Shown: piece by piece, positions 1 through 64,000 of the stretch
Position numbering within the stretch: position 1 is the first letter of the stretch
Layout: every line of letters starts with the position of its first letter
DNA from: Raillietiella orientalis
Lineage: Eukaryota
Assembly (NCBI GenBank): GCA_036172245.1
Contig: JAYWIR010000036.1
Location: 1,798,001-1,862,000, forward strand
Length of the DNA stretch: 64,000 nt
Direction: 5' to 3'
Translations under genes and position numbers: made by a program
Notes under the pieces: generated by a model
The model's database searches: none
What the model was told of the DNA's origin: nothing
Seen by the model: the letters and a program-made list of their open reading frames with translations, nothing else

Positions 1-1260
1 GGAGGCAGGGGTCTTCTTCGAAGGTAAGTGAGGCCCACATCACTTCGCCCCGGTCAATCCCCTCCCCCGGTTGACCAACGCAAAAATTGCAGCGCAGCAC
101 CTCATCAACAGCCACGGAGCGCGACAGCGCCATCGAGCCAGGGGGTCCGCCCACGTGCGCGCGCTCCTTCCGCAACGGTCCCAGCCTCCGGCTGAGATCC
201 TTCTCCCGACCCGCAGCTCCAACTCCACCCCTGCCACCGTCCCTCCTCCCGTCACCGCCTCTGGTGCTGCTGGCTCCAACCTGAGGCGATTTCCTGAGTG
301 AGCACCTTCCGGCAGGGCGCCGCCTCGCTGGTCTCATGGCTACCTCCGCTGCTATCTGCTGGCGGTGACTTGGCCTGCCGGTTCCTGACCGCAAGGGTGG
401 TGCTGCAGTCGAAGAGAGGGAACTCGCAGGCAAGGCTGAGTCCCTCCTTGCCTGAGGCGAGCCATGGCGGCCGCGGCCGCCCTCCTTCCGCCGCTCCGGG
501 CAGGGGAGGGTGCGCGCTAGGCGGTGCACCGAAGAGCAGGCCGGTCCTGCCCCGAGGCTAGCGTGGGAGTCAGGAGCAGACCGGACAGCCGCCGTCGCCG
601 TCTGCCGCGTTTCCTCCGCTCGGTGGCGCCGGCTCCCACGAGCGCCGGCGCTCCGAGGGGGGCGCGGGTCGTGTCCTGCGGCATCTTCACGTACGGATGA
701 CCATGCCAGCCTCGAGGTCAGCTCGCACCAGAGGGAGAGAGGGAGGGAGGGAAGCCCTGGCGCAGTAAGTGGACGATACGAGGCGGGGGCGGCTGTGTCA
801 TCTCTCGAGAGAGGTCCACGTGACCCCGAACCCACCAGTGCGGAACGACGGCGGAAGCGTCGCCCTGCAAAGGAATGCTGCCCCGAGGACAACCGGAGAC
901 CACGTACGGAACACGATGCCCTGTATTCGCTGCGCTGTGCTTGTACACTGATGGATGTGGGGTCACGTGCGTAGCAACCGCTACTTCATTGTGCGTGGAT
1001 ACGGTACGGAGTACCCCATCTCCTCGAAGGGGGGTGGGGCAGGGTGCATCTGCTTCCGAGGGGTGTGGACGAGCTTTCTGGTGCCCTCAAGTCTCCCGGG
1101 GGACCGCACCGTTGGTGAGACCGAGACTTCCCTCCCTCCCAGAAGGGGTTTCGTACACCCTCGCAGACGGGATGAGACGGAATAGGCCGGCTCTCCCCCT
1201 TCTCAAACCCGCCCAGAGGCGATGCTGCAAAGCGCCCCTCTAATTCCCCAGAAGGCTAAC
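1..1260 (-). mobile_element. Decayed Tx1/L1-like LINE ORF2, APE endonuclease region
   Basis: Minus-strand peptides in APE order: HPSVYKH (~NVYAP), IPLQGDAS (~GGDFN), GHVDLSRE (~LxDxWR). Heavily frameshifted. Confidence 0.4.
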
Positions 1261-1904
1261 CTGCCCTCCCACTCCGTTGAAACCAGGGGACCGCGGATCT
1301 GCGGGGCGGCTTCCCTCAGCTCTGCGAACGGTCAGTGGCCCGAACAGCTCCCCTCAAGCCTGGGGTCCCGGCAACCTGAATTGCTCTGTGGCTCCTCGAC
1401 ATCTTGTTCTGCGCTTCTTCCTCTTTTTTTTTTTTGCGTTTTCGCGCCAAATTTGCTTGCCTACGCGTCCAGGGCAGCAGGACGCCAAGCGCCTTATGCA
1501 AACAACTCCTCGTGCACGGTCGTGCACGTCACGGATGACCCGCCCCAAGGTGGAACGCCATCTCAAGCGCCTACGGGAGGAAACACGGATCCTCCACCAC
1601 CATACGTACACCCGGTGCTGTACTTTGCAAGCCACTTAAAACCGGCCCTCCTCGAGCCACCTTTGCGGAGTGACGTCAACGCGCAGGATCAACATGGTGG
1701 CCAACAATGCAATTCGAAAATAAAATTCATCGACGCAGGCACCGGCGCCACCGAGGGGAGGAAACACTCCGTGGCGCCTCGCCAGCTTAGGATCAGACTG
1801 GTACGCTGCAGTGTGCGTGGATCAGCGCAGTGTTACCAGTGCAGACGGGACTGAGTGTGCCTGGGAAAAAGGATTGGAAGCTGAGGATTGTTCTCCTGGT
1901 GAGC

Positions 1905-2427
1905 GCGATCCGCACGGTCGATCTTTTCAAGTTATGGGAAGTAACCCCGGAAGTACCATGCCCTATAAATCCGGGAAGGCTCCGGAGGAAAAGACTCCAT
2001 TCCTCTTACGCTCTGGGGACTCTCTGAAGAGAAGCCCGAAGAAACGCTTCCCATTTGCTCTGAAGGGTGCTTTCTGAAGGGAGCAGCGCTCTTCTTCACA
2101 CTCTGGAGAGGTATCAATCTACCAACTCCATAGTACGAGATGGAGTGTCCCTTCCGAGGAGGAAGGGGAGGAAGGGAAGGCTCCATTTTCACAACCGGAG
2201 GGGAACCCCGAACGGCTTCTTGCTTTCTGGAAGGGACCCCGAAGGGTCGACTTCCAATCTCAGCTAGTCAGCGGGGGCATCTGACTTCCATTAGTGCTGC
2301 ACCCGAAGCCCGTCCGTCAACCAGCGTCAAATCCGCGACGCACTTTCCGTTTGCTCCGGGCAGGATTCGAACCCGCGACGCTCGGTGCCGGGAGAGGTCG
2401 ATAGTGCCAGGAGCTCATCCGTCCCGC
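1905..2427 (-). mobile_element. tRNA-derived SINE-like element, copy A (short array)
   Basis: Minus strand has B-box GCGGGTTCGAATCC (~2363-2376), then the family body GGAAGTCGACCCTTCGGGGTCCCTTCC etc., homologous to the other seven copies. Confidence 0.75.
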
Positions 2428-2449
2428 AAAAGCTGGATGGGCAGTCCCG

Positions 2450-4730
2450 AGGCAGATTGTCCGCTGAGATAAAGAGCCGCCGCAGGTGGAGACGGCACGC
2501 GGGGGCAGGACGCTGCCCTGAACTGAGCGCAGGAAGCGACATCCGGAAGACGGTCCAGAGTGCAGGGAAGAAAAAAGGAGAGGGAGATAAGCGGAGCACA
2601 AAAAGCAGTCGAAGAAGCAGATCCAGATAGGGGCTAATGGCGACCGGTGAGCCACGCGGCGGGCCGTGGAGGAACCTCCTGAAGCCGATTCCCCAGCCAG
2701 GTGGGCAGAGGAAGGAAAAGGGAAAGATCATGCAGGATTCCTAGTTTCGGGCGGGGGGTCGCTGGCTCCGGATGGAAATGCCCGCAACCCCGCGGCACCC
2801 GGAGGACGAAGGCCCGCATCCGCGCCGCTGCCCCTCTGCGCCTGTTCTCTCGAGAGGACTTTTCGAAGGACACGGGTGCGCTGGTCATGCGCGAGCAAAG
2901 CCTCCTCCTCTCTTCCTTTTCCTCCTCTTCCTTCTTCCTCTTCGTCTTCTCCCCTCCGCCCCCGGAATGCTCGAAGGGCAAGACTCGAGGAAGGACAGCA
3001 GGGTCAGGTAGCCACCGCCTGCCGCGAGAGGAGCGCCCCCCTCGGCGGTGCTAACGCCAACTCCTAAAGGAGGAGGAGTCCTTTTGCTCCGGGCGAGGAG
3101 AAGGGATCCTGGAAGTCGGTGCAGTCCTTTCATGGAGATCACTTCCTGGAGAGGTCATCCTTGCTTCCCTCAAGCGAGGTTTTCTGGGTGGGAGGAGGCA
3201 TAAGCCGCGGTGGCACCCCTCCCGTCCTTTCGCGCGGCTCCAAGTCGGCCTCGCAGTCCTCAGCAGCCGCGGTACCACTCTGAACCCTATAATAGCCGCA
3301 TTCCAGAGCAGCTGGTCTATCGGGAAAGGGGTTAAAGGAGTCACAGAGGGGCGCCTCGAGCGCCCATGGAGCGAGGGAAACACTCGCGCCAGCAGAAGGG
3401 TCGCGTGGGTTCTGCTCTCCTTCGACTCCGAAGGGCTACCGCCCTTCCGAAGTTCTGACCCTGCCGTCGCCCTCTTCTGCCGGGGAACGTCCTCGTTTGA
3501 AGAAAGAGACCAGGAATGCTGCTTCCGGACCCTCCTTCACTGTCCTTTGGTGCCCGAGGCAGCTCCAGAGGAGTTGCCACGGGCAGCGGGGCTCCGGTAC
3601 CCGGTGGCGAGGGGACCTGCGGACCGCATTACTCCAGTCCTTCCTTGAGGGTCTACCGCGGATCGTCCCTAGAGGCCCGTCTCCGCGGGCTCACCATTAC
3701 CTCTCCAGCGCCGCCGGGTGTGCGCTGAGCACAGATCCGAGCTGGCAGGCTCCTTAAAAGGGGAAAGGGAAAGTCGCTCATAGGAGAGTGGAGGAATCAG
3801 TGCGGCCCAGGAGCCCTTGGAAGGTCCCTGCTGCTCACTGGAGAGCACCGGTCTAGCAGGATGGCAGCGCGCTGACGGTCCAGGAGGAGCAGGAAATCAC
3901 CCAGCAGGAAGCCCGGGATAGTCGTGGGGTTTCTGGGGACTCCCCAAAAGATATTCCCGCTTCTGATGGACCCTGGGAAAGAGAGCTTCTCCCGCCTCAG
4001 TGGCAGGAGGAGCAAACTGCCGCCCGCCCACCCGGAGAACCTGAAGCAGCCGGTGACCCACAGCCCTTCCCTTCCGCTGTCCTGCTGCCCCGCTTCCCGA
4101 TCCTACTGGGGACTTCGGAACTCTGACTGCCCCTGCCTCGGCTTTCCCTCTCCGTCTTCTTGACTGCCCTCCACCTTTCCGGAACCCTTCCCCGTTTACT
4201 AGCTTTGCCCCCTGCTGGCTGACGATACCTCCCGGAGTCCACGCTCCAGCTCCACCCCACACAGGCGGGGGGCCTCGGAGTCTCCTCGGCAGCACCGAAA
4301 ATATCGTTGGCAAGGTTTTTCCCCTCGACTGCCCCTCAGGGCGAGCCCATTCTGAGGAAGGAAAAGGGGGCTGCCTCCCCACGCGCTCTGGAAGTAGGGT
4401 GAGGGAGTGACGAATGCTGGGCGACCGGTGATCTGCTCGGCGCTCGCTACATTCTGACCCTGATGCACCTGGCGCGTCGTTCCCTGCCGCTGAGTCTGCG
4501 TCCGTCTTGGGCACACAGCTCGCAGCTTCCTTGTCAAGATTGTCTTTGTGGAATCTTCAAGAGACGGGCCACTCAGAGCAGGGTCCTCTGTTGCGAAGGG
4601 CGCGGCACTACCCTTTGCGAGGAACTCTTTGACGGCTGCAGAGGGAAGGTTCATCCATCCCTTCCTCGTTCATTGCCACGATGCTCCCGTGGCGAGGGAC
4701 AGCCAAAGATCACTGATGATCAAGTCTCCT
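2450..4730 (-). mobile_element. Possible decayed LINE ORF1 (gag-like) region
   Basis: Cys/His-containing stretches near 3270-3420 (PFCWRECFPRSMG) and a basic low-complexity region, upstream of the APE remnant on the same strand. Weak. Confidence 0.25.
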
Positions 4731-4920
4731 TTCAGCAAAAAAAAAAAAAAAAGGAACAGAGGCCGAAAGAGAGCTGAGCGTTACCCTCGTATCAAGCACT
4801 CAAGCTACAGGCACCCTCTTTAGAGGGAGGGGAGGTAAAGGATGCTGGAACTGCTTCCAACACCTTTTACAATTCATGACTTTGGAGCTTCTAGAGTCAA
4901 GGTTTGAAGTATTCAACACC

Positions 4921-5072
4921 TAAGAACAAGATGCATCAGACAAGACCAGTACCCAGCATCCAAGACCAACATCTGGAACTCAAGAACAATACCCAAGACC
5001 CAAGACCGATATGCAGCACCCAAGACCAGCACGTAAAAACCGAAGTCAACATCCGAAACCCAAGACCAAGAC
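4921..5072. repeat. Degenerate minisatellite, 20-bp period (CAAGACC core) with 60-bp higher-order unit
   Basis: CAAGAC/CAAGAA-like cores start at 4921, 4941, 4961, 4981, 5001, 5021, 5041 and 5061. Confidence 0.8.
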
Positions 5073-5099
5073 TCAGTGACAATAAAACCGAACCGAACA

Positions 5100-7320
5100 C
5101 TTGCTGAACCCTTCCTTGAAGCGCACCCCACCCTTCCTGGAGGCCTGATCTCCCTGCTGCGAGGTCTTCCTAGGACTGCTGGAATTCCGGAGAGTTTCGC
5201 CTGCTGCCATCCGCTGCTTTCTTGCCATCCTTTTGTGCAGCCGCCTTCCCTCGTCATCAGCAGAGCAAGTGTAGGAAGGAGAGAGAGGGGGGGGGGGGAC
5301 AACAGTGCCTGACCGCTCGAGTCTCCTCGGGGCTGAGATGACAACGTGAACCTGCAGCCTCATGTTTTCCGGCATTCCGCCGCCAGTGGATGCGGAGGTG
5401 GAGGGGAGTAGCGCCTTCGCGATCTGCTCGAGCGGTTCCGAGGACTCCCTGCTCGTCACCCTGCCTTCGAAGCTCGTTCCAGGGAGGAAGGGGGGGGGGG
5501 GGGAAGGAACCGGAGAAGACGGGGGTGCGCGAAAGCTGACCATGCGAGAAGCGGACGTCTCGCCGCACACCTGACCTGACACGTCACGCTTGATCAGCGA
5601 GCACCCCGGACGAACGCACCAGCAGCCCGTGTTCCTGTCGGGTCAGTGGGTGGGCTCTCGAAGATGTAGCGCTCCATGGAACACTGCCATGCCGTCGCGT
5701 CCTCGGATGCTGTGCCGAAAATCCTCCTCTGCCCTAGCCCACGTTGCTTGCCAACCTCGGCGGGGGCTTCTGGTCATGCTGGGGGCATTCGCTTGTAGAA
5801 GACGCGGCGACGGGAGAGCGCTTCGGCGTTGCAGAAGAGCCAGGCCGGAGGTTCGCAGGTGGGCCGCAGGGGCTGCTCGGAGCTTCGGAGTGAGGGTCGA
5901 TGTGGAAAAAAAACGGATGGACGGTGGTCAGGGAAGAGAGGAACTGCCACTCCTCGTTTGTGGTCCCCGCAAGACGCCGGCGGCCCGCACGCCTCCCTCG
6001 AGGAAGGGACCGCAGCGCAGGCGGCTTCCGGTTTCCGCTAGCGCAATTCCGGAGCCTTCAGGATGTTGCGGATGCCAACACGCGATGGATCGCCCACCGC
6101 TGCTGCGCCTGGGAGGGGTGCCTTCCTCGCTTCTCGTCACGTGACACAGAGGGCTCGTTGTGAGGGACACCCCGGCTGAGAGAGGACTGCCTCGTGTTGC
6201 CACCTCTCGGGAGCACCACTGAAAGTTTCCGCCCACGTTTCGCCCAGCCCCTCCGCCTGGAGGTGGGGCGTAGCCGCGTCAGCCGGATCTTTCACGGTGC
6301 GCCCACCAAGTGGCTGTCCCACTCCTTGAGTGGTACAGGGTAGCCGTTGTTACCTCACCGGTAGGCAGCCGCTCTTGTTTTCCCTCAAGGAAGACGGGGC
6401 TGCGGCCAAAGGCCGTGGGGGATGCGTGGGTTCGCTCGGTCGATTCCTCGCAGGGACGTCCTGCCGAAGGTCTTCCAGCACGCGCTGCTGGTCAACCGCG
6501 CCCAGGCGTCCGCGGATTTCTGCCTCCAGGAATCGAAAGGGCAGCAGGACATCCGCTCGTTGGCACCCAGCAGGGAGGCTGGCTGCTTCAGGGGAAGCCC
6601 CAAGGGCTGGACCCATCTCCGGCTGCAAGGGAGCAGCGACGCTGGTCGCGCTGGCAACCGACCTTCTGCCGCATGGCGTGGTGAGCGGGGAAGCACCTCT
6701 GTCCTCTCGTTTGTCACACCAGGTGGCAGCGGCAGCAGCAGCCATGAGCCGCCATGCAGGGAAGACAGGGAACTCTCGCTCTGCATTGTCTGAGGTCCAC
6801 TAGTGGATGGCTGCTTACGGGTGGTGGGATGAGTGGATGCTGAGGGTTCAGTTCGTCGGATGACTTTGCCGTCACGAGGGGGCAGCTCCTTCACGACTTC
6901 CCCACGACAGGTCTTCGCGCGTGCGCTGTGGGCCTCGCTGCTTGTTGTAGGATGCGGGATGGTGGAGGAGGGGAACCACACCCGTTGGGTATTCACCCAA
7001 CGGAAAGACGTGCGTCGGTCTCGAGAGACGCAGGTCCCCGACAGAAGCATCCAGGAAATTTCCGGATCGGGACCATCCATCCGGGTCCCATCGGGAATCA
7101 GGAAGCTTTTTGTCCCCCTTCCTGAGGGGAGTAAACGGAGGAGCTCGTCACCGCAAGGATCTCTGCTGACCCTTCCCCTTCGAGCGAGGAACCTGCTCTG
7201 GGGCAGGACTGCCCTGTGGCAGAACCTCCGCTCCTCACCGCTCCGCTTCCAAAGTGCGCCGCGTCCAGCACCGCGTCGGCGTTCCTGGAAACCGACGAGC
7301 AACGAAATCCCGAACGATCA
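5100..7320 (-). mobile_element. Decayed Tx1/L1-like ORF2 (APE to start of RT)
   Basis: LVGFQE (~FLQET) near 7290 and a DG..AE-like start-of-RT motif near 5200. No intact frame. Confidence 0.4.
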
Positions 7321-7329
7321 TGAGTAAAC

Positions 7330-8075
7330 ATAAATTCGAACGTTTATTGTATGTATTAGTACCAGATGCAATGTGTGTTTCATTTTCCTGCCATTTGCAG
7401 CACTCAATAGATGGCGCTTTCTCAGTAATGATGAATTCCATTTTCGGGATTTTGATCGTTTGATACATACATATGCGTTTATAATTCGATGTTTATACAT
7501 TCATTTAATACATATTTATTATATGCAATAATATATGTACCTAATGAATACATATATTTATTTTTTATAATCTAAAATATGTATACTAATAATATGTAGT
7601 AATTATATGAATACATGTGCATGTTGAAATAAATTTACACACTAATATATATATAAATATCTATGCATAAATATATAAATATTACTATCTATATATAAAT
7701 AATCCATATATAAATTCTATATATAAATATATTAATATAAATACGTATATTAACATGCATAAGAAGCATATATTTTTATTTTTCCAGTCTTTACAATATA
7801 AACGTAATCTATCTAAACGTAAACATCTATTTCTTATAGCATTCAATATATATATTAATAATATACTGATTCATGTTATTAATTATATTAATAATGCGCA
7901 TGTTGATAAATTTGAATAAACAGGTGTTATGATAAGTCTGCATATTAATCTACATGTAATCTATACATATTAAGCATCTATATATTTTGATGATATACAA
8001 TCTCAGTATTAATCTGCCTATAAAAATGTATACATTTACGTGTATAATAAGCATCTATATTTATTTTTTTTTGAT
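7330..8075. repeat. AT-rich non-coding interspersed repeat, copy 1
   Basis: Abrupt AT-rich block sharing motifs (TATTAATCT(A/G)CATGTAA, ATAATAAGCA..TATTTATTTT, AAATCCCGAAA) with 16890-17880 and more weakly 56200-57125. Confidence 0.55.
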
Positions 8076-8900
8076 ATTCCAGGATTTTGGAGCAAACCTG
8101 AGCCGCAGCGAATTCCTCAGTGGAATCATCGAAGAAAAGAAAGTTTTCTAGACACTCGATGCCACCTGCGGAGCCACGTACCATCACTTATCCGTTTGGC
8201 AGCGCCTATCATCATTACTATTGCTACTGCCCTGGGGGCATTTTTATCCGGATCCTTTCTCGCCTCGTGCAAGGCGATCGCCTGCGCTCGGTGCCGCGGC
8301 TCGGCCAGTTTCATTCAGCGCCGCACGGCGATCCACGCCGATGGCTCATCTTACCACAAATCTCTTGGTCGGTCGGTGATTCCGAGAGCTGCGTGCCGCG
8401 TAGCCATGTGTTAACAGCTGTTCATGAGATCTACAGGTCGTGTCACGCAGCTAAGCTAGGAGAATGGCGTGATGCATCCACTGTTACCGAGGCTGCACAT
8501 TCCGGATTCTATTTTTAGCCGAGCCACGATTTCAGCCTCCATGACTTCCGTTTATTCGCACTCCATTGACTGCCATTGGGTTCCTTGCCTCGGCGCAGCC
8601 ATGCCCGGTTGATTCCAGGGTGCTGTGGACGTGTTGAAAATACCGGTGGGAGCACCAGGCAAACTCTGGCTCCGCAGCTGGGCTCAGACCTTTGCGTAGG
8701 GCCTGAAATGCTGCGGCAGCGGCAGCGACCAGATGAGTGCTCGAAAGGTGGCCGACTGGATTGGAAGAGCCGCTGATCGCTGGTGGATGGAGCGGAACCG
8801 ATTGGTTTGGCGAGTGACCGACGCCGGTTAGTCACCTCCTCTATCATGACATCTGGAGATTCAGATGTGGAACTTTTCGAGACTTCACCGTGGCTTCTCC
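8076..8900 (-). mobile_element. Decayed Tx1/L1-like ORF2 (end of APE, linker)
   Basis: KSWRLKSWLG (~WKLNxSLL) in ORF 8515..8952(-). Probably interrupted by SINE copy B. Confidence 0.35.
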
Positions 8901-8905
8901 GATGG

Positions 8906-9670
8906 GCCCGCGTCGGAGGCCGTGTGGTTGCGATGGTCTCCGCGCGTGGCACCTTGAGTCGTGGGTTCGAATACCTCGAAGGAATCGACGCAGTGCGTCG
9001 TGGGTTCGGAGTTCACCCCACAAGATGACGCTGGTTGGCCTACATTCATGCGGGTGCGGCATTGGTAGCCGTTAAAACCGGATGCCCCCGATGAGGACTG
9101 TGTCAAATGGGAGTCGACCTCCGGGTCCTTCCAGGAATCACGGAATACGAGCTCCCCTCCGGTTGTGAAGGAGCGGACCCCCATTCCGGGGGGACCCTCC
9201 GCGTCGTACGATGGAGTAGGTCTGTCTCCACTACCGCTCCAGAGAGTGCAGAGAAGCGAGCCGATCCCTTCGGGAAAGCTGTGTCCTGAATTTCGGAAGC
9301 GTCCCTTCTGGGTTCTCTTCAGAGGAGTAAAAACATGAGCGAATCCCTTACTGAGGAACCTCCGGAGAAGAAATGCCAGGATGGGATCCTTTCCGTGTTC
9401 CCTTCAGAGAAGAAAGAATGGAGCGGACCCCCGGGGGTCCTCCGGAGAGAATAAGGAAGGAGAATTCCCTTCTGGATTCTCCATCGGAGGTGATCTCAAT
9501 TTCCGGGGACCCCTCCCCAGGCGTGAGAGGAACGGACTCCGAGTCCTTCCTGGATTCATAGGGTGGACCCCTCCCGGGGTGCCCTCTATCTTGAAGAATT
9601 ACTCACCTTCGGGTGACGTCGAACCGTGTCGAAGAACTACGGAGACAGAAAAGAAGGATTTCCATCATCT
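8906..9670 (+). mobile_element. tRNA-derived SINE-like element, copy B (full length)
   Basis: Head GCCCGCGTCGGAGGCCGTGTGGTTGCG...GGTTCGAATACC (B-box 8964-8975), ~40-nt repeat array ~9110-9560, tail AGAAAAGAAGGATTTCCATCATCT shared with copy G. Confidence 0.85.
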
Positions 9671-11149
9671 GAAAGCGTGAAGAAGCATCTCTTCAGACGT
9701 TTCACAACTCACCAGCGGATGCAAAACGCCAGCTGCTGCCGTTTCCCTCTGCTTCGCATGGAAGAAGGTCGCTGACGCTTATGCAAGGATTGTCTCTGCC
9801 TCTTCTTCCACCTCTGCTCTTGCAGGTACCGTTATGAGCATGACGCAAGTATCAGCAAGCACATTATGTATCCTGATTTTGACACGACGATGGTCTTCCG
9901 GGAAGCCGTGAGTTCTGCGGGTTGAGGGCTTATAACTCTATGCCTAGCAGCTGGTCTTCATTTTTGCTACGTCCGCTTTAAGAGTGGAGACCAGGAAACC
10001 TCTATGTGCGAAAACGCTGCGCGCCAGCACATCCTCTAGATGAAGGTACTCAGATATGCCTGCTCATATATGTAGCTGAGCAAAACAGCATCCGCTTCGG
10101 ATAAGGGACACTGGTGACCCGCCTTCCATTCCTGCATTTTTGAATTTCGGCCTCTGCGGAACTGCAATACCACGGGCTGCCATCTGCTAATCGAAAAAGA
10201 CCAGGTTGCCAATGATTGCATGCAGCGAATGCTCTTTTTTTATTGGCCACTAAACGAAACCAATCCCTGCTCCCTAATCCTCTCGAGAAAAGGGAATGCT
10301 CTAGAGGTGGACAGAGAGTCTCTCCTCGTGTTTGGACCTTCGGGCAGCGGTGCCTCCAACAGATTCTCCTTGATCGATTTCCGAGAGTTCGGTACGCACC
10401 TAGCTCAGCTACATTGGTCACGTAGGGCTTCTATGTATTCAGCAGCGTGTGTAAAGTCTTCTGTGAATCCGCTGTGTAAGCAGTTCCACAAAGGCCTCCG
10501 TGCTTCCGGGATCGCAGTTTGTGAATAAAAGTGACCACAGCTGGTTCCTAATCAATTAAAAGGTAACCCGAATCATCTGATGAGCCATGCCGTATCGGAG
10601 CAGGTGGATGTGCACCAAGAATTCCATGGGTCGTGAGCCTGCTACTGTGTGGTACTTCGGCAAGGATGTCCTTCGAAAAGATGAACTGCATTTTTCATTG
10701 TGCGATACCATCTTGTCATGCACGTGTCATGCCCAAATCGAGTCTGCCAGGATACTCAGGATACGATTGCGACTAGTTCTGTTCCACCTGGTACTTCATT
10801 TTTAGCCACTTAAGAAAGAAATCTAGGACACAAAGGTGTGCGTTAATCGTGGGCGATTATCAGGTGTGCTTCTTGAAACGAAGAGAAGCGGTAAATTGTG
10901 GCTTGCAAGAGCTCTTCCATATTTCGGAAGGGCTATTTCGATACGTGCTTCAAGTCATCTACATGGGTGCTCCAACTCCGTCGAAAATAATGGTCAGCGG
11001 CAAAGTTTCGTCGAGGTATGCAAAACACGACAAGTATTCTGCTTATTTTATTTTATTTTTTTTGTTGAATGATTCGCACTACTTCCTCCTCATGAACCAT
11101 TTACAACGTTCACAAACTGACGGAATTTACAACGTTTCACCTGTTTCAT

Positions 11150-11860
11150 CAGCACCTTGCCGCCTGAAAGATAGCTAACAGTGTCATCTCAGGATAAAAT
11201 GAGTCTCTTCTTCACATCCTGGGATCGAGTATGCCCAACTGCATCCATTTTTCCCTCCGTCTACCAAATTATCCATTCAGTCTTTGCATTTTTATCATTC
11301 AAGAGCCCAGGTTCCTGGTTCCATGTTCTTCCCTGTCTCAATATTGTGGGACAATGAAGACTCTTTGAAAAGCAGCAGCGTTCGGTTCTTCGAGCTAGAG
11401 ATTGACTGTTTCGTGAGCTCCCAAGTTTCCTGCAATGCTCCAAGATTCCTTGATCTATTAATTGATTTCCATCATTCGTCTCCATGGTCCCATAATTTCA
11501 GCACTGGTTTTCAGTGTGCTTTTCGACTGTAGGGGGAAAAACATGCATGCAGTGGATGAATATCATCATGATCTTTGAATGGACTCCCCTGTTCCACCAC
11601 CACAGGTTGCTCAGGCAAGGATCGGCGCCGCTGTCTATCTAAAAGGGGAAAGGAAGACGAGTGGAGGATGTCACCAAGGTACGAAATCGTGGCTTCCTTC
11701 CATTCAAGCTGGAAAGGAGCTAAAGCTTTCCAAATGACCGCCCGTCCGCCATCTCAGTACCTTTCTGAGTGGAGTCACCATTTGCAGTCGTGAAGACGAG
11801 GCCACATGGCTCATCTTTCTAGGCCACCACTCACTTGCTAAAGGACAAACTCCTTCAACC
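11150..11860 (-). mobile_element. Decayed LINE ORF2, late RT and post-RT region
   Basis: TISYLG (~KYLG) near 11680 and QLGILD (~GGLGIxD) near 11230. Confidence 0.3.
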
Positions 11861-12169
11861 AAAACACGATATCCTTATGAAAAAAGCACCATTTTAAATA
11901 TCACCGCTGTGGCAGTTGTGGTATTACGAAAAGAACACTGCTAACAGCGCTATTACGAAGTCGTCACCAAAAATGGTATTTTTAACAATAATGTTCTTTT
12001 ATAAATAGCATCGTTATTAAGACGATGGCTGTTATAACATTGTGCTGCTAGGAAACAGCATTGTCGTACTACAAATACTATGAAAAAACAACAACACTGT
12101 TGCAAAGACAATGCTGTTTTAAAAATAGCCGTAGTTTCAAAAACAGTCCTTCTGTAACAATGGCACTTC

Positions 12170-13330
12170 CCTCCCCCACTTGCACTGACGTTCACTGCCG
12201 GACGCGCAGCAACTTTCGGAACTCTCCGCGAAATGGGACGAGTGGCCTTTCGCAGCGCACAGAGCCTACTCGAAGTTGCTGAACAACTCGACAGACCTGA
12301 TGTCTGTCTTGATAGGCGCCACTGGAGAATGGGTGAACATCGGCCCCACTTGCAAACGCAAACAGGCACTTCACCCATCCAAGATCGTGCCTAGAAGTAA
12401 GGAGATATAGGAAGAAGAGCTGGCTTTGGTGATACCTCACTTTGCCTCCGTGTCCAGGGAGACTGAGGACTGGATACACCAGAGGCCCAGATTAAGAATC
12501 GAGCATTGCGAACTGTTCTCCACCAGTGCCACCAAACGCGAGTGTTTCGCATCACCATGGAAATCAAAGGGAGCTTCAGCCACGGAACCCGGGAACTTTG
12601 GAAACAGCTGCCGCATCAGGCGTGGCTGCTGATGAACAAAGTCAAAATCAAAGGAAAAACGCTCAAAATACGTCAAGATTACGACGCCCTCGATGCAGCC
12701 TCGAACCGCTACGAACTTGAGCACGCAAACGTGCAGGCGGTAGGGGATGCACTCTTCAGGCGTGCATCCCCTACCGGACACCCAGGACGAGCTCCTGTTG
12801 CTCTATGACAGAGGCACCCTGAGTGGCTCCAGACTGCGACGCTGGACCGGCAACATCCAGGACGGACTGTTCAAGGCGTGCGGAGTGGAAGAAAAGCAGC
12901 TCCACGTGTTTGCTTGCCCCACACTGCGACCCGATTGGCAAGCGGTGAAGGCGGTGATCTGCCAAGAAAGAGGATCGAAATTCTGGCGGGTTTGTTTCTG
13001 GAGAGCGGAATCGTTCCCATGTACAACCCGATAGTTCTTACGGCGCTTGCCCTCTTCATCAAAGCCATTGTGATCAAAAGGGCAAAGATGCACAGATTCG
13101 GAAGAAGAATACCGGCATCGGGGATCTTGAAAGTCCTGCTGATGAGAGAGATCGGGATCAGAAGCTGCGGTAGAGTCCCAGACTGGACGTATCGCTACAT
13201 CCCCAGGAAGATTGGCGAATACACCCAGGTAAGAAGAACGATCCCCGGCCCACCCTAAACCCAAACTTCCAAATACGCAAATGAGATAAGTGAACAAAAC
13301 AAAACCAGTACAGTTGCAAACGATGAAAAC
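12170..13330 (+). mobile_element. Tx1/L1-like ORF2 C-terminus and A-rich 3' end
   Basis: KACGVEEKQLHVFACP (degenerate CCHC, ~CG..E..H.F.C) at ~12873-12920, followed by a helical C-terminal region and an A-rich tract after 13258. Confidence 0.55.
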
Positions 13331-13399
13331 AGAGAAAGGACAGGAAAACAAATTTACAGTTGTTTGTTAAAGGTTTGTTTCAATAAATTCACCCCTCCG

Positions 13400-15420
13400 C
13401 TTGTCGGACCTGGAGAAAAATCGCTTGCACTGACGTCACCTGCTTTACGCTTGTTCCGTTTGGAGCGGAATGAGGAGAGAACAGAATGCTTCTGACGCCG
13501 AAGTGGTTCCCAAGATGGTTTGTGGGGAATCGGTCTTGACGCAGCGGCTTCGGTGCTGAGCCTTTTCACTGTCAAAGCTGCTCCAGAAAGAAGTCGCGAA
13601 ACCAGCAGAAAGATAGAAAGAGCAAGCGGAGGAATTAGAAGGTGAGGAAGTGCGATGCTTCCAGAAGACACGCCTAAGGTCACTGGCATTCGTGCCCGTG
13701 ACGCCGCAAGGTCCGCCTCTCCCAGCCAGTTCCTTGCCGACACACCTGTCACCGCTTCCGGTCGCACCTCAGTGGTATCCTCACGGGGACACCCGATGGG
13801 TCTGAACCTTCGCCGATGGCAGAGAGTCTCAGACTCCGACGGGTTGCCGCTGCTCCTTCCACGCGTTCGCGTCCTGGAGGGAAAGACACGCGCCCTGTCG
13901 GTCCCTGGGCGGTTCCAGGCTAGCTGCGAAACTCCTTCCCCAGCGAGGTGCCGCGGCGAGGCCTCCAGCGTCAACCCCCGCCGTCCCTCGGAAGTGTGGA
14001 CATCCGACCAGACTCTCCTGGAGACCCGTCGCGGAGGGCTCCAGCGTCTCAAAAGCCGACGACGATGTGCCGCAAGCCTTCGAGCTCGTCCCAAACCCTC
14101 CGTGCGGGAAGGAAAGCGCCGCACTCGGCCTTGAGGCATTCGCTCCTGATTCCGGAAAGAATCTCTTTTGTGAATTCCGGGATCCTTCTGGGAGACCTAC
14201 GCCTTCGGCCAGCGTTACCAGTAAGCGAGGTCCGTCTCGCTTTGCCACCCTTCTGATGGTCTTTCCGTTGCCTATGGCAGCGGCAGCGCGAACGTCTCGG
14301 ACGCGGTGAGCCACACGGTGGGAGACACTGCTTTCGCACGTACTGCAGTCGTGCTGGAGGTGTTGGAACGTCCGAGGGAGGTTTTGAGGGACGGGTCGCA
14401 AGGAGACCCCCAAGTGGAGAGCAGGACGTAGCGGAAGCGCACGCAGGGCGCGCGCCGCCTTCCGGGACGCCTCAGGGACGACTACGAACCGGTGCGTGAG
14501 AAGCGCTCGTCTTGCGGATGTTCGCTGCAGGCCACCCCGGGAAGAGGACGGTTTGTTCCAAAGAAAAGAAAGATGGCGTCGCACGCGTTCCGGAGGGGCG
14601 ATTTCGCAGTGCGAAGTGGGCGAGAGAGCCATTCCCAGGCCAGGCTCTCCCGGGAAAGCGCTCTCGGAGAGGAAGAGGCAGTCATGATGATGGTGCAGTT
14701 GCTCCTCCTTTGACAGGTTTCCGAGCAACCGCAAGCGCCGTCGTGACGGCAGACGCTGCTGACGCTGCTGGAACGGAGGGGTGCCCCGCCTCAAGTGGTG
14801 GACGTGGGAGGTGCCGTTTAGGAGTGACGGGGCGCGGACCGGCGGAGGCGGGCCTGTGGGCGCAGACCCGTGTCGCCCCAGCGGAACGAAAGCAACCGAC
14901 TGGCCGAGCCCTTGCGGAGGCTACCGGACCAGGTGAACGCCGGTCGCCCTCTCTCCTCGCTGGCTGCGCCATCTCGACGAAATGGAAGGGGGGGAGGAGG
15001 TCCCCGGTCAGGCACAGGGGAGACTCCGCGCACGCGCCGGTCGCACTCCCGGGTGGCGGTGGCCGCCGTCGAAGAGCCGTTGCCCCGGAGGGACAAGGAG
15101 GATGCGGAAAAAGATGGAGGAGCCTCTTGGGGACTGCCCATTCGAGCTGGGCCAGAGCCTCCCAGGACCTCGGGGCGGGCAGTGCTCCCGCTGCTGCTGC
15201 TGGCACGCGAGCGCGGCAGCCTCGGAAGAGCCACTTCGCTGGGAGGGAGCAGCTCGGACGAGAAGGCGAGGAGCGGATCCAGAGGGCGCCTCGAATCCAC
15301 CACGCAACCGGCAGGCGGAACGCGCGGCGAAGGAAAGGCGGGATGGTGCGCCCAAAGAGGTTTCCACCATCCCTCCCTGAGCGGGCTGCCCCCCATCGGT
15401 GGCGCCTCCTAAGGGCGGTC
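13400..15420 (-). mobile_element. Decayed Tx1/L1-like ORF2 (APE, linker, RT start)
   Basis: ORF 13829..14794(-) has TSH...FLWNKPS (~SDH...WKxN) and EGSRNSQKRFF (~EGExNTxFF). ORF 13354..14139(-) has LLIP (~LIPK). Confidence 0.55.
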
Positions 15421-16439
15421 CTCCCGACCGCCGCGGTCGTTGTCGCTGCCGCTTCCTCCTGAGCGTCCCCCGCCCATGCCTTCTCGGTGATCCTTCAGCC
15501 GCGGTCCGCCGTCCTCTCCTGCAACTCTCGGAGTTCTCCCGCCCGCTAGCGACCAATTCGCGCGCGCGCGTCTTCAGCGTCTTCTTTGGAGGGGAAAGGG
15601 GGGGAGGACGGAGCAGGGGAAGGCTCCTCTGACTTTTCGGACCCTCCCGGCGGCGGCAGGTTTGGATACCGGGGCAACCTCCTCGACGGAGGATGGCGTG
15701 CGACCTTCCTTCCCCTTTCCGGATCGACCGATGTGGCCTTGCCCTTCCTGGCCCGACAGCCGCGGGGCTGCGTGTCTTCACGGCCCACTCCACTCGCTCT
15801 GCGGCCCTTCCGGCAAAACCCGCTTTCGGCCCGCTTCCGCCCGAAGGCGCGGCGGGTCAGTTCCTTCCGGCTCTCTCTCGCGGCTTCCGGCATCGCCCCT
15901 GGCGCTTCCCTTATCTTATCTCGTCCGGCTGATCCGGACCTCGCACGCCCCGAAGGGAACTTCCGCCTTATCGGAGCTCTGCGCCCCGGCTGGGTCCGCA
16001 CGCGAGGGCGGACCACGACTGTTTCCTCTTCCCCCAGGCAGGGACGAGTCCGGTCGAGGAACGCGGCAGCGTGGGGAAGGGTCACGCACGCCTGTGCCCG
16101 ACGTGGGGGGAGGGAGGGACCGGGTCTTGCCGGAGCGGAACCCCCCGGACGCACGGCGTCATCGTGCGAAATGCTCTAGCAGGCCGCCGCCGCCGTCGAC
16201 TGCTGCCTGGATTACGTTCAGTCGGCGGCGCTTCCTGGGCAGGCACTCCCGGCTGTACCGAGGGATGCGCGCCATGCCTTGGCCTGACTTGCGGTCCAGT
16301 CAGGAGATGCTCAAGGCGGCGGAGGAGGAGGCGGAAGGAAAGGGGGGGGAGGGGAGGCAGCTGGGCCAACTGCCACCCGCACGAGCACCGCGAAAGCGGA
16401 GGCGCCACCGGCGCGGAGGGCGAAGGGATGGGATTTCTC

Positions 16440-16850
16440 CCTTTTTTCTGATTTTCTTGAAAGAGATTCCTCTCTTTTTCAAGAAGTGCCAAAAGACCGT
16501 CTGCCTCCCTAAGGGAAGAGGGGAGGGGGAAGGCTCTCACGAAGCTCACGAAGCACCGTCCACATCACCCGAGGGGGCGTGCGACTCTTCAGATCAGGGG
16601 GACCACTCCATGGGTCCAGGAAGGGCTCCGGAGGAAGGAGTCCGTTCCTCTCTCGCTCTTGAGAGGGGAGCCCCGGAGAGAATCATCGTCCTGGTTGTCT
16701 CCGTAGAGACCCTCCGTGTGTATGGGGGGGTCACTACTCGTTTCTTCCTTTCCGGAGGGAATCCGGAAAAGGGTCCGCTCCCTGTTACCTCTGGCGAGAA
16801 CCCCGAAGGAAGGCTTCCGGTGAATGGGGGAGGTCCTTCGGACGCACTGT
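16440..16850 (-). mobile_element. SINE-like element copy C (5'-truncated: array plus tail)
   Basis: CCTTCGGGGTTCTC-type units and a tail GGAGGCAGACGGTCTTTTGGCACTT similar to copies D, F and H. Confidence 0.7.
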
Positions 16851-16889
16851 TTTTCCTGACGGCCCGCGGTCACCCGAGCTGCAATTAAG

Positions 16890-17880
16890 CGTTCCCGCCG
16901 TCGCGTTATTAATTATGGCCTGACATCTGATGTCATCAAGGCAAATTACGTTTCCGTGCGACCGTGACGATTGAAATCCCGAAACCTCATAAAGATAAAT
17001 AAATATGCCCATTATATATATATACATACCAGTATATATACTTCTATACAGACTGATGTATAGAGTGATATGTATTGCAAAGGTCATAAACAGTAAATAC
17101 AGATGTTTGTTATGTGTGTGTATATATATGGAAATTTACTTTAACATATTTAGTAATATTTATTAGCATACTTATTATTAAATAGCTAATGATGCGTATT
17201 AATATATTATTAATACATGAGAGATTATAAAACATCAATATGTCTATGATGTATATTAATATACATAATAAATACATACTGAATATATATATATATGTGG
17301 AATATAAAAAATAAGAAATATAGGTAACAATTAAAAATAGTGGTTATGTAATAAACATATGCATCAATTTTTATCACCTTTAATATATATATTAATGATA
17401 TATTCGTCCTTCTCATTAATTGTATTAATAATAATAGAATGTTAATAAATACTGATGAATATGCATGTTAAAATGAATACGTATATTAATCTGCATGTAA
17501 ATACACACATCAACATACATAATAAGCACATGTATTTATTTTCCACAATTTTTAATATATATATATATTGAAGACTGTGAAACATAACTGTATCTTTCTT
17601 ATTATAGTATGTCTCTTACATATGCTAACAAATATATAAAATAGAGATTGTGAAAAATAAATACATGTGCTTATTATGTATGTTAATGTATGTATTTACA
17701 TGCAGATTAATATAGATACTTATTTTAGCACACATATTCATCAGTATTTATTAACATTCTATTATTATTAATACGACTAATGTGATGGACTAACACATCA
17801 TTAATATACACATTAAAGGTGATAAAAATGGATGTATGTATATGCTAGTATATGTAAGAAACATCCTTATTTATTCACCT
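16890..17880. repeat. AT-rich repeat copy 2 with ~190-bp imperfect inverted repeat
   Basis: 17356-17549 is approximately the reverse complement of 17647-17838. Confidence 0.75.
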
Positions 17881-17889
17881 TTTACGATC

Positions 17890-19050
17890 TTCCGACGTCC
17901 GGGATTCTGAGCGAAACCCCGCGCGGTTGCTGCCGCCAGCAGTCCGGAGGTCAACTCGCCCTGCATCCTGTTGATGGCTCTCTTTCGCTCCCGCCGCCAG
18001 AACCGGGAATTCCTCTCAGGGCTACTGCTCTTGCTGGTGGCGTCCCGCAGGCTGCTGGGATGGGCGGGGGTACCACGAACGCCCGCCCAGCCGGCGGAAG
18101 CGACCCCCCGCGTGACAATCAGAGGAGACGAACCCGGAAAGTCCTCCAGACCAACTGACGTGGGCCATCCATGGCCCAGGGCTTCACCCGCATCAGAGCT
18201 GACGCGAGGGACAGCTGGCTGGGCGTCACCGCTGCCCGCCGACGCCGCGTGCGCCAGTGCCTCCCAGCCGCGAACGCTGCGGACAACGCTCCCTATCAAC
18301 CGATGGTCCCGCTGGCTTCCGCTGCATCCTCGCGTGCGGTCCTCGCGTTCCCGGAAGGCGTCTTCCTCCTTCTGGGAACAGAAGAGCCGGTTCCTTCCCT
18401 CTACACAGGTGGCGCTTCGGCCGAACGCGCGTCCTCCAGGGAAGAGGTGGAGGCAGCTTTCTTCCAGAAGCGGCCGGCTCTCGATGACGCAACAGGAAGG
18501 GGGGGACGAGGCCCACCTTCCTGAATTCTCCCGTTTCCTTCTTCGTCCATTTCTCGAGGAAGTGACAGCGAGCTTTCTCGGGAAGCGGCGGGCGGACTTC
18601 GCGAGGATTCGCCGCCGGCCAAAAACGTGAGAGGACCGAGGCGGAGCCGCCGCGGTTCCCTCCGCTGCTTTTTCTCTTCGCCGGCATCGGCGCTGCGAGC
18701 GAGCGAGCACGGCGCTGATCTTCGTGTTGCCTGAGGCGTCCCGCCTTCGTCTCCCTCCCGCGTCCCGGCCGGGGGCCGGTCCAGGCTGGCTCCGGGGGCG
18801 GATGCGCAAGGCTATCGGCTTCCCAAGCTACGAAAAATCCATCGCGGGGATGCAGCGCACGGATGAAGAAGAGTCGTCGGGGAGCGGAGATCGGAATCTC
18901 TCGCTTCCCGACAACGTCCAGTTCCTCCGCGGCTGCAAGCAATCGCCGGGAAACCTTGGAAGCTCCAGAGATCTGCTCGGATGCAATTCGCTTTCCGCGA
19001 TGTGGTCAGTTGGTCCATTCTCTTCCATCCGTCTTTCAAGGTTTCCGCTA
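17890..19050 (+). mobile_element. Possible decayed Tx1/L1-like ORF2 (APE to linker)
   Basis: RGCSARMKKSRRGAEIGISRF (~RG..RSR...GE..S.FF) near 18845-18910. Confidence 0.3.
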
Positions 19051-19622
19051 ACGCGGGCGCGCCGCCTTCTCGGGGCAGGAATGCCCTTGCGATTCCCCAA
19101 ATTCCTGAAGATCCGAGATAAAGAGACCCCCCTCCACGGGGATGTCAGCGCGGAGCAACGATGGAGGAAAGAGGAAGACGGAAAAGATTTCCGCGCGAAA
19201 GATCAGCTTTCGCACAGAGAGATGCCGATCGGTGAGGACCCAACCTGTTCGCGAATGAGGAGACGTGGGAGCGTCGACTTCAGGAAGAATACCGGCGGGA
19301 GGACAGATGTGAAGGTGATGCGCAAGGAGGACATGCTGAGACCTCCTGCATCGTTCCGGAAGAGAGATGAAGGCGGTCGCTTGGATCGTGGAGGACGCTC
19401 GACAGCTGCAGCGACACCACCGCGGGAAGAAGCGCGAGAGCTTTCCCGTGCTCGAAATGCGGCTGCTGAATGTTTCGGCGGTGTGCTCGTTGGAAAATCA
19501 CCGTCAGGTTCTTTGCGCATGCGTGATTTCGAAACACCGAAGCGTGCGCGAGACCGTGTGCGGAGCTACGTGGGGAAGCAGCACAGTGGCTTTCCGCACC
19601 CCTTCTTTTTCCTCCTCCTCCT

Positions 19623-19658
19623 CTTCTTCTTCTTCTTCAGAAGAAGAAGAAGAAGAAG
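19623..19658. repeat. Self-complementary microsatellite (CTT)5C-A-(GAA)6G
   Basis: Read directly from the sequence. Confidence 0.9.
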
Positions 19659-19899
19659 GAAGACTGGTCAGCATCCATTACTAACGAAGTTTCCGGGAAG
19701 TTGCCTCGTCGGAATTCCAAGTGAGGATAATCCGTTCCCAATCTTCTGCGAGGACAAAGGCTTCGATGTCGAGAACATCTATGATAACAAATTTCGGGAT
19801 CTGAGACTCTGTTCGTCCACCATCTGCGAGTGACCACCTGGGACGCAGAAAGAGATGATTTCAGTGCTGTGAACAGATGGTTCAAGATTGCGTCCCCAT

Positions 19900-22300
19900 A
19901 GAGATCATTTTATTCCCAAACAGCCATGCTACTTTTATTTGCAAACACCGCGCAGGTCACAAAGGATGCATTCGATTGCTGAGATCTTTTGTAAGTGACA
20001 AACACTTCGCTATGTAAAAAAGTGTTTGCTGATAGGGAATGGAATGCAGTCGGGACTGTGTGGGATAATTTTACAGCTTACTTATCCTTTATTGCATGAA
20101 GTCTGGCAAAACCGCTGACACTGATTTTGCAAATACGAAGACATGCGGTTTCCGAACCGTGCTTCTTTCGTTTTTTTTTTTTTTCTTCCTTTCAAACTTC
20201 CAGTCTTTTCGCCTATGATTGTATCCTCCTTCTGAAATACATCGGAAGCCCGGAATTTCGAAGCAGAAGATGAAGATAAAGCGAAAGAATCAAGTTTGAA
20301 GTTGGAAAACAATGCGAGGAAGCGAAACATAAGTCACGTGCCTCATGCAAAGGAAGCTTCAACTTTGTTGCAATAGTTTGTCCCATTTGCAAAAGAAAGC
20401 TATCATTCCTATGCATTTATTATGTGAGTATTTGAATATACGGAATTATGTACATGGTTTTAATTGGTAAATGACGGTGGCTCCTGTAATTAAGCAACGA
20501 CTTTTTCAAAGCTGACTACCAACTGGTGATCTGCAGTAGATAAAGGTAGGAAGGGAAACGTGCTTTGGCTGCCGTCCCTGCATCAAGTTTATATTTTAGT
20601 GCCGCACTTATGCTAAACAACCTTTTCATCTTCAAAATTTTTTTCTCCCCTGGCTCGGGTAATTAATAACCAGAAGCTACACGGACCTCGTGGATCCTTG
20701 GACCGGATTCCCCAGGTTTAATGAGGGTGTGCAACGACTTCCGACGCTTCCGACGGAGGCAATCACAGGGGCTGTGGTCAGCCATTTGATGTGTCTTCCG
20801 TTCAAGTTGATGGAATTCAAGGATTTTGGACTTGCACATGCTGGAATATTTTCTGCCTTTGGTTTCTGTGCGGGACTCGACTTTGTGGTGCTCACACGCG
20901 TGATGCTGCGATCTGACTACCACTGAAGCCTGCTTAGCACGAGGCTTGTTGCGGATGTCGTCTACCTGCAGTGCCTTTTCCGGCACCTGTTCATATCCAG
21001 GAATAAAACAACTAGAGTTTTCGAGATCTGCCTGGGATGATTTCGAGCCCTGTTTCGCGGAGACCCAAATCCTCTCACGGTCGTCTTCTAAGCTTCCTCC
21101 AGCCTTTCATCCATCAAGGAAATTTCCTGATGCTCAAACTGCATCATGAAATTTGTGCGTACTGGCGAGAAGGCCACAGAAAAGAAGTGCCAAATCGCGC
21201 AGTGATGCGAGTCCAAGACAGGGAATCTTCGATCACGATGAGACAAGAACACTGAGGTTCGCCAGTGTTCCCAGCTTCAGAGTCCGACTGCTGCCTTGAA
21301 GAACACTGCATGCCTCAATAAAGAATTCCCGGTGCTCAACTATTCTGTGGTCTTACAAGATCGTGTCAGGGTGCATGAGTGCATTCTTCTGCGAGGAGTG
21401 ATCTCTCTGATACAGTGTTTCTAAATTTTTGCTCATGAGTGACACGTAGGAACACCCAATTTTTCACAGCATCCTGCATCCATTTAGGGGAACCTCATTC
21501 AGTAGGTAGTAGACGAACACTTGCTGGGTAGTGGGCGCCCAAGAGGGATGTAACATTCCTACTATGATGATCTCTAGTTTTCTTCTGTGCAGAGTGGTCC
21601 AGAAGTGGTCCTAGGTTGGATTTGGTCTTGCACGTGCATCAGCAGTTGTTGTATCAGTTAGCTGCGTCATCGAGAGGTGATACACATGCGGACTCGAATG
21701 CAAGCGGTCAATTCTCAAAATGGAATAGAGAGGAGACCAATGGATTGGAACACCAAATTTGCGAGATGTTCTATTTCGGGACGGGCATTTAATTACCAAC
21801 ACATTACACGATTCCATCATACTGCTGTTTACGATCGGATTAGTTGATTAATGGATGCGATAATTAGGTTGATGGCTGATCCTTTTGCAACTTCATGAGT
21901 TCGGAAAATGGCGCAAAAGGAGAATTGTGTCCAAGGAGATGAGCTGCAAACGCCATGTCATTTTGTAGCCAGCATCTCTTCCCGTCCCCGAACGAAGGCA
22001 ACTGCGGCAAATATTAGCTGGCAGTCAGGGAATCTGAGGATTGATTCGCCTCGTGTTTGGTGAGATTGGGGATCTGTCTGAATGTTGGAGTTTTGCAAAA
22101 TTGGAATTCGCCCGAAGAGTCACACCAATACCTCGAAACCCAACCACGCCACAAACACGGAATTCTATGAAAGAGGTGGGGAATGCAATGAAATGCACAC
22201 TCCAGATGCTTCCTAGATTTTACAAGTACGCTACTCGAGTCAGGCTCGTTTCAATTAATCAGGTCATTAAAATCATGCTGGGCTTCTGCTTTCTGCTAGG
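19900..22300 (-). mobile_element. Decayed L1/Tx1-like reverse transcriptase
   Basis: Ordered motifs HWSPLYSILRID (~NWRPISLLNxD) ~21720, KLGVP/KNLETLY ~21410-21465, FFIEACSVLQGS (~F.I.RGVRQG) ~21300. Confidence 0.5.
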
Positions 22301-22688
22301 GATCAAATGTTTCACGAATACACCCCAGATTTCATGAGCAGTCATGCATACCACTGAATAAAAAAATCGACCTCCGTCGGCATGGGAACCCCCAGAGGGC
22401 AAAGCGGACGTGTGCACGTATGCAACAATGTTGCCAACATCAAGCAGCTTTGTTTCGTACCGATGGAGGCAGACGTTTCATCTGCGGTGATGACTTTTAC
22501 TTAATAAGCTTAGCTTTGATGAGGAGAAAATTTTCGAAATCGTAAAAAAAAGGTGGGTTTGTCTCCATTTCTGGGTAGTACTTTGAGGAACTGACATTCA
22601 TATCAGTTAACGAAAGATACCCGAGGAGCTGGAGTAACGCTATGTAGTTGCAATGACGAAAAAAATAAATACTGACTTGACAAATGAT

Positions 22689-23582
22689 GGCCGATAGGAT
22701 GTAAAGAAAGAACAAATAAGAGAAACAAAATGTACTGGTGGTTCTGAACACATACGTCCCCATTTCATTTTTCCACGTAGTCATCATTTTTTTCGAAACA
22801 CTTTTGATACCGTGGAACCAACTTTTTGAAACCGTCCGATAAAATTCCGCCGCCTGGGAGTCCAGCCAGTTCAGCAGCACTGCAGTTTTCCACTCCTCCC
22901 TTTCCCCTTCGAGTGGTTGAGCCACTTCTCGAGGTGCAGGAAGACGTGGCAGCCACTGTGCAGGACTGTAAGGTGGATTATCAAAAAGTTCCCATTTGAA
23001 TTTCAGAATTATCTGGAATATGCAGACAGCATGTTTTGCCAAGGAGCGCGTTGTTGAGAAGGAGAGTAATTCCTGATCTAAGCATCCCACGTCGTCGGTT
23101 CTGCTGAATGGCACACGCCGCAGTTTTAAAAGTGTTCCACAGTAGACTTGCGAAGCGATAGTTGCTCCAGGCTCTATAAAGTCCACCAAAAGCACACTCC
23201 TGTGGTCCCACACACCGCTGTCGGCACATTCCAGATAATTCTGAAATTCAAATGGGAACTTTTTGATAATCCACCTTACAGTCCTGCACAGTGGCTGCCA
23301 CGTCTTCCTGCACCTCGAGAAGTGGCTCAACCACTCGAAGGGGAAAGGGAGGAGTGGAAAACTGCAGTGCTGCTGAACTGGCTGGACTCCCAGGCGGCGG
23401 AATTTTATCGGACGGTTTCAAAAAGTTGGTTCCACGGTATCAAAAGTGTTTCGAAAAAAATGATGACTACGTGGAAAAATGAAATGGGGACGTATGTGTT
23501 CAGAACCACCAATACATTTTGTTTCTCTTATTTGTTCTTTCTTTACGTCCTATCGGCCCTTACTTTTGAAATGCGCCTCGCA
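22689..23582. mobile_element. Mariner (Tc1/mariner) transposase fragment with inverted duplication of its 3' end
   Basis: Minus strand: WDHRSVLLVDFIEPGATI..VYCGTLLKLRR, RRGMLRSGITLL, FKWELFDNPPYSP, KKLVPRYQKCFEKNDDYVEK. The same C-terminus occurs on the plus strand and ends in TIR-like TTACTTTTGAAATGCGCCTCG. Confidence 0.9.
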
Positions 23583-24989
23583 TCTGTGAGAAATGACAGC
23601 AGCTACTATAAAGGAATGCTTGGGCTGTTATTCTCCGAAAAATTCATCTACATAATTAGAGGTGTATGCAACTCATTAATAACTGCCATGCAATTAAGCA
23701 ATCTTAAAACCCAGGGGTCTTTCGCTAGGAACGAGGTGCATTTTCCATGAAGGTGGTCCACATGACTGCGTTTAAAAACGAGCGCGAGGTGTTTCCAAAT
23801 TGATGAGGACACGAAGTGCAGAAGTCTGATCTTTGCCTCAATGAACGTAGGTAGGTGTAAACCGGTCTGCCGTAAAGAAAAGAAATCCGCACAAAGACGC
23901 CACCTTTTATGTAAGGCGAAATGGCACACACAATGTCACAGTTAGGGTCAGTTCGAAGGCGAGACCTCCCTAAAACACCGGAATGCTACAGATCAGATTA
24001 GGTAAGAAAATGAATAAGTGAAGGTTTAAAAGTGAGCACCTTGTTGGAGCTCTCCATCAATCAGTCCCAGAGCAAATTGATTACTTGTTGCGTTTCTTCT
24101 ATCAGGGTGGAAGAGCTCAATGAGAAAACTTCTTGGCATGAAGAAGAAATGATTCCCGCTTGAATGTGAGCAAGTATCTCTATTCTGCTCCACATCACTT
24201 TTCGTTTTGCACATTTATTTTCCGTAACAGAGTTTCCCTTTTTTTTTCCCTCTCTCTTCCGAGGGAACTCGTTTGTTTCTTGCATCTTCCATTGGAGCTT
24301 GGACCGACTAGCAACGCAGAAAAACCCGCGTTAAAAAATCATTCCGTTATTTCGGCGTGAGTATGCGTGTGCTGCTCCGGGTTTTTCCCGAGCTTGCTGT
24401 ACGGAGCTCCTGGAGCACTGTACAGTTCTATGCAAAGTTGCTGATGAAGCCGCTCGTGGGCTGGGCGCCCGAGGTCGAACTTGCAGAATCCGTTGAAATT
24501 ATAGAATCGACAGAATCCAAGAAACTCACGCTGTGCGTTGTGCAGACGCAGCAGCTTCCTTCGATCCAGATTTCGGCGATCGTGACTTTTGAGCGTCCTG
24601 CGCAGTCACGGAGTCTGGTGTTGGAGCCGCCATCCAACACACCGGCGTGGCAGCTGTTGCGATCCGGCGAGCGAAGAGGTTTCTTCTGCGGGCGACTCGC
24701 CACCGGCAGCGGAAGGGGGGGGGGGGGCAGAAGTGCGCGTTTTTTTCCGCGGACTTTGGCGGCTGTGCTCGCATCCTTGAGTCGGATTCGGAAACAGGCA
24801 CTGTTCTTTCGCTGATGGACGGAGCCGTCCCGACCAGCAACTCTTTCGTCCCTCCTCTAGCATCTTTTGTGACCCTCAGAAGGTTGGATGCTGGCCATGC
24901 GCGTGAGTGACGCCTGCTCTGCTCGCGAAGATGCAGAGGAGTCACTGACGGGCGAGATCGGCGCAATTGCATAGCGCCGGGAGAGGATC

Positions 24990-27450
24990 GACTGTTGTCA
25001 GGGTGGGGAGCGGGAAAAGGCAAACTCCGACTCATCTGTCTGCGCGCGGGAGGGCCAAAAGTGGAAAGATTGAGCTTCACCGTGGCAACGGAGGCAGCCT
25101 GCCATCCTGGTGCTCACCTTGGCGAATTTCGGAGGCAAGAGCTCCCGCGACACAAGGTCGGCGGTATCAGCTGCCCCGAACGTGCTTTGAGCCAGCGCGG
25201 CAAAGATCCCTTCATTCCCATGCTCGGGTGTAGCGACAGCGCGTGACTTCGTTGCGTGGGTCATGCGGATCGGCGTCAAGCGCTCTTGGTGGGTCACCAG
25301 TAGATGGCGACAGTGGAAGTTTGCTGCTCCACACCTCGGCGCATAATTTCAATGAATCCATCCATGGCGCCTCGTGGTGGACTCGGGCTGTCGCCTCGCT
25401 CCACCGCGCGGGCCCGCGTTACGCAAGGGGAGAGTGTGTGTGTGTGTGGGGGGGCGCATCCTTCTTGAAACTACGCGGACCTCCGTGCACTCCTTCTGCC
25501 CCTGCGGGAGGGAGCTGCTTCGGCGAGAGGAGTCCGGGAGTAACCATGGCATCCGCAGGTAACGGGGCTGCTGTTTCCGCCGCCACCTTCCTCGCGCCAG
25601 ACTCATGAAGGGCTCCACCTCCGAGTTCCGGAGGGGTGAGAGTGCCTCCCGCTGGCTGCAGCCGCCGCGGAAGGACCACAAGCTCTCCTGGGGCGGCTAC
25701 AGCAGCATGCACGAGGACATCGGAAGGAGCACCCTCGAGGTGCTCCTTCCCATTCGCCACTCTCCCTCTCATCGCGGTGGCGAGCTCAGCGGAGCGTCCA
25801 GCATCCGCGAATCGGGAGTACGGGGTGCCCTTAGCCGGGATACGCGTCGCTTGCCGGCTTCTCACGCCGCGCAGTCTCCGAGAACCGATCGCCGCGCGGG
25901 ACCGAGGGACGGTTGCCAGGTGCTTTCGCCCTCTTCCTCGCTCTTCAGAGCCCGTCAGACCCCGGAGAAGCTTCCAGGGGATGCTTCTGCTCTGGAGAGG
26001 CGGTTCGCGGACCCTTTCGGTCCACGACTTCTCGTCCGATCCCCCTCTCGCGTCGTCCGTGCATCATCCTTTCCAGTTTTTTTCTTTTTTTTCTCGTCCT
26101 CAAGGAGTGCTGAAGAACTGTCCGCCTCCCTGAGAAGGGGGAGAGCTGAAAGAGAGCGCCCACGAAGCTACTCAACACCGTCCATGCCATCAGGGGTGCG
26201 TGTGGCTCTTTCAAGTTGTAGGTAGTGACTCCGGAGGGACCACCCTATGGAGTGCAGGAAGGCTCCAGAAAAGGGAGAAATGCTCCTAAGAGTGGAAGGA
26301 AATCCTCGTTCTGGTGGCCTCTGAAGGAAACCCTGACGGGAACCACTTCTTCCTTGTTCTTTCCAGAGGGACTCCCCGGTTTGTGGGAGCAGTGCGCTTC
26401 TTCACAATCTGGAGAGGTCTTAACTAACTCCATGGTGAGCGATAGAGGGTCTCTTCTCCCCACCGAGGAAAGGGGTCGCTTCCTTTTCGCAACCGGAGGG
26501 GAGCCCCCAAGGATTCCTTGATGTTCTGGAAGGATCCCAGAGGATCGACTTCCAATCCCAGCCCGTCAGCGGAGTCATCCGGCTTTCAGCAGTGACACCG
26601 CACCTGGATCCAACCAGCGCCGTCCTGCGGGGGGAACTCGGAACCCTCGACGCACCCCACGTTCTCGTCCCATCGAGCCTTCCTCCTGGGCAGAATTCGA
26701 ACCCGTGACGCACGGTGCAGCGCGCGCAGAGACCGTTGCAGCCACACGGTCGCCAACAGGGCTTTCAGAGGGAAGGGAAGATGTGGGTGGGGATTTCTTC
26801 GACATGGGAACGGAAGAGCGGAAGGCCGCAGCGACCTAGAACGAGCCGCACCTCCCTGAGTAATATAGACCTTGGAGCTTCCCCCGGCAACTTGGCCAGG
26901 TGGGGGCAGCAAAAGCAGCCTTGCGGAATTCTCCGTTGTCAAAATGTGGACGTCATCGAGGGTTGCAGGTCCTAGGGAGCAGCCGAAGAAGGGAAAATTA
27001 TAGGCTGCCGCCGATGTGCACCCACCTTCGTCAAGGAGGGGGCGTTTCTGGGAGTTCTATGGAAATCAGCACGTGAAAGGACCCCTCCATTCGAAAGGGC
27101 CTGCGGCGGATCAGAAAAGAGACTGGGCGGCTAAGGAGGAGCTCGCTGGAGCGAGGAGCGACACCTGGAAGGAGCTGCAAACCCCTCACGCGGCGGGCAT
27201 CTTCCAGGAAGGGGGTCTGGGATGGCTAAAGCAGTGTACGAAGCGCTGTTCTGGGCCCGCGCTCCGTGGAGCTGGCTGACACCTCCCTAGGGGGGTCGCC
27301 TCTTCAGAGAGTCAGGAAGCGCTCTTCTCCATTCGTGGAGCGCCCTCCAGGGAAAATGGAAAGCTTCCCTTGGAGCTTCTCTTCAGATGAGCTCTGCTAG
27401 ACCTGTGGAACCAGGGAAGTTTAGCTCCACATGCCCGACTCTGAACCAGG
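24990..27450 (+). mobile_element. Decayed Tx1/L1-like ORF2 interrupted by SINE copy D
   Basis: APE-like start (LICLRAGGPK, KVGGIS). After the SINE: EGREDVGGDFF, FWEFYG and AAKEELAGA (linker and RT start). Confidence 0.35.
26077..26762 (-). mobile_element. SINE-like element copy D (full length)
   Basis: Head GCCCTGTTGGCGACCGTGTGGCTGC...CACGGGTTCGAATTC, repeat array, tail GTTCTTCAGCACT followed by an A-rich tract. Confidence 0.85.
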
Positions 27451-27779
27451 ATTGGACAACGCCAAAGGTGGCGACCGGGCTGCAGACGAAGACGAAGATG
27501 GAGGTCCTGGAGGGAATGTTCGAAGGGAACGGGAATGTTTCCCGATGCAGTCCATGGTCCGCACCACCTTCTCCCTCTTCATAGCGAGCACCGTGACCAG
27601 AGGCACATCAACGCACCAGTGTAGGCGGCAAACGTCTTCCAAGAAGTCCCGCAGAGCGGAATCGGGATTATGAAATACTGCAGGATACCCGCTTGCTTGG
27701 ACGCACCGTCGCACCTTGAAGAAGATGGAATATGTTTCCCGAGTGAGAGAAATGCTCCTCAGAGACCGATGACCCCAGC

Positions 27780-28300
27780 TCAGGGGACAACCTTACAAGT
27801 GAATTGAATTTGATAGGCAAGAATAAGCATCCACATCACCGAGCAGGCGGTCTGGGACCAGTGCTCCCAGTATGGAGGAGTGAAGCATGTGGGATTTCGA
27901 AACCGCATGGGCAAGGTCTTCTCAAGGGGAAGGAATCGTCGGGATGTAGTTGTGCGAAGACTCCAAGGTCCTAAGAGCAGCGAACACCGACGCCCGCTCC
28001 CGGAAGGTTGTCTGCAAAAGTAGATGTTGAAATCCGATAGTGTCGAGGAAATCAATGTGCTCCAGCGAGCGACGGACTGGTAACGACCTTGGGGTAGGTG
28101 GACGATAGCCGTTGGCGGTGCTGCGAGGAGGAGGAAGAAGAATCCGAAGAGAAGATCAAGCTGCTGTTACACATGGAAGCAGCCTTCTGCTTTTGAAGAT
28201 CCGAAGAAATGGACCGGAAAAGTCCGCGAAGTCGAGGTGTTGGAGGATGCCCCGTTGCCAAGGTCTCCTCATGACAACCGCCGCCAAGAAGGTCCGAAAG
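27780..28300 (+). mobile_element. LINE ORF1-like remnant
   Basis: ISIHITEQAVWDQCSQYGGVKHV resembles the RRM-like motif (..L..YG.V..V) of Tx1/L1 ORF1. Confidence 0.35.
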
Positions 28301-28399
28301 TCTGGTTCTTCTTCCGTGAACGGAGAAAGCAGATTTCTTCCTCGACTGAAGAGTTCTAGATGCCCAAACTCTCTTCAACATTCCCCATAGTCCCCTCCA

Positions 28400-30000
28400 T
28401 GCAGCCTGGGAACGTAGTCAGTACGAGAGTGGTAAGGACGTGGTCCCCTGTTCCTCTCAAGAACCAACCGATTCACCTCCGATCGGGATCAGGTGGAGTT
28501 TCCTCCCGCTGTCGAAGACACGTCCACTCCGTGTCCACAGAGCTGCGCCAAGAACTCGCTGCGGTCGCGAAGGCGCCATTTCGCTACGTCTCCGTTGTGG
28601 TCTCGAGGAAGCCGCGCTCCGGCCTCCCCCCCGCAGCCTTGGAAGGTCGGAAAACGCGGGAGGGAAACCAAAACCCGACAGGCACGGGCTGGAGAAAGCT
28701 GCGCCCAGGGCTGCGAGACCTTTTAAGGACTCTGTGAAGATGCGAGCCGGTGGCTGCCGACGCACAGCGGCGACCCCGTAAGCATGGTGTGTATCCACTG
28801 CCTCGGGTTGCAGAGGATGCTGCCAGGAAGGTGGTAGAGACTCGCAAGCGACACCTAGAGACTCCACTCGCTCCAAGACTCTCCTCCAGATGCGACCTGT
28901 CCGGAAGGGCAGCCAGGTATGGTCTTTTCCCTGGGTCGCTGCACTCCTACCACGCCACTTCAATGCCATGGACTCGTGCAGGGATGACGTGTTCATAGTG
29001 AGATGAGACCTCCTGCACGTGCGACAGAAAGGTCCAGAAAGATCCCGGTCGTCCGAGGTGACATTGCCTGCCACAGAAATTGCCCATCTCTGGAGCAGCC
29101 TCACCTGCCACGCTCAAGAAAAGTAGGAAGCGAGGTGGGCGTGACCAGCACCATCAGCTCAGAGCCAGGAGCAGTCCGCGGCGCGGTTCCAGCGCCGCCT
29201 TATCCCTCCCGATCCACGCTTCTGTGGTCGCGGGATGGCTCCACTACGCTCAGTCGGAGGTCGCGTCACGAACGAATTGGGATGCTGCGCCCGGGTTGGC
29301 CGCCCGGTGGGTCGCGATCTTTTCGTTTCCTATGCCGCCTCGTACGGTCCTGAATACGGGGATGGTGGCAGGGACGCCGAAGACGGCGTCCGCCACTCTC
29401 ATCGAGCACAACCGAGCAGTGCTGGTCAAGAGTACCCGCCGGCGACCGTGTCAGATCAGCGTCGCGGCCTGCAGTCTTGGCGACGAGGGTTCTCCAATGC
29501 ATCCTGGGAACCTCAGCCAGGAGCGGCACCCCAGGTCTTGGGCAGCCGCTCGAGGCTCGCGACCTTAAGGAGAAGTCTTCCTGGATGGGGCCAGTAGTTC
29601 CAGAGAACGTGAAGCCGGGCAGCCATTCCACGCCTCCCTCCGGAGCGATGCTGCTCTTTTGGAGATGGCCTCTGCTCGGTCCCGCCGTCGTATTTCCCGG
29701 GGGCGCCCTTGCATGTCCAGGAGCCTCTGCAGCTCTCGGATGCTCCCCACTTCCCGCAGGGATTGCGCTTTCGAGCGGCATCTCTCCGGGGCGTCCCCGC
29801 GAAGGCTCTGTTGGTAGCATCCCTCGCTCTCCTGGACCGATCGGTCTTCCCACTGATCCGGAAGCCCACAGTGGCCTCGCCGCCGCACCGGGAACTTCCC
29901 GTGCAGCCATCACCTCCAGCATTTTTTTTCTCCCGGTTGCTGTGATGTTTCTTTTCCGAACGGGGGGGGAAACAGGCCGCATGGATCCATCGATCCACGT
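28400..30000 (+). mobile_element. Decayed Tx1-like ORF2, late RT to C-terminus
   Basis: Weak post-RT motifs (VYPLPRVAE) and a pyrimidine/T-rich 3' UTR-like end near 29910-29960. Confidence 0.3.
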
Positions 30001-30049
30001 GGTCTCTCTGTGGGAAAAGCTCAGGTGAGGACAAACAAAAGAAAATCGC

Positions 30050-31600
30050 CGACTCTCAGGCCAGCTGCACGGAAGGGAGGGCATAGGAAAGAGGGCAATA
30101 AATAAATGGAGGTGGTGGTGGAAGGGGCCGGGATTAAGGTCATACCCGCCGCGTCTTCTGCGACCTGCATGCGACGTCCTTCGAGGGCCTCTTTGCCACG
30201 TTCCTTGCCGCTGCGGAGTCGAGGCCTCCTCCTTCCTTGCTGGCTCCCCTCCTGCGCTTCCAGGGCACATCCATGTTCCGATGATCCTCCCGGTGCAGCA
30301 CGGAATGGGGTGATCGGGGAAGCGGGAGACGGAGGCCCCTTCCCGCTCGAAGAGATGCCTCAGGGCCTCTTTCGACTTGACCAGGATGGCTCCGGGATGT
30401 TCCTTTGATAAAAAACAAACGAACAACTGGAAAAAGGAAGATTTCCGACGGGGATGACCACATCGGCACGGGGGTCTGCCACTGGGACAGTCCGGCGCGG
30501 TGGAGAAGAAGGCAATAAATAAATCAAGGAAGAGTGGGCGCACGGGTGGCTGGCCGTGGATTCAGCTCTTGGCTCAGAATCGACGCAGTACGCCGGAGGC
30601 CTCTCTGCGGACCTCTTCCTGTAGGCGGAGCCGCGTCGCAACCGCACTCACGGAGGAGGCGGCCGCCCCACGGGTGACCAGCCTCCACCGCGCCTACGCC
30701 TCCCAGACGTGGCAGCAGGGACGAGATGCGCGGACGCAGCCTATCGTTCTAGTTCACGGAGGGAGTCCTCCACTCCTGAAGAATCGGCACTTCAGCACGT
30801 CCTTGGCGGTGTCCTCCGGGTGCAGGGACTCTGAAGACGGTCTTTGCCGCGGCTGTCGTAGAGGGCGACGCAGTTTGCCGAGAGGTGCGGGAGTTCACTC
30901 GCACTGGGAGGAGTTCGGGGGCGCCGTTTCCCGAAACCAGGTGCGTGCGCTAGTCTCACCGGAATCCACAGAGCGATAGTGGTAGAGCCACCCATTTCCA
31001 TCGTAACAGGAACGCCGGAGTGTCCAGAAACAAAGGAGGGGCCAGAAGGGGGGACACCGTTGAAGTTGCCCTGCCGACGCAGTTCCTCCGCTTGGGGACG
31101 GCAGATGGCGCCGTTCGACCGCACGCGCTCGTGGTCCAGCTGCTGAGAGCTCGGGTCACTGCTGCTGCAGTCGCGCAGAAGAACTTCCGCCCCACTGGTG
31201 GGCAACTGCCGCTAATTTCGCCGAGGGAATGCAGAAGCGCCGAGGCAAGGGGTGTGGCGGCCAGTCGGTTTAGCCCTGCAGGGCATCTTCGAGAGCATTG
31301 CAGAGGAGAGTCTGCTGGGAACTGAGTTCTTCTGGGCACATATCCAGAGCCGAAGTCCAGGAGTGCCTTCTCGGATCGAAGTGCAGTAGCCTTGAGGCAC
31401 TTTCCGTGCACCTCGAAGGTCGCTGCATTCCAGCAGCGGGTACTCGAGAGCTTCCGGTTTTCCGTGGCTGCTACAGCTCGCCCGGAGATGCAGCCGCTGG
31501 TCGCACGGGAAACCCCGGTGCTGCCACCTCCTGAGGGGAGCTATCCAAGCAGAAAGGAAGGCTCATCGCTTCCTGTTCTGTCCGGCGGGGCAGTCCTTTA
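30050..31600 (-). mobile_element. Tx1-like ORF2 C-terminus with tandem 3' ends
   Basis: ELPHLSANCVAL (CCHC end) and RLQEEVRREASGVLRRF match SLPHLLSNCSAL and HLQEEVREEIAGIQRRF at ~40890-41200. Confidence 0.6.
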
Positions 31601-31619
31601 ATGGGCAATTGGTGTCGAC

Positions 31620-33300
31620 ACGTCGCCTAGCTGGCCGCTGGTCGACCAATTTCGTCGCCTCTGCCACGAGGTCACCCACCCTGCCTGCCAGTCTCTGTCA
31701 TTTCTGTCCGGCAGGGTAGACAACGCTGCAGATAGAGAGGGAAAGGGGGCGAGGGAAGGAAAGTGATAGTGCGTCTGGCTCCAGTTCTTCCTTCCGTTCT
31801 TTCCCGCTTTTTCCGGGGAGGCTGCTAACAGATTGTGGACGGCCATGTGCCAGAGCGATTAGCGCAAGTCCGCTCACTCCCCTGCCGTCTCCTGCCACAA
31901 GGCTCCGTGGCTTTAAGAGGCGCTTTCGTCCCTGCCACCGGCCATCGCGGTTCCTGGGTGCTCGGGATGCGGGGGAGCAGGAGCTTCCGCCCTCCTTCGG
32001 GGTGCGGGCACCTACAGGAGCGAGCGTCGCTGCTGCTGCCCACGCTCATCCGACTGGCCGGTCGCTGCTTCACCTCAAACGTGTTTCTTACTGGCTGATT
32101 TCACCGGCGGGCTCTCACCTGCGAGCGACCGTCGCCGATCGCAAGCGAAGGGGGCAGTGCGGCCGGGACAGGGAGGTCGTCCTCTTTGCATAAAGCATCA
32201 GGTGGTGCGCCGGCTACACCTGCGTCCAAAGCAAACGCGGAGCGCTGCCACTCCCCAAATCAATCTCACTGCACTGTCCTTGCAAAAGCGCCACTGCTGA
32301 CCAGAGGTCGTGAGGAGCAGGGACGGCCGTCGGTTCAATGAAGCAGCCGCGGCACGAGCGAGGCGGAGTTGACCTGTCTGCCACGCGGCGCCTGCGCTCG
32401 GCAGTCGCTGCGGGAGGTCGTGGGAAACCAACGGAACACCTTGTGGGCATCGTCTGCACCCCTTGCCTCAGTGCTGCCCTTTCTAAGATCAGGGGGCAAT
32501 CCGGAAAGGTGGGGAGGTCACCTGCTGCATTGCAGCAAAGAAAAATCTCTGCAGGTGTGTGGACAATTCAGACACCGACGGCTGCGACCCCGGGGCGTTC
32601 CAATCACAAGACTCACACGCGGGGACGAGCCACTCTGAATTCCTCTGGAGCACCGGAAGTGGCCTCCGGCGTGCTGGAACCGTCGCGCCCTTCTTCTCAA
32701 GTGCCAGGAGTTGGCGCTGCTGCCGCCGCTGCATTGGGGGATCCACCAATGCAAGACGCGCCTTCGCCACTGGACCGGGGGAGGATAAGCGCGAGGAAAG
32801 GGGGATCCTCCTGCACCTGCCTCTTGACACTGCTGCCTCCGGCCCCCGTGAGGACGTTTCTCGACGGCCCTTGGATCGTCCGGAGCGTCCCCAGAGACGT
32901 GTTCGAGAGCCTCCTCGTGCGTAGCAACCGTTCGCTAAGGGCAGGGAAGGGTGGCGGCCTGGAACGCCGCGAGGAGAGGCCAGCCCGACAGGGGCGCCAT
33001 CCACTGGACGGAAACTCCTTCTGAGGATTGCCGCGAGATGGCCCCACCTGAAAACCATAAGTGCCAGCTTGCCAGTATCCTCCAGGGGATCAACGGAACG
33101 CCGCGGGACAGGTAGTCATCCCTCCCCTCCCACCCACCCCACCAAACAAGCATTTTTATAACTTTTTTTATTTTCGTTTTGTTCCTCTCATCCCCCATGT
33201 CTTCGCACCGGGCCCCAAGTGGCTAGTGGGAGAGGACTATTTGCTTTCGTACGTGGAAGAACCACTTATTCTACCACACCAATGCAAATTGATTGTTTTT
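31620..33300 (+). mobile_element. Tx1-like ORF2, RT thumb to C-terminus and 3' UTR
   Basis: WVLGM (~KYLGI), IRLAGRCFTSNVF (~LSLxGR..xN), KRGALPLP (~GGLGLP), CRRCIGG, and GAGATGGCCCCACCTG similar to 41145-41158. Confidence 0.55.
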
Positions 33301-34099
33301 ATAATAAGTGCACCCGAAAATCCGGGTGAGAAACAAAGCGGCCAGACGTTCCAAGTTGCAGCCGACCACTCGATGCACCGCTTACGGGGAAAAGTTGCCG
33401 GTGGCCTTCAAGCCCAAGAAAAGAGCGCCATCGGATAGCGACGGCCCGCGGAAGGCAATCGCGCATTTGTGTCGAACAGGAGACCTACTCTGCACCACTC
33501 CTCAGTGCAACTGCCGAGTGGGTTTTCGTTCAAGAACCGAGACCCTTTCAGAAGGACGCGGGAGCTGTCGTGTGCCTTGAAACAACAACAACAAAAAAAA
33601 ATCAATGAAAGTCAGCACAAGGATGCGATGATCCCGGACGCCAAATTTCATAATCAGCAAACGGTCGCACGTGCACGTGGCGTTCCCAATGCAGATGCAA
33701 AGTTGTGCCACACCGAATCCTGCCTCAGGAAACGGTTGGGCCCTCCTGGGTTTAGTGAGGGAACGGGTCGCTCGAAACGCGCGTGCTTTGAAGATTATTG
33801 GTTGCCGAGTTGACCCTCGACGGAGATGCTTTCCTGAGTCCATTCCTTGCTCCTGCCCCACGCTCCCAGCGAATGCGCTTGAACGTCGTCGCAGGTTCCC
33901 GAGGTGTCGCGTCGCCAGCGTCCCGAGAAGGAATTTTCAGCCACGCGTCTAGGGACAGAGAGCGTACGACGGAGAAGCCGTCCCCGAGGAGCGAGAGCGG
34001 ACGAGCCGCCGTATCAAATAGCAACGATCTTAGATGCTATCGGCTATTTGAAATGGAAACGGACCGAGGTTTCGCTCTTATCTGCTGCTACGGCTGCTC

Positions 34100-37050
34100 C
34101 GAACGAGGCTGCTCGTCATCAGTAAACAAGGACCTTCAGTCCGATGCTTATTCGCAGCAGCCAAGCAAGTCTCGGTTCTGCTTGGTTCCACTGCCACGGG
34201 ATTCCACAACCGTAGGAGCAATTGCGGTCTCATCATGAAACCGAAAGCTGACAGGTAGTAATGAAATCTAATGGAGTGGGGCAGGAATTCTAGTCGAAAA
34301 CCATTATTCGACCTCATAGAGTATTCAACTCTTGATGAGTAATCACTTGTACGAGACACAGCGTGTGACTGCTCGAGGAAATGAGAAACACTTCCTACAT
34401 CTTCCTCCGGAAGCAAAAGTGCACGAGGGAGGATAATCAAGGTGAGGTGGCTCGAGTGGAGGAGGAGGTCTGGTTTCGTTAGACATCATCAGCTGCATAT
34501 GAATAAAGTGAAAGGCGGTGCAACGGAAGGGGTGCTCTGCAGTTTCATCGAATCGTCTAAAGAAAAAAACCCCAAGTTCTGTGGTGGGGGACACGGAATG
34601 GAGAATTGGCAAGGCACACGCTTGCCCCGAGGCGGCGAAGACGGGGAAATACGAGGGTTCTGAGAGTAGCCACGACATCCAGAGCCAGACCGACAATGCT
34701 CATAACCCTCGAATGCTCAGTAGCCGCTTTTCTGTGCCCTGATGCAAGGGTTACCAAGTGCAAGCAACCAGAAAGCATCTTTTATGCTACGTAAGTCCAA
34801 CGACTGTGGGAAGATTTCATGGAGAGTTTGACCGCGGAAGCGGTCAAAGCATCTTATATGGAACACGTACTAGAAAGGAAAAACGCTTGCAGCGTCTCGC
34901 ATGCCTGGCTGAAGGATTGGCATTTTAGACCAAAAACTCTTTCAAAGAATCACCGTTAATCACAATTGATCTCCTTATTGATAAACCGCATCGCAGAAAT
35001 TCTTGGCAGCCGGCTGCTCGAGACTCCGGAAATCCGTAGCGTTGTTACAGGAGAGGAGTTTAGGGGTCGGATCTTCAGAGAATCATCTTAGGAATTTGTT
35101 ACCCAGGGTTTCGATGTCTACGGATCTATTTTCCCACTTCAGGCAACTTTGTAGGGATCGGACTGGTTTGATCTTGGATACTGGACGTAGCGCTGTGGTT
35201 TCCAGATGGCTTGCGCCCGCTCGTCCGTTGCAACATTTACTTGGTCTTGGCCATCTCTGCAGCAGCTGCAACATAAGTTGCTGCAAATCCAATGCGGTTT
35301 CCGAAAATTAGCAAGAAAGAAAACACCTCATTGACTTTCTCTCGAGAGACTTCTGATCTTGGATTTCGGAATGCCTTATGGACAGGTCACCGCCCATTTC
35401 CTTTAAAGGGTGCATTTTCTCCTGGGCACCCGGGTAAGTTTATTGTGGAGAATGTAAATTTTGCCTATGAGCGTTCAGAATTTCCTTAGTGGCAGTGCCA
35501 CGCCACCACTTCCGCGTGTTCAGGAGGTGTCCCCCTGCGGTCGCCGGAAGAGGTGCGCACAGGGAAAGTCAAGGGGAGGGAAAGAAACAACCATAATGAA
35601 CAAAAAAAGGTTCCAAAACGTTTGGGAAGGAGTTAGGGGAAGGGATCGCAGATTGCTCCTCGGTGGCCTCTGAATCTTTTCAAGAATGCTGGCAAGTTCC
35701 TCCTGGTTGTGCCTCAGGTGTAGCCATTTCGCAGCGATCCTTAGAAACGGGAAGAAACCGAAGGAGGTGGCTTCTCGGTTATTCTGGCCTTTTGCCATCA
35801 AGGTTTCCATCCGCCACGACCCCACGGGCTCAGCGCGGAACTGCGATCGCTGCAGCAGGCGACATTCCGCCACGCGAGATCCACTCGAGTGGTCTTCTGG
35901 GAAAGTTCGTAAACGTGGTCAAACGTCCCCCTACACACCGGAGGGCAACGCGCTCCAAAGGCAGGTGCAACAGGGTTTCCCTTTCGCCGAGCCTGTCACA
36001 CTCTGAAGTCCCCCCCCTCCCCGTCCAGTGATGGGGGCGTGCGGAGAGCGGGATTACCCAATGCAGGAGTCGCAACGCGGAGTCCTGCTACTTCAGAGGA
36101 AGCACAGAGTTGTCGCAGAACACCGCGGCGACCTCCATTTTCTCCGACGGGATTCCAAGGGAATCCGTCCAGCGAAGTCCTTTGAGGAGGGCGACGGGGC
36201 TGGAAGCGTCAGCCAGTTGACGCGTGCCGTCCAACATCCCAACAGTTTCTTTTTCTGCGATCTCACAGTTCATTTCCCATCTTGCTGGCTGGTAACTATT
36301 CCTGGCTGTCCTGCAATGACGACAGCATCGCAGCAAGAGGGGTTTGCTGGGCCCGCAGGATTTTATGGATGCATGGTACTGCTATTATGAGATGCACAAA
36401 CTTCCCTCCACATGCTGCAGCTACGTTGATGTCTCTTTCACAATGAAGCGATTTGCATCAGCTGATTTGCGCGTTGGTGGAACTAAAAGTTTTGCTGCTT
36501 ATGACCATCTGAGCGACGGAATGCGTGAGAAGGATCAGAAGTGGTGGAGATGAAAAGCAAGATTCTCTCAGTTCTCCAGGACCAGAAATGCTACCTCATC
36601 GTTTTGAAAGGGAGGAAAGAAATCAACAAGAACTGATTAAATGGAATCACATTTTAGAGAAGAGGGTGTGAGATGAACGTAGTACGAAAAACCGCACCGA
36701 CTGCATCTTGCTGACCAAGCGCCGTGGTGTCCGAGTTGTCCGACTCTTGATACAAACAATACGAATACCATTATGGAATGTGGAGAAGGTGTCTGTGGAC
36801 AAATAAGCAATGATTATACAATTACAAGTGGAGTGTATAAAGCCAAACAGGTAGGACACGGATGAACTCCTATTTGTGATGGCCCAATGAGCAAGATCAA
36901 GAAGGCTAAAGGTTCTGCATCAATCACAATAAAAACTGCGGAAAAACGCGAATGCAACGAGACCACTCATTATTAATGGTCAGGGAGAAAAGGAAAGTTC
37001 TGGAAGATCAAATTCCAGGTGATGGGATCAGTGGTCTGAAAAGTGGACGG
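34100..37050 (+). mobile_element. Decayed APE-RT LINE ORF2
   Basis: SGAGILV (~GGVAIL), VVGD (~GDFN), FQECW, KSFAAYDH (~LAYADD) and WCPSCP..C (CCHC-like) occur in the expected order. Confidence 0.4.
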
Positions 37051-37809
37051 AAGCAATACGGGAGAAGTTACACGGAGAAAGTGCATGACCCAAACAGGGC
37101 CTATGGTTTTCGAAGGACCGTTCCGGCCGACCTGAATTTGAGGGATGACGGAGAAGGACGTTTCGCGGCAGTTCGTTCGGTTCGAGACTTCTTCTTCGAG
37201 ACAACTGGATGTTCCAGAGAACAAGCCCTTGAGGGCTAAGTACTCGAGAGCCGCTCGCGCAGGGGCTCACAAAGCTGTTCAACCCTTTGGGTACGGAGCT
37301 CATCAGATTGAAATGTCCCGAGTGGACGGCACGCGAGTCGCAGTTGGACGGTACGCGTTTTCGCGTGCTGCGTACTCGATAGAGGTCCCCATAAAGTGCT
37401 GATTAAAGTTTCTATGATCATCGTTTATGCACACCATATTAAATACAGTATTTCCATTCTCCACAAACATATATTAATTATTTAAAAATTATGATTATAA
37501 TTGCAACATCTTGCTGGCTCGCAATAAAATCAATGATTCATTCACATGGTTAAGGTATCACAAAGATAAAAAACAATATAATAAATTATGCACGACGCCG
37601 AGAACAAAGGAGAATCGTTAACCGATATATAAATAGAATTTTGTTTACTGTCGTTGCTAAGGGAATGATAAGAATGTATGCGTAGGCGTTCATCTCAAAT
37701 ATGGGTAGTTAACTCATGTTGCGTGTAGAAGGTCAAAATACTTGCCAAACGCATAGATGCGTTCATAGTCCACGCCGATAGTTTTCTCGGACGCATATGT
37801 GCGTCCATA

Positions 37810-38365
37810 GCACTCAAACGGCTAACGCTGTCCACGCCATCCAAAGGCGCGTGTTAGTTCTTCAAGTTAGAGGGACCACCCTATGAGTCTAGGAAGGTTC
37901 CCGAGGAAGGAGTCTGTTCCTCTTTTACTTTCGGTAGAGAACCCCGAAGGGAACCCTCACCCTGGTTGTCTCTGAAGTGACCTCCCGGAGTAGGTCATTC
38001 CTCATTTCTTACCCAGAGGGAACTCGCAAAGGAACCGCTCCCTGTTTACTTCTCTGAAGAGAACCCTGAAGGGAGCAGCGCACTCTTTGCACTCTGGAGA
38101 GGCGACCCCCGAGCGGGGTATCAACCAGCTCCACGGTACACGATGCACGGTCATCCCCCAAGGGAAGGGAGGGAACCATTTTTACAACCGGACGGGAACT
38201 TCGATCTCTCGAAGGACTCCTTGATTCCTGGAAGGATCCTGAAGGGTCAACTTCCGATCCTGGCCAGCCAACAGAGGCATCTGAGGATTCCGGCTTCCAT
38301 CGGTGCTGCATTTGAAGCCTGTAAACCGACCAGCGTCATCTTGTGGGGGAACTCGAAATCTACGA
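37810..38365 (-). mobile_element. SINE-like element copy E (lacks the first tRNA-like segment)
   Basis: Minus strand has CCCCACAAGATGACGCTGGT, GGAAGTTGACCCTTCAGGATCCTTCC, the array and AACTTGAAGAAC, as in the other copies. Confidence 0.8.
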
Positions 38366-38399
38366 AACACTCCCTCCATTTCTCTGAGTCGGCAGTAAA

Positions 38400-39180
38400 T
38401 GATGGAGTGCAACGCATTCCTCCATTTCCTTGGAACCATCCTCTTGACCGCAGGCGTATTGGAGCCCAGGATGGGTGCGTGGGTTTCGAGTTTGGTTGCA
38501 GAAAATGCCGTGATTGAGAAAAGCACACAATCTAAAAGATCCAGGTTCCTCACGCTACAGCAGCTGCATCCTACAGAGTGGATTGCAATACAACGACAAA
38601 AATCTTCAATGGGAGGCCAGAAGGCCAGCGGCACAGCCTCCCCAAGGAAAAGCGAGAGAGCAGCCATGCACCCATTATCCCTATCTCCATGGTTCACGAT
38701 CTTACGGCCTCTCAGTTGATTGCAACGCCGGCGTTTGTGGGTGGATGGGCAACGAATGTGGGTTACCTTGAACAATGCAGTTCCAAATTTCGAAAAGCCT
38801 CCGGTTTTTGACGCTTCTTATGGACTTTGCTGGTAGCCTGCGCAAGACGACCTTGGAAAGGTTCGTGTGGGGCGACACACATGCGGGAAATTTTTCAGAG
38901 CAAGTGGGGAGGATGGACCGCCGGAAGACAAGCTTTGCTCAGATCGGGAGAAGTTTGGAAGTTTCAAGGAGAAGAGCCGAGAGTTAAAGACGACGGAGTG
39001 GTTGTTGACGTCATCACGAGGAAAAAATTTTCCTTCCTTGGTAAGAGCTGCTGCACAAAGCGTGGCAATCCTTGGCGCCAAGAAAAAACCCTGAGCTGAG
39101 TCGGACTGAGCAGATCCTCGAGCTGTTTTCTTACGGAGAGGAAGGGATTGAGAAATAATAAAAAAAAAAAAAGTAAATAA
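38400..39180 (+). mobile_element. Possible late-ORF2 LINE remnant ending in an A tract
   Basis: LHFLGTIL (~KYLG), SRFLTL (~W..R.LSL), A-rich tract 39152-39180. Confidence 0.3.
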
Positions 39181-39199
39181 AGGGAGGTTCCAAGATGGG

Positions 39200-41470
39200 G
39201 TCTATCTGAGAGTTGCAGACCACGTATTTATCCACGCGGAATCTGCATCCCACTAGAGCAGCTGCCAGGAGAAGAACGGAAGCTGATCATTCATATCGTC
39301 GTTGTGGCCTGTCGAACGAAACGTCGCCTCATGTGACAAATCGCTGCACGAGGCAGTCCTGTCTGTGCACAGTCGGGTGTGACGCGATTGCGGATGAGAT
39401 CAGAACAGCGGCAGTAGGACTAGCACGATGGAAACCGATGTGTCAGCGAGCTAGAGAGACCCTGGTTTTGGTTCAACTCTGAGGCCGCATCTGGTGTTGC
39501 AGAAGGGAAACAGGATGGTAATGCTGGACGTATCTTGCCCCTTTGGGATTAAGGAAGAAGACTTCAGCATCGCCAGTAATCAGAAGCATCCAAATACAGT
39601 AGTACCTCGGTACTCGTCGGTAATTCTTTCCGGAACCCGTGAAAAGTACCGAAACTGAAGAGTACCGAACGAGTTCCTTTCTAGGCTTCTTTGTATCATT
39701 TTTAACCATTTTAGGACCATGATTAATGCTTAAAATGTACTGAAAGCACAAAACAAGGAAAGACTGGGTGAAAGACGGGTGACACTCTGTGGAAGTGTTT
39801 GGCACTGGTCACGAGCTATCATAACACAAAAGTGTTCACTTGTTTCATCATGAGAGTAGGATGTCGAGTTCCGAGCATGAGCCGAGTATCGAAACATTTT
39901 TTTTCTCTCCAAAATGCGACGAGTACTGAGTTTGATGAGTTCTGACACTGTCGAGTACCGAAGTATCAGGGTGCCAAGATGCTCTCAAGCAGCAATTCGA
40001 GAAAGTGGCAGATGCAAACATTTGATTGTTCTGGAGGAGCATTCCGTTGTGGCGGAAGGGCATCAACAGACCAGCATGTGTCACATTTATTACTCCAAAG
40101 AGAAATCTGTGCAAACTGATTTTGCAGTTTAATCTTATCAGGGCGGCTCCATCCGCTTTCTTCACTTAAGCGCGTCCAAAGAGGAGGAAGAGGAGGTCGC
40201 GGGGGCAGGTGGTAGTTTCCTCAAAAAATTGCTGGCCTTCACCGTAATATCCCGGAAACGAAGCAATGTTGTCCTTAATTGGGTGTCCTACGGATGTGTG
40301 TCGATACAATGAGACGGTTCATGGCTGTCTCATGCATCCTCTACACTCGCGACAGCTATTGGGCGAGTCGACTGCGACGATTACCAGATGACACGCTGAA
40401 ACAGCGACAACCTCACGAAGAGGTATTCTAGGAAGTGTTCCCGGAGTGCCTTTGCCCCCTGCAACACTTATTACAACGACCTTTGGCAGTGGCGATGCAA
40501 AGCACGGAAAAGTGGTCGACCCTAGCCGCCACATCCCTCGCTGCAGCGCTGTCTGCCCTGAGGGCAAGCGACGACAGCGTCCAGCCGGCGAGGTGGGAGT
40601 TCAATACACCACTGTGAGAAGGACGAAACTCCTTGGCGGCTGGAATATGCGCGAGTTGGTGGATGATGCCACTCTGCGTGCCCCAGAGACGAGGCTCCCT
40701 TGGTGGAGTCAACTTCTGCGTGTTGCTCCCGAAGAACTTGTGGTCCCTCCTCAATGTCTGGGAGCTTCCGCGTTCCCGCTCTCCAGGAAACAGGTTGTGC
40801 TACTCTTTCTGCATTGAGGATTCCAGTGCAATGAGCGCCAGCACCTCGTTGGGGATGCATCACCGAGCTGTTCCGCGTGCGGGTCTGTGGGGGTCACTCC
40901 CTCACCTGCTTTCGAACTGCAGTGCCCTCCAGGAACTGTGGCGGAGGCTGCAGTCAGCGCTCCTGCACCAAGAGGACATAGCTCGCGACCTGATAAGACG
41001 ATTCTTCGCACCTGGAAGACTTTCGACGGGCATGGAGATCGCAACGATGGGCTGCCACGGTCACGGCAAACCATGTGCTGGTGACGATCAGGCAGCGAAA
41101 GGAGGTCACCAGGATGGCAGACGCCTGCATCAGGAGGGTTGCAAGGTGGCCTCACCTGCAAGAGGAGGTGAGGGAGGAGATCGCCGGAATCCAGCGCCGG
41201 TTCTGGAATGAAGGAACAACGGACACCAGTAACCCTTGTCCCCAGCCTCCCTTTATTTACTTTTTTTTTAATCATTTCTCAATCCCTTCCTCTCCGTACC
41301 TTTCCCAGTTTGCATATTTTCATTCTGGGTTATACGGAGCGGACCCAAAGACCTTTGTCCCATCCCCTTGGATTTCCTTCTTTCTTGTTCTTCTCCCTCT
41401 CGCTCCGGGCTTTCGGATATTCCGACCTTCAGGGTGTTGGCAAACCCTTCCCCGTGAACTTCTTTTGTCG
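39200..41470 (+). mobile_element. Tx1-like ORF2, RT to C-terminus and 3' UTR
   Basis: CSACG/SLPHLLSNC (CCHC across a frameshift, ~40868-40920), RVARWPHLQEEVREE, then a T-rich 3' UTR from ~41250. Confidence 0.6.
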
Positions 41471-42399
41471 TTGGTCGGGAACTAGCGTGTTCCCGACTAA
41501 TTTCTTTTCATGAAAGGAACGCCTCCCGGGAGTGACCGTGAGAAAAACTTCACGAAGAGGAGCAGCTCTCGGATGGGCAGGAGGACGCTGACGAAATACA
41601 GTCTACAGGACGTCCCGATGAGTGGAACCTGCTATGGCACCAATCGCAGCACAACTTCAGTGACAAGCAGGAAAAAATGTCCGAAGACCAGCAGCTCCTA
41701 AACAGAGGCATTGCATCGTGAGGCCCATCCGCCATCCCCTAAGGCACGTACGCAACAGTCCGTGAAAGAGCAACACTCGGTCACTTCTGGATCCTGCAGT
41801 TGATCTCTTTCGCTTTCCTTAAGTGATCTGAATGAGCGGAAATGTAAAAGAGCTGATGTCAAGAGATCGCAATTTTAGAACAGCGGGTGTGAGGTCCCCG
41901 CACGTGGGGCGGAAGGATAGGGATCCAAGCAGATGAGACGCATATCGGACGCGGACACATGATAGAGAAGCGACGAGTGCAGCATTGCAAAGCTCGCCGA
42001 TTACACCTCCTTGACCCAACATCATGGTGTCCTCCTCACAAGTGGGAGCTGAGCAGCTGCGGCTGCAGTTGGCCGGCAGGCCTCACAGCACATCCCGCAT
42101 TTCATGGAGCAATACGACTCTGAAGAACGCACTTCATCTAGCCCAGCAAGAAAGGTCGCAACAAAAACAGCAAAGGGTTTCTTCTCCAGCTCATCACTAA
42201 TAAGCAAACAATGATGGACTTTCTGCCTTCAGGAAGGCTAGCTTCGAGCCATTCCTGCACAAAGGGGTCAGAATGAATCCTTCTTGATGGGTGCTCCCAA
42301 CGACACACCTTCGAGGATGATTCCTCATCTCCGGACATATTCTGTTCAGCTGCTCTTAGCAGGAGGGAGCAGCTTTGTGACAATTCAGCATCCTCGATG

Positions 42400-43120
42400 T
42401 GAAACACCCCCTCTGAGGGGACCCATTATTGCGTTTCATGGAGACGGTTGATATCCTTCCCCCTTTGGGAGTTGCCTCTCCAGAGTGCAAGAAGCGCTCT
42501 GTTCCCCTCGGGGAGCATCCCTTCAGAGAAATTGCGAAGCGTTCTTTCGGGGTTCTCTTCAGAGGAGGAGGAAACAAGAGCGGTTCCCTTGCGGGTTTCT
42601 CCGGAGAAGAAATTTGAGGAGCGGATCCTCTCCGGGTTCCCTTCGGAGAGCACAAGGAGGGGGTTCCCGCCATGGTTCCCTTAGGATACAACCAGAGCGA
42701 GGGTTCCTCCCTTCCAAGAGTAAGAGTAAGATGGGCTCCTTCCTATGGAACCCTCCTGGATTCAACCTCTGGAGGATTCAGGGAGCTTCCTGACGTTCTT
42801 TCCCACTTTTCTCATGCCACCCCTATGCTTTCGCTCTAAGAGGCCTCTTGCAGACCGGCAGATGATACAGAACGAGTCTGGAGGCTGCGAGAGGCATCAG
42901 GATGACCCCTGCTCCACACGAATTCCGCAAATCATTGGTGAAAATGGATGCTGAAAACATACCTGCTCCAACTACGACGCCGTCCCCTCCTGGTCTCTCC
43001 GGGGTTACCCTTTATAGCTTGAAGAGTTATAGGGGTGGTGTGAACAATGTTAAAGAGCTCTGTGAGCGTCGCCTAAAGGAGCAACGGTTCTTCAGCACTC
43101 GGCTAACGAAAAGGAAGAAA
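42400..43120 (+). mobile_element. SINE-like element copy F (5'-truncated, interrupted by a 222-bp insert)
   Basis: Array 42440-42765. The tail resumes at ~42989 (CTCTCCGGGGTTACC...CTTGAAGAG...GTTCTTCAGCACT). Confidence 0.75.
42767..42988 (+). repeat. 222-bp direct repeat, copy 1 (matches 46671-46892)
   Basis: CTCTGGAGGATTCAGGG...ACGCCGTCCCCT reads as identical in both places. Confidence 0.95.
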
Positions 43121-43129
43121 ATTTTTTTT

Positions 43130-44430
43130 AAGGCTCTTCTGCGCTCCTACCCATTGGCAAAACCTGTCGAGAGAAGATTTGGAGGGCGCCACCCTCTGTG
43201 GAGATGCGCTGGATCTTCCAACCCATCCCAGTCTCTCAATGCCGATGTTGATGCGTTGATGGAGCAGCCAGCCAGGAAAGTTGGGAGTTCTTCCTGGAAG
43301 TTTACCCAGCATTCTGCCATCCTCTGGATCTTCGTATCGGAACCGTCTCAAGCTCCACCCAGGGGTCATACGACAAGGCCGACGGTGTTCGTCCACACCA
43401 AACCACCCGCGAGGTGCCGAGAAACATGCGATCGATGAGGTCGGATACCCCCCTCCCCCGGATCGTAGTGTGAGCCCCTGTACGCACTCCGAATGCCTGC
43501 ACACAAATGCAAAAGAACGGTCGTTTAGAGTAGCACAGGCGGCACCTCCCTCTTCGTTCCCTTTCATGCGCTCTCTTTCGGTTGTATCCTTCTTCCACCT
43601 CATTTTCGATTTGCCCCTGTTCCTCTTCCTCGAAGACGAACTACTCTCCTTTCAAAGATCAACCCCTGACAGTTTAAGCGACCTAAGGTCTGCTGAGACT
43701 TCCACCCTAGGCAGGACTACCAGCGAGAGCTGCAGAGCTCTTGGACAAAAGTTTTGCAGCAAGCCTCGAGGCGTAACTTCGCTCCCTCGGAGGGGACATC
43801 TCCCTTCTTACATGTCACTGCATTCCAGAGGGAATCCTCTTGCCGACCCTTTGCCGACTTTGTTCCCAAGCGATAAACACTGGTTGGATTGCTAAAAGGA
43901 GACTTTTCCCTGCTACTCATAACTTTCCTGCTGAATGTCCTCAACGGCCAGATGTCGGAAGGGGCAACCATTTTCGACATCCTATTTGTCCAGGCGAACC
44001 AAGAGCATTTCTTCCATCTCTCTGGTGCTTTCTCAAAGCTCTTCCAGCTTTTCTTCTGAGCCCATGCTCTTTCGCCTAACGAGGTCCATGAAGAGACTGT
44101 CCAGTGTCAACCAAGATGGAGTTCCCATTGCCTTCTTCACTTTCGCTTATGCAGCTATCTTCCTTCGCTTCCCTTCGAAACACTTCGGGGCTCGCTCGCC
44201 TCTCCTGCCTGATCCAGACGGAACTTGTCAGCCAGATCGATGACTTCCTACTCTCTGACATCCCTTTCGTCCTCCGTTGGAGGAACTCCTTTGAAACAGC
44301 ACCTGGATCACTGGTGATCAAGGTCGATCTGTGTTATTTTCTCTAATATTCCCTTCTTTCTCTCAGCCACGAACCAAATGCTGTTTGCATCTCATCTCGT
44401 TGTGAACCATCGTCTAAATCGTCTGGAAGA
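43130..44430 (-). mobile_element. Possible Tx1-like ORF1 zinc knuckle and APE start
   Basis: PGQIGCRK...GHSA (~GQ..C..C...GH) at ~43930-43995 and ECVQGL (~NVRGL) at ~43480. Confidence 0.35.
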
Positions 44431-44440
44431 GACTCTTTGG

Positions 44441-45219
44441 AGATGATGGAAATCCTTCTTTTCTATTTTGTTGTTTTTGCAGCCCTTTGACGCTGTTCCA
44501 AGCCACTCGAGGGTGTGTGTAATTCTTCAAGATAGGGGATACCTCTGGAGGGGTCCGCCCTATGAAACCAGGAAGGGTTGGGAGTCCGTTCCTCTCACGC
44601 CTGGGGAAGGATTCCCGGAATGGAGATCACCTCCACGCTGGTTGTCTCCGATGGAGAATCCAGAAGGGAATTCTCCTTCCTTATTCTCTCCGGAGGACCC
44701 TTGGGGGTCCGCTCCATTTTTTCTTCTTCGAAAGGATCCGATCCTAGAATTTCTTCTCTGGAGGTTCCTCCGTAAGGGATTCGCTCCTGTTTTTACTCCT
44801 CTGAAAAGAACCTCGAAGGGACGCTTCCGAAATTCAGAAGGGCGCTGCTTCCCCGAAGGGAGCGGCACGCTTCTCTGCACTCTGGAGAGGTAGTGGCGAC
44901 ACATCTACTTCATCAGGACGACTCGGAGGGTCCTCCCGGAATGATGAGTCCGCTCCTCCACAGTCGGAGGGGAACTCCCAGTCCTTGGTTCCTGGAAGGA
45001 CCCGAAGGTCGACTCCCATTGTCCCTTCCCTCATCGGGGGCATCCGGTTTGAACCGCTACCAGTGCCGCAACCGAATGAATGTGGGCCAACCAGCTCCAT
45101 CTTGCAGGAGGAACTTGAACGTGCGACGCACTGCATCGATTCATTTCGGAGAATTCGAACCCGCGAAGCTTGGTGGTGCCAAGCGCGGAAGTCCTAACCA
45201 CAAAGCCCCCGACGCGGGC
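44441..45219 (-). mobile_element. SINE-like element copy G (full length)
   Basis: Head GCCCGCGTCGGGGGCTTTGTGGTTAGG...GCGGGTTCGAATTC. Closely resembles copy B throughout, including the tail. Confidence 0.85.
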
Positions 45220-46670
45220 TGACCACGAATCTGATTTTGCCAGAGCTTTCGGACTGCTTGTTTGAACGCAACTGGAACAGAGGAGGTTATCGGACTGATG
45301 GATGCATGTCAAGGAAGCTGACACTTTGGGAGCTTGAAGATTGACTTCGCGCTTCTTGTGAGTCAGTGTCAGGCTTTGCTCTTCGTGCACCTTGACCACT
45401 CCGGTCGGTGGTGTGTTCTGATCGCGGGAGATGCAGGACCTCCCCTGCAAGTCTGATCCGGTGAGTATGCCCTTGTGCACACCTCAATAACCCCTTCCCA
45501 CTTTAGGATCTGATTCAGACGACTATCAACTCATGCTTTCGAGATGCTCCACAAGAATCCGTCCCAAGCTCCAGAGATTTCCGGTTTTACTCTCTGTATC
45601 TTCTTCCTATCCAAGTGACCAAGCCAGCTCCAGTATTTCAGCTCTAGAAAACCGACTGTGAAATGCTCTGTTGGCATTCACATGCTCCTGGCTCTGGGTG
45701 CAGTCTACTAAAGTCCTTGTCACGGATCATCAGTTGAAAGTGAAGGTTTCTATCAAAGTTTCGTGGCTTTGTTCCTTCGGATTCTCCCAAGGTGTTTTAG
45801 GCGTCTATTGCACACCAACCCTTCGTCTATGGAATGGTAGTCGACGTACATGTCAAGTGGTCTACCACTATGCTATAAAGCTCCATAAACGGCAAAGTGC
45901 CGTTTATGGCAGTAAGTACTCTTTGCTCTCTTTCCTTTCCTTGAACTCTTGCTTGGAATCGATAGACCATTGGTTCCGCGGACGAAGCATCTTCTTCATA
46001 GACCGAAGACTTTTTCGCTAGAATGATTGCTTGCTTACTTGAGGAAGCAGTTCCTAAGGGAAACAGATTCCGCAAATCATCATACCGGCTTTCCCCATTT
46101 GCATGTACCTTCTGTCCTTGCATTCCTGAGGTTCGAAACGGATTTTACTCACTCTCTGCTTGTCCTCTCTTGAGAAAGTTGCTTTCAGTGGGGACCATCG
46201 GTCACAACGTACATGGATCGAATGCTGGATGGTTTGTGTACGCGAGGAGGAATTACGGATTGGAAGCAACTGAGAGCTCACCGCGGACCTACCCTTCACC
46301 GACGCCTTCTGAAGCACCTCTTTCGATCCTATAAGCTCCATCCACCCTCCAGTAGTGTATTCCGATCGAACTACTGGTCAGAAAGATGTCTGAAAACTCT
46401 GAAGACCACAGGAACTCTGGAACAATTCTTTTCCTCTCCTCACAAACCTCGATACTTCCGCCAGGGAAAATGGGGATTATCACCTGAACTTATGAGAACC
46501 GGGTTGATCCGTAGCCTGAAGAATCACTAGCTAATGTCTGAGAGACACTCTCTGCTCCGTTTCACCTGTGGGTCACACATATAAGAACCTCTTTCCGTTT
46601 GGAGAACCAGGAAGAGAGCGGAAACATCTGTGAAAGCGCAATCAAAACGGACTTCAAGGCTATTTTGACG

Positions 46671-49229
46671 CTCTGGAGGATTCAGGGAGCTTCCTGACGT
46701 TCTTTCCCACTTTTCTCATGCCACCCCTATGCTTTCGCTCTAAGAGGCCTCTTGCAGACCGGCAGATGATACAGAACGAGTCTGGAGGCTGCGAGAGGCA
46801 TCAGGATGACCCCTGCTCCACACGAATTCCGCAAATCATTGGTGAAAATGGATGCTGAAAACATACCTGCTCCAACTACGACGCCGTCCCCTTCTACTTT
46901 ATTGTAGGGGGAAGTCATCAACTAGGAGGTGTAATGAAACTTCTTTGCCTTCTAGCCTCCGCCTCTTAGAGCTGTTCAGAGGATGCCCCTGCCGCTTAAT
47001 AGCTATCAGACTGCAGAGAGCATGTTGGCTGCTTCCAATGAAGGGATATCTTCATGAATTAATCTACAGCGATCATTCCAGGAGCAAATGCAGAATTCAC
47101 CGCTCCTCTTCAGTACCGATGGATGGAGGCCCTTCTAGACTCTTATTCCTCCAGGACTGGATCTCCATGGAACAGAGATGGAGCACTAGCATGCATCTGC
47201 TTCAGTAGTTCTCACTCTAGGTGGAAACCATGTACCAGATGCATGTTAGAGTTGAAGATGTGTTGCTGAATCTAAGATCTGTATCACCAGTCTGACTTCG
47301 ACCTGCGTTCAGTAAATGTGATCTGGAGTCACGATTCCCGGACCGCGGTCGTGGCTGAGCAAGAATCGTCACAGCGGCGGTGGTCTGTGATTATAAAGTG
47401 TCTGCTGCCTCGATGCAGCAAACGTCTTCTCTGAAGTGTTTTGGAAGCAGAAGAGCCAAAGCTCTTCTGCTTCCAAAATCCTACCCTCCTTACGCCCTCT
47501 TCTCTTTCACTTCCTCCCTCAATGAATCCTGCGCTGATTCCTTGACAGCTGGATTCTTTCTTCTCTTTTGATCCTCTCTCTTGAATTGGCGTGTGTTGGC
47601 TGCTGCGAGAGGTGAGACCGATTGTGCTGGACCATGTAGATCCGTTACTTAATCGCTCTGCCGAGACTTGTGACTGGGCTGCGCCATATCCCTCACTACG
47701 GCACAGCACCCGTTTCTTTAAAAGTCATCTCGAAGGAGCTCATAAAATGTTCTTTACTTCCAAACCACCTTCGACCTATAAACTGCACGCTCATTGGAAA
47801 CCCATTAATGACCAAGTGCTGCTGTGCCGAGCTCTCGGGTCCTAGCCGCCGTGGTGGAAGACCCGTTCATCTTTTCCCAATCTCATGTCCCAATTAGCTA
47901 TGAGCGGTGGCTGGCAAACTTCTTCCAGCAGTGCCTTTTAAAAAGAAAAGGTCACAAATTTCGAGCAGAGCTCAGTGTCAGGAAAATCAGAAGATTTGCC
48001 TTCTTTACATTCGGGGCTCCTTTCCTCTCCACCTTTACATTAGCTGGAAGCAAAATTTGAAGGGAATGCCTAGCAAAGAAGAACATCAATGAGATTGCCC
48101 CACGATCTCGCACAGCAACTGACCCTGAAAGACCTTGTGAGCAGGAGAAATGTTCGAGCATCAGCAGCCTGGATGCCATATGAAAGGTGCAAAAAAAATT
48201 TGCTTTTGCGGCCATCGCCTGATAAACCGGGGAAAACCTCTATTCTTTCACCCCTCATAAAGATGACTCATTCCATTTTCTTCTTCCCCCATCAGCAATC
48301 TGCTGCTCCTCGATATTTTTGGGAGATCATAGGAAGCCAAAGGAAACCATTTATCCCTCTATGAAGAAGGTCTGGAAGCTCACGGCAAGTACGGAAACCT
48401 GACACTCCTGGAGGAATATCCACAGCATGAAGCTTCGTAGGTGCCGAACCATCAATGTGTAAACGATGGATCCTTGTTATTAGAACTGCTTCTTCATTGA
48501 ATTTCCATTACAAGTGCCTAAGGAAGACTTGCATTCCATGATGAAAATCCATGTGCCTCATATCTTGAAGCGGTGCAGCAGAAACTTTCATCTGTTCACT
48601 GCGCGACACAACGCGATCCAGAATTTGATCAGGATGTCCGCAGTGGGTGAAGCAAAGTGGTCCCTAGCGTAGACCAACCAGAGAGCTCTAGGCAAGGACT
48701 CCCCCTTTTGACCGTACTATAGAAAGGAAATCGAACGATACTGCTGGACAACTGCCACCCGTTCGAGGAAGGGAAAGAGGTGTTCAGCACAGCCAGGAAG
48801 AACAAGTTGGAAAAGTACAATGAAACAGCCTCCAGCTAAGCAGAGGGGTGAAGCAATGCAATGTGTGTCCTCTCATCGCTGGCTCACTAGGAGTCGGAGA
48901 CCTAGGTAACGAGGAAGTGCTGCATGATCTTATAGTTCCTAAAAAACACTCGGAGAGGATGAGGCACTGGATGGTGGCTCCGTGCATCCGGTGCTCCAGG
49001 GACATCTAAGTAGCCCACGTCACGGGAGGAGCAACACGAGATCGAAACTCAGATACGGCCGGTAAACCCCAGCTGTCAGCTCCTGCGGGACAGAGGACAA
49101 GCAGCTGAGGGAGCAGCAGATTAAAGGGCGACAAGCGCCCCAGATGAACCGGTGAGGGATTTTGGAAGAATGCGAAGAGTCCTTTCTGTAATGCGATGTT
49201 AAATTGTAAATTTGAGTAATAAAAAAAAA
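46671..49229 (+). mobile_element. NeSL/Utopia-like (RLE-type) non-LTR retrotransposon remnant: RT, CCHC, RLE, 3' A tail
   Basis: PHILKRC..FTARHNAIQNLI, ILLDNCHPFEEGKEVFSTARKNKLEKY, IAGSLG..NEEVL..CIRCSRDI*VAHVTG, then AATAAAAAAAAA at ~49218-49229. Confidence 0.8.
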
Positions 49230-49239
49230 CTCTTCCCGG

Positions 49240-50052
49240 TTCTTCTGTTTTCGCTGCTTTCGTTTTTATTTTGGTTCTCAAGGGTTGCTGAAGAACCACT
49301 TAGGGGAGGCTCACAATGCTCTTTAGCACTGTCCATGCCAGCCGAGGGTGCGTGGAACTCTTGAAGTTGTAGAGAGTGACCCCGGAGTCACCACCCAATG
49401 AATCCAGGAGGGGCTCCGGAGGGAGGGGTCCTTTCCTCTCACGCTTGGGAGGGAACTTCGAAGGGAACTTCTCCATTCTCTCTGGAGAGTCCCCCGGAAG
49501 GGGCCACTCCTCATTTCTTCTCCAGAGGGAACGTGGAAAGCATCCGCTCCTGAATTCTTTCTCCGGAGGGATCCTTAGCAAGGAAACTGCTCCTTGTTTG
49601 CTCCCCTGAAGAGAACTCGAAAGGGATACCTCGAAATTTCTCTGGAGGGTCACTCCCCGATGGGAGCAGCTCTCTTCTCCATACTCTGAAGAGGTATAGA
49701 CCCACCTGTTCCATGGTAAGAGATGGAGGGGTCCCCCCTGAGGAAGGGGTTATGACTCCATTTGCACAACCAGAGGGGAACCCCAAAGAACTCCTTGATT
49801 CCTGGGAGAAGCGCGGAAGGTCAACTTCGAGCCCCGGCCAGTCAGCGGGGGCATCCGGAGATTTCTGACTTCCAGCTATGCTGCACCCAACGCCTGTGGT
49901 GGCCAACTAGCACCATCTTGATGCGATGAAGGGACTCGAAACTGAGGACGCACCCCCCGTTCTTGGCATCGACTCTTCTCCGGGAGGGATTCGAACCCGC
50001 AACACTTGTTGCCACGCGAGGAGACTGCAACCGTGCAGCCGCCAATGCGGGC
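49240..50052 (-). mobile_element. SINE-like element copy H (full length)
   Basis: Head GCCCGCATTGGCGGCTGCACGGTTGC...GCGGGTTCGAATCCC, ~11 repeat units 49401-49830, tail GTTCTTCAGCA followed by an A-rich tract. Confidence 0.85.
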
Positions 50053-50069
50053 ATCGCGGACGTGGACGC

Positions 50070-50870
50070 TCACATTCCAGAGACATCATCCACTACCTTT
50101 TCGATTACCAATCAAAGTATCTCACGCGATTCCGAAAAGACTGCACGAAAAGACTCTGAAGGAGACTCGGGTCGCAGTATGAAAAGTACAAGCATGTTAT
50201 GAAATGGGTGCGGCCTCACACCAGTGTACATCAGTATGTACTGCAGAAGGCAATCTCTTGCTGCAGTGTGCACTGAAGCAAGAGGTGCAGAGCAGGAAAA
50301 AGAGAGCTCCAGGTTGCTGAACCGTTCTTTCATAGAAGTTGTTGACAACTCTTCAAAGATCCTCTTTAGATCCTGAAGGCAAAAGTGACCTTATTGCCTC
50401 AAAACATCTGCCTCTGCAGCGGAGCGCTTCTTGAAAGTGTCCTGTACTTTTGCCGACCGGGATGCCTCATACCTAGAAGACAGTGGCGACTGCGTAAGCG
50501 GAGACATTCGCATGACGAAGAACCATTTCAGCACTCCACTTTATGTTCTGCTTCATGCTCGGTGCTGTGGGTCTTTCTACAGCCTAGAATCGAGGAAGGC
50601 AACTGCTTGACTAGGAGAGAGATTCTGAAGATGGCGTCGCGCTTTGCAAACTGACATCACCATGCTGGCAACATCTGCATCACTAGGAAGTGTAATGTAA
50701 TCCTTCCAGAAGATGTGTAGTCTGATGCTTCTGAATATTAACGTGCTCTTCACAGAACACCCATGATCAGAAGCATGGGAATGCTTCACAAAACATTCCA
50801 TGCACACTCAATCACAAATACGTTCATGGAGTACTTTAACTACCACTCGGTGGTGATGGCGTGGCGTTCA
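50070..50870 (-). mobile_element. RLE-type element, post-RT region
   Basis: ITLPSDADVASMV..RRHLQNLSPSQAVAFL resembles the NeSL/Utopia post-thumb segment. Confidence 0.45.
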
Positions 50871-51199
50871 GAAATACCGAAAGCTTGAAAAAATTCTTCC
50901 ATTCAAAACGTACGAGGGATACTCCTACCTCATAATTTCAAGGCTTAATCATCTTCGAAAATTTCACTTTCTTAATGATTTTTATATAGTTTTGATGGTT
51001 CGAAAATAATGTGTGTCCTCAATAAAGGGTGCCTGGAAGTTCTTGTCAAAATAAAGCAAAATGAACTGAGAGATCCGAACAGTTCGGATGTCAAAGTAAC
51101 TTCACCTTGGAACAATTGCAAATTTGCTTGGGAATCTCATTCCATCATTCGATCCGTTCATGCAAATCACTCATAGTTTTGGCATGAGATCAGTTAGAT

Positions 51200-54100
51200 C
51201 TAGCAGAGTGGATGTATAGTGACGAACATATATCTGGGCAAGTGGTTGACTTTTGCTGAAGGAAGAGTTTGTTCTTGATATTAACATTAATGGGAGACTG
51301 TGTTACTTGTCTGTGTGACCTTCCTACTACTCTATCACCAAAATTAATTTCTTGATGGTGGAGTACAGTATTAAAAAGAAATAGAAAACAGAGCTGAAGT
51401 TCCAAGTTCTTTGTATACTAGAGGAATTGAATGGAAATAAACATTTGGTACCCAGATACCGATAAGTTAGATAAAATTGGTGTTATCAGCACCATAATGT
51501 GAAAAGATCTTATGTGAAAATCTTATCCCCACAAATTAATATACCCGGCTTTAAATCAGTAACGAAGGGGATGATTTTCCTAACAAATATGTGGTAAAGA
51601 GTAATGCGCATGGAAGTAGCTATCATGAGGTTTCCATATAATCTCAAATTTTCAAGTTACTGCATAAATGAAAAGCTGTGTGATATGATGCTTCGATTAG
51701 TGAGACCTAGGAAACGAAAATGTTATAATGGACGGAACAAAATAGGAATCTGGCAAAAGTTTGCCTAAAATGTTTTTTTTGTAGGCATTTCTTCATAGAC
51801 AGTGTAAATCAGAGTCTGCTCAGGGATGGATAAAAAGCTGCAGCATTTTGGTGGAGCTGAGGTAGCATAATAATTAGCTGTTTAATTTAGCATAAATGAA
51901 AGAATACAATAGGTGGGATTCCCATGTTTTGTGATTTCAACTTTGATGCCAGAGGTAAAAGTATCATGAAACACTTTGGAAAATACTGGTAAAAGAAGAA
52001 GGGGAAGCAATTAGATGCATCAGGGGTTTTTGCTTTGAGGATAAGGCATGAATAGAAGATAGGAAACTGATTGCATAGGAAGTATGATCTTGAAATGAAG
52101 ATAAGCTACCTAAAAGAGAACCACATGACCTTCATGAAAGGTTAGGATTAATACAAAGGTTTGAGATCTTGGTTCTAAGTTAGGGATCTGCAGGTAGTGG
52201 AACATTTACAGTACAGTCTGTTTGATTGAAATACGACTTGATTCGAGTTTAGATCGGCAAAGACATGTGGTTTTTTAACTTTAGGTACCAATGAGCTTCT
52301 TTGGTTTTGTTTCAGCAAGAAAGGATCAGAGAGTGCAAATATGTCTAATTTAAAGGTGGACTTTATGGAATGATACCGAAGTTGTTAGAAGTAAGATGGT
52401 GTTCTTGAAGTTAGGCTATGCATCTATGGTACTTAAGCATAAAATCTTGCGCAGGATAAAGTAGATGAAGGACCAAATACGGGAGGTATAAAATTCATGA
52501 GGCCTTTAAGGGGGTCTTCTGAAATTTGTAAAAGTGAAGAATATCATGTGCTAATGTAAGGTGTTGGTTGATGGCAAGTTAGTGAGACTGTTGAGGGTAA
52601 TGGTAGGGATGTGAATTGTCCTTTCGATGAACTGGAAAATCATGAGTCAGTTGTGATTAATATTTATTTGTTATTTGAGTGGAACGCCATACAGAGTATA
52701 GATAAGAAAATGAGTGACATAGTTATGTTCTGCAGCTCAGATGATTCCTTATGAGGAGTATATGATTACTATTTTAATGAAAGAGGTGGTTAATGTCAAA
52801 AGGTATGCGCAAGTCTGTGGAAAAGCTGACTTTGAGGAATTGGTTTATATTACATGTAATTTTGTGGTTTCCCTATTTTGTTATGATTAATTGATGTATA
52901 GATGCTGAGAGATTATGTTGTTTCTTTCTAATGGAACAAGGATGATTACTGTTAAATAAGAGAATCAGTCCATGAGAATATTATGATTGGATATCAAAGG
53001 AGCATTCCTTGGTATTGGGATATGCAGTGAATGTGGTAGTTGGCTTCATTTGATTTTCGATTTACAAAATCCATGTTTTATGTACTTATTATGATATAAT
53101 TCATACAAAAAACATTCAGATTGAAGAAATAATAGAAAGAATAATAGCAATCACAACTAAACAGTTTTATGATTGGTTAAAGTGTTGATGGTTTCAGTTC
53201 TTGAACATGTGAGAATGGAGAAAGATGAAATTAGTGAGGGTAGGAATGTTTGTTTGCCATGGGTAATATCATGAGGACAGGTAATAGTAAATAAAGGCAT
53301 ATTAAAAAGGAGGATAATGAATAGAGTAGAATGAAGACTCCTAATTCATCAAGGATGGATCAACTGATGGTGTTAACAATAAGAACATTATCTTGGTTGG
53401 ATCATTGTGGATATGACAAGGCCATACTCAGAATTCAAATTTCCTGAATTTCAATTCCGATATGAATTAAATATTTATCAAGTTGCAACAGAGAGATAAA
53501 ATTGGGTTAATCAAAATTCTGTCATTCAAACAAAAATCAGTGTTTGGAAACATAAAACTAGTTCAATAAAAATTAAAAAAAGAGAAACTGTGCCGCCCTT
53601 TCTTTGGTCACTGTAAACAGAGGGCAACAGAAACATTCAGTACCCCAATTTATGATTCATCCTAAAGAAGAGGTGCCACCAACAGGTATCACCTTCCCTC
53701 TGGGAAATGTCAGCATTGTCTGATGAGAAGGCAAAAGGATAATCTGTGCCATTAAGACTTTACAAGGTTGGTGGTGCCAACAGGACAGAAATAAGGAACC
53801 TTGGGCTATCTCTTAAGTGGCTGAGAACAGTTGATGACAATTGCTGCAAATGTTCATGTCTGGATAATCCACTAGCCAATTGGTGTGCTAGATTTAATCC
53901 ATCCAAAACAATTGTGCAATCACACACAACTTGGAAAATGGCCAAGTCTGCTTAAAAAACTGCTACATGCAAAATTAGGTAAAAATTCTGGCTGAATTCA
54001 ATTCGAAAGAAAGCTTTCTTCATTGCTGATACTCTTTAATTGCATACAGTGAATTGGTTTTACTTCCATGAAATTATTTTGAGCTGTACAGCCACTTTGA

Positions 54101-54900
54101 CTGGGAGTGTCCTCAGCAAGAGCAACAAAATTTAAGCTTGTCATCAAAAGATTTGGGGACCTTTCAACATTCACTCGAGTAGTATGTAAGAGTAAGGGCC
54201 CAATGAAGGGGACATGGGATGCAACAAGAACTGTAAGGTGAATACATCTCTATAAGGAAGCTGCACTCACTGAATAACTGCTAGAGTCTAGGAAAACAGT
54301 CACATGACTTGGAAAACTACGAATTCTTTTCAGAGTGCTGATTCTTTCATAATTCGATATTTATGAAGACACTCAATAAGTAGTATTAGCTGGTATAGGA
54401 ACTACAAGAAATTCATTTAAGATTTGTAGACTTGACCAAAATGCAATGGACTTTAAGTGGCATATTAATTCACATAAGATCTGATCCAAAGACTTTTGCC
54501 AACACTTCAGTTGGCAGCACACATTACATCAACTGGTTGCACATAGACAAAAGATTATCAGTTACACATTGCCGAATCTCCAAGGAGGTTTACAAAAGTC
54601 ATGGCGATTCACGAATAAACGTCTGATCTGATAGCTGTGAAAACACTCTTTCCTTATGTGCCACTTTTCCTCCTTGTGTAACTACTCTTTCCAATGGAGA
54701 GAACCAGCTGTTTTGTCTCTTCAAGTGATTCTGGTTTCCCTTTGTCAAGTGCTTTCGTGTGCTGAAGTATTACTGAAAGTTGGTACCCACTAGATCTCAG
54801 CCTGCCCCAATCTTGTGCCTCCGGAACTTTCCTTAGCAAACTATTGGCTTTCGTCTGTAAAGTTTGTAATGTTTGAAATTCCGTGCCATCGCGCCCCAAT
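51200..54900 (-). mobile_element. Highly decayed AT-rich I/Jockey-like LINE (gag knuckle, APE, RT)
   Basis: IVLDGLNLAHQL (~GDLNAHH) ~53880-53915, SFIYA (~YADD) ~51895, IIWKPH (~L.W..HI) ~51635, Cys-rich stretch ~54510-54580. Confidence 0.45.
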
Positions 54901-56075
54901 GACGTCACTAGATTTCTACATTCCGTCAGTGGATTGAGGATCTCTCACCCGCCTCTTTGCTGCCTGGTTTCACGATTCTTCCCTCTTCATGACGTACATG
55001 ACCTCCGCTCCCCTTGTTTACAGACAACTTTTGGAACAGATGTAGATCAAAGGACAGGGAATCTTCCAGAACTGCCGCCAGCTCTACAGAACTGAGTCCT
55101 CTTCAGCTCTCGCTTCTCAGAGTAAGGTTCACTTATAGTTTGACAGTTTGCAATTCCTTCATTATTAGGACTGCTTCGAACTGCTGTTGAGAATGAGCCT
55201 AGGATTTCCCATTAGCTGTTGCTTTGTAGTTGGTTTTCTCACTAAGGACTCTGGTGGATCACATAAGAGTATCCGCAAACCTTATTGTTCCGCTTTTGTG
55301 GATGAAACTATTCGATTTTTCTTTAACTCAGATGTTTTCAAAGCAGGCCAGTTGTACACCTACAGGAAGTTATGCGGTCCATCACCCTCTACCCCTTCAT
55401 CCAAGTGAATTCGTCTCTTTATCCCCCAATTCCCATTCGGTTCTCCCGCATTCTTTCTCTATTTATATTGGGTCCTTTTGAGAATGGCGCCATGTGCTTT
55501 CTGATGTTTTTTACGAAGTAAAATGTCTAGCCATATGACCTTCTTGCCTCATATTTCCTTCACATCTACTCTCAATAGTAGCAGAGTTAACTGAGAAACC
55601 GTAAAGTTCCGTTTTGTCTCTATAGTCAATAAACTATATGAAGACTGTGAGAAAATAGTCAAGTGTGGCTCCATCTTTCTTAGTCCTAGGTCCTTCTTTA
55701 GAACGAACGAATGAGTTGTCTCGTCCCGTGTTAAAGCAGTGGAAATTCCATTCCATTCACAAAACTTTCCTCCTTCTAGGCACGGGCAGCCTGGAGCGAC
55801 ATCGAGAAAGCATGTCGAGTAACCCGCCTGGGGACTGAAATCGATAACGTGTGGTTAACAGAACTTGGACCCAATACACATTTTCCAAGATACCAATTCG
55901 AGAGCCTTTGAAATGTAACCCTAGGTCTTCCCTCTTTCTATCTCTCAGATATTAGTATCGTTCTTCTTCAGGAAAGATCAATGTTATCGGCGTTTTGCAA
56001 ATCTTCCTTTTTCTTGTGTTTGTGTGAACTGAAAGTCCTGACCCAGAGGGTTGTGCACGCAATAATTCTAATTCA

Positions 56076-56108
56076 ACTTTGATCTTAGCCAAAAGGCCGA
56101 GAAGCAAT
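56076..56108 (-). pseudogene. U2: 3'-truncated U2 snRNA retrocopy (first 33 nt)
   Basis: Minus strand ATTGCTTCTCGGCCTTTTGGCTAAGATCAAAGT matches the U2 5' end. Direct repeats GCAATAATTCT lie at 56059-56069 and 56104-56114. Confidence 0.88.
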
Positions 56109-56199
56109 AATTCTGGGGCTTCACAGGAAACAAGCAGTCTTAGATGTCCGAAGGAGTCTGGAACTCCAAAAACGAAAGAGTTGTGCCATGCTGATTCTA

Positions 56200-57125
56200 A
56201 TTTATAGTTTCATAATATGAACTATAACTATTGGCTAGGAAATGCAAATTAAAAAATTACAAATTAATTCTATAGTTTTCAATTGAGTAGTATTGTTATT
56301 TTTAATTAACCTTTGTGACAGCAAACTACAAATCCAAGGGATGTGGCTGCAAGTACAACTGTAGTGTGTTGCACACTTGAGGCAGCTGCTACTTGAGACA
56401 GCTGGTTTAAAATCCCAAAGGATCTTAAAAATAAATACAAGTGTTTACTATGCAAATATTGAATGTATAAATTGATATATAGAACAGTGCACAGATTAAT
56501 ACACTATAAGATACACTATAAGCCACACAATTGATTAATACACTATAAGTCAATTTGCATGCTTATTTTGTACATTAAAATATATATTTGTATAGAAGTC
56601 AATATACAATGCATTTTAACATTCATATTTATTAATATTTATTAGCATATTGAAGGTAATATTAAGAAACACATATATTAACATACACATCATTGACATA
56701 ATTTATAATATGTTTATCATATTCGTATATGAAATAATGTATACTATAAAGATCACAAACATAAATATATGTGTTGATTATGTATATTAATATGTATGTT
56801 ATTGCCTAAATCAGGTGCTTTAATTATTATATATTATTAAAATAATGTATGTTTATTATAGGTATAAACATCATTAATAATATGTTCATTACATACATTG
56901 AAATGAAAATAAATATAGAGGTAAATATAACAAACTATTCCAGGAAACATATTTACTAATGTAACTTTTAATATCCATTCATACATACTATTATTATATA
57001 TCGTGAAGATTATCAAACATTGGCATATACGTTTATTATGCACATTAATAGGCGTTTACACACGAAATAAATATAGATGTATATATTTATTCTGAATACA
57101 TAAATATCGAATTTTAAAAAGTAAA
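56200..57125. repeat. AT-rich repeat copy 3, with short ATACACTATAAG tandem repeats
   Basis: ATAAATATATGTGTTGATTATGTATATTAAT resembles 17657-17690. ATACACTATAAG occurs three times at ~56499-56548. Confidence 0.5.
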
Positions 57126-60100
57126 AACAATGGTAAGAATGAACATCCCGCTTGTTTGCATGCTTCCATGGGCTCATGTGAAAAGACCTCCAAGGAACAA
57201 TTTCATACGCTCAATTCTCCGTGTTCGAATTGCCACTTCAAATTGCCTGCGGGAGTGTCTGGTCCAACTCCTTCAGGGCATCCAGGTGTTTCTTAAATAA
57301 AAGCTTCTCCCGATACCACTTTTATTCGAGGTATATTCGCCGAGTGTTTGCTGAGCTGCAGCTGGATGCGGAAGTGGTCAGGTAATTGCATCCGTTTTCT
57401 GACGTGAGATACGCATGGGTGGTATGGCGGTTGTCTGTCAAGAGCAGTCATTTTTTATAAGTCCACTTTTGCCTACGTTGTTTTTTCGGCCATGTGCTGT
57501 AGGTGAACACAAGGAAACTGCTGACCATAGCCACAGGACCATAGCCAACAGTTTACGAAATGTAGTCCTCTGCAGGGGGTTACCCCCCCCCCATCTCGGG
57601 TTTTGCTGGAGTTGCGTCGGAATCGCCAGTCGAAATCTTATGATGGACTCATGGCTGCGGGAAACATACCTACTATGTGTGTGATAGTTAGGTATGGCCT
57701 GGATACAAGTCGTTATGGTCAACACTTCTGCAATCCAGTGTTTCAAATGTAGTCCAACCAGTGGGTCTTTGATATTGCTGCTTATTTGGAAGCGGATACA
57801 CTCCGAAAGTTTATTGTTATTTGCACTGCTGATCTCTCTCTGAAGAGGTTTATGGATCATTTCAACTTTACTGCTTATTATAGGAGTTATTAATGACATT
57901 GCAGTACCATGTGGATCTCATTCACTTGGTTTTTTTTGTTGCTCCGGTCCTTCCGAAGGGTGGAAAATCTGATTCTTTGGAATCCGAATCAATAGGGTCG
58001 TTAGCAAGATTCGAAGAATCTGACTGTATCTGTACTGTATCTGACTCTATTCGGATTCGGTCCCTATTGATTCGAAACGAGAAATGCATGGGAGTCTTGC
58101 AAATATGTCTTGTCATATGGTGAGAGCATAATTGAAATGGCATAAGCTGGCATCATTGACTTATGCTAGAATCGCAAAGCAATGTTACCACGCCTATGGC
58201 TCCACGTCTGAGTGGTACTGAAGTCAGTAGCTGAGTCCATGCCTGTGAGGCCATACTGTTCCTCGTGGCACTGAAGATACTCAACTGGAGGGCCAGGCAA
58301 CAGCCATACAACCGCGGTTCCTGGTACTCTGGTTGCATTATGTGTACAAAGAATTGTGCGACACCGGGGCACGTGCCATGCGGCCAAGTACACGTTGCAG
58401 AGGCGTATGTCTGCTTGAGAACTGATAGTGCATACTTAGATGTTGACGCCTGTACTGTCAACTTCTGTACTGTCAAAAGCACGTTCTCAAAGACGAGTTT
58501 GGCGAGTTTTCCATCTGTCGCTTTATTGTTGCCTAACCTCTCGTCCTACAGTTGCTGTAGCTACAGTGACGTATCTGGATGGCCTTCATGTCGTGGAGGC
58601 TGTCTGCTTCCTCATTGGCGCATATATTGAACCTGGTGCCCAAACATAGGTCGTGCATTCATCTCCAAATCACTAGACATTAGCACTGCTTGCGGAGGTC
58701 GTCTGCGAATGCTTGCCAGTCGACTCCGAGCTCCACCCAACTCGTATTTGCCAAACACTGTGACTTCCCGATGCTAATCTTGGCTCTTATTTGAGAGGCT
58801 TCATGACCGCCTCATTTGTCGAAGGGAAGGGAATCTCTTTGGCGACTTCCAAGGCTGCATCTCTCCCACACACGCAGTTGTGGGAGGGCAACTTGGGAAC
58901 TGTTTCCTTAACAGGAACGACGAAGTTTTTTTCGACAGCATCACGAAGGCGAGCAATATCGCTGTTCTGTGCAGTCTGCTCTCCTTGTAGTGAGCTCCTG
59001 GGGTTCCGACTATTTTTTCTCGGAAGGTGTAGGGGTGGCTAACAACGATCTGATGTAAATAATCCAGGAGTATTTCTCCCTCGGACGCACCGCATAAATT
59101 GGGCAAAAGATACGTTGCACCTGCATGCGTTCGGGGTCAGCGGTAGTCTGAGGAGCAGGATGAAGGTGTGCTACATCGCTTCCACATTGCTACGCTTAAC
59201 CCGAGGGCTTGATGATGTAGTGGTTGCTCTCCAGAGCGAAGGAAGGTAGTTGAGAAGGATGGCCGACAGGCCTCGATACTTTTTGTTTCGTCAGGAGCAC
59301 ACGCAAGTCTCCATTTATTCCATGAGTAGCTCATCTTTCTGATCATCAGATCATGGGAGAGGAGCTCTAGGATTTGAGCAAAACCCGACACACCATAGTG
59401 TTTCGGATTTTTGCTTTCGGAAAACGTATTATTTGTAACTGCCAAGTGTCTGGCAGCGTGGCCTCGTATTCGCCAGCCAGCCCAGAGGTCGAATGGCTCT
59501 GCTCTTTCATACTCATATAGAGCGGTCAGCGCCGTAACTAGGAATAGTGGCGCAGTTGTATGCGCTGTCGACTGGTCGTTGAATTTTGAGGACGGTTCGT
59601 GTCTGATTTTCTGTTCCGCATACTGCTCGCTCTACTACTTCCCCTGAGGGCAGTGGTTGTTCCTTGCGAAAACAGGCTAAGGCGTGTGACGTCATCGAAA
59701 CTCGAAACTGACAGCACTTTCCATCGGATGGAAAGTTCGTTTAAGGATGTTTTTTTCTAAATGAAACTATGAAGTGTGTTTACATGTCCGGTCCAGCAGC
59801 TGGGATGATTTCACTCGGTGGAAGGTCGGGCTCCCATATGGTGATTCTCAGGCTTAATTTCGTCATAGGCTTCTCCGAGAAATGCTATATTCTCTATAGA
59901 GGGAGTCCAGCGAGGACGGTATTTACTCTTCAAATCACAGACCTATATACTCGGATCTACCTATTACCCATTCTTGAGGAGCTTCACCTGAGACCTACAA
60001 TTTGCACTGCAACATTCTGGCCTTAAACCTTGGCAGTTGTTTTTGTTAACGACCTCAAACCGTACTCACTTAATATATAACTTCTCCTAATGTCTCCGAA

Positions 60101-60879
60101 GTCCTCGGAAGATTATATGAATACTGAATGCTCGAATCATCATACTTGGCCTGATCAACCTCCAAACTCAGTCGACAAGATTCTCATGATTCGTCACTCA
60201 CTCAGTCGCCGCATGTATATGTGGCGGGGACTCCAGGTGAGGGCAACAAATGTGCGAGGACGTGCGAGGAGCGGACACCTTTCCAAACCAACCCTGAACA
60301 TCGCCATCGCCTGGACTGCGGTTGTTAGCCTTCTTTCACTAGGGGTCTCTATTCCTGATTGCATGCGAATAGCAGCACACCTTGCATTGCACACCTTTCC
60401 TGTAGTGGACAATGCAGTAGTAGAACACTGATGCTCCAACGTTCCTCCGGAAGTAACTCACGTCACGAGTGCTACATTGACAAGGGAAGTACAAGTAAAA
60501 ACCCCTAGATGAAGTGAGCGTGTGAGAAAAAAGAGACCTCCTAGAGACGATTAGCAGGCAATCCGATAAGGCGTTTGGAATTCACGAGCCAATAAAATGA
60601 GGGAAAAAGGCAAATATCAAGAAGTAAATGACCAAAGCAAGATGAAATGTCAACCTTTCAGGATCCACGAAAACCCTGAGAGTTGTTGGTTTCTTTACTT
60701 GGTTGTTGGTTTATAGTAAGTCAGGTGTTTCGATGTTGGGCATGTTTTTGTTAAGGTGGATTAAGGTGAAGGCAGATATTTTTTCCGGAAAAATTGCTAC
60801 AGTTCTTGGGTTTTCTTCTGAAATTTCTTTCAACTGTGGTCAAGACAATCCTCGGGGTATGCTTCATTTATTGGGAGGT

Positions 60880-63130
60880 TCATGCTTTATTTATAGTACG
60901 AGGACCGCGACGGTGCGAAGCAGTGGCGACCCTCGTACAGTCCTCACTTGCCCTAAGGGCAGACAGCGCTGCCAAAGCAGGTGTGAAGGCCAGACGGGCA
61001 CTTCTGTCCGCGTGGATGGGTACGCACTTCGCACAGTCTGAGTAATTCATCGTCAGGTATGCTCTCAAAATCTTCAGCAGGTGGGACCTGAGGTCATGAC
61101 TTTTAGGAGCGTCTCTATAAAAGACCTCCCATGTGGGGTCGTTCTCTGTGGATTGCTTGTGGTGCGAAGTGCGGTGATCTATTTAGGGACCTTCTAGGGT
61201 ACAAATGTTTCATCCTAATCTTCTAAGGTTTGCTGCTTTAATTTTGAAGCAGCAAACCTTACAATTTTTCATCCTACAGATCAGCATTGCAATCTAGGAA
61301 ATCCACTTGCCAATGAGGTAATTCGTTCCAATGTGGTATACTACTGGGTTTGCTAGAATCTCGGAATTGTCTGGCAGTGTATGGTCCGGAATGTGCATCT
61401 TGACCAAGTGGGTATTCTGCTCCTATTCCTACAGATGGTTGCCTCGGTGGCTAGCAAGAGCATCATCAGCATTTTGAGTACAACTGCATTCATTAAATCA
61501 AGACGGATTAATATTTATCTACGATCATGGCAATGAAGCTTGATTTACTAGTCTAGATTGCTTTCTCTTAATGCCTGATTTGGTGCTCCGTCCATGTGCT
61601 GCGAATTGCCCTAGAATCGCTATGTATACTAGTAGTCATTGGTTCAGTAGTGCTATGTTGCTCCCTGTCGTAATTCCCATCTCTACCCCGCCATCTACCA
61701 TCGGTAGGGATAGGAACCTGGGGTAGGTCCCAACTTGGTCGGCGTACCTGAGATGCCAAGATCGCCGCATCACATCTACCTCGATGACAAACTGCATTCT
61801 AGTGTGGGGAGGAGAGGAAGATTGCCGTCCGGACTTTCTGACCATCATAGGTTGGAATTCGAGTTCCTCCCGCCAGGCAAGCATATTGTGTGGAAGCGTT
61901 GGCAGCAAGTCCTCTGCTGCCAATGCAACGCCGCAGAATCAGCCGGGCAGGCATTCATTGTCTTCCCAAAGGACTCAGCAGTCGAAGAGCAATCTCGCGA
62001 ATGCCGCCGAGGCGAAGTCGGCAACAGCATTAACAGCTGTTGCCAAGGTAGCGCCATACTTTATAAAATTCCTTCAGTCGTTTGCTTCGCTCCGCTCCAG
62101 ACCGTCACAATCCCGCATGAAGAGGAGCCGACAAACGTCCCTGGGAGGGCTGCTAACAGGGATCTGGAGGGTAGTCCCGGTTCCACAGAGAACGGAAGGC
62201 AACAGGGCAGTCGACTAGCAGGAGTGGGAACGATTTGTTCCCGCACCTGGCACAGTTGGGATGCATCCTTTGCAGCGTCCAGAAATGGCTGATATGATAT
62301 CCTTCAGCACTGAGGGTCAATCGAGGTCTACGGTCATGATGCCGACCAGCTCGCTCCAGCGCTGCAATCCACGCGAAAGGACTCTCGGGGTCACGGCGTC
62401 CTTCCGCTCGTGGTCCATCTGCTTGTCAGCTTCTGTCTGCCTGTGATCTCGCAGGAGACCTGCCACTCCGGCGTCTGGCTGCTGCGAAGTACCCTCAGGA
62501 AAGGCATCGCCGTAGCCAGGGGCTCATCTCCGCCCACGTACTCCTGGCTGGACACTCCAGGACCTTCCGCAGCGAGTAGAGGACGAATTTGCTAAATGGC
62601 AGGCAGTTCTACGTCTCTCTTGGCTGGTTCAGCTTCGCCCACGTGCCAACTGTTTCTGGTTACACATTATCCAGCTGTTCTCTTCCGCCAGGGTGGCTAT
62701 GTGTCCAAAGCGGAGGTCGCATCTTCTGATCTTCCGGCCGCGGCATAGAATACGCAAGCCCTTCCGTTCCAGATACACAACGGGCGAGGAGGGCAGAAAC
62801 GCACCAGGAGGTGCTCCAATACTGCTGCGAGGCATATGGTTCGCCATCTCAGCTGAATCTCCATCCGCTCCAGCGTCAGGAGGCTGAGACCGCCATTCCG
62901 ACGCAGAGCACACAAGTCCTTAAAAGGAAAACGGGGCTTCCCACTGCCCCAGAGGGCGACACGGAGGAGGTCCTTAGTTCTATCTTTCAACTGGGGGAGA
63001 CGGGGCAAACCAAAAGCAGGGGGCGGATGAGGGGGGGCCGCAAACGCGTTCCACACCGCGGCCTGTTGCCCGATCGGCCCGTCCCTGTCCTACAGGAACG
63101 CGCCGATCGTCAACTCACTTTCTGGAGACG
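60880..63130 (-). mobile_element. Decayed Tx1-like ORF2, same family as 39200-41470
   Basis: LAALSALRASED (~60945-60975, minus) matches AAALSALRASDD (~40540-40575, plus). Also YPRFLSLPMVD (~WRPISLxNVD) and SWIMCN (~WKxN). Confidence 0.5.
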
Positions 63131-63214
63131 GATCTGACCAGACTTTGCGGACATTAGTCCCTCAACTGAACGCCAATGTACTTTTTCAATTTACCTGCTC
63201 GTGGTTCACCCGAT

Positions 63215-64000
63215 TGTGATTATTTTTATTTATTTATTAACAAAACATGTGTTTAGGGCCGATGGCGCTACACAACGTCCAAAAAAAGTGCGGAACCGAG
63301 TTACCGGCACCCAGGTCGGCGAGGTTCGACTCGGCAGCGAATGGGAAAGGACAAACCAAAAAATAAACGCTATTTACAAAAAAAACAGGAGGGCCTGGGG
63401 AAGGGATTACGTTCCACTGCAGACGCTTCGTGAATTCGACGTCCCTTCCTTTGTTTGTGTCAGCGTGTAGTGTCCCTGGCGTCCTATGGCAACGATGTCT
63501 GCGGACACCGCGATGGAGCTAGCAGTGGGAGAGGCCAGTTCCACTCCCCAACATACGGAACTGGAGGCAACCGTCCCCAAGAAATCATCCCCGCCGATGG
63601 CGAGGACATAGCGCTCTAGTGGCTGCACCAACGGCGGCTACTTTGGCTGAAGAGTCGGCGTATAGTCCTTCTTAATATGTAAAATAGGTGGTCTTTTTTG
63701 CTCTCTAGGGAGCTGCAGAGGCTGAAGATAAGGAAGAAAGATCTTGAAGGTCTCATCATCCTTTCCGGGTCAGACCGAAACCCGGAATTTTCGAAAGCTA
63801 TAACAAGCTCTTCAGTGGGATGACTGCAGCGCGTATCACAGTACACAAAAATGGTGGGCTTTCCCACAGACTAGGCATCGCAAACGAGAAGATCGGCGGA
63901 ACTGCAAAATAACCCCTTTCGTGAACTGCCGTTAACCAGTCCCTGTTGTGGGATCCTAGCAGCCAAACACCATGTACAAATTTTCACTGCAAAATAAATG
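63215..64000 (-). mobile_element. RLE endonuclease domain and 3' end of a NeSL/Utopia-like element
   Basis: ADLLVCD..KPTIFVYCD..VIAFEN (~PDLV..D..FEN), ARDT..H (~SRDIY.EH), and a (TAAA)-rich tail at ~63220-63240. Confidence 0.5.

Follow-up and report, generated by a model that had tools for sequence, protein, structure and literature searches.

SVA (SINE-VNTR-Alu) elements of hominoids are non-autonomous composite retroposons that carry a GC-rich VNTR made of ~35–50-bp units, the number of which varies between copies; they are ~2 kb long, are thought to be transcribed by Pol II, and combine Alu-like with retroviral-derived modules, having no tRNA-like or B-box head. The TMERs of murid gammaherpesvirus 68 are built differently, a tRNA-like Pol III head being followed by one or two pre-miRNA-sized hairpins. 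For SINEs, the SINEBase article gives a definition that includes a length of less than 1 kb and an interspersed distribution, and requires that 60 nt or more be at least 60% identical to tRNA, 5S or 7SL RNA, or else that Pol III transcription be shown experimentally, with boxes A and B counting as only an indication (PMC3531059). The article also gives a length range of 75–662 nt for 175 families, and calls the CHRS (CHR-2) family a 'quasioligomer', with more than 10 repeats of a degenerate motif (PMC3531059).

Here we describe a family of dispersed repeats in a 64,000-nt stretch of DNA (hereafter the window), which is, in our judgement, probably an old, inactive, non-coding SINE-like retroposon family with elements of ~0.77–0.83 kb and a quasi-oligomeric, palindromic body. 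Like SVA, the elements contain an internal array in which the number of units is variable, but they are shorter and have a B-box head. TMERs are the nearest known model for the idea that transcripts of such elements would be cut into small RNAs; here, however, there are 13–14 hairpins, situated in a dispersed and decayed repeat of a eukaryotic genome, and their stems of 7–14 bp fall short of the ~20 bp or more of pre-miRNA-size hairpins. With tRNA-derived SINEs, as the SINEBase account describes them, the elements have several features in common: they are shorter than 1 kb, interspersed and non-coding, with an internal Pol III promoter motif at the 5' end, a body whose source is unknown and a variable tail of simple sequence, and there are subfamilies set apart by internal deletions or duplications. 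They depart from the SINEs of that account in a head that is unmatched to tRNA by default ARAGORN or Rfam, in a length of 0.77–0.83 kb against 75–662 nt (PMC3531059), and in the lack of target duplications in eight copies and of a LINE in the window. The quasi-oligomeric build is that of CHRS as SINEBase outlines it (PMC3531059), with 13–14 related units in the present family; the 14 unit consensuses have a mean pairwise identity of 0.395, as compared to 0.230 ± 0.020 (maximum 0.261) in 40 shuffled bodies that were divided identically. With a quasioligomer such as CHRS on record in that source, the architecture is not without precedent. Compared by description only, the two differ in that the unit is ~40 nt here and ~20 nt in CHRS (PMC3531059), and in that every unit here forms an imperfect palindrome, carrying complementary arms of its own.

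At gathering thresholds, Rfam had no match in the window, and the only sub-threshold match was to CRISPR-DR58 (RF01371; 28.3 bits, E-value 0.0032, positions 49553–49587, against a gathering score of 38). While a ~37-nt unit, a short GC stem and a UUCG-like loop are common to both, the match is on the antisense strand of the element, the units abut without unique spacers and the window looks eukaryotic; a CRISPR array was rejected since abutting units only ~40% alike, inside a dispersed repeat, with DR58 below threshold, do not fit one, and the match reflects a chance likeness of short palindromic repeats.

Nine related loci in the window

The original prediction listed eight dispersed copies, all of which were recovered at its coordinates by blastn with copy H (49230–50070) as the query, by self-blastn of the window, by a MAFFT alignment and by an nhmmer search with a family profile; self-blastn and nhmmer also detected a ninth locus, an extra fragment. 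As recovered in this way, B spans 8906–9670, G 44441–45219 and H 49230–50052. The loci, with the parts of copy H given separately, are as follows:

1905–2433, minus strand: copy A; head with B-box at 2363–2376, units u1–u6, u11 and u12, with u7–u10 deleted; 3' end truncated
8895–9670, plus strand: copy B; full length, 14 units including an extra u8b; BLAST homology to copy G from 8906
16440–16830, minus strand: copy C; 5'-truncated, profile positions 385–700; purine-rich tail
26077–26772, minus strand: copy D; units u6–u8 missing; A-rich tail; head at 26681–26772 called by ARAGORN at the 90% threshold
27259–27391, plus strand: ninth fragment; units u4–u6, profile positions 298–418
37810–38384, minus strand: copy E; 5' end truncated at a point shortly downstream of the B-box; profile positions 71–673
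42400–43110, plus strand: copy F; 5'-truncated; split by an unrelated 225-nt insertion at 42767–42991; T8 run after the tail
44441–45232, minus strand: copy G; full length, 14 units; unrelated flanks
49230–50064, minus strand: copy H; full length; the copy containing the originally predicted span
~49968–50064, minus strand: head of copy H, with B-box at 49987–50000
~49830–49967, minus strand: spacer of copy H, not made of units
49334–49829, minus strand: unit array u1–u13 of copy H, enclosing the originally predicted span 49401–49830
49230–49333, minus strand: 3' region of copy H together with its purine-rich tail
49221–49229, minus strand: T9 run (sense) that immediately follows the tail of copy H

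The loci range in size from 133 to 835 nt, lie on both strands, are scattered over the 64 kb and together occupy 5177 of the 64,000 nt (~8% of the window), a density that suggests abundance but is not a genome count. Pairwise identity among the copies is 67–80%, the closest pair being B and G (80% identity over 799 alignment columns). The flanks of these two are unrelated and their homology ends abruptly on both sides; thus B and G are independent insertions. In addition, self-blastn of the window found no homology beyond the element ends. With nine loci and unrelated flanks, the family has the short (<1 kb), interspersed and non-tandem character of SINEs.

When the 141 window ORFs of at least 90 residues were scanned against Pfam, only a sub-threshold mariner match was obtained, and no ORF of this length within the copies had any match. 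A third-position GC coding signature was clear in no window ORF of at least 60 residues; the largest gaps between GC3 and GC2 (0.35 and 0.27) were those of ORFs of 60–62 residues with unremarkable GC3. We rejected a protein-coding repeat, as the unit lengths of 34–45 nt are not multiples of three and there are many indels between copies. The window as a whole may be read as gene-poor, repeat-rich eukaryotic DNA. Along its length GC content varies from 35 to 66% and the CpG observed/expected ratio from 0.54 to 0.98.

Searches for relatives elsewhere were negative. There were no matches in a scan of genome contigs, and none in a metagenome scan with a pattern made of the B-box plus downstream sequence. 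A further scan with an 18-mer identified 43 loci, in four of which the family profile matched over no more than ~100 nt, within the seed or beside it (best E-value 1.2e-05); since the profile match is confined to the vicinity of the seed in these four and is absent in the rest, we consider the 43 loci to be chance matches and not relatives.

The 5' head and its B-box

A full copy comprises a ~90-nt head, a ~140-nt spacer with hairpins of its own, the unit array, and a 3' region with a variable purine-rich tail, adding up to ~0.77–0.83 kb. The sole strongly conserved feature of the head is the decamer GGGTTCGAAT, a Pol III B-box/T-loop motif, which each of the five 5'-complete copies (A, B, D, G and H) carries without a mismatch. 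The 14-mer GCGGGTTCGAATCC, searched with up to two mismatches, occurs five times, once in each of these copies, while shuffled controls averaged 0.59 matches and none of 100 shuffles gave five. For the A-box there is only a partial likeness, noted by eye in the head alignment and unscored.

Five tRNA-like heads with a B-box had been predicted, and while the B-box was borne out in five of five copies, the likeness to tRNA beyond it appeared with relaxed ARAGORN settings only. Default ARAGORN called no tRNA in the window; the heads of H, D and B had no Rfam match to tRNA, 5S or 7SL at E-values of 10 or less; RNAalifold found no cloverleaf in the five heads, the covariation term being unfavourable; and a blastn search with the D head against E. 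coli genomes returned no match. At a 90% threshold ARAGORN called a single head, that of D, among two calls in the whole window; at 80% it called all five heads, but made 57 calls across the window. The relaxed calls for B, D and G are alike, each being a 90–92-nt cloverleaf with a long variable arm that begins 9–13 nt upstream of the start of BLAST homology (8895–8984 in the case of B). A tRNA gene or pseudogene was rejected on the basis that there is no cloverleaf by default ARAGORN, Rfam or RNAalifold and that each copy has ~700 nt of extra body. As only relaxed ARAGORN calls a cloverleaf, we treat the predicted Pol III B-box of the head as established and a derivation of the head from tRNA as plausible only.

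Unit relatedness, folding and complementarity

Delimited by eye on an L-INS-i alignment of the copies, the array consists of 13 units (u1–u13), or 14 in B and G, which have the extra u8b; the array of degenerate ~40-nt units is therefore as originally described, but its number of units, put at up to ~11, was too low. Each unit is 34–45 nt long, with a hairpin part of 21–34 nt followed by an A/G-rich linker of 10–15 nt. The palindrome that a unit forms is imperfect, its outer arms being of the GGAG/CTCC type and its inner arms of the CCC/GGG type, often with a 4-nt loop. This common pattern agrees with the sense consensus that had been proposed for the unit, and the example hairpin cited at 2229–2255 (minus strand) corresponds to u1 of copy A. 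The reported variation in unit number was likewise confirmed, the scored unit content ranging from 6 to 13 per copy; copy A is shorter because, in the alignment, it is without u7–u10.

A unit-profile search gave 77 matches, 54 of them in sense orientation in the nine loci, 6 antisense and 17 elsewhere. As the 17 matches outside the family loci were all weak (E-values above 2), the unit does not constitute a separate satellite in the window. The array went undetected by Tandem Repeats Finder because the units are too diverged, and self-match periodicity was weak and copy-dependent (best offsets of 28–82 nt, with 38–42 or 79–82 prominent in E, F, G and H).

Every one of the 14 unit consensuses folds into a single hairpin, with stems of ~7–14 bp in 21–34 nt, and 9 of them do so with p ≤ 0.05 against mononucleotide shuffles; the 81 unit instances have a mean fold z of −1.68, a result favoured by the by-eye unit boundaries. 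We also used a boundary-free test, in which greedy non-overlapping local folds (span 44) of the 511-nt consensus body were compared with those of 200 dinucleotide shuffles. Here the sense strand formed 11 hairpins totalling −180.6 kcal/mol versus −139.7 ± 13.5 in shuffles (z −3.0, reached by 0 of 200), where shuffles, being GC-rich, already yield ~8 hairpins at or below −9 kcal/mol as compared to the 11 observed; the antisense strand of the consensus body had a z of −1.7, reached by 12 of 200 shuffles. Single copies in the local-fold test ranged from z −1.5 to −3.2, with D at +0.45, and their sense and antisense totals were about equal. The span 49401–49830 of copy H folded at shuffle level (z −0.78 sense, −0.89 antisense), and RNAalifold, applied to sequence-based sub-alignments, gave no consensus structure for 6 of the 14 units. 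The evidence for hairpins beyond chance is thus mixed, with a hairpin potential that is modestly above chance.

The loops qualify the original description of the hairpins as UUCG-type. Of the 75 single-hairpin folds, 5 have a C(UUCG)G loop and 31 a 4-nt loop of any kind; because so few folds carry C(UUCG)G, the label is an overstatement for the present copies and a better fit to the ancestral unit.

The claim that stems differ between units and nevertheless pair was supported by a half-swap test, in which the 5' half of one unit was joined to the 3' half of another from the same copy and the chimera was folded for comparison with the native unit. For consensus units, native halves folded at −11.6 and chimeric halves at −8.5 kcal/mol (with a permutation z of −4.5 and the native value attained in 0 of 2000 permutations), and for the copies pooled z was −6.4. 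Taken copy by copy with a midpoint split, the difference had p < 0.05 in five of eight, the remainder being D (0.08), F (0.08) and H (0.26). Since native halves fit better than swapped ones, the units have a specific complementarity that goes beyond the GGAG/CTCC plus CCC/GGG core. Modest agreement in direction came from a pair count, for which five inner pairs were scored in a sequence-only MAFFT alignment of 80 hairpin segments: 58.3% of cells were paired versus 53.7 ± 1.6 (2 of 500 reach this), 48 cells had changes on both sides versus 30.3 ± 6.8 (0 of 500), and the covariation score was 0.267 versus 0.189, all of these figures being inflated in that orthologous units of different copies are non-independent rows. 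When partners were slid by −1, more cells were paired (63.3%) than in the chosen register (58.3%).

Between copies, by comparison, swapping the halves of the same unit revealed no overall compensation (pooled z −0.55 with a midpoint split and −1.42 with a loop split). Compensation was absent in 12 of 13 units, u9 alone standing out (p 0.004–0.0075); owing to the extra unit in B and G, where the alignment pairs u8b with the u9 of the other copies, the u9 of these two may be non-orthologous. Self-complementary ancestral units together with uncompensated decay are the pattern expected of a dead retroposon derived from a structured or palindromic master.

It is possible, though rather unlikely in our view, that the family is a dispersed repeat carrying an ordinary, VNTR-like minisatellite, in which the palindromy would be a DNA-level accident of the founding unit and the hairpins would never have been selected and would have had no RNA role; the element itself might still be a SINE. 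A unit number that varies between copies in the manner of a VNTR fits such an origin, as does the global fold of 49401–49830, which is at shuffle level on both strands. Strand preference points in different directions according to what is compared. The 81 instances fold equally on both strands, as a minisatellite would predict (−655 kcal/mol in sense versus −687 in antisense, with 35 of 81 more stable in sense, and 57 versus 50 G-U pairs), whereas the unit consensuses lean towards sense (−162.5 versus −147.2 kcal/mol, 10 of the 14 having their more stable fold on that strand), and the sense bias of the consensus body in the boundary-free test (z −3.0 versus −1.7) argues against the minisatellite. 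The same is true of CTTCGG, with 10 occurrences along the sense strand of the loci (5177 nt) and 0 of its complement CCGAAG; on the plus strand of the rest of the window the counts are 14 and 24, respectively. The swap tests are similarly divided: compensation between copies is lacking in 12 of 13 units, and chimeric halves still fold at −8.5 kcal/mol, which means that much of the pairing comes from the common GGAG/CTCC and CCC/GGG core, yet the native halves of the consensuses outdo the chimeras to an extent that 0 of 2000 permutations reach. Moreover, several units possess complementary extensions peculiar to them (in u5 an inner stem of 9 bp, in u12 outer arms of 6 bp, and in u1 and u8b inner arms of 5–6 bp), and neutral divergence would break such pairs, not create them.

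Retroposition and the origin of the family

The second alternative is that the family did not arise by retroposition, being instead a non-autonomous DNA element or part of a larger composite repeat whose B-box-like motif came by descent from unrelated sequence; we consider this improbable. In its favour, no target-site duplication was identified in any of the eight copies in a search for suitably placed direct repeats of 8 nt or more, but this is weak evidence either way at 20–33% divergence, as duplications in copies so diverged may have eroded. There is also no clean poly(A), and no LINE or reverse transcriptase, and so no partner LINE, among the 141 ORFs of at least 90 residues compared with Pfam in the 64-kb window, the tRNA identity that SINEBase asks for was not seen with default ARAGORN or Rfam, and the elements are more than 700 nt long. 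Against this, copies C, E and F are 5'-truncated at differing profile positions (385, 71 and 255, respectively) and have their 3' parts in common; purine-rich tails of varying length and sequence are found in H, D, C and F, and the A-rich stretch at the ends of B and G is a different one, so that the simple, often degenerate 3' tail of SINEs is present. The tail is followed by T9 in H and by T8 in F, and the T9 could represent either a Pol III terminator or mere flanking sequence. A 5' boundary common to four to five copies with unrelated flanks, and self-blastn homology confined to the element, are further points against a DNA element or a composite repeat. Finally, no terminal inverted or direct repeats were found in the copies: local alignments of the terminal 60 nt of B, G, H and D scored 10–14, within the range of shuffles (mean 10.6–11.9, maximum 17–21), and a MITE or other non-autonomous DNA transposon was rejected because terminal inverted repeats do not exceed this shuffle level.

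We therefore return to the old SINE-like retroposon as the preferred explanation. The SINE reading of the original prediction is upheld by dispersed and non-coding copies, a 5' end with a B-box, a tandem palindromic body, purine-rich tails and 5'-truncated copies; its tRNA-derived head was not upheld by default ARAGORN, Rfam or RNAalifold. We propose that master copies would have been transcribed from the internal promoter and that the reverse transcriptase of a LINE would have copied the transcripts into new sites, which could have produced the 5'-truncated copies. The body may have originated from tandem duplication of one palindromic ~40-nt unit, after which the units would have diverged in the master lineage, each keeping or regaining its own self-complementarity, and the inserted copies would then have decayed neutrally. 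The dispersal, the conserved B-box, the relatedness of the tandem units, their unit-specific complementarity and the uncompensated changes between copies are what this scheme starts from; Pol III transcription, retroposition and any role of the hairpins are what it would add.

An extension of this scheme, which we regard as a long shot, is that the master copies made a ~0.8-kb Pol III transcript whose 13–14 phased, self-complementary UUCG-type hairpins were kept by selection as a multivalent platform. Just as speculatively, such a platform might have consisted of repeated mimics of the stem-loop recognised by a stringent-type LINE reverse transcriptase, or of an array for host RNA-binding proteins. 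If true, the SINE body would be of a new class, having arisen through amplification of a hairpin that binds protein.

The idea that the loci specify a Pol III transcript acting as a multi-hairpin scaffold, which would bind retrotransposon or host proteins multivalently or be cut into ~40-nt small RNAs, seems very unlikely: while the conserved B-box, the phased hairpins with their unit-specific complementarity, the consensus folding in favour of sense and the absence of an internal sense T4 run from B, E, F1 and H would all suit such an RNA, T-run avoidance over the sense strands of the eight copies (~4,800 nt) is not significant (6 T4 runs versus ~9 expected, an estimate from base composition), Rfam is without a match, the 7–14 bp stems are far shorter than those of Dicer-type precursors and too short for canonical pre-miRNAs, which makes a Dicer-type route unlikely, and copies that are 20–33% different and have decayed without compensation are not conserved genes.

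As it stands, this appears to be a decayed family with no sign of a present function, and nothing beyond an ordinary dead retroposon seems to be indicated by its sequence. Nevertheless, the family is real, uncharacterised and structurally somewhat unusual. Full-text literature searches turned up no description of a tRNA-headed SINE made of ~40-nt hairpin units. The family, which fills ~8% of the window, merits masking and annotation in the source genome. If young copies confirm this interpretation, the family would stand out among SINEs for its unusual length and for a body made up entirely of an amplified palindromic 40-mer, and it would then provide a natural test of whether RNA structure, through stability or recognition by the partner reverse transcriptase, or slippage alone shapes the bodies of SINEs.

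Coding content and RNA-family matches

No protein-coding signal was found anywhere across the 64 kb. None of the 141 ORFs of at least 90 residues in the whole window matched a Pfam family at curated thresholds, and no clear GC3 signature was seen; searches of the same 64 kb for tRNAs and Rfam families identified none. The window is intergenic or repeat DNA throughout. Among sub-threshold scores, the Rfam model CRISPR-DR58 matched 49553–49587 on the plus strand (28.3 bits, gathering score 38). This match corresponds to one ~40-nt unit of the SINE-like repeat in antisense orientation, and we regard it as a fortuitous similarity among short GC hairpin repeats.

Inverted repeats and a C-poor block

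Several further features lie in the window:

7814–7959: 150-nt stretch related to the next feature, ~9.5 kb upstream of it
17351–17843: AT-rich inverted repeat, 211-nt arms, 87% complementary
22677–23570: inverted repeat, 354-nt arms, 97% complementary, 186-nt spacer
41246–41298 and 39132–39187: inverted match of 56 nt, 91% identity, outside the SINE-like copies
51200–53600: AT-rich block, GC 30–37%

The first two constitute a second small repeat family, possibly of MITE-like or foldback type. An open frame spanning the 354-nt-armed repeat matched the mariner Transposase_1 domain below the cutoff (E-value 5e-4; 20.3 bits, cutoff 24). This repeat is possibly what is left of a mariner element, either as a foldback or after rearrangement. 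The AT-rich block, in which we found neither a tandem repeat nor an open frame, is strongly depleted of C on its plus strand (GC skew up to 0.44), and resembles an old element after strand-asymmetric C-to-T hypermutation.

A sequence present twice, once within a SINE-like copy

A 225-nt sequence occurs twice in the window with 99.6–100% identity:

42767–42991: first copy, inserted into the 5'-truncated SINE-like copy F, which it splits
46671–46895: second copy

The flanks of the two are unrelated, and neither clear target duplications nor clear terminal repeats were seen. The 225-nt sequence has the appearance of a small, young mobile element from a family other than the SINE-like repeat.
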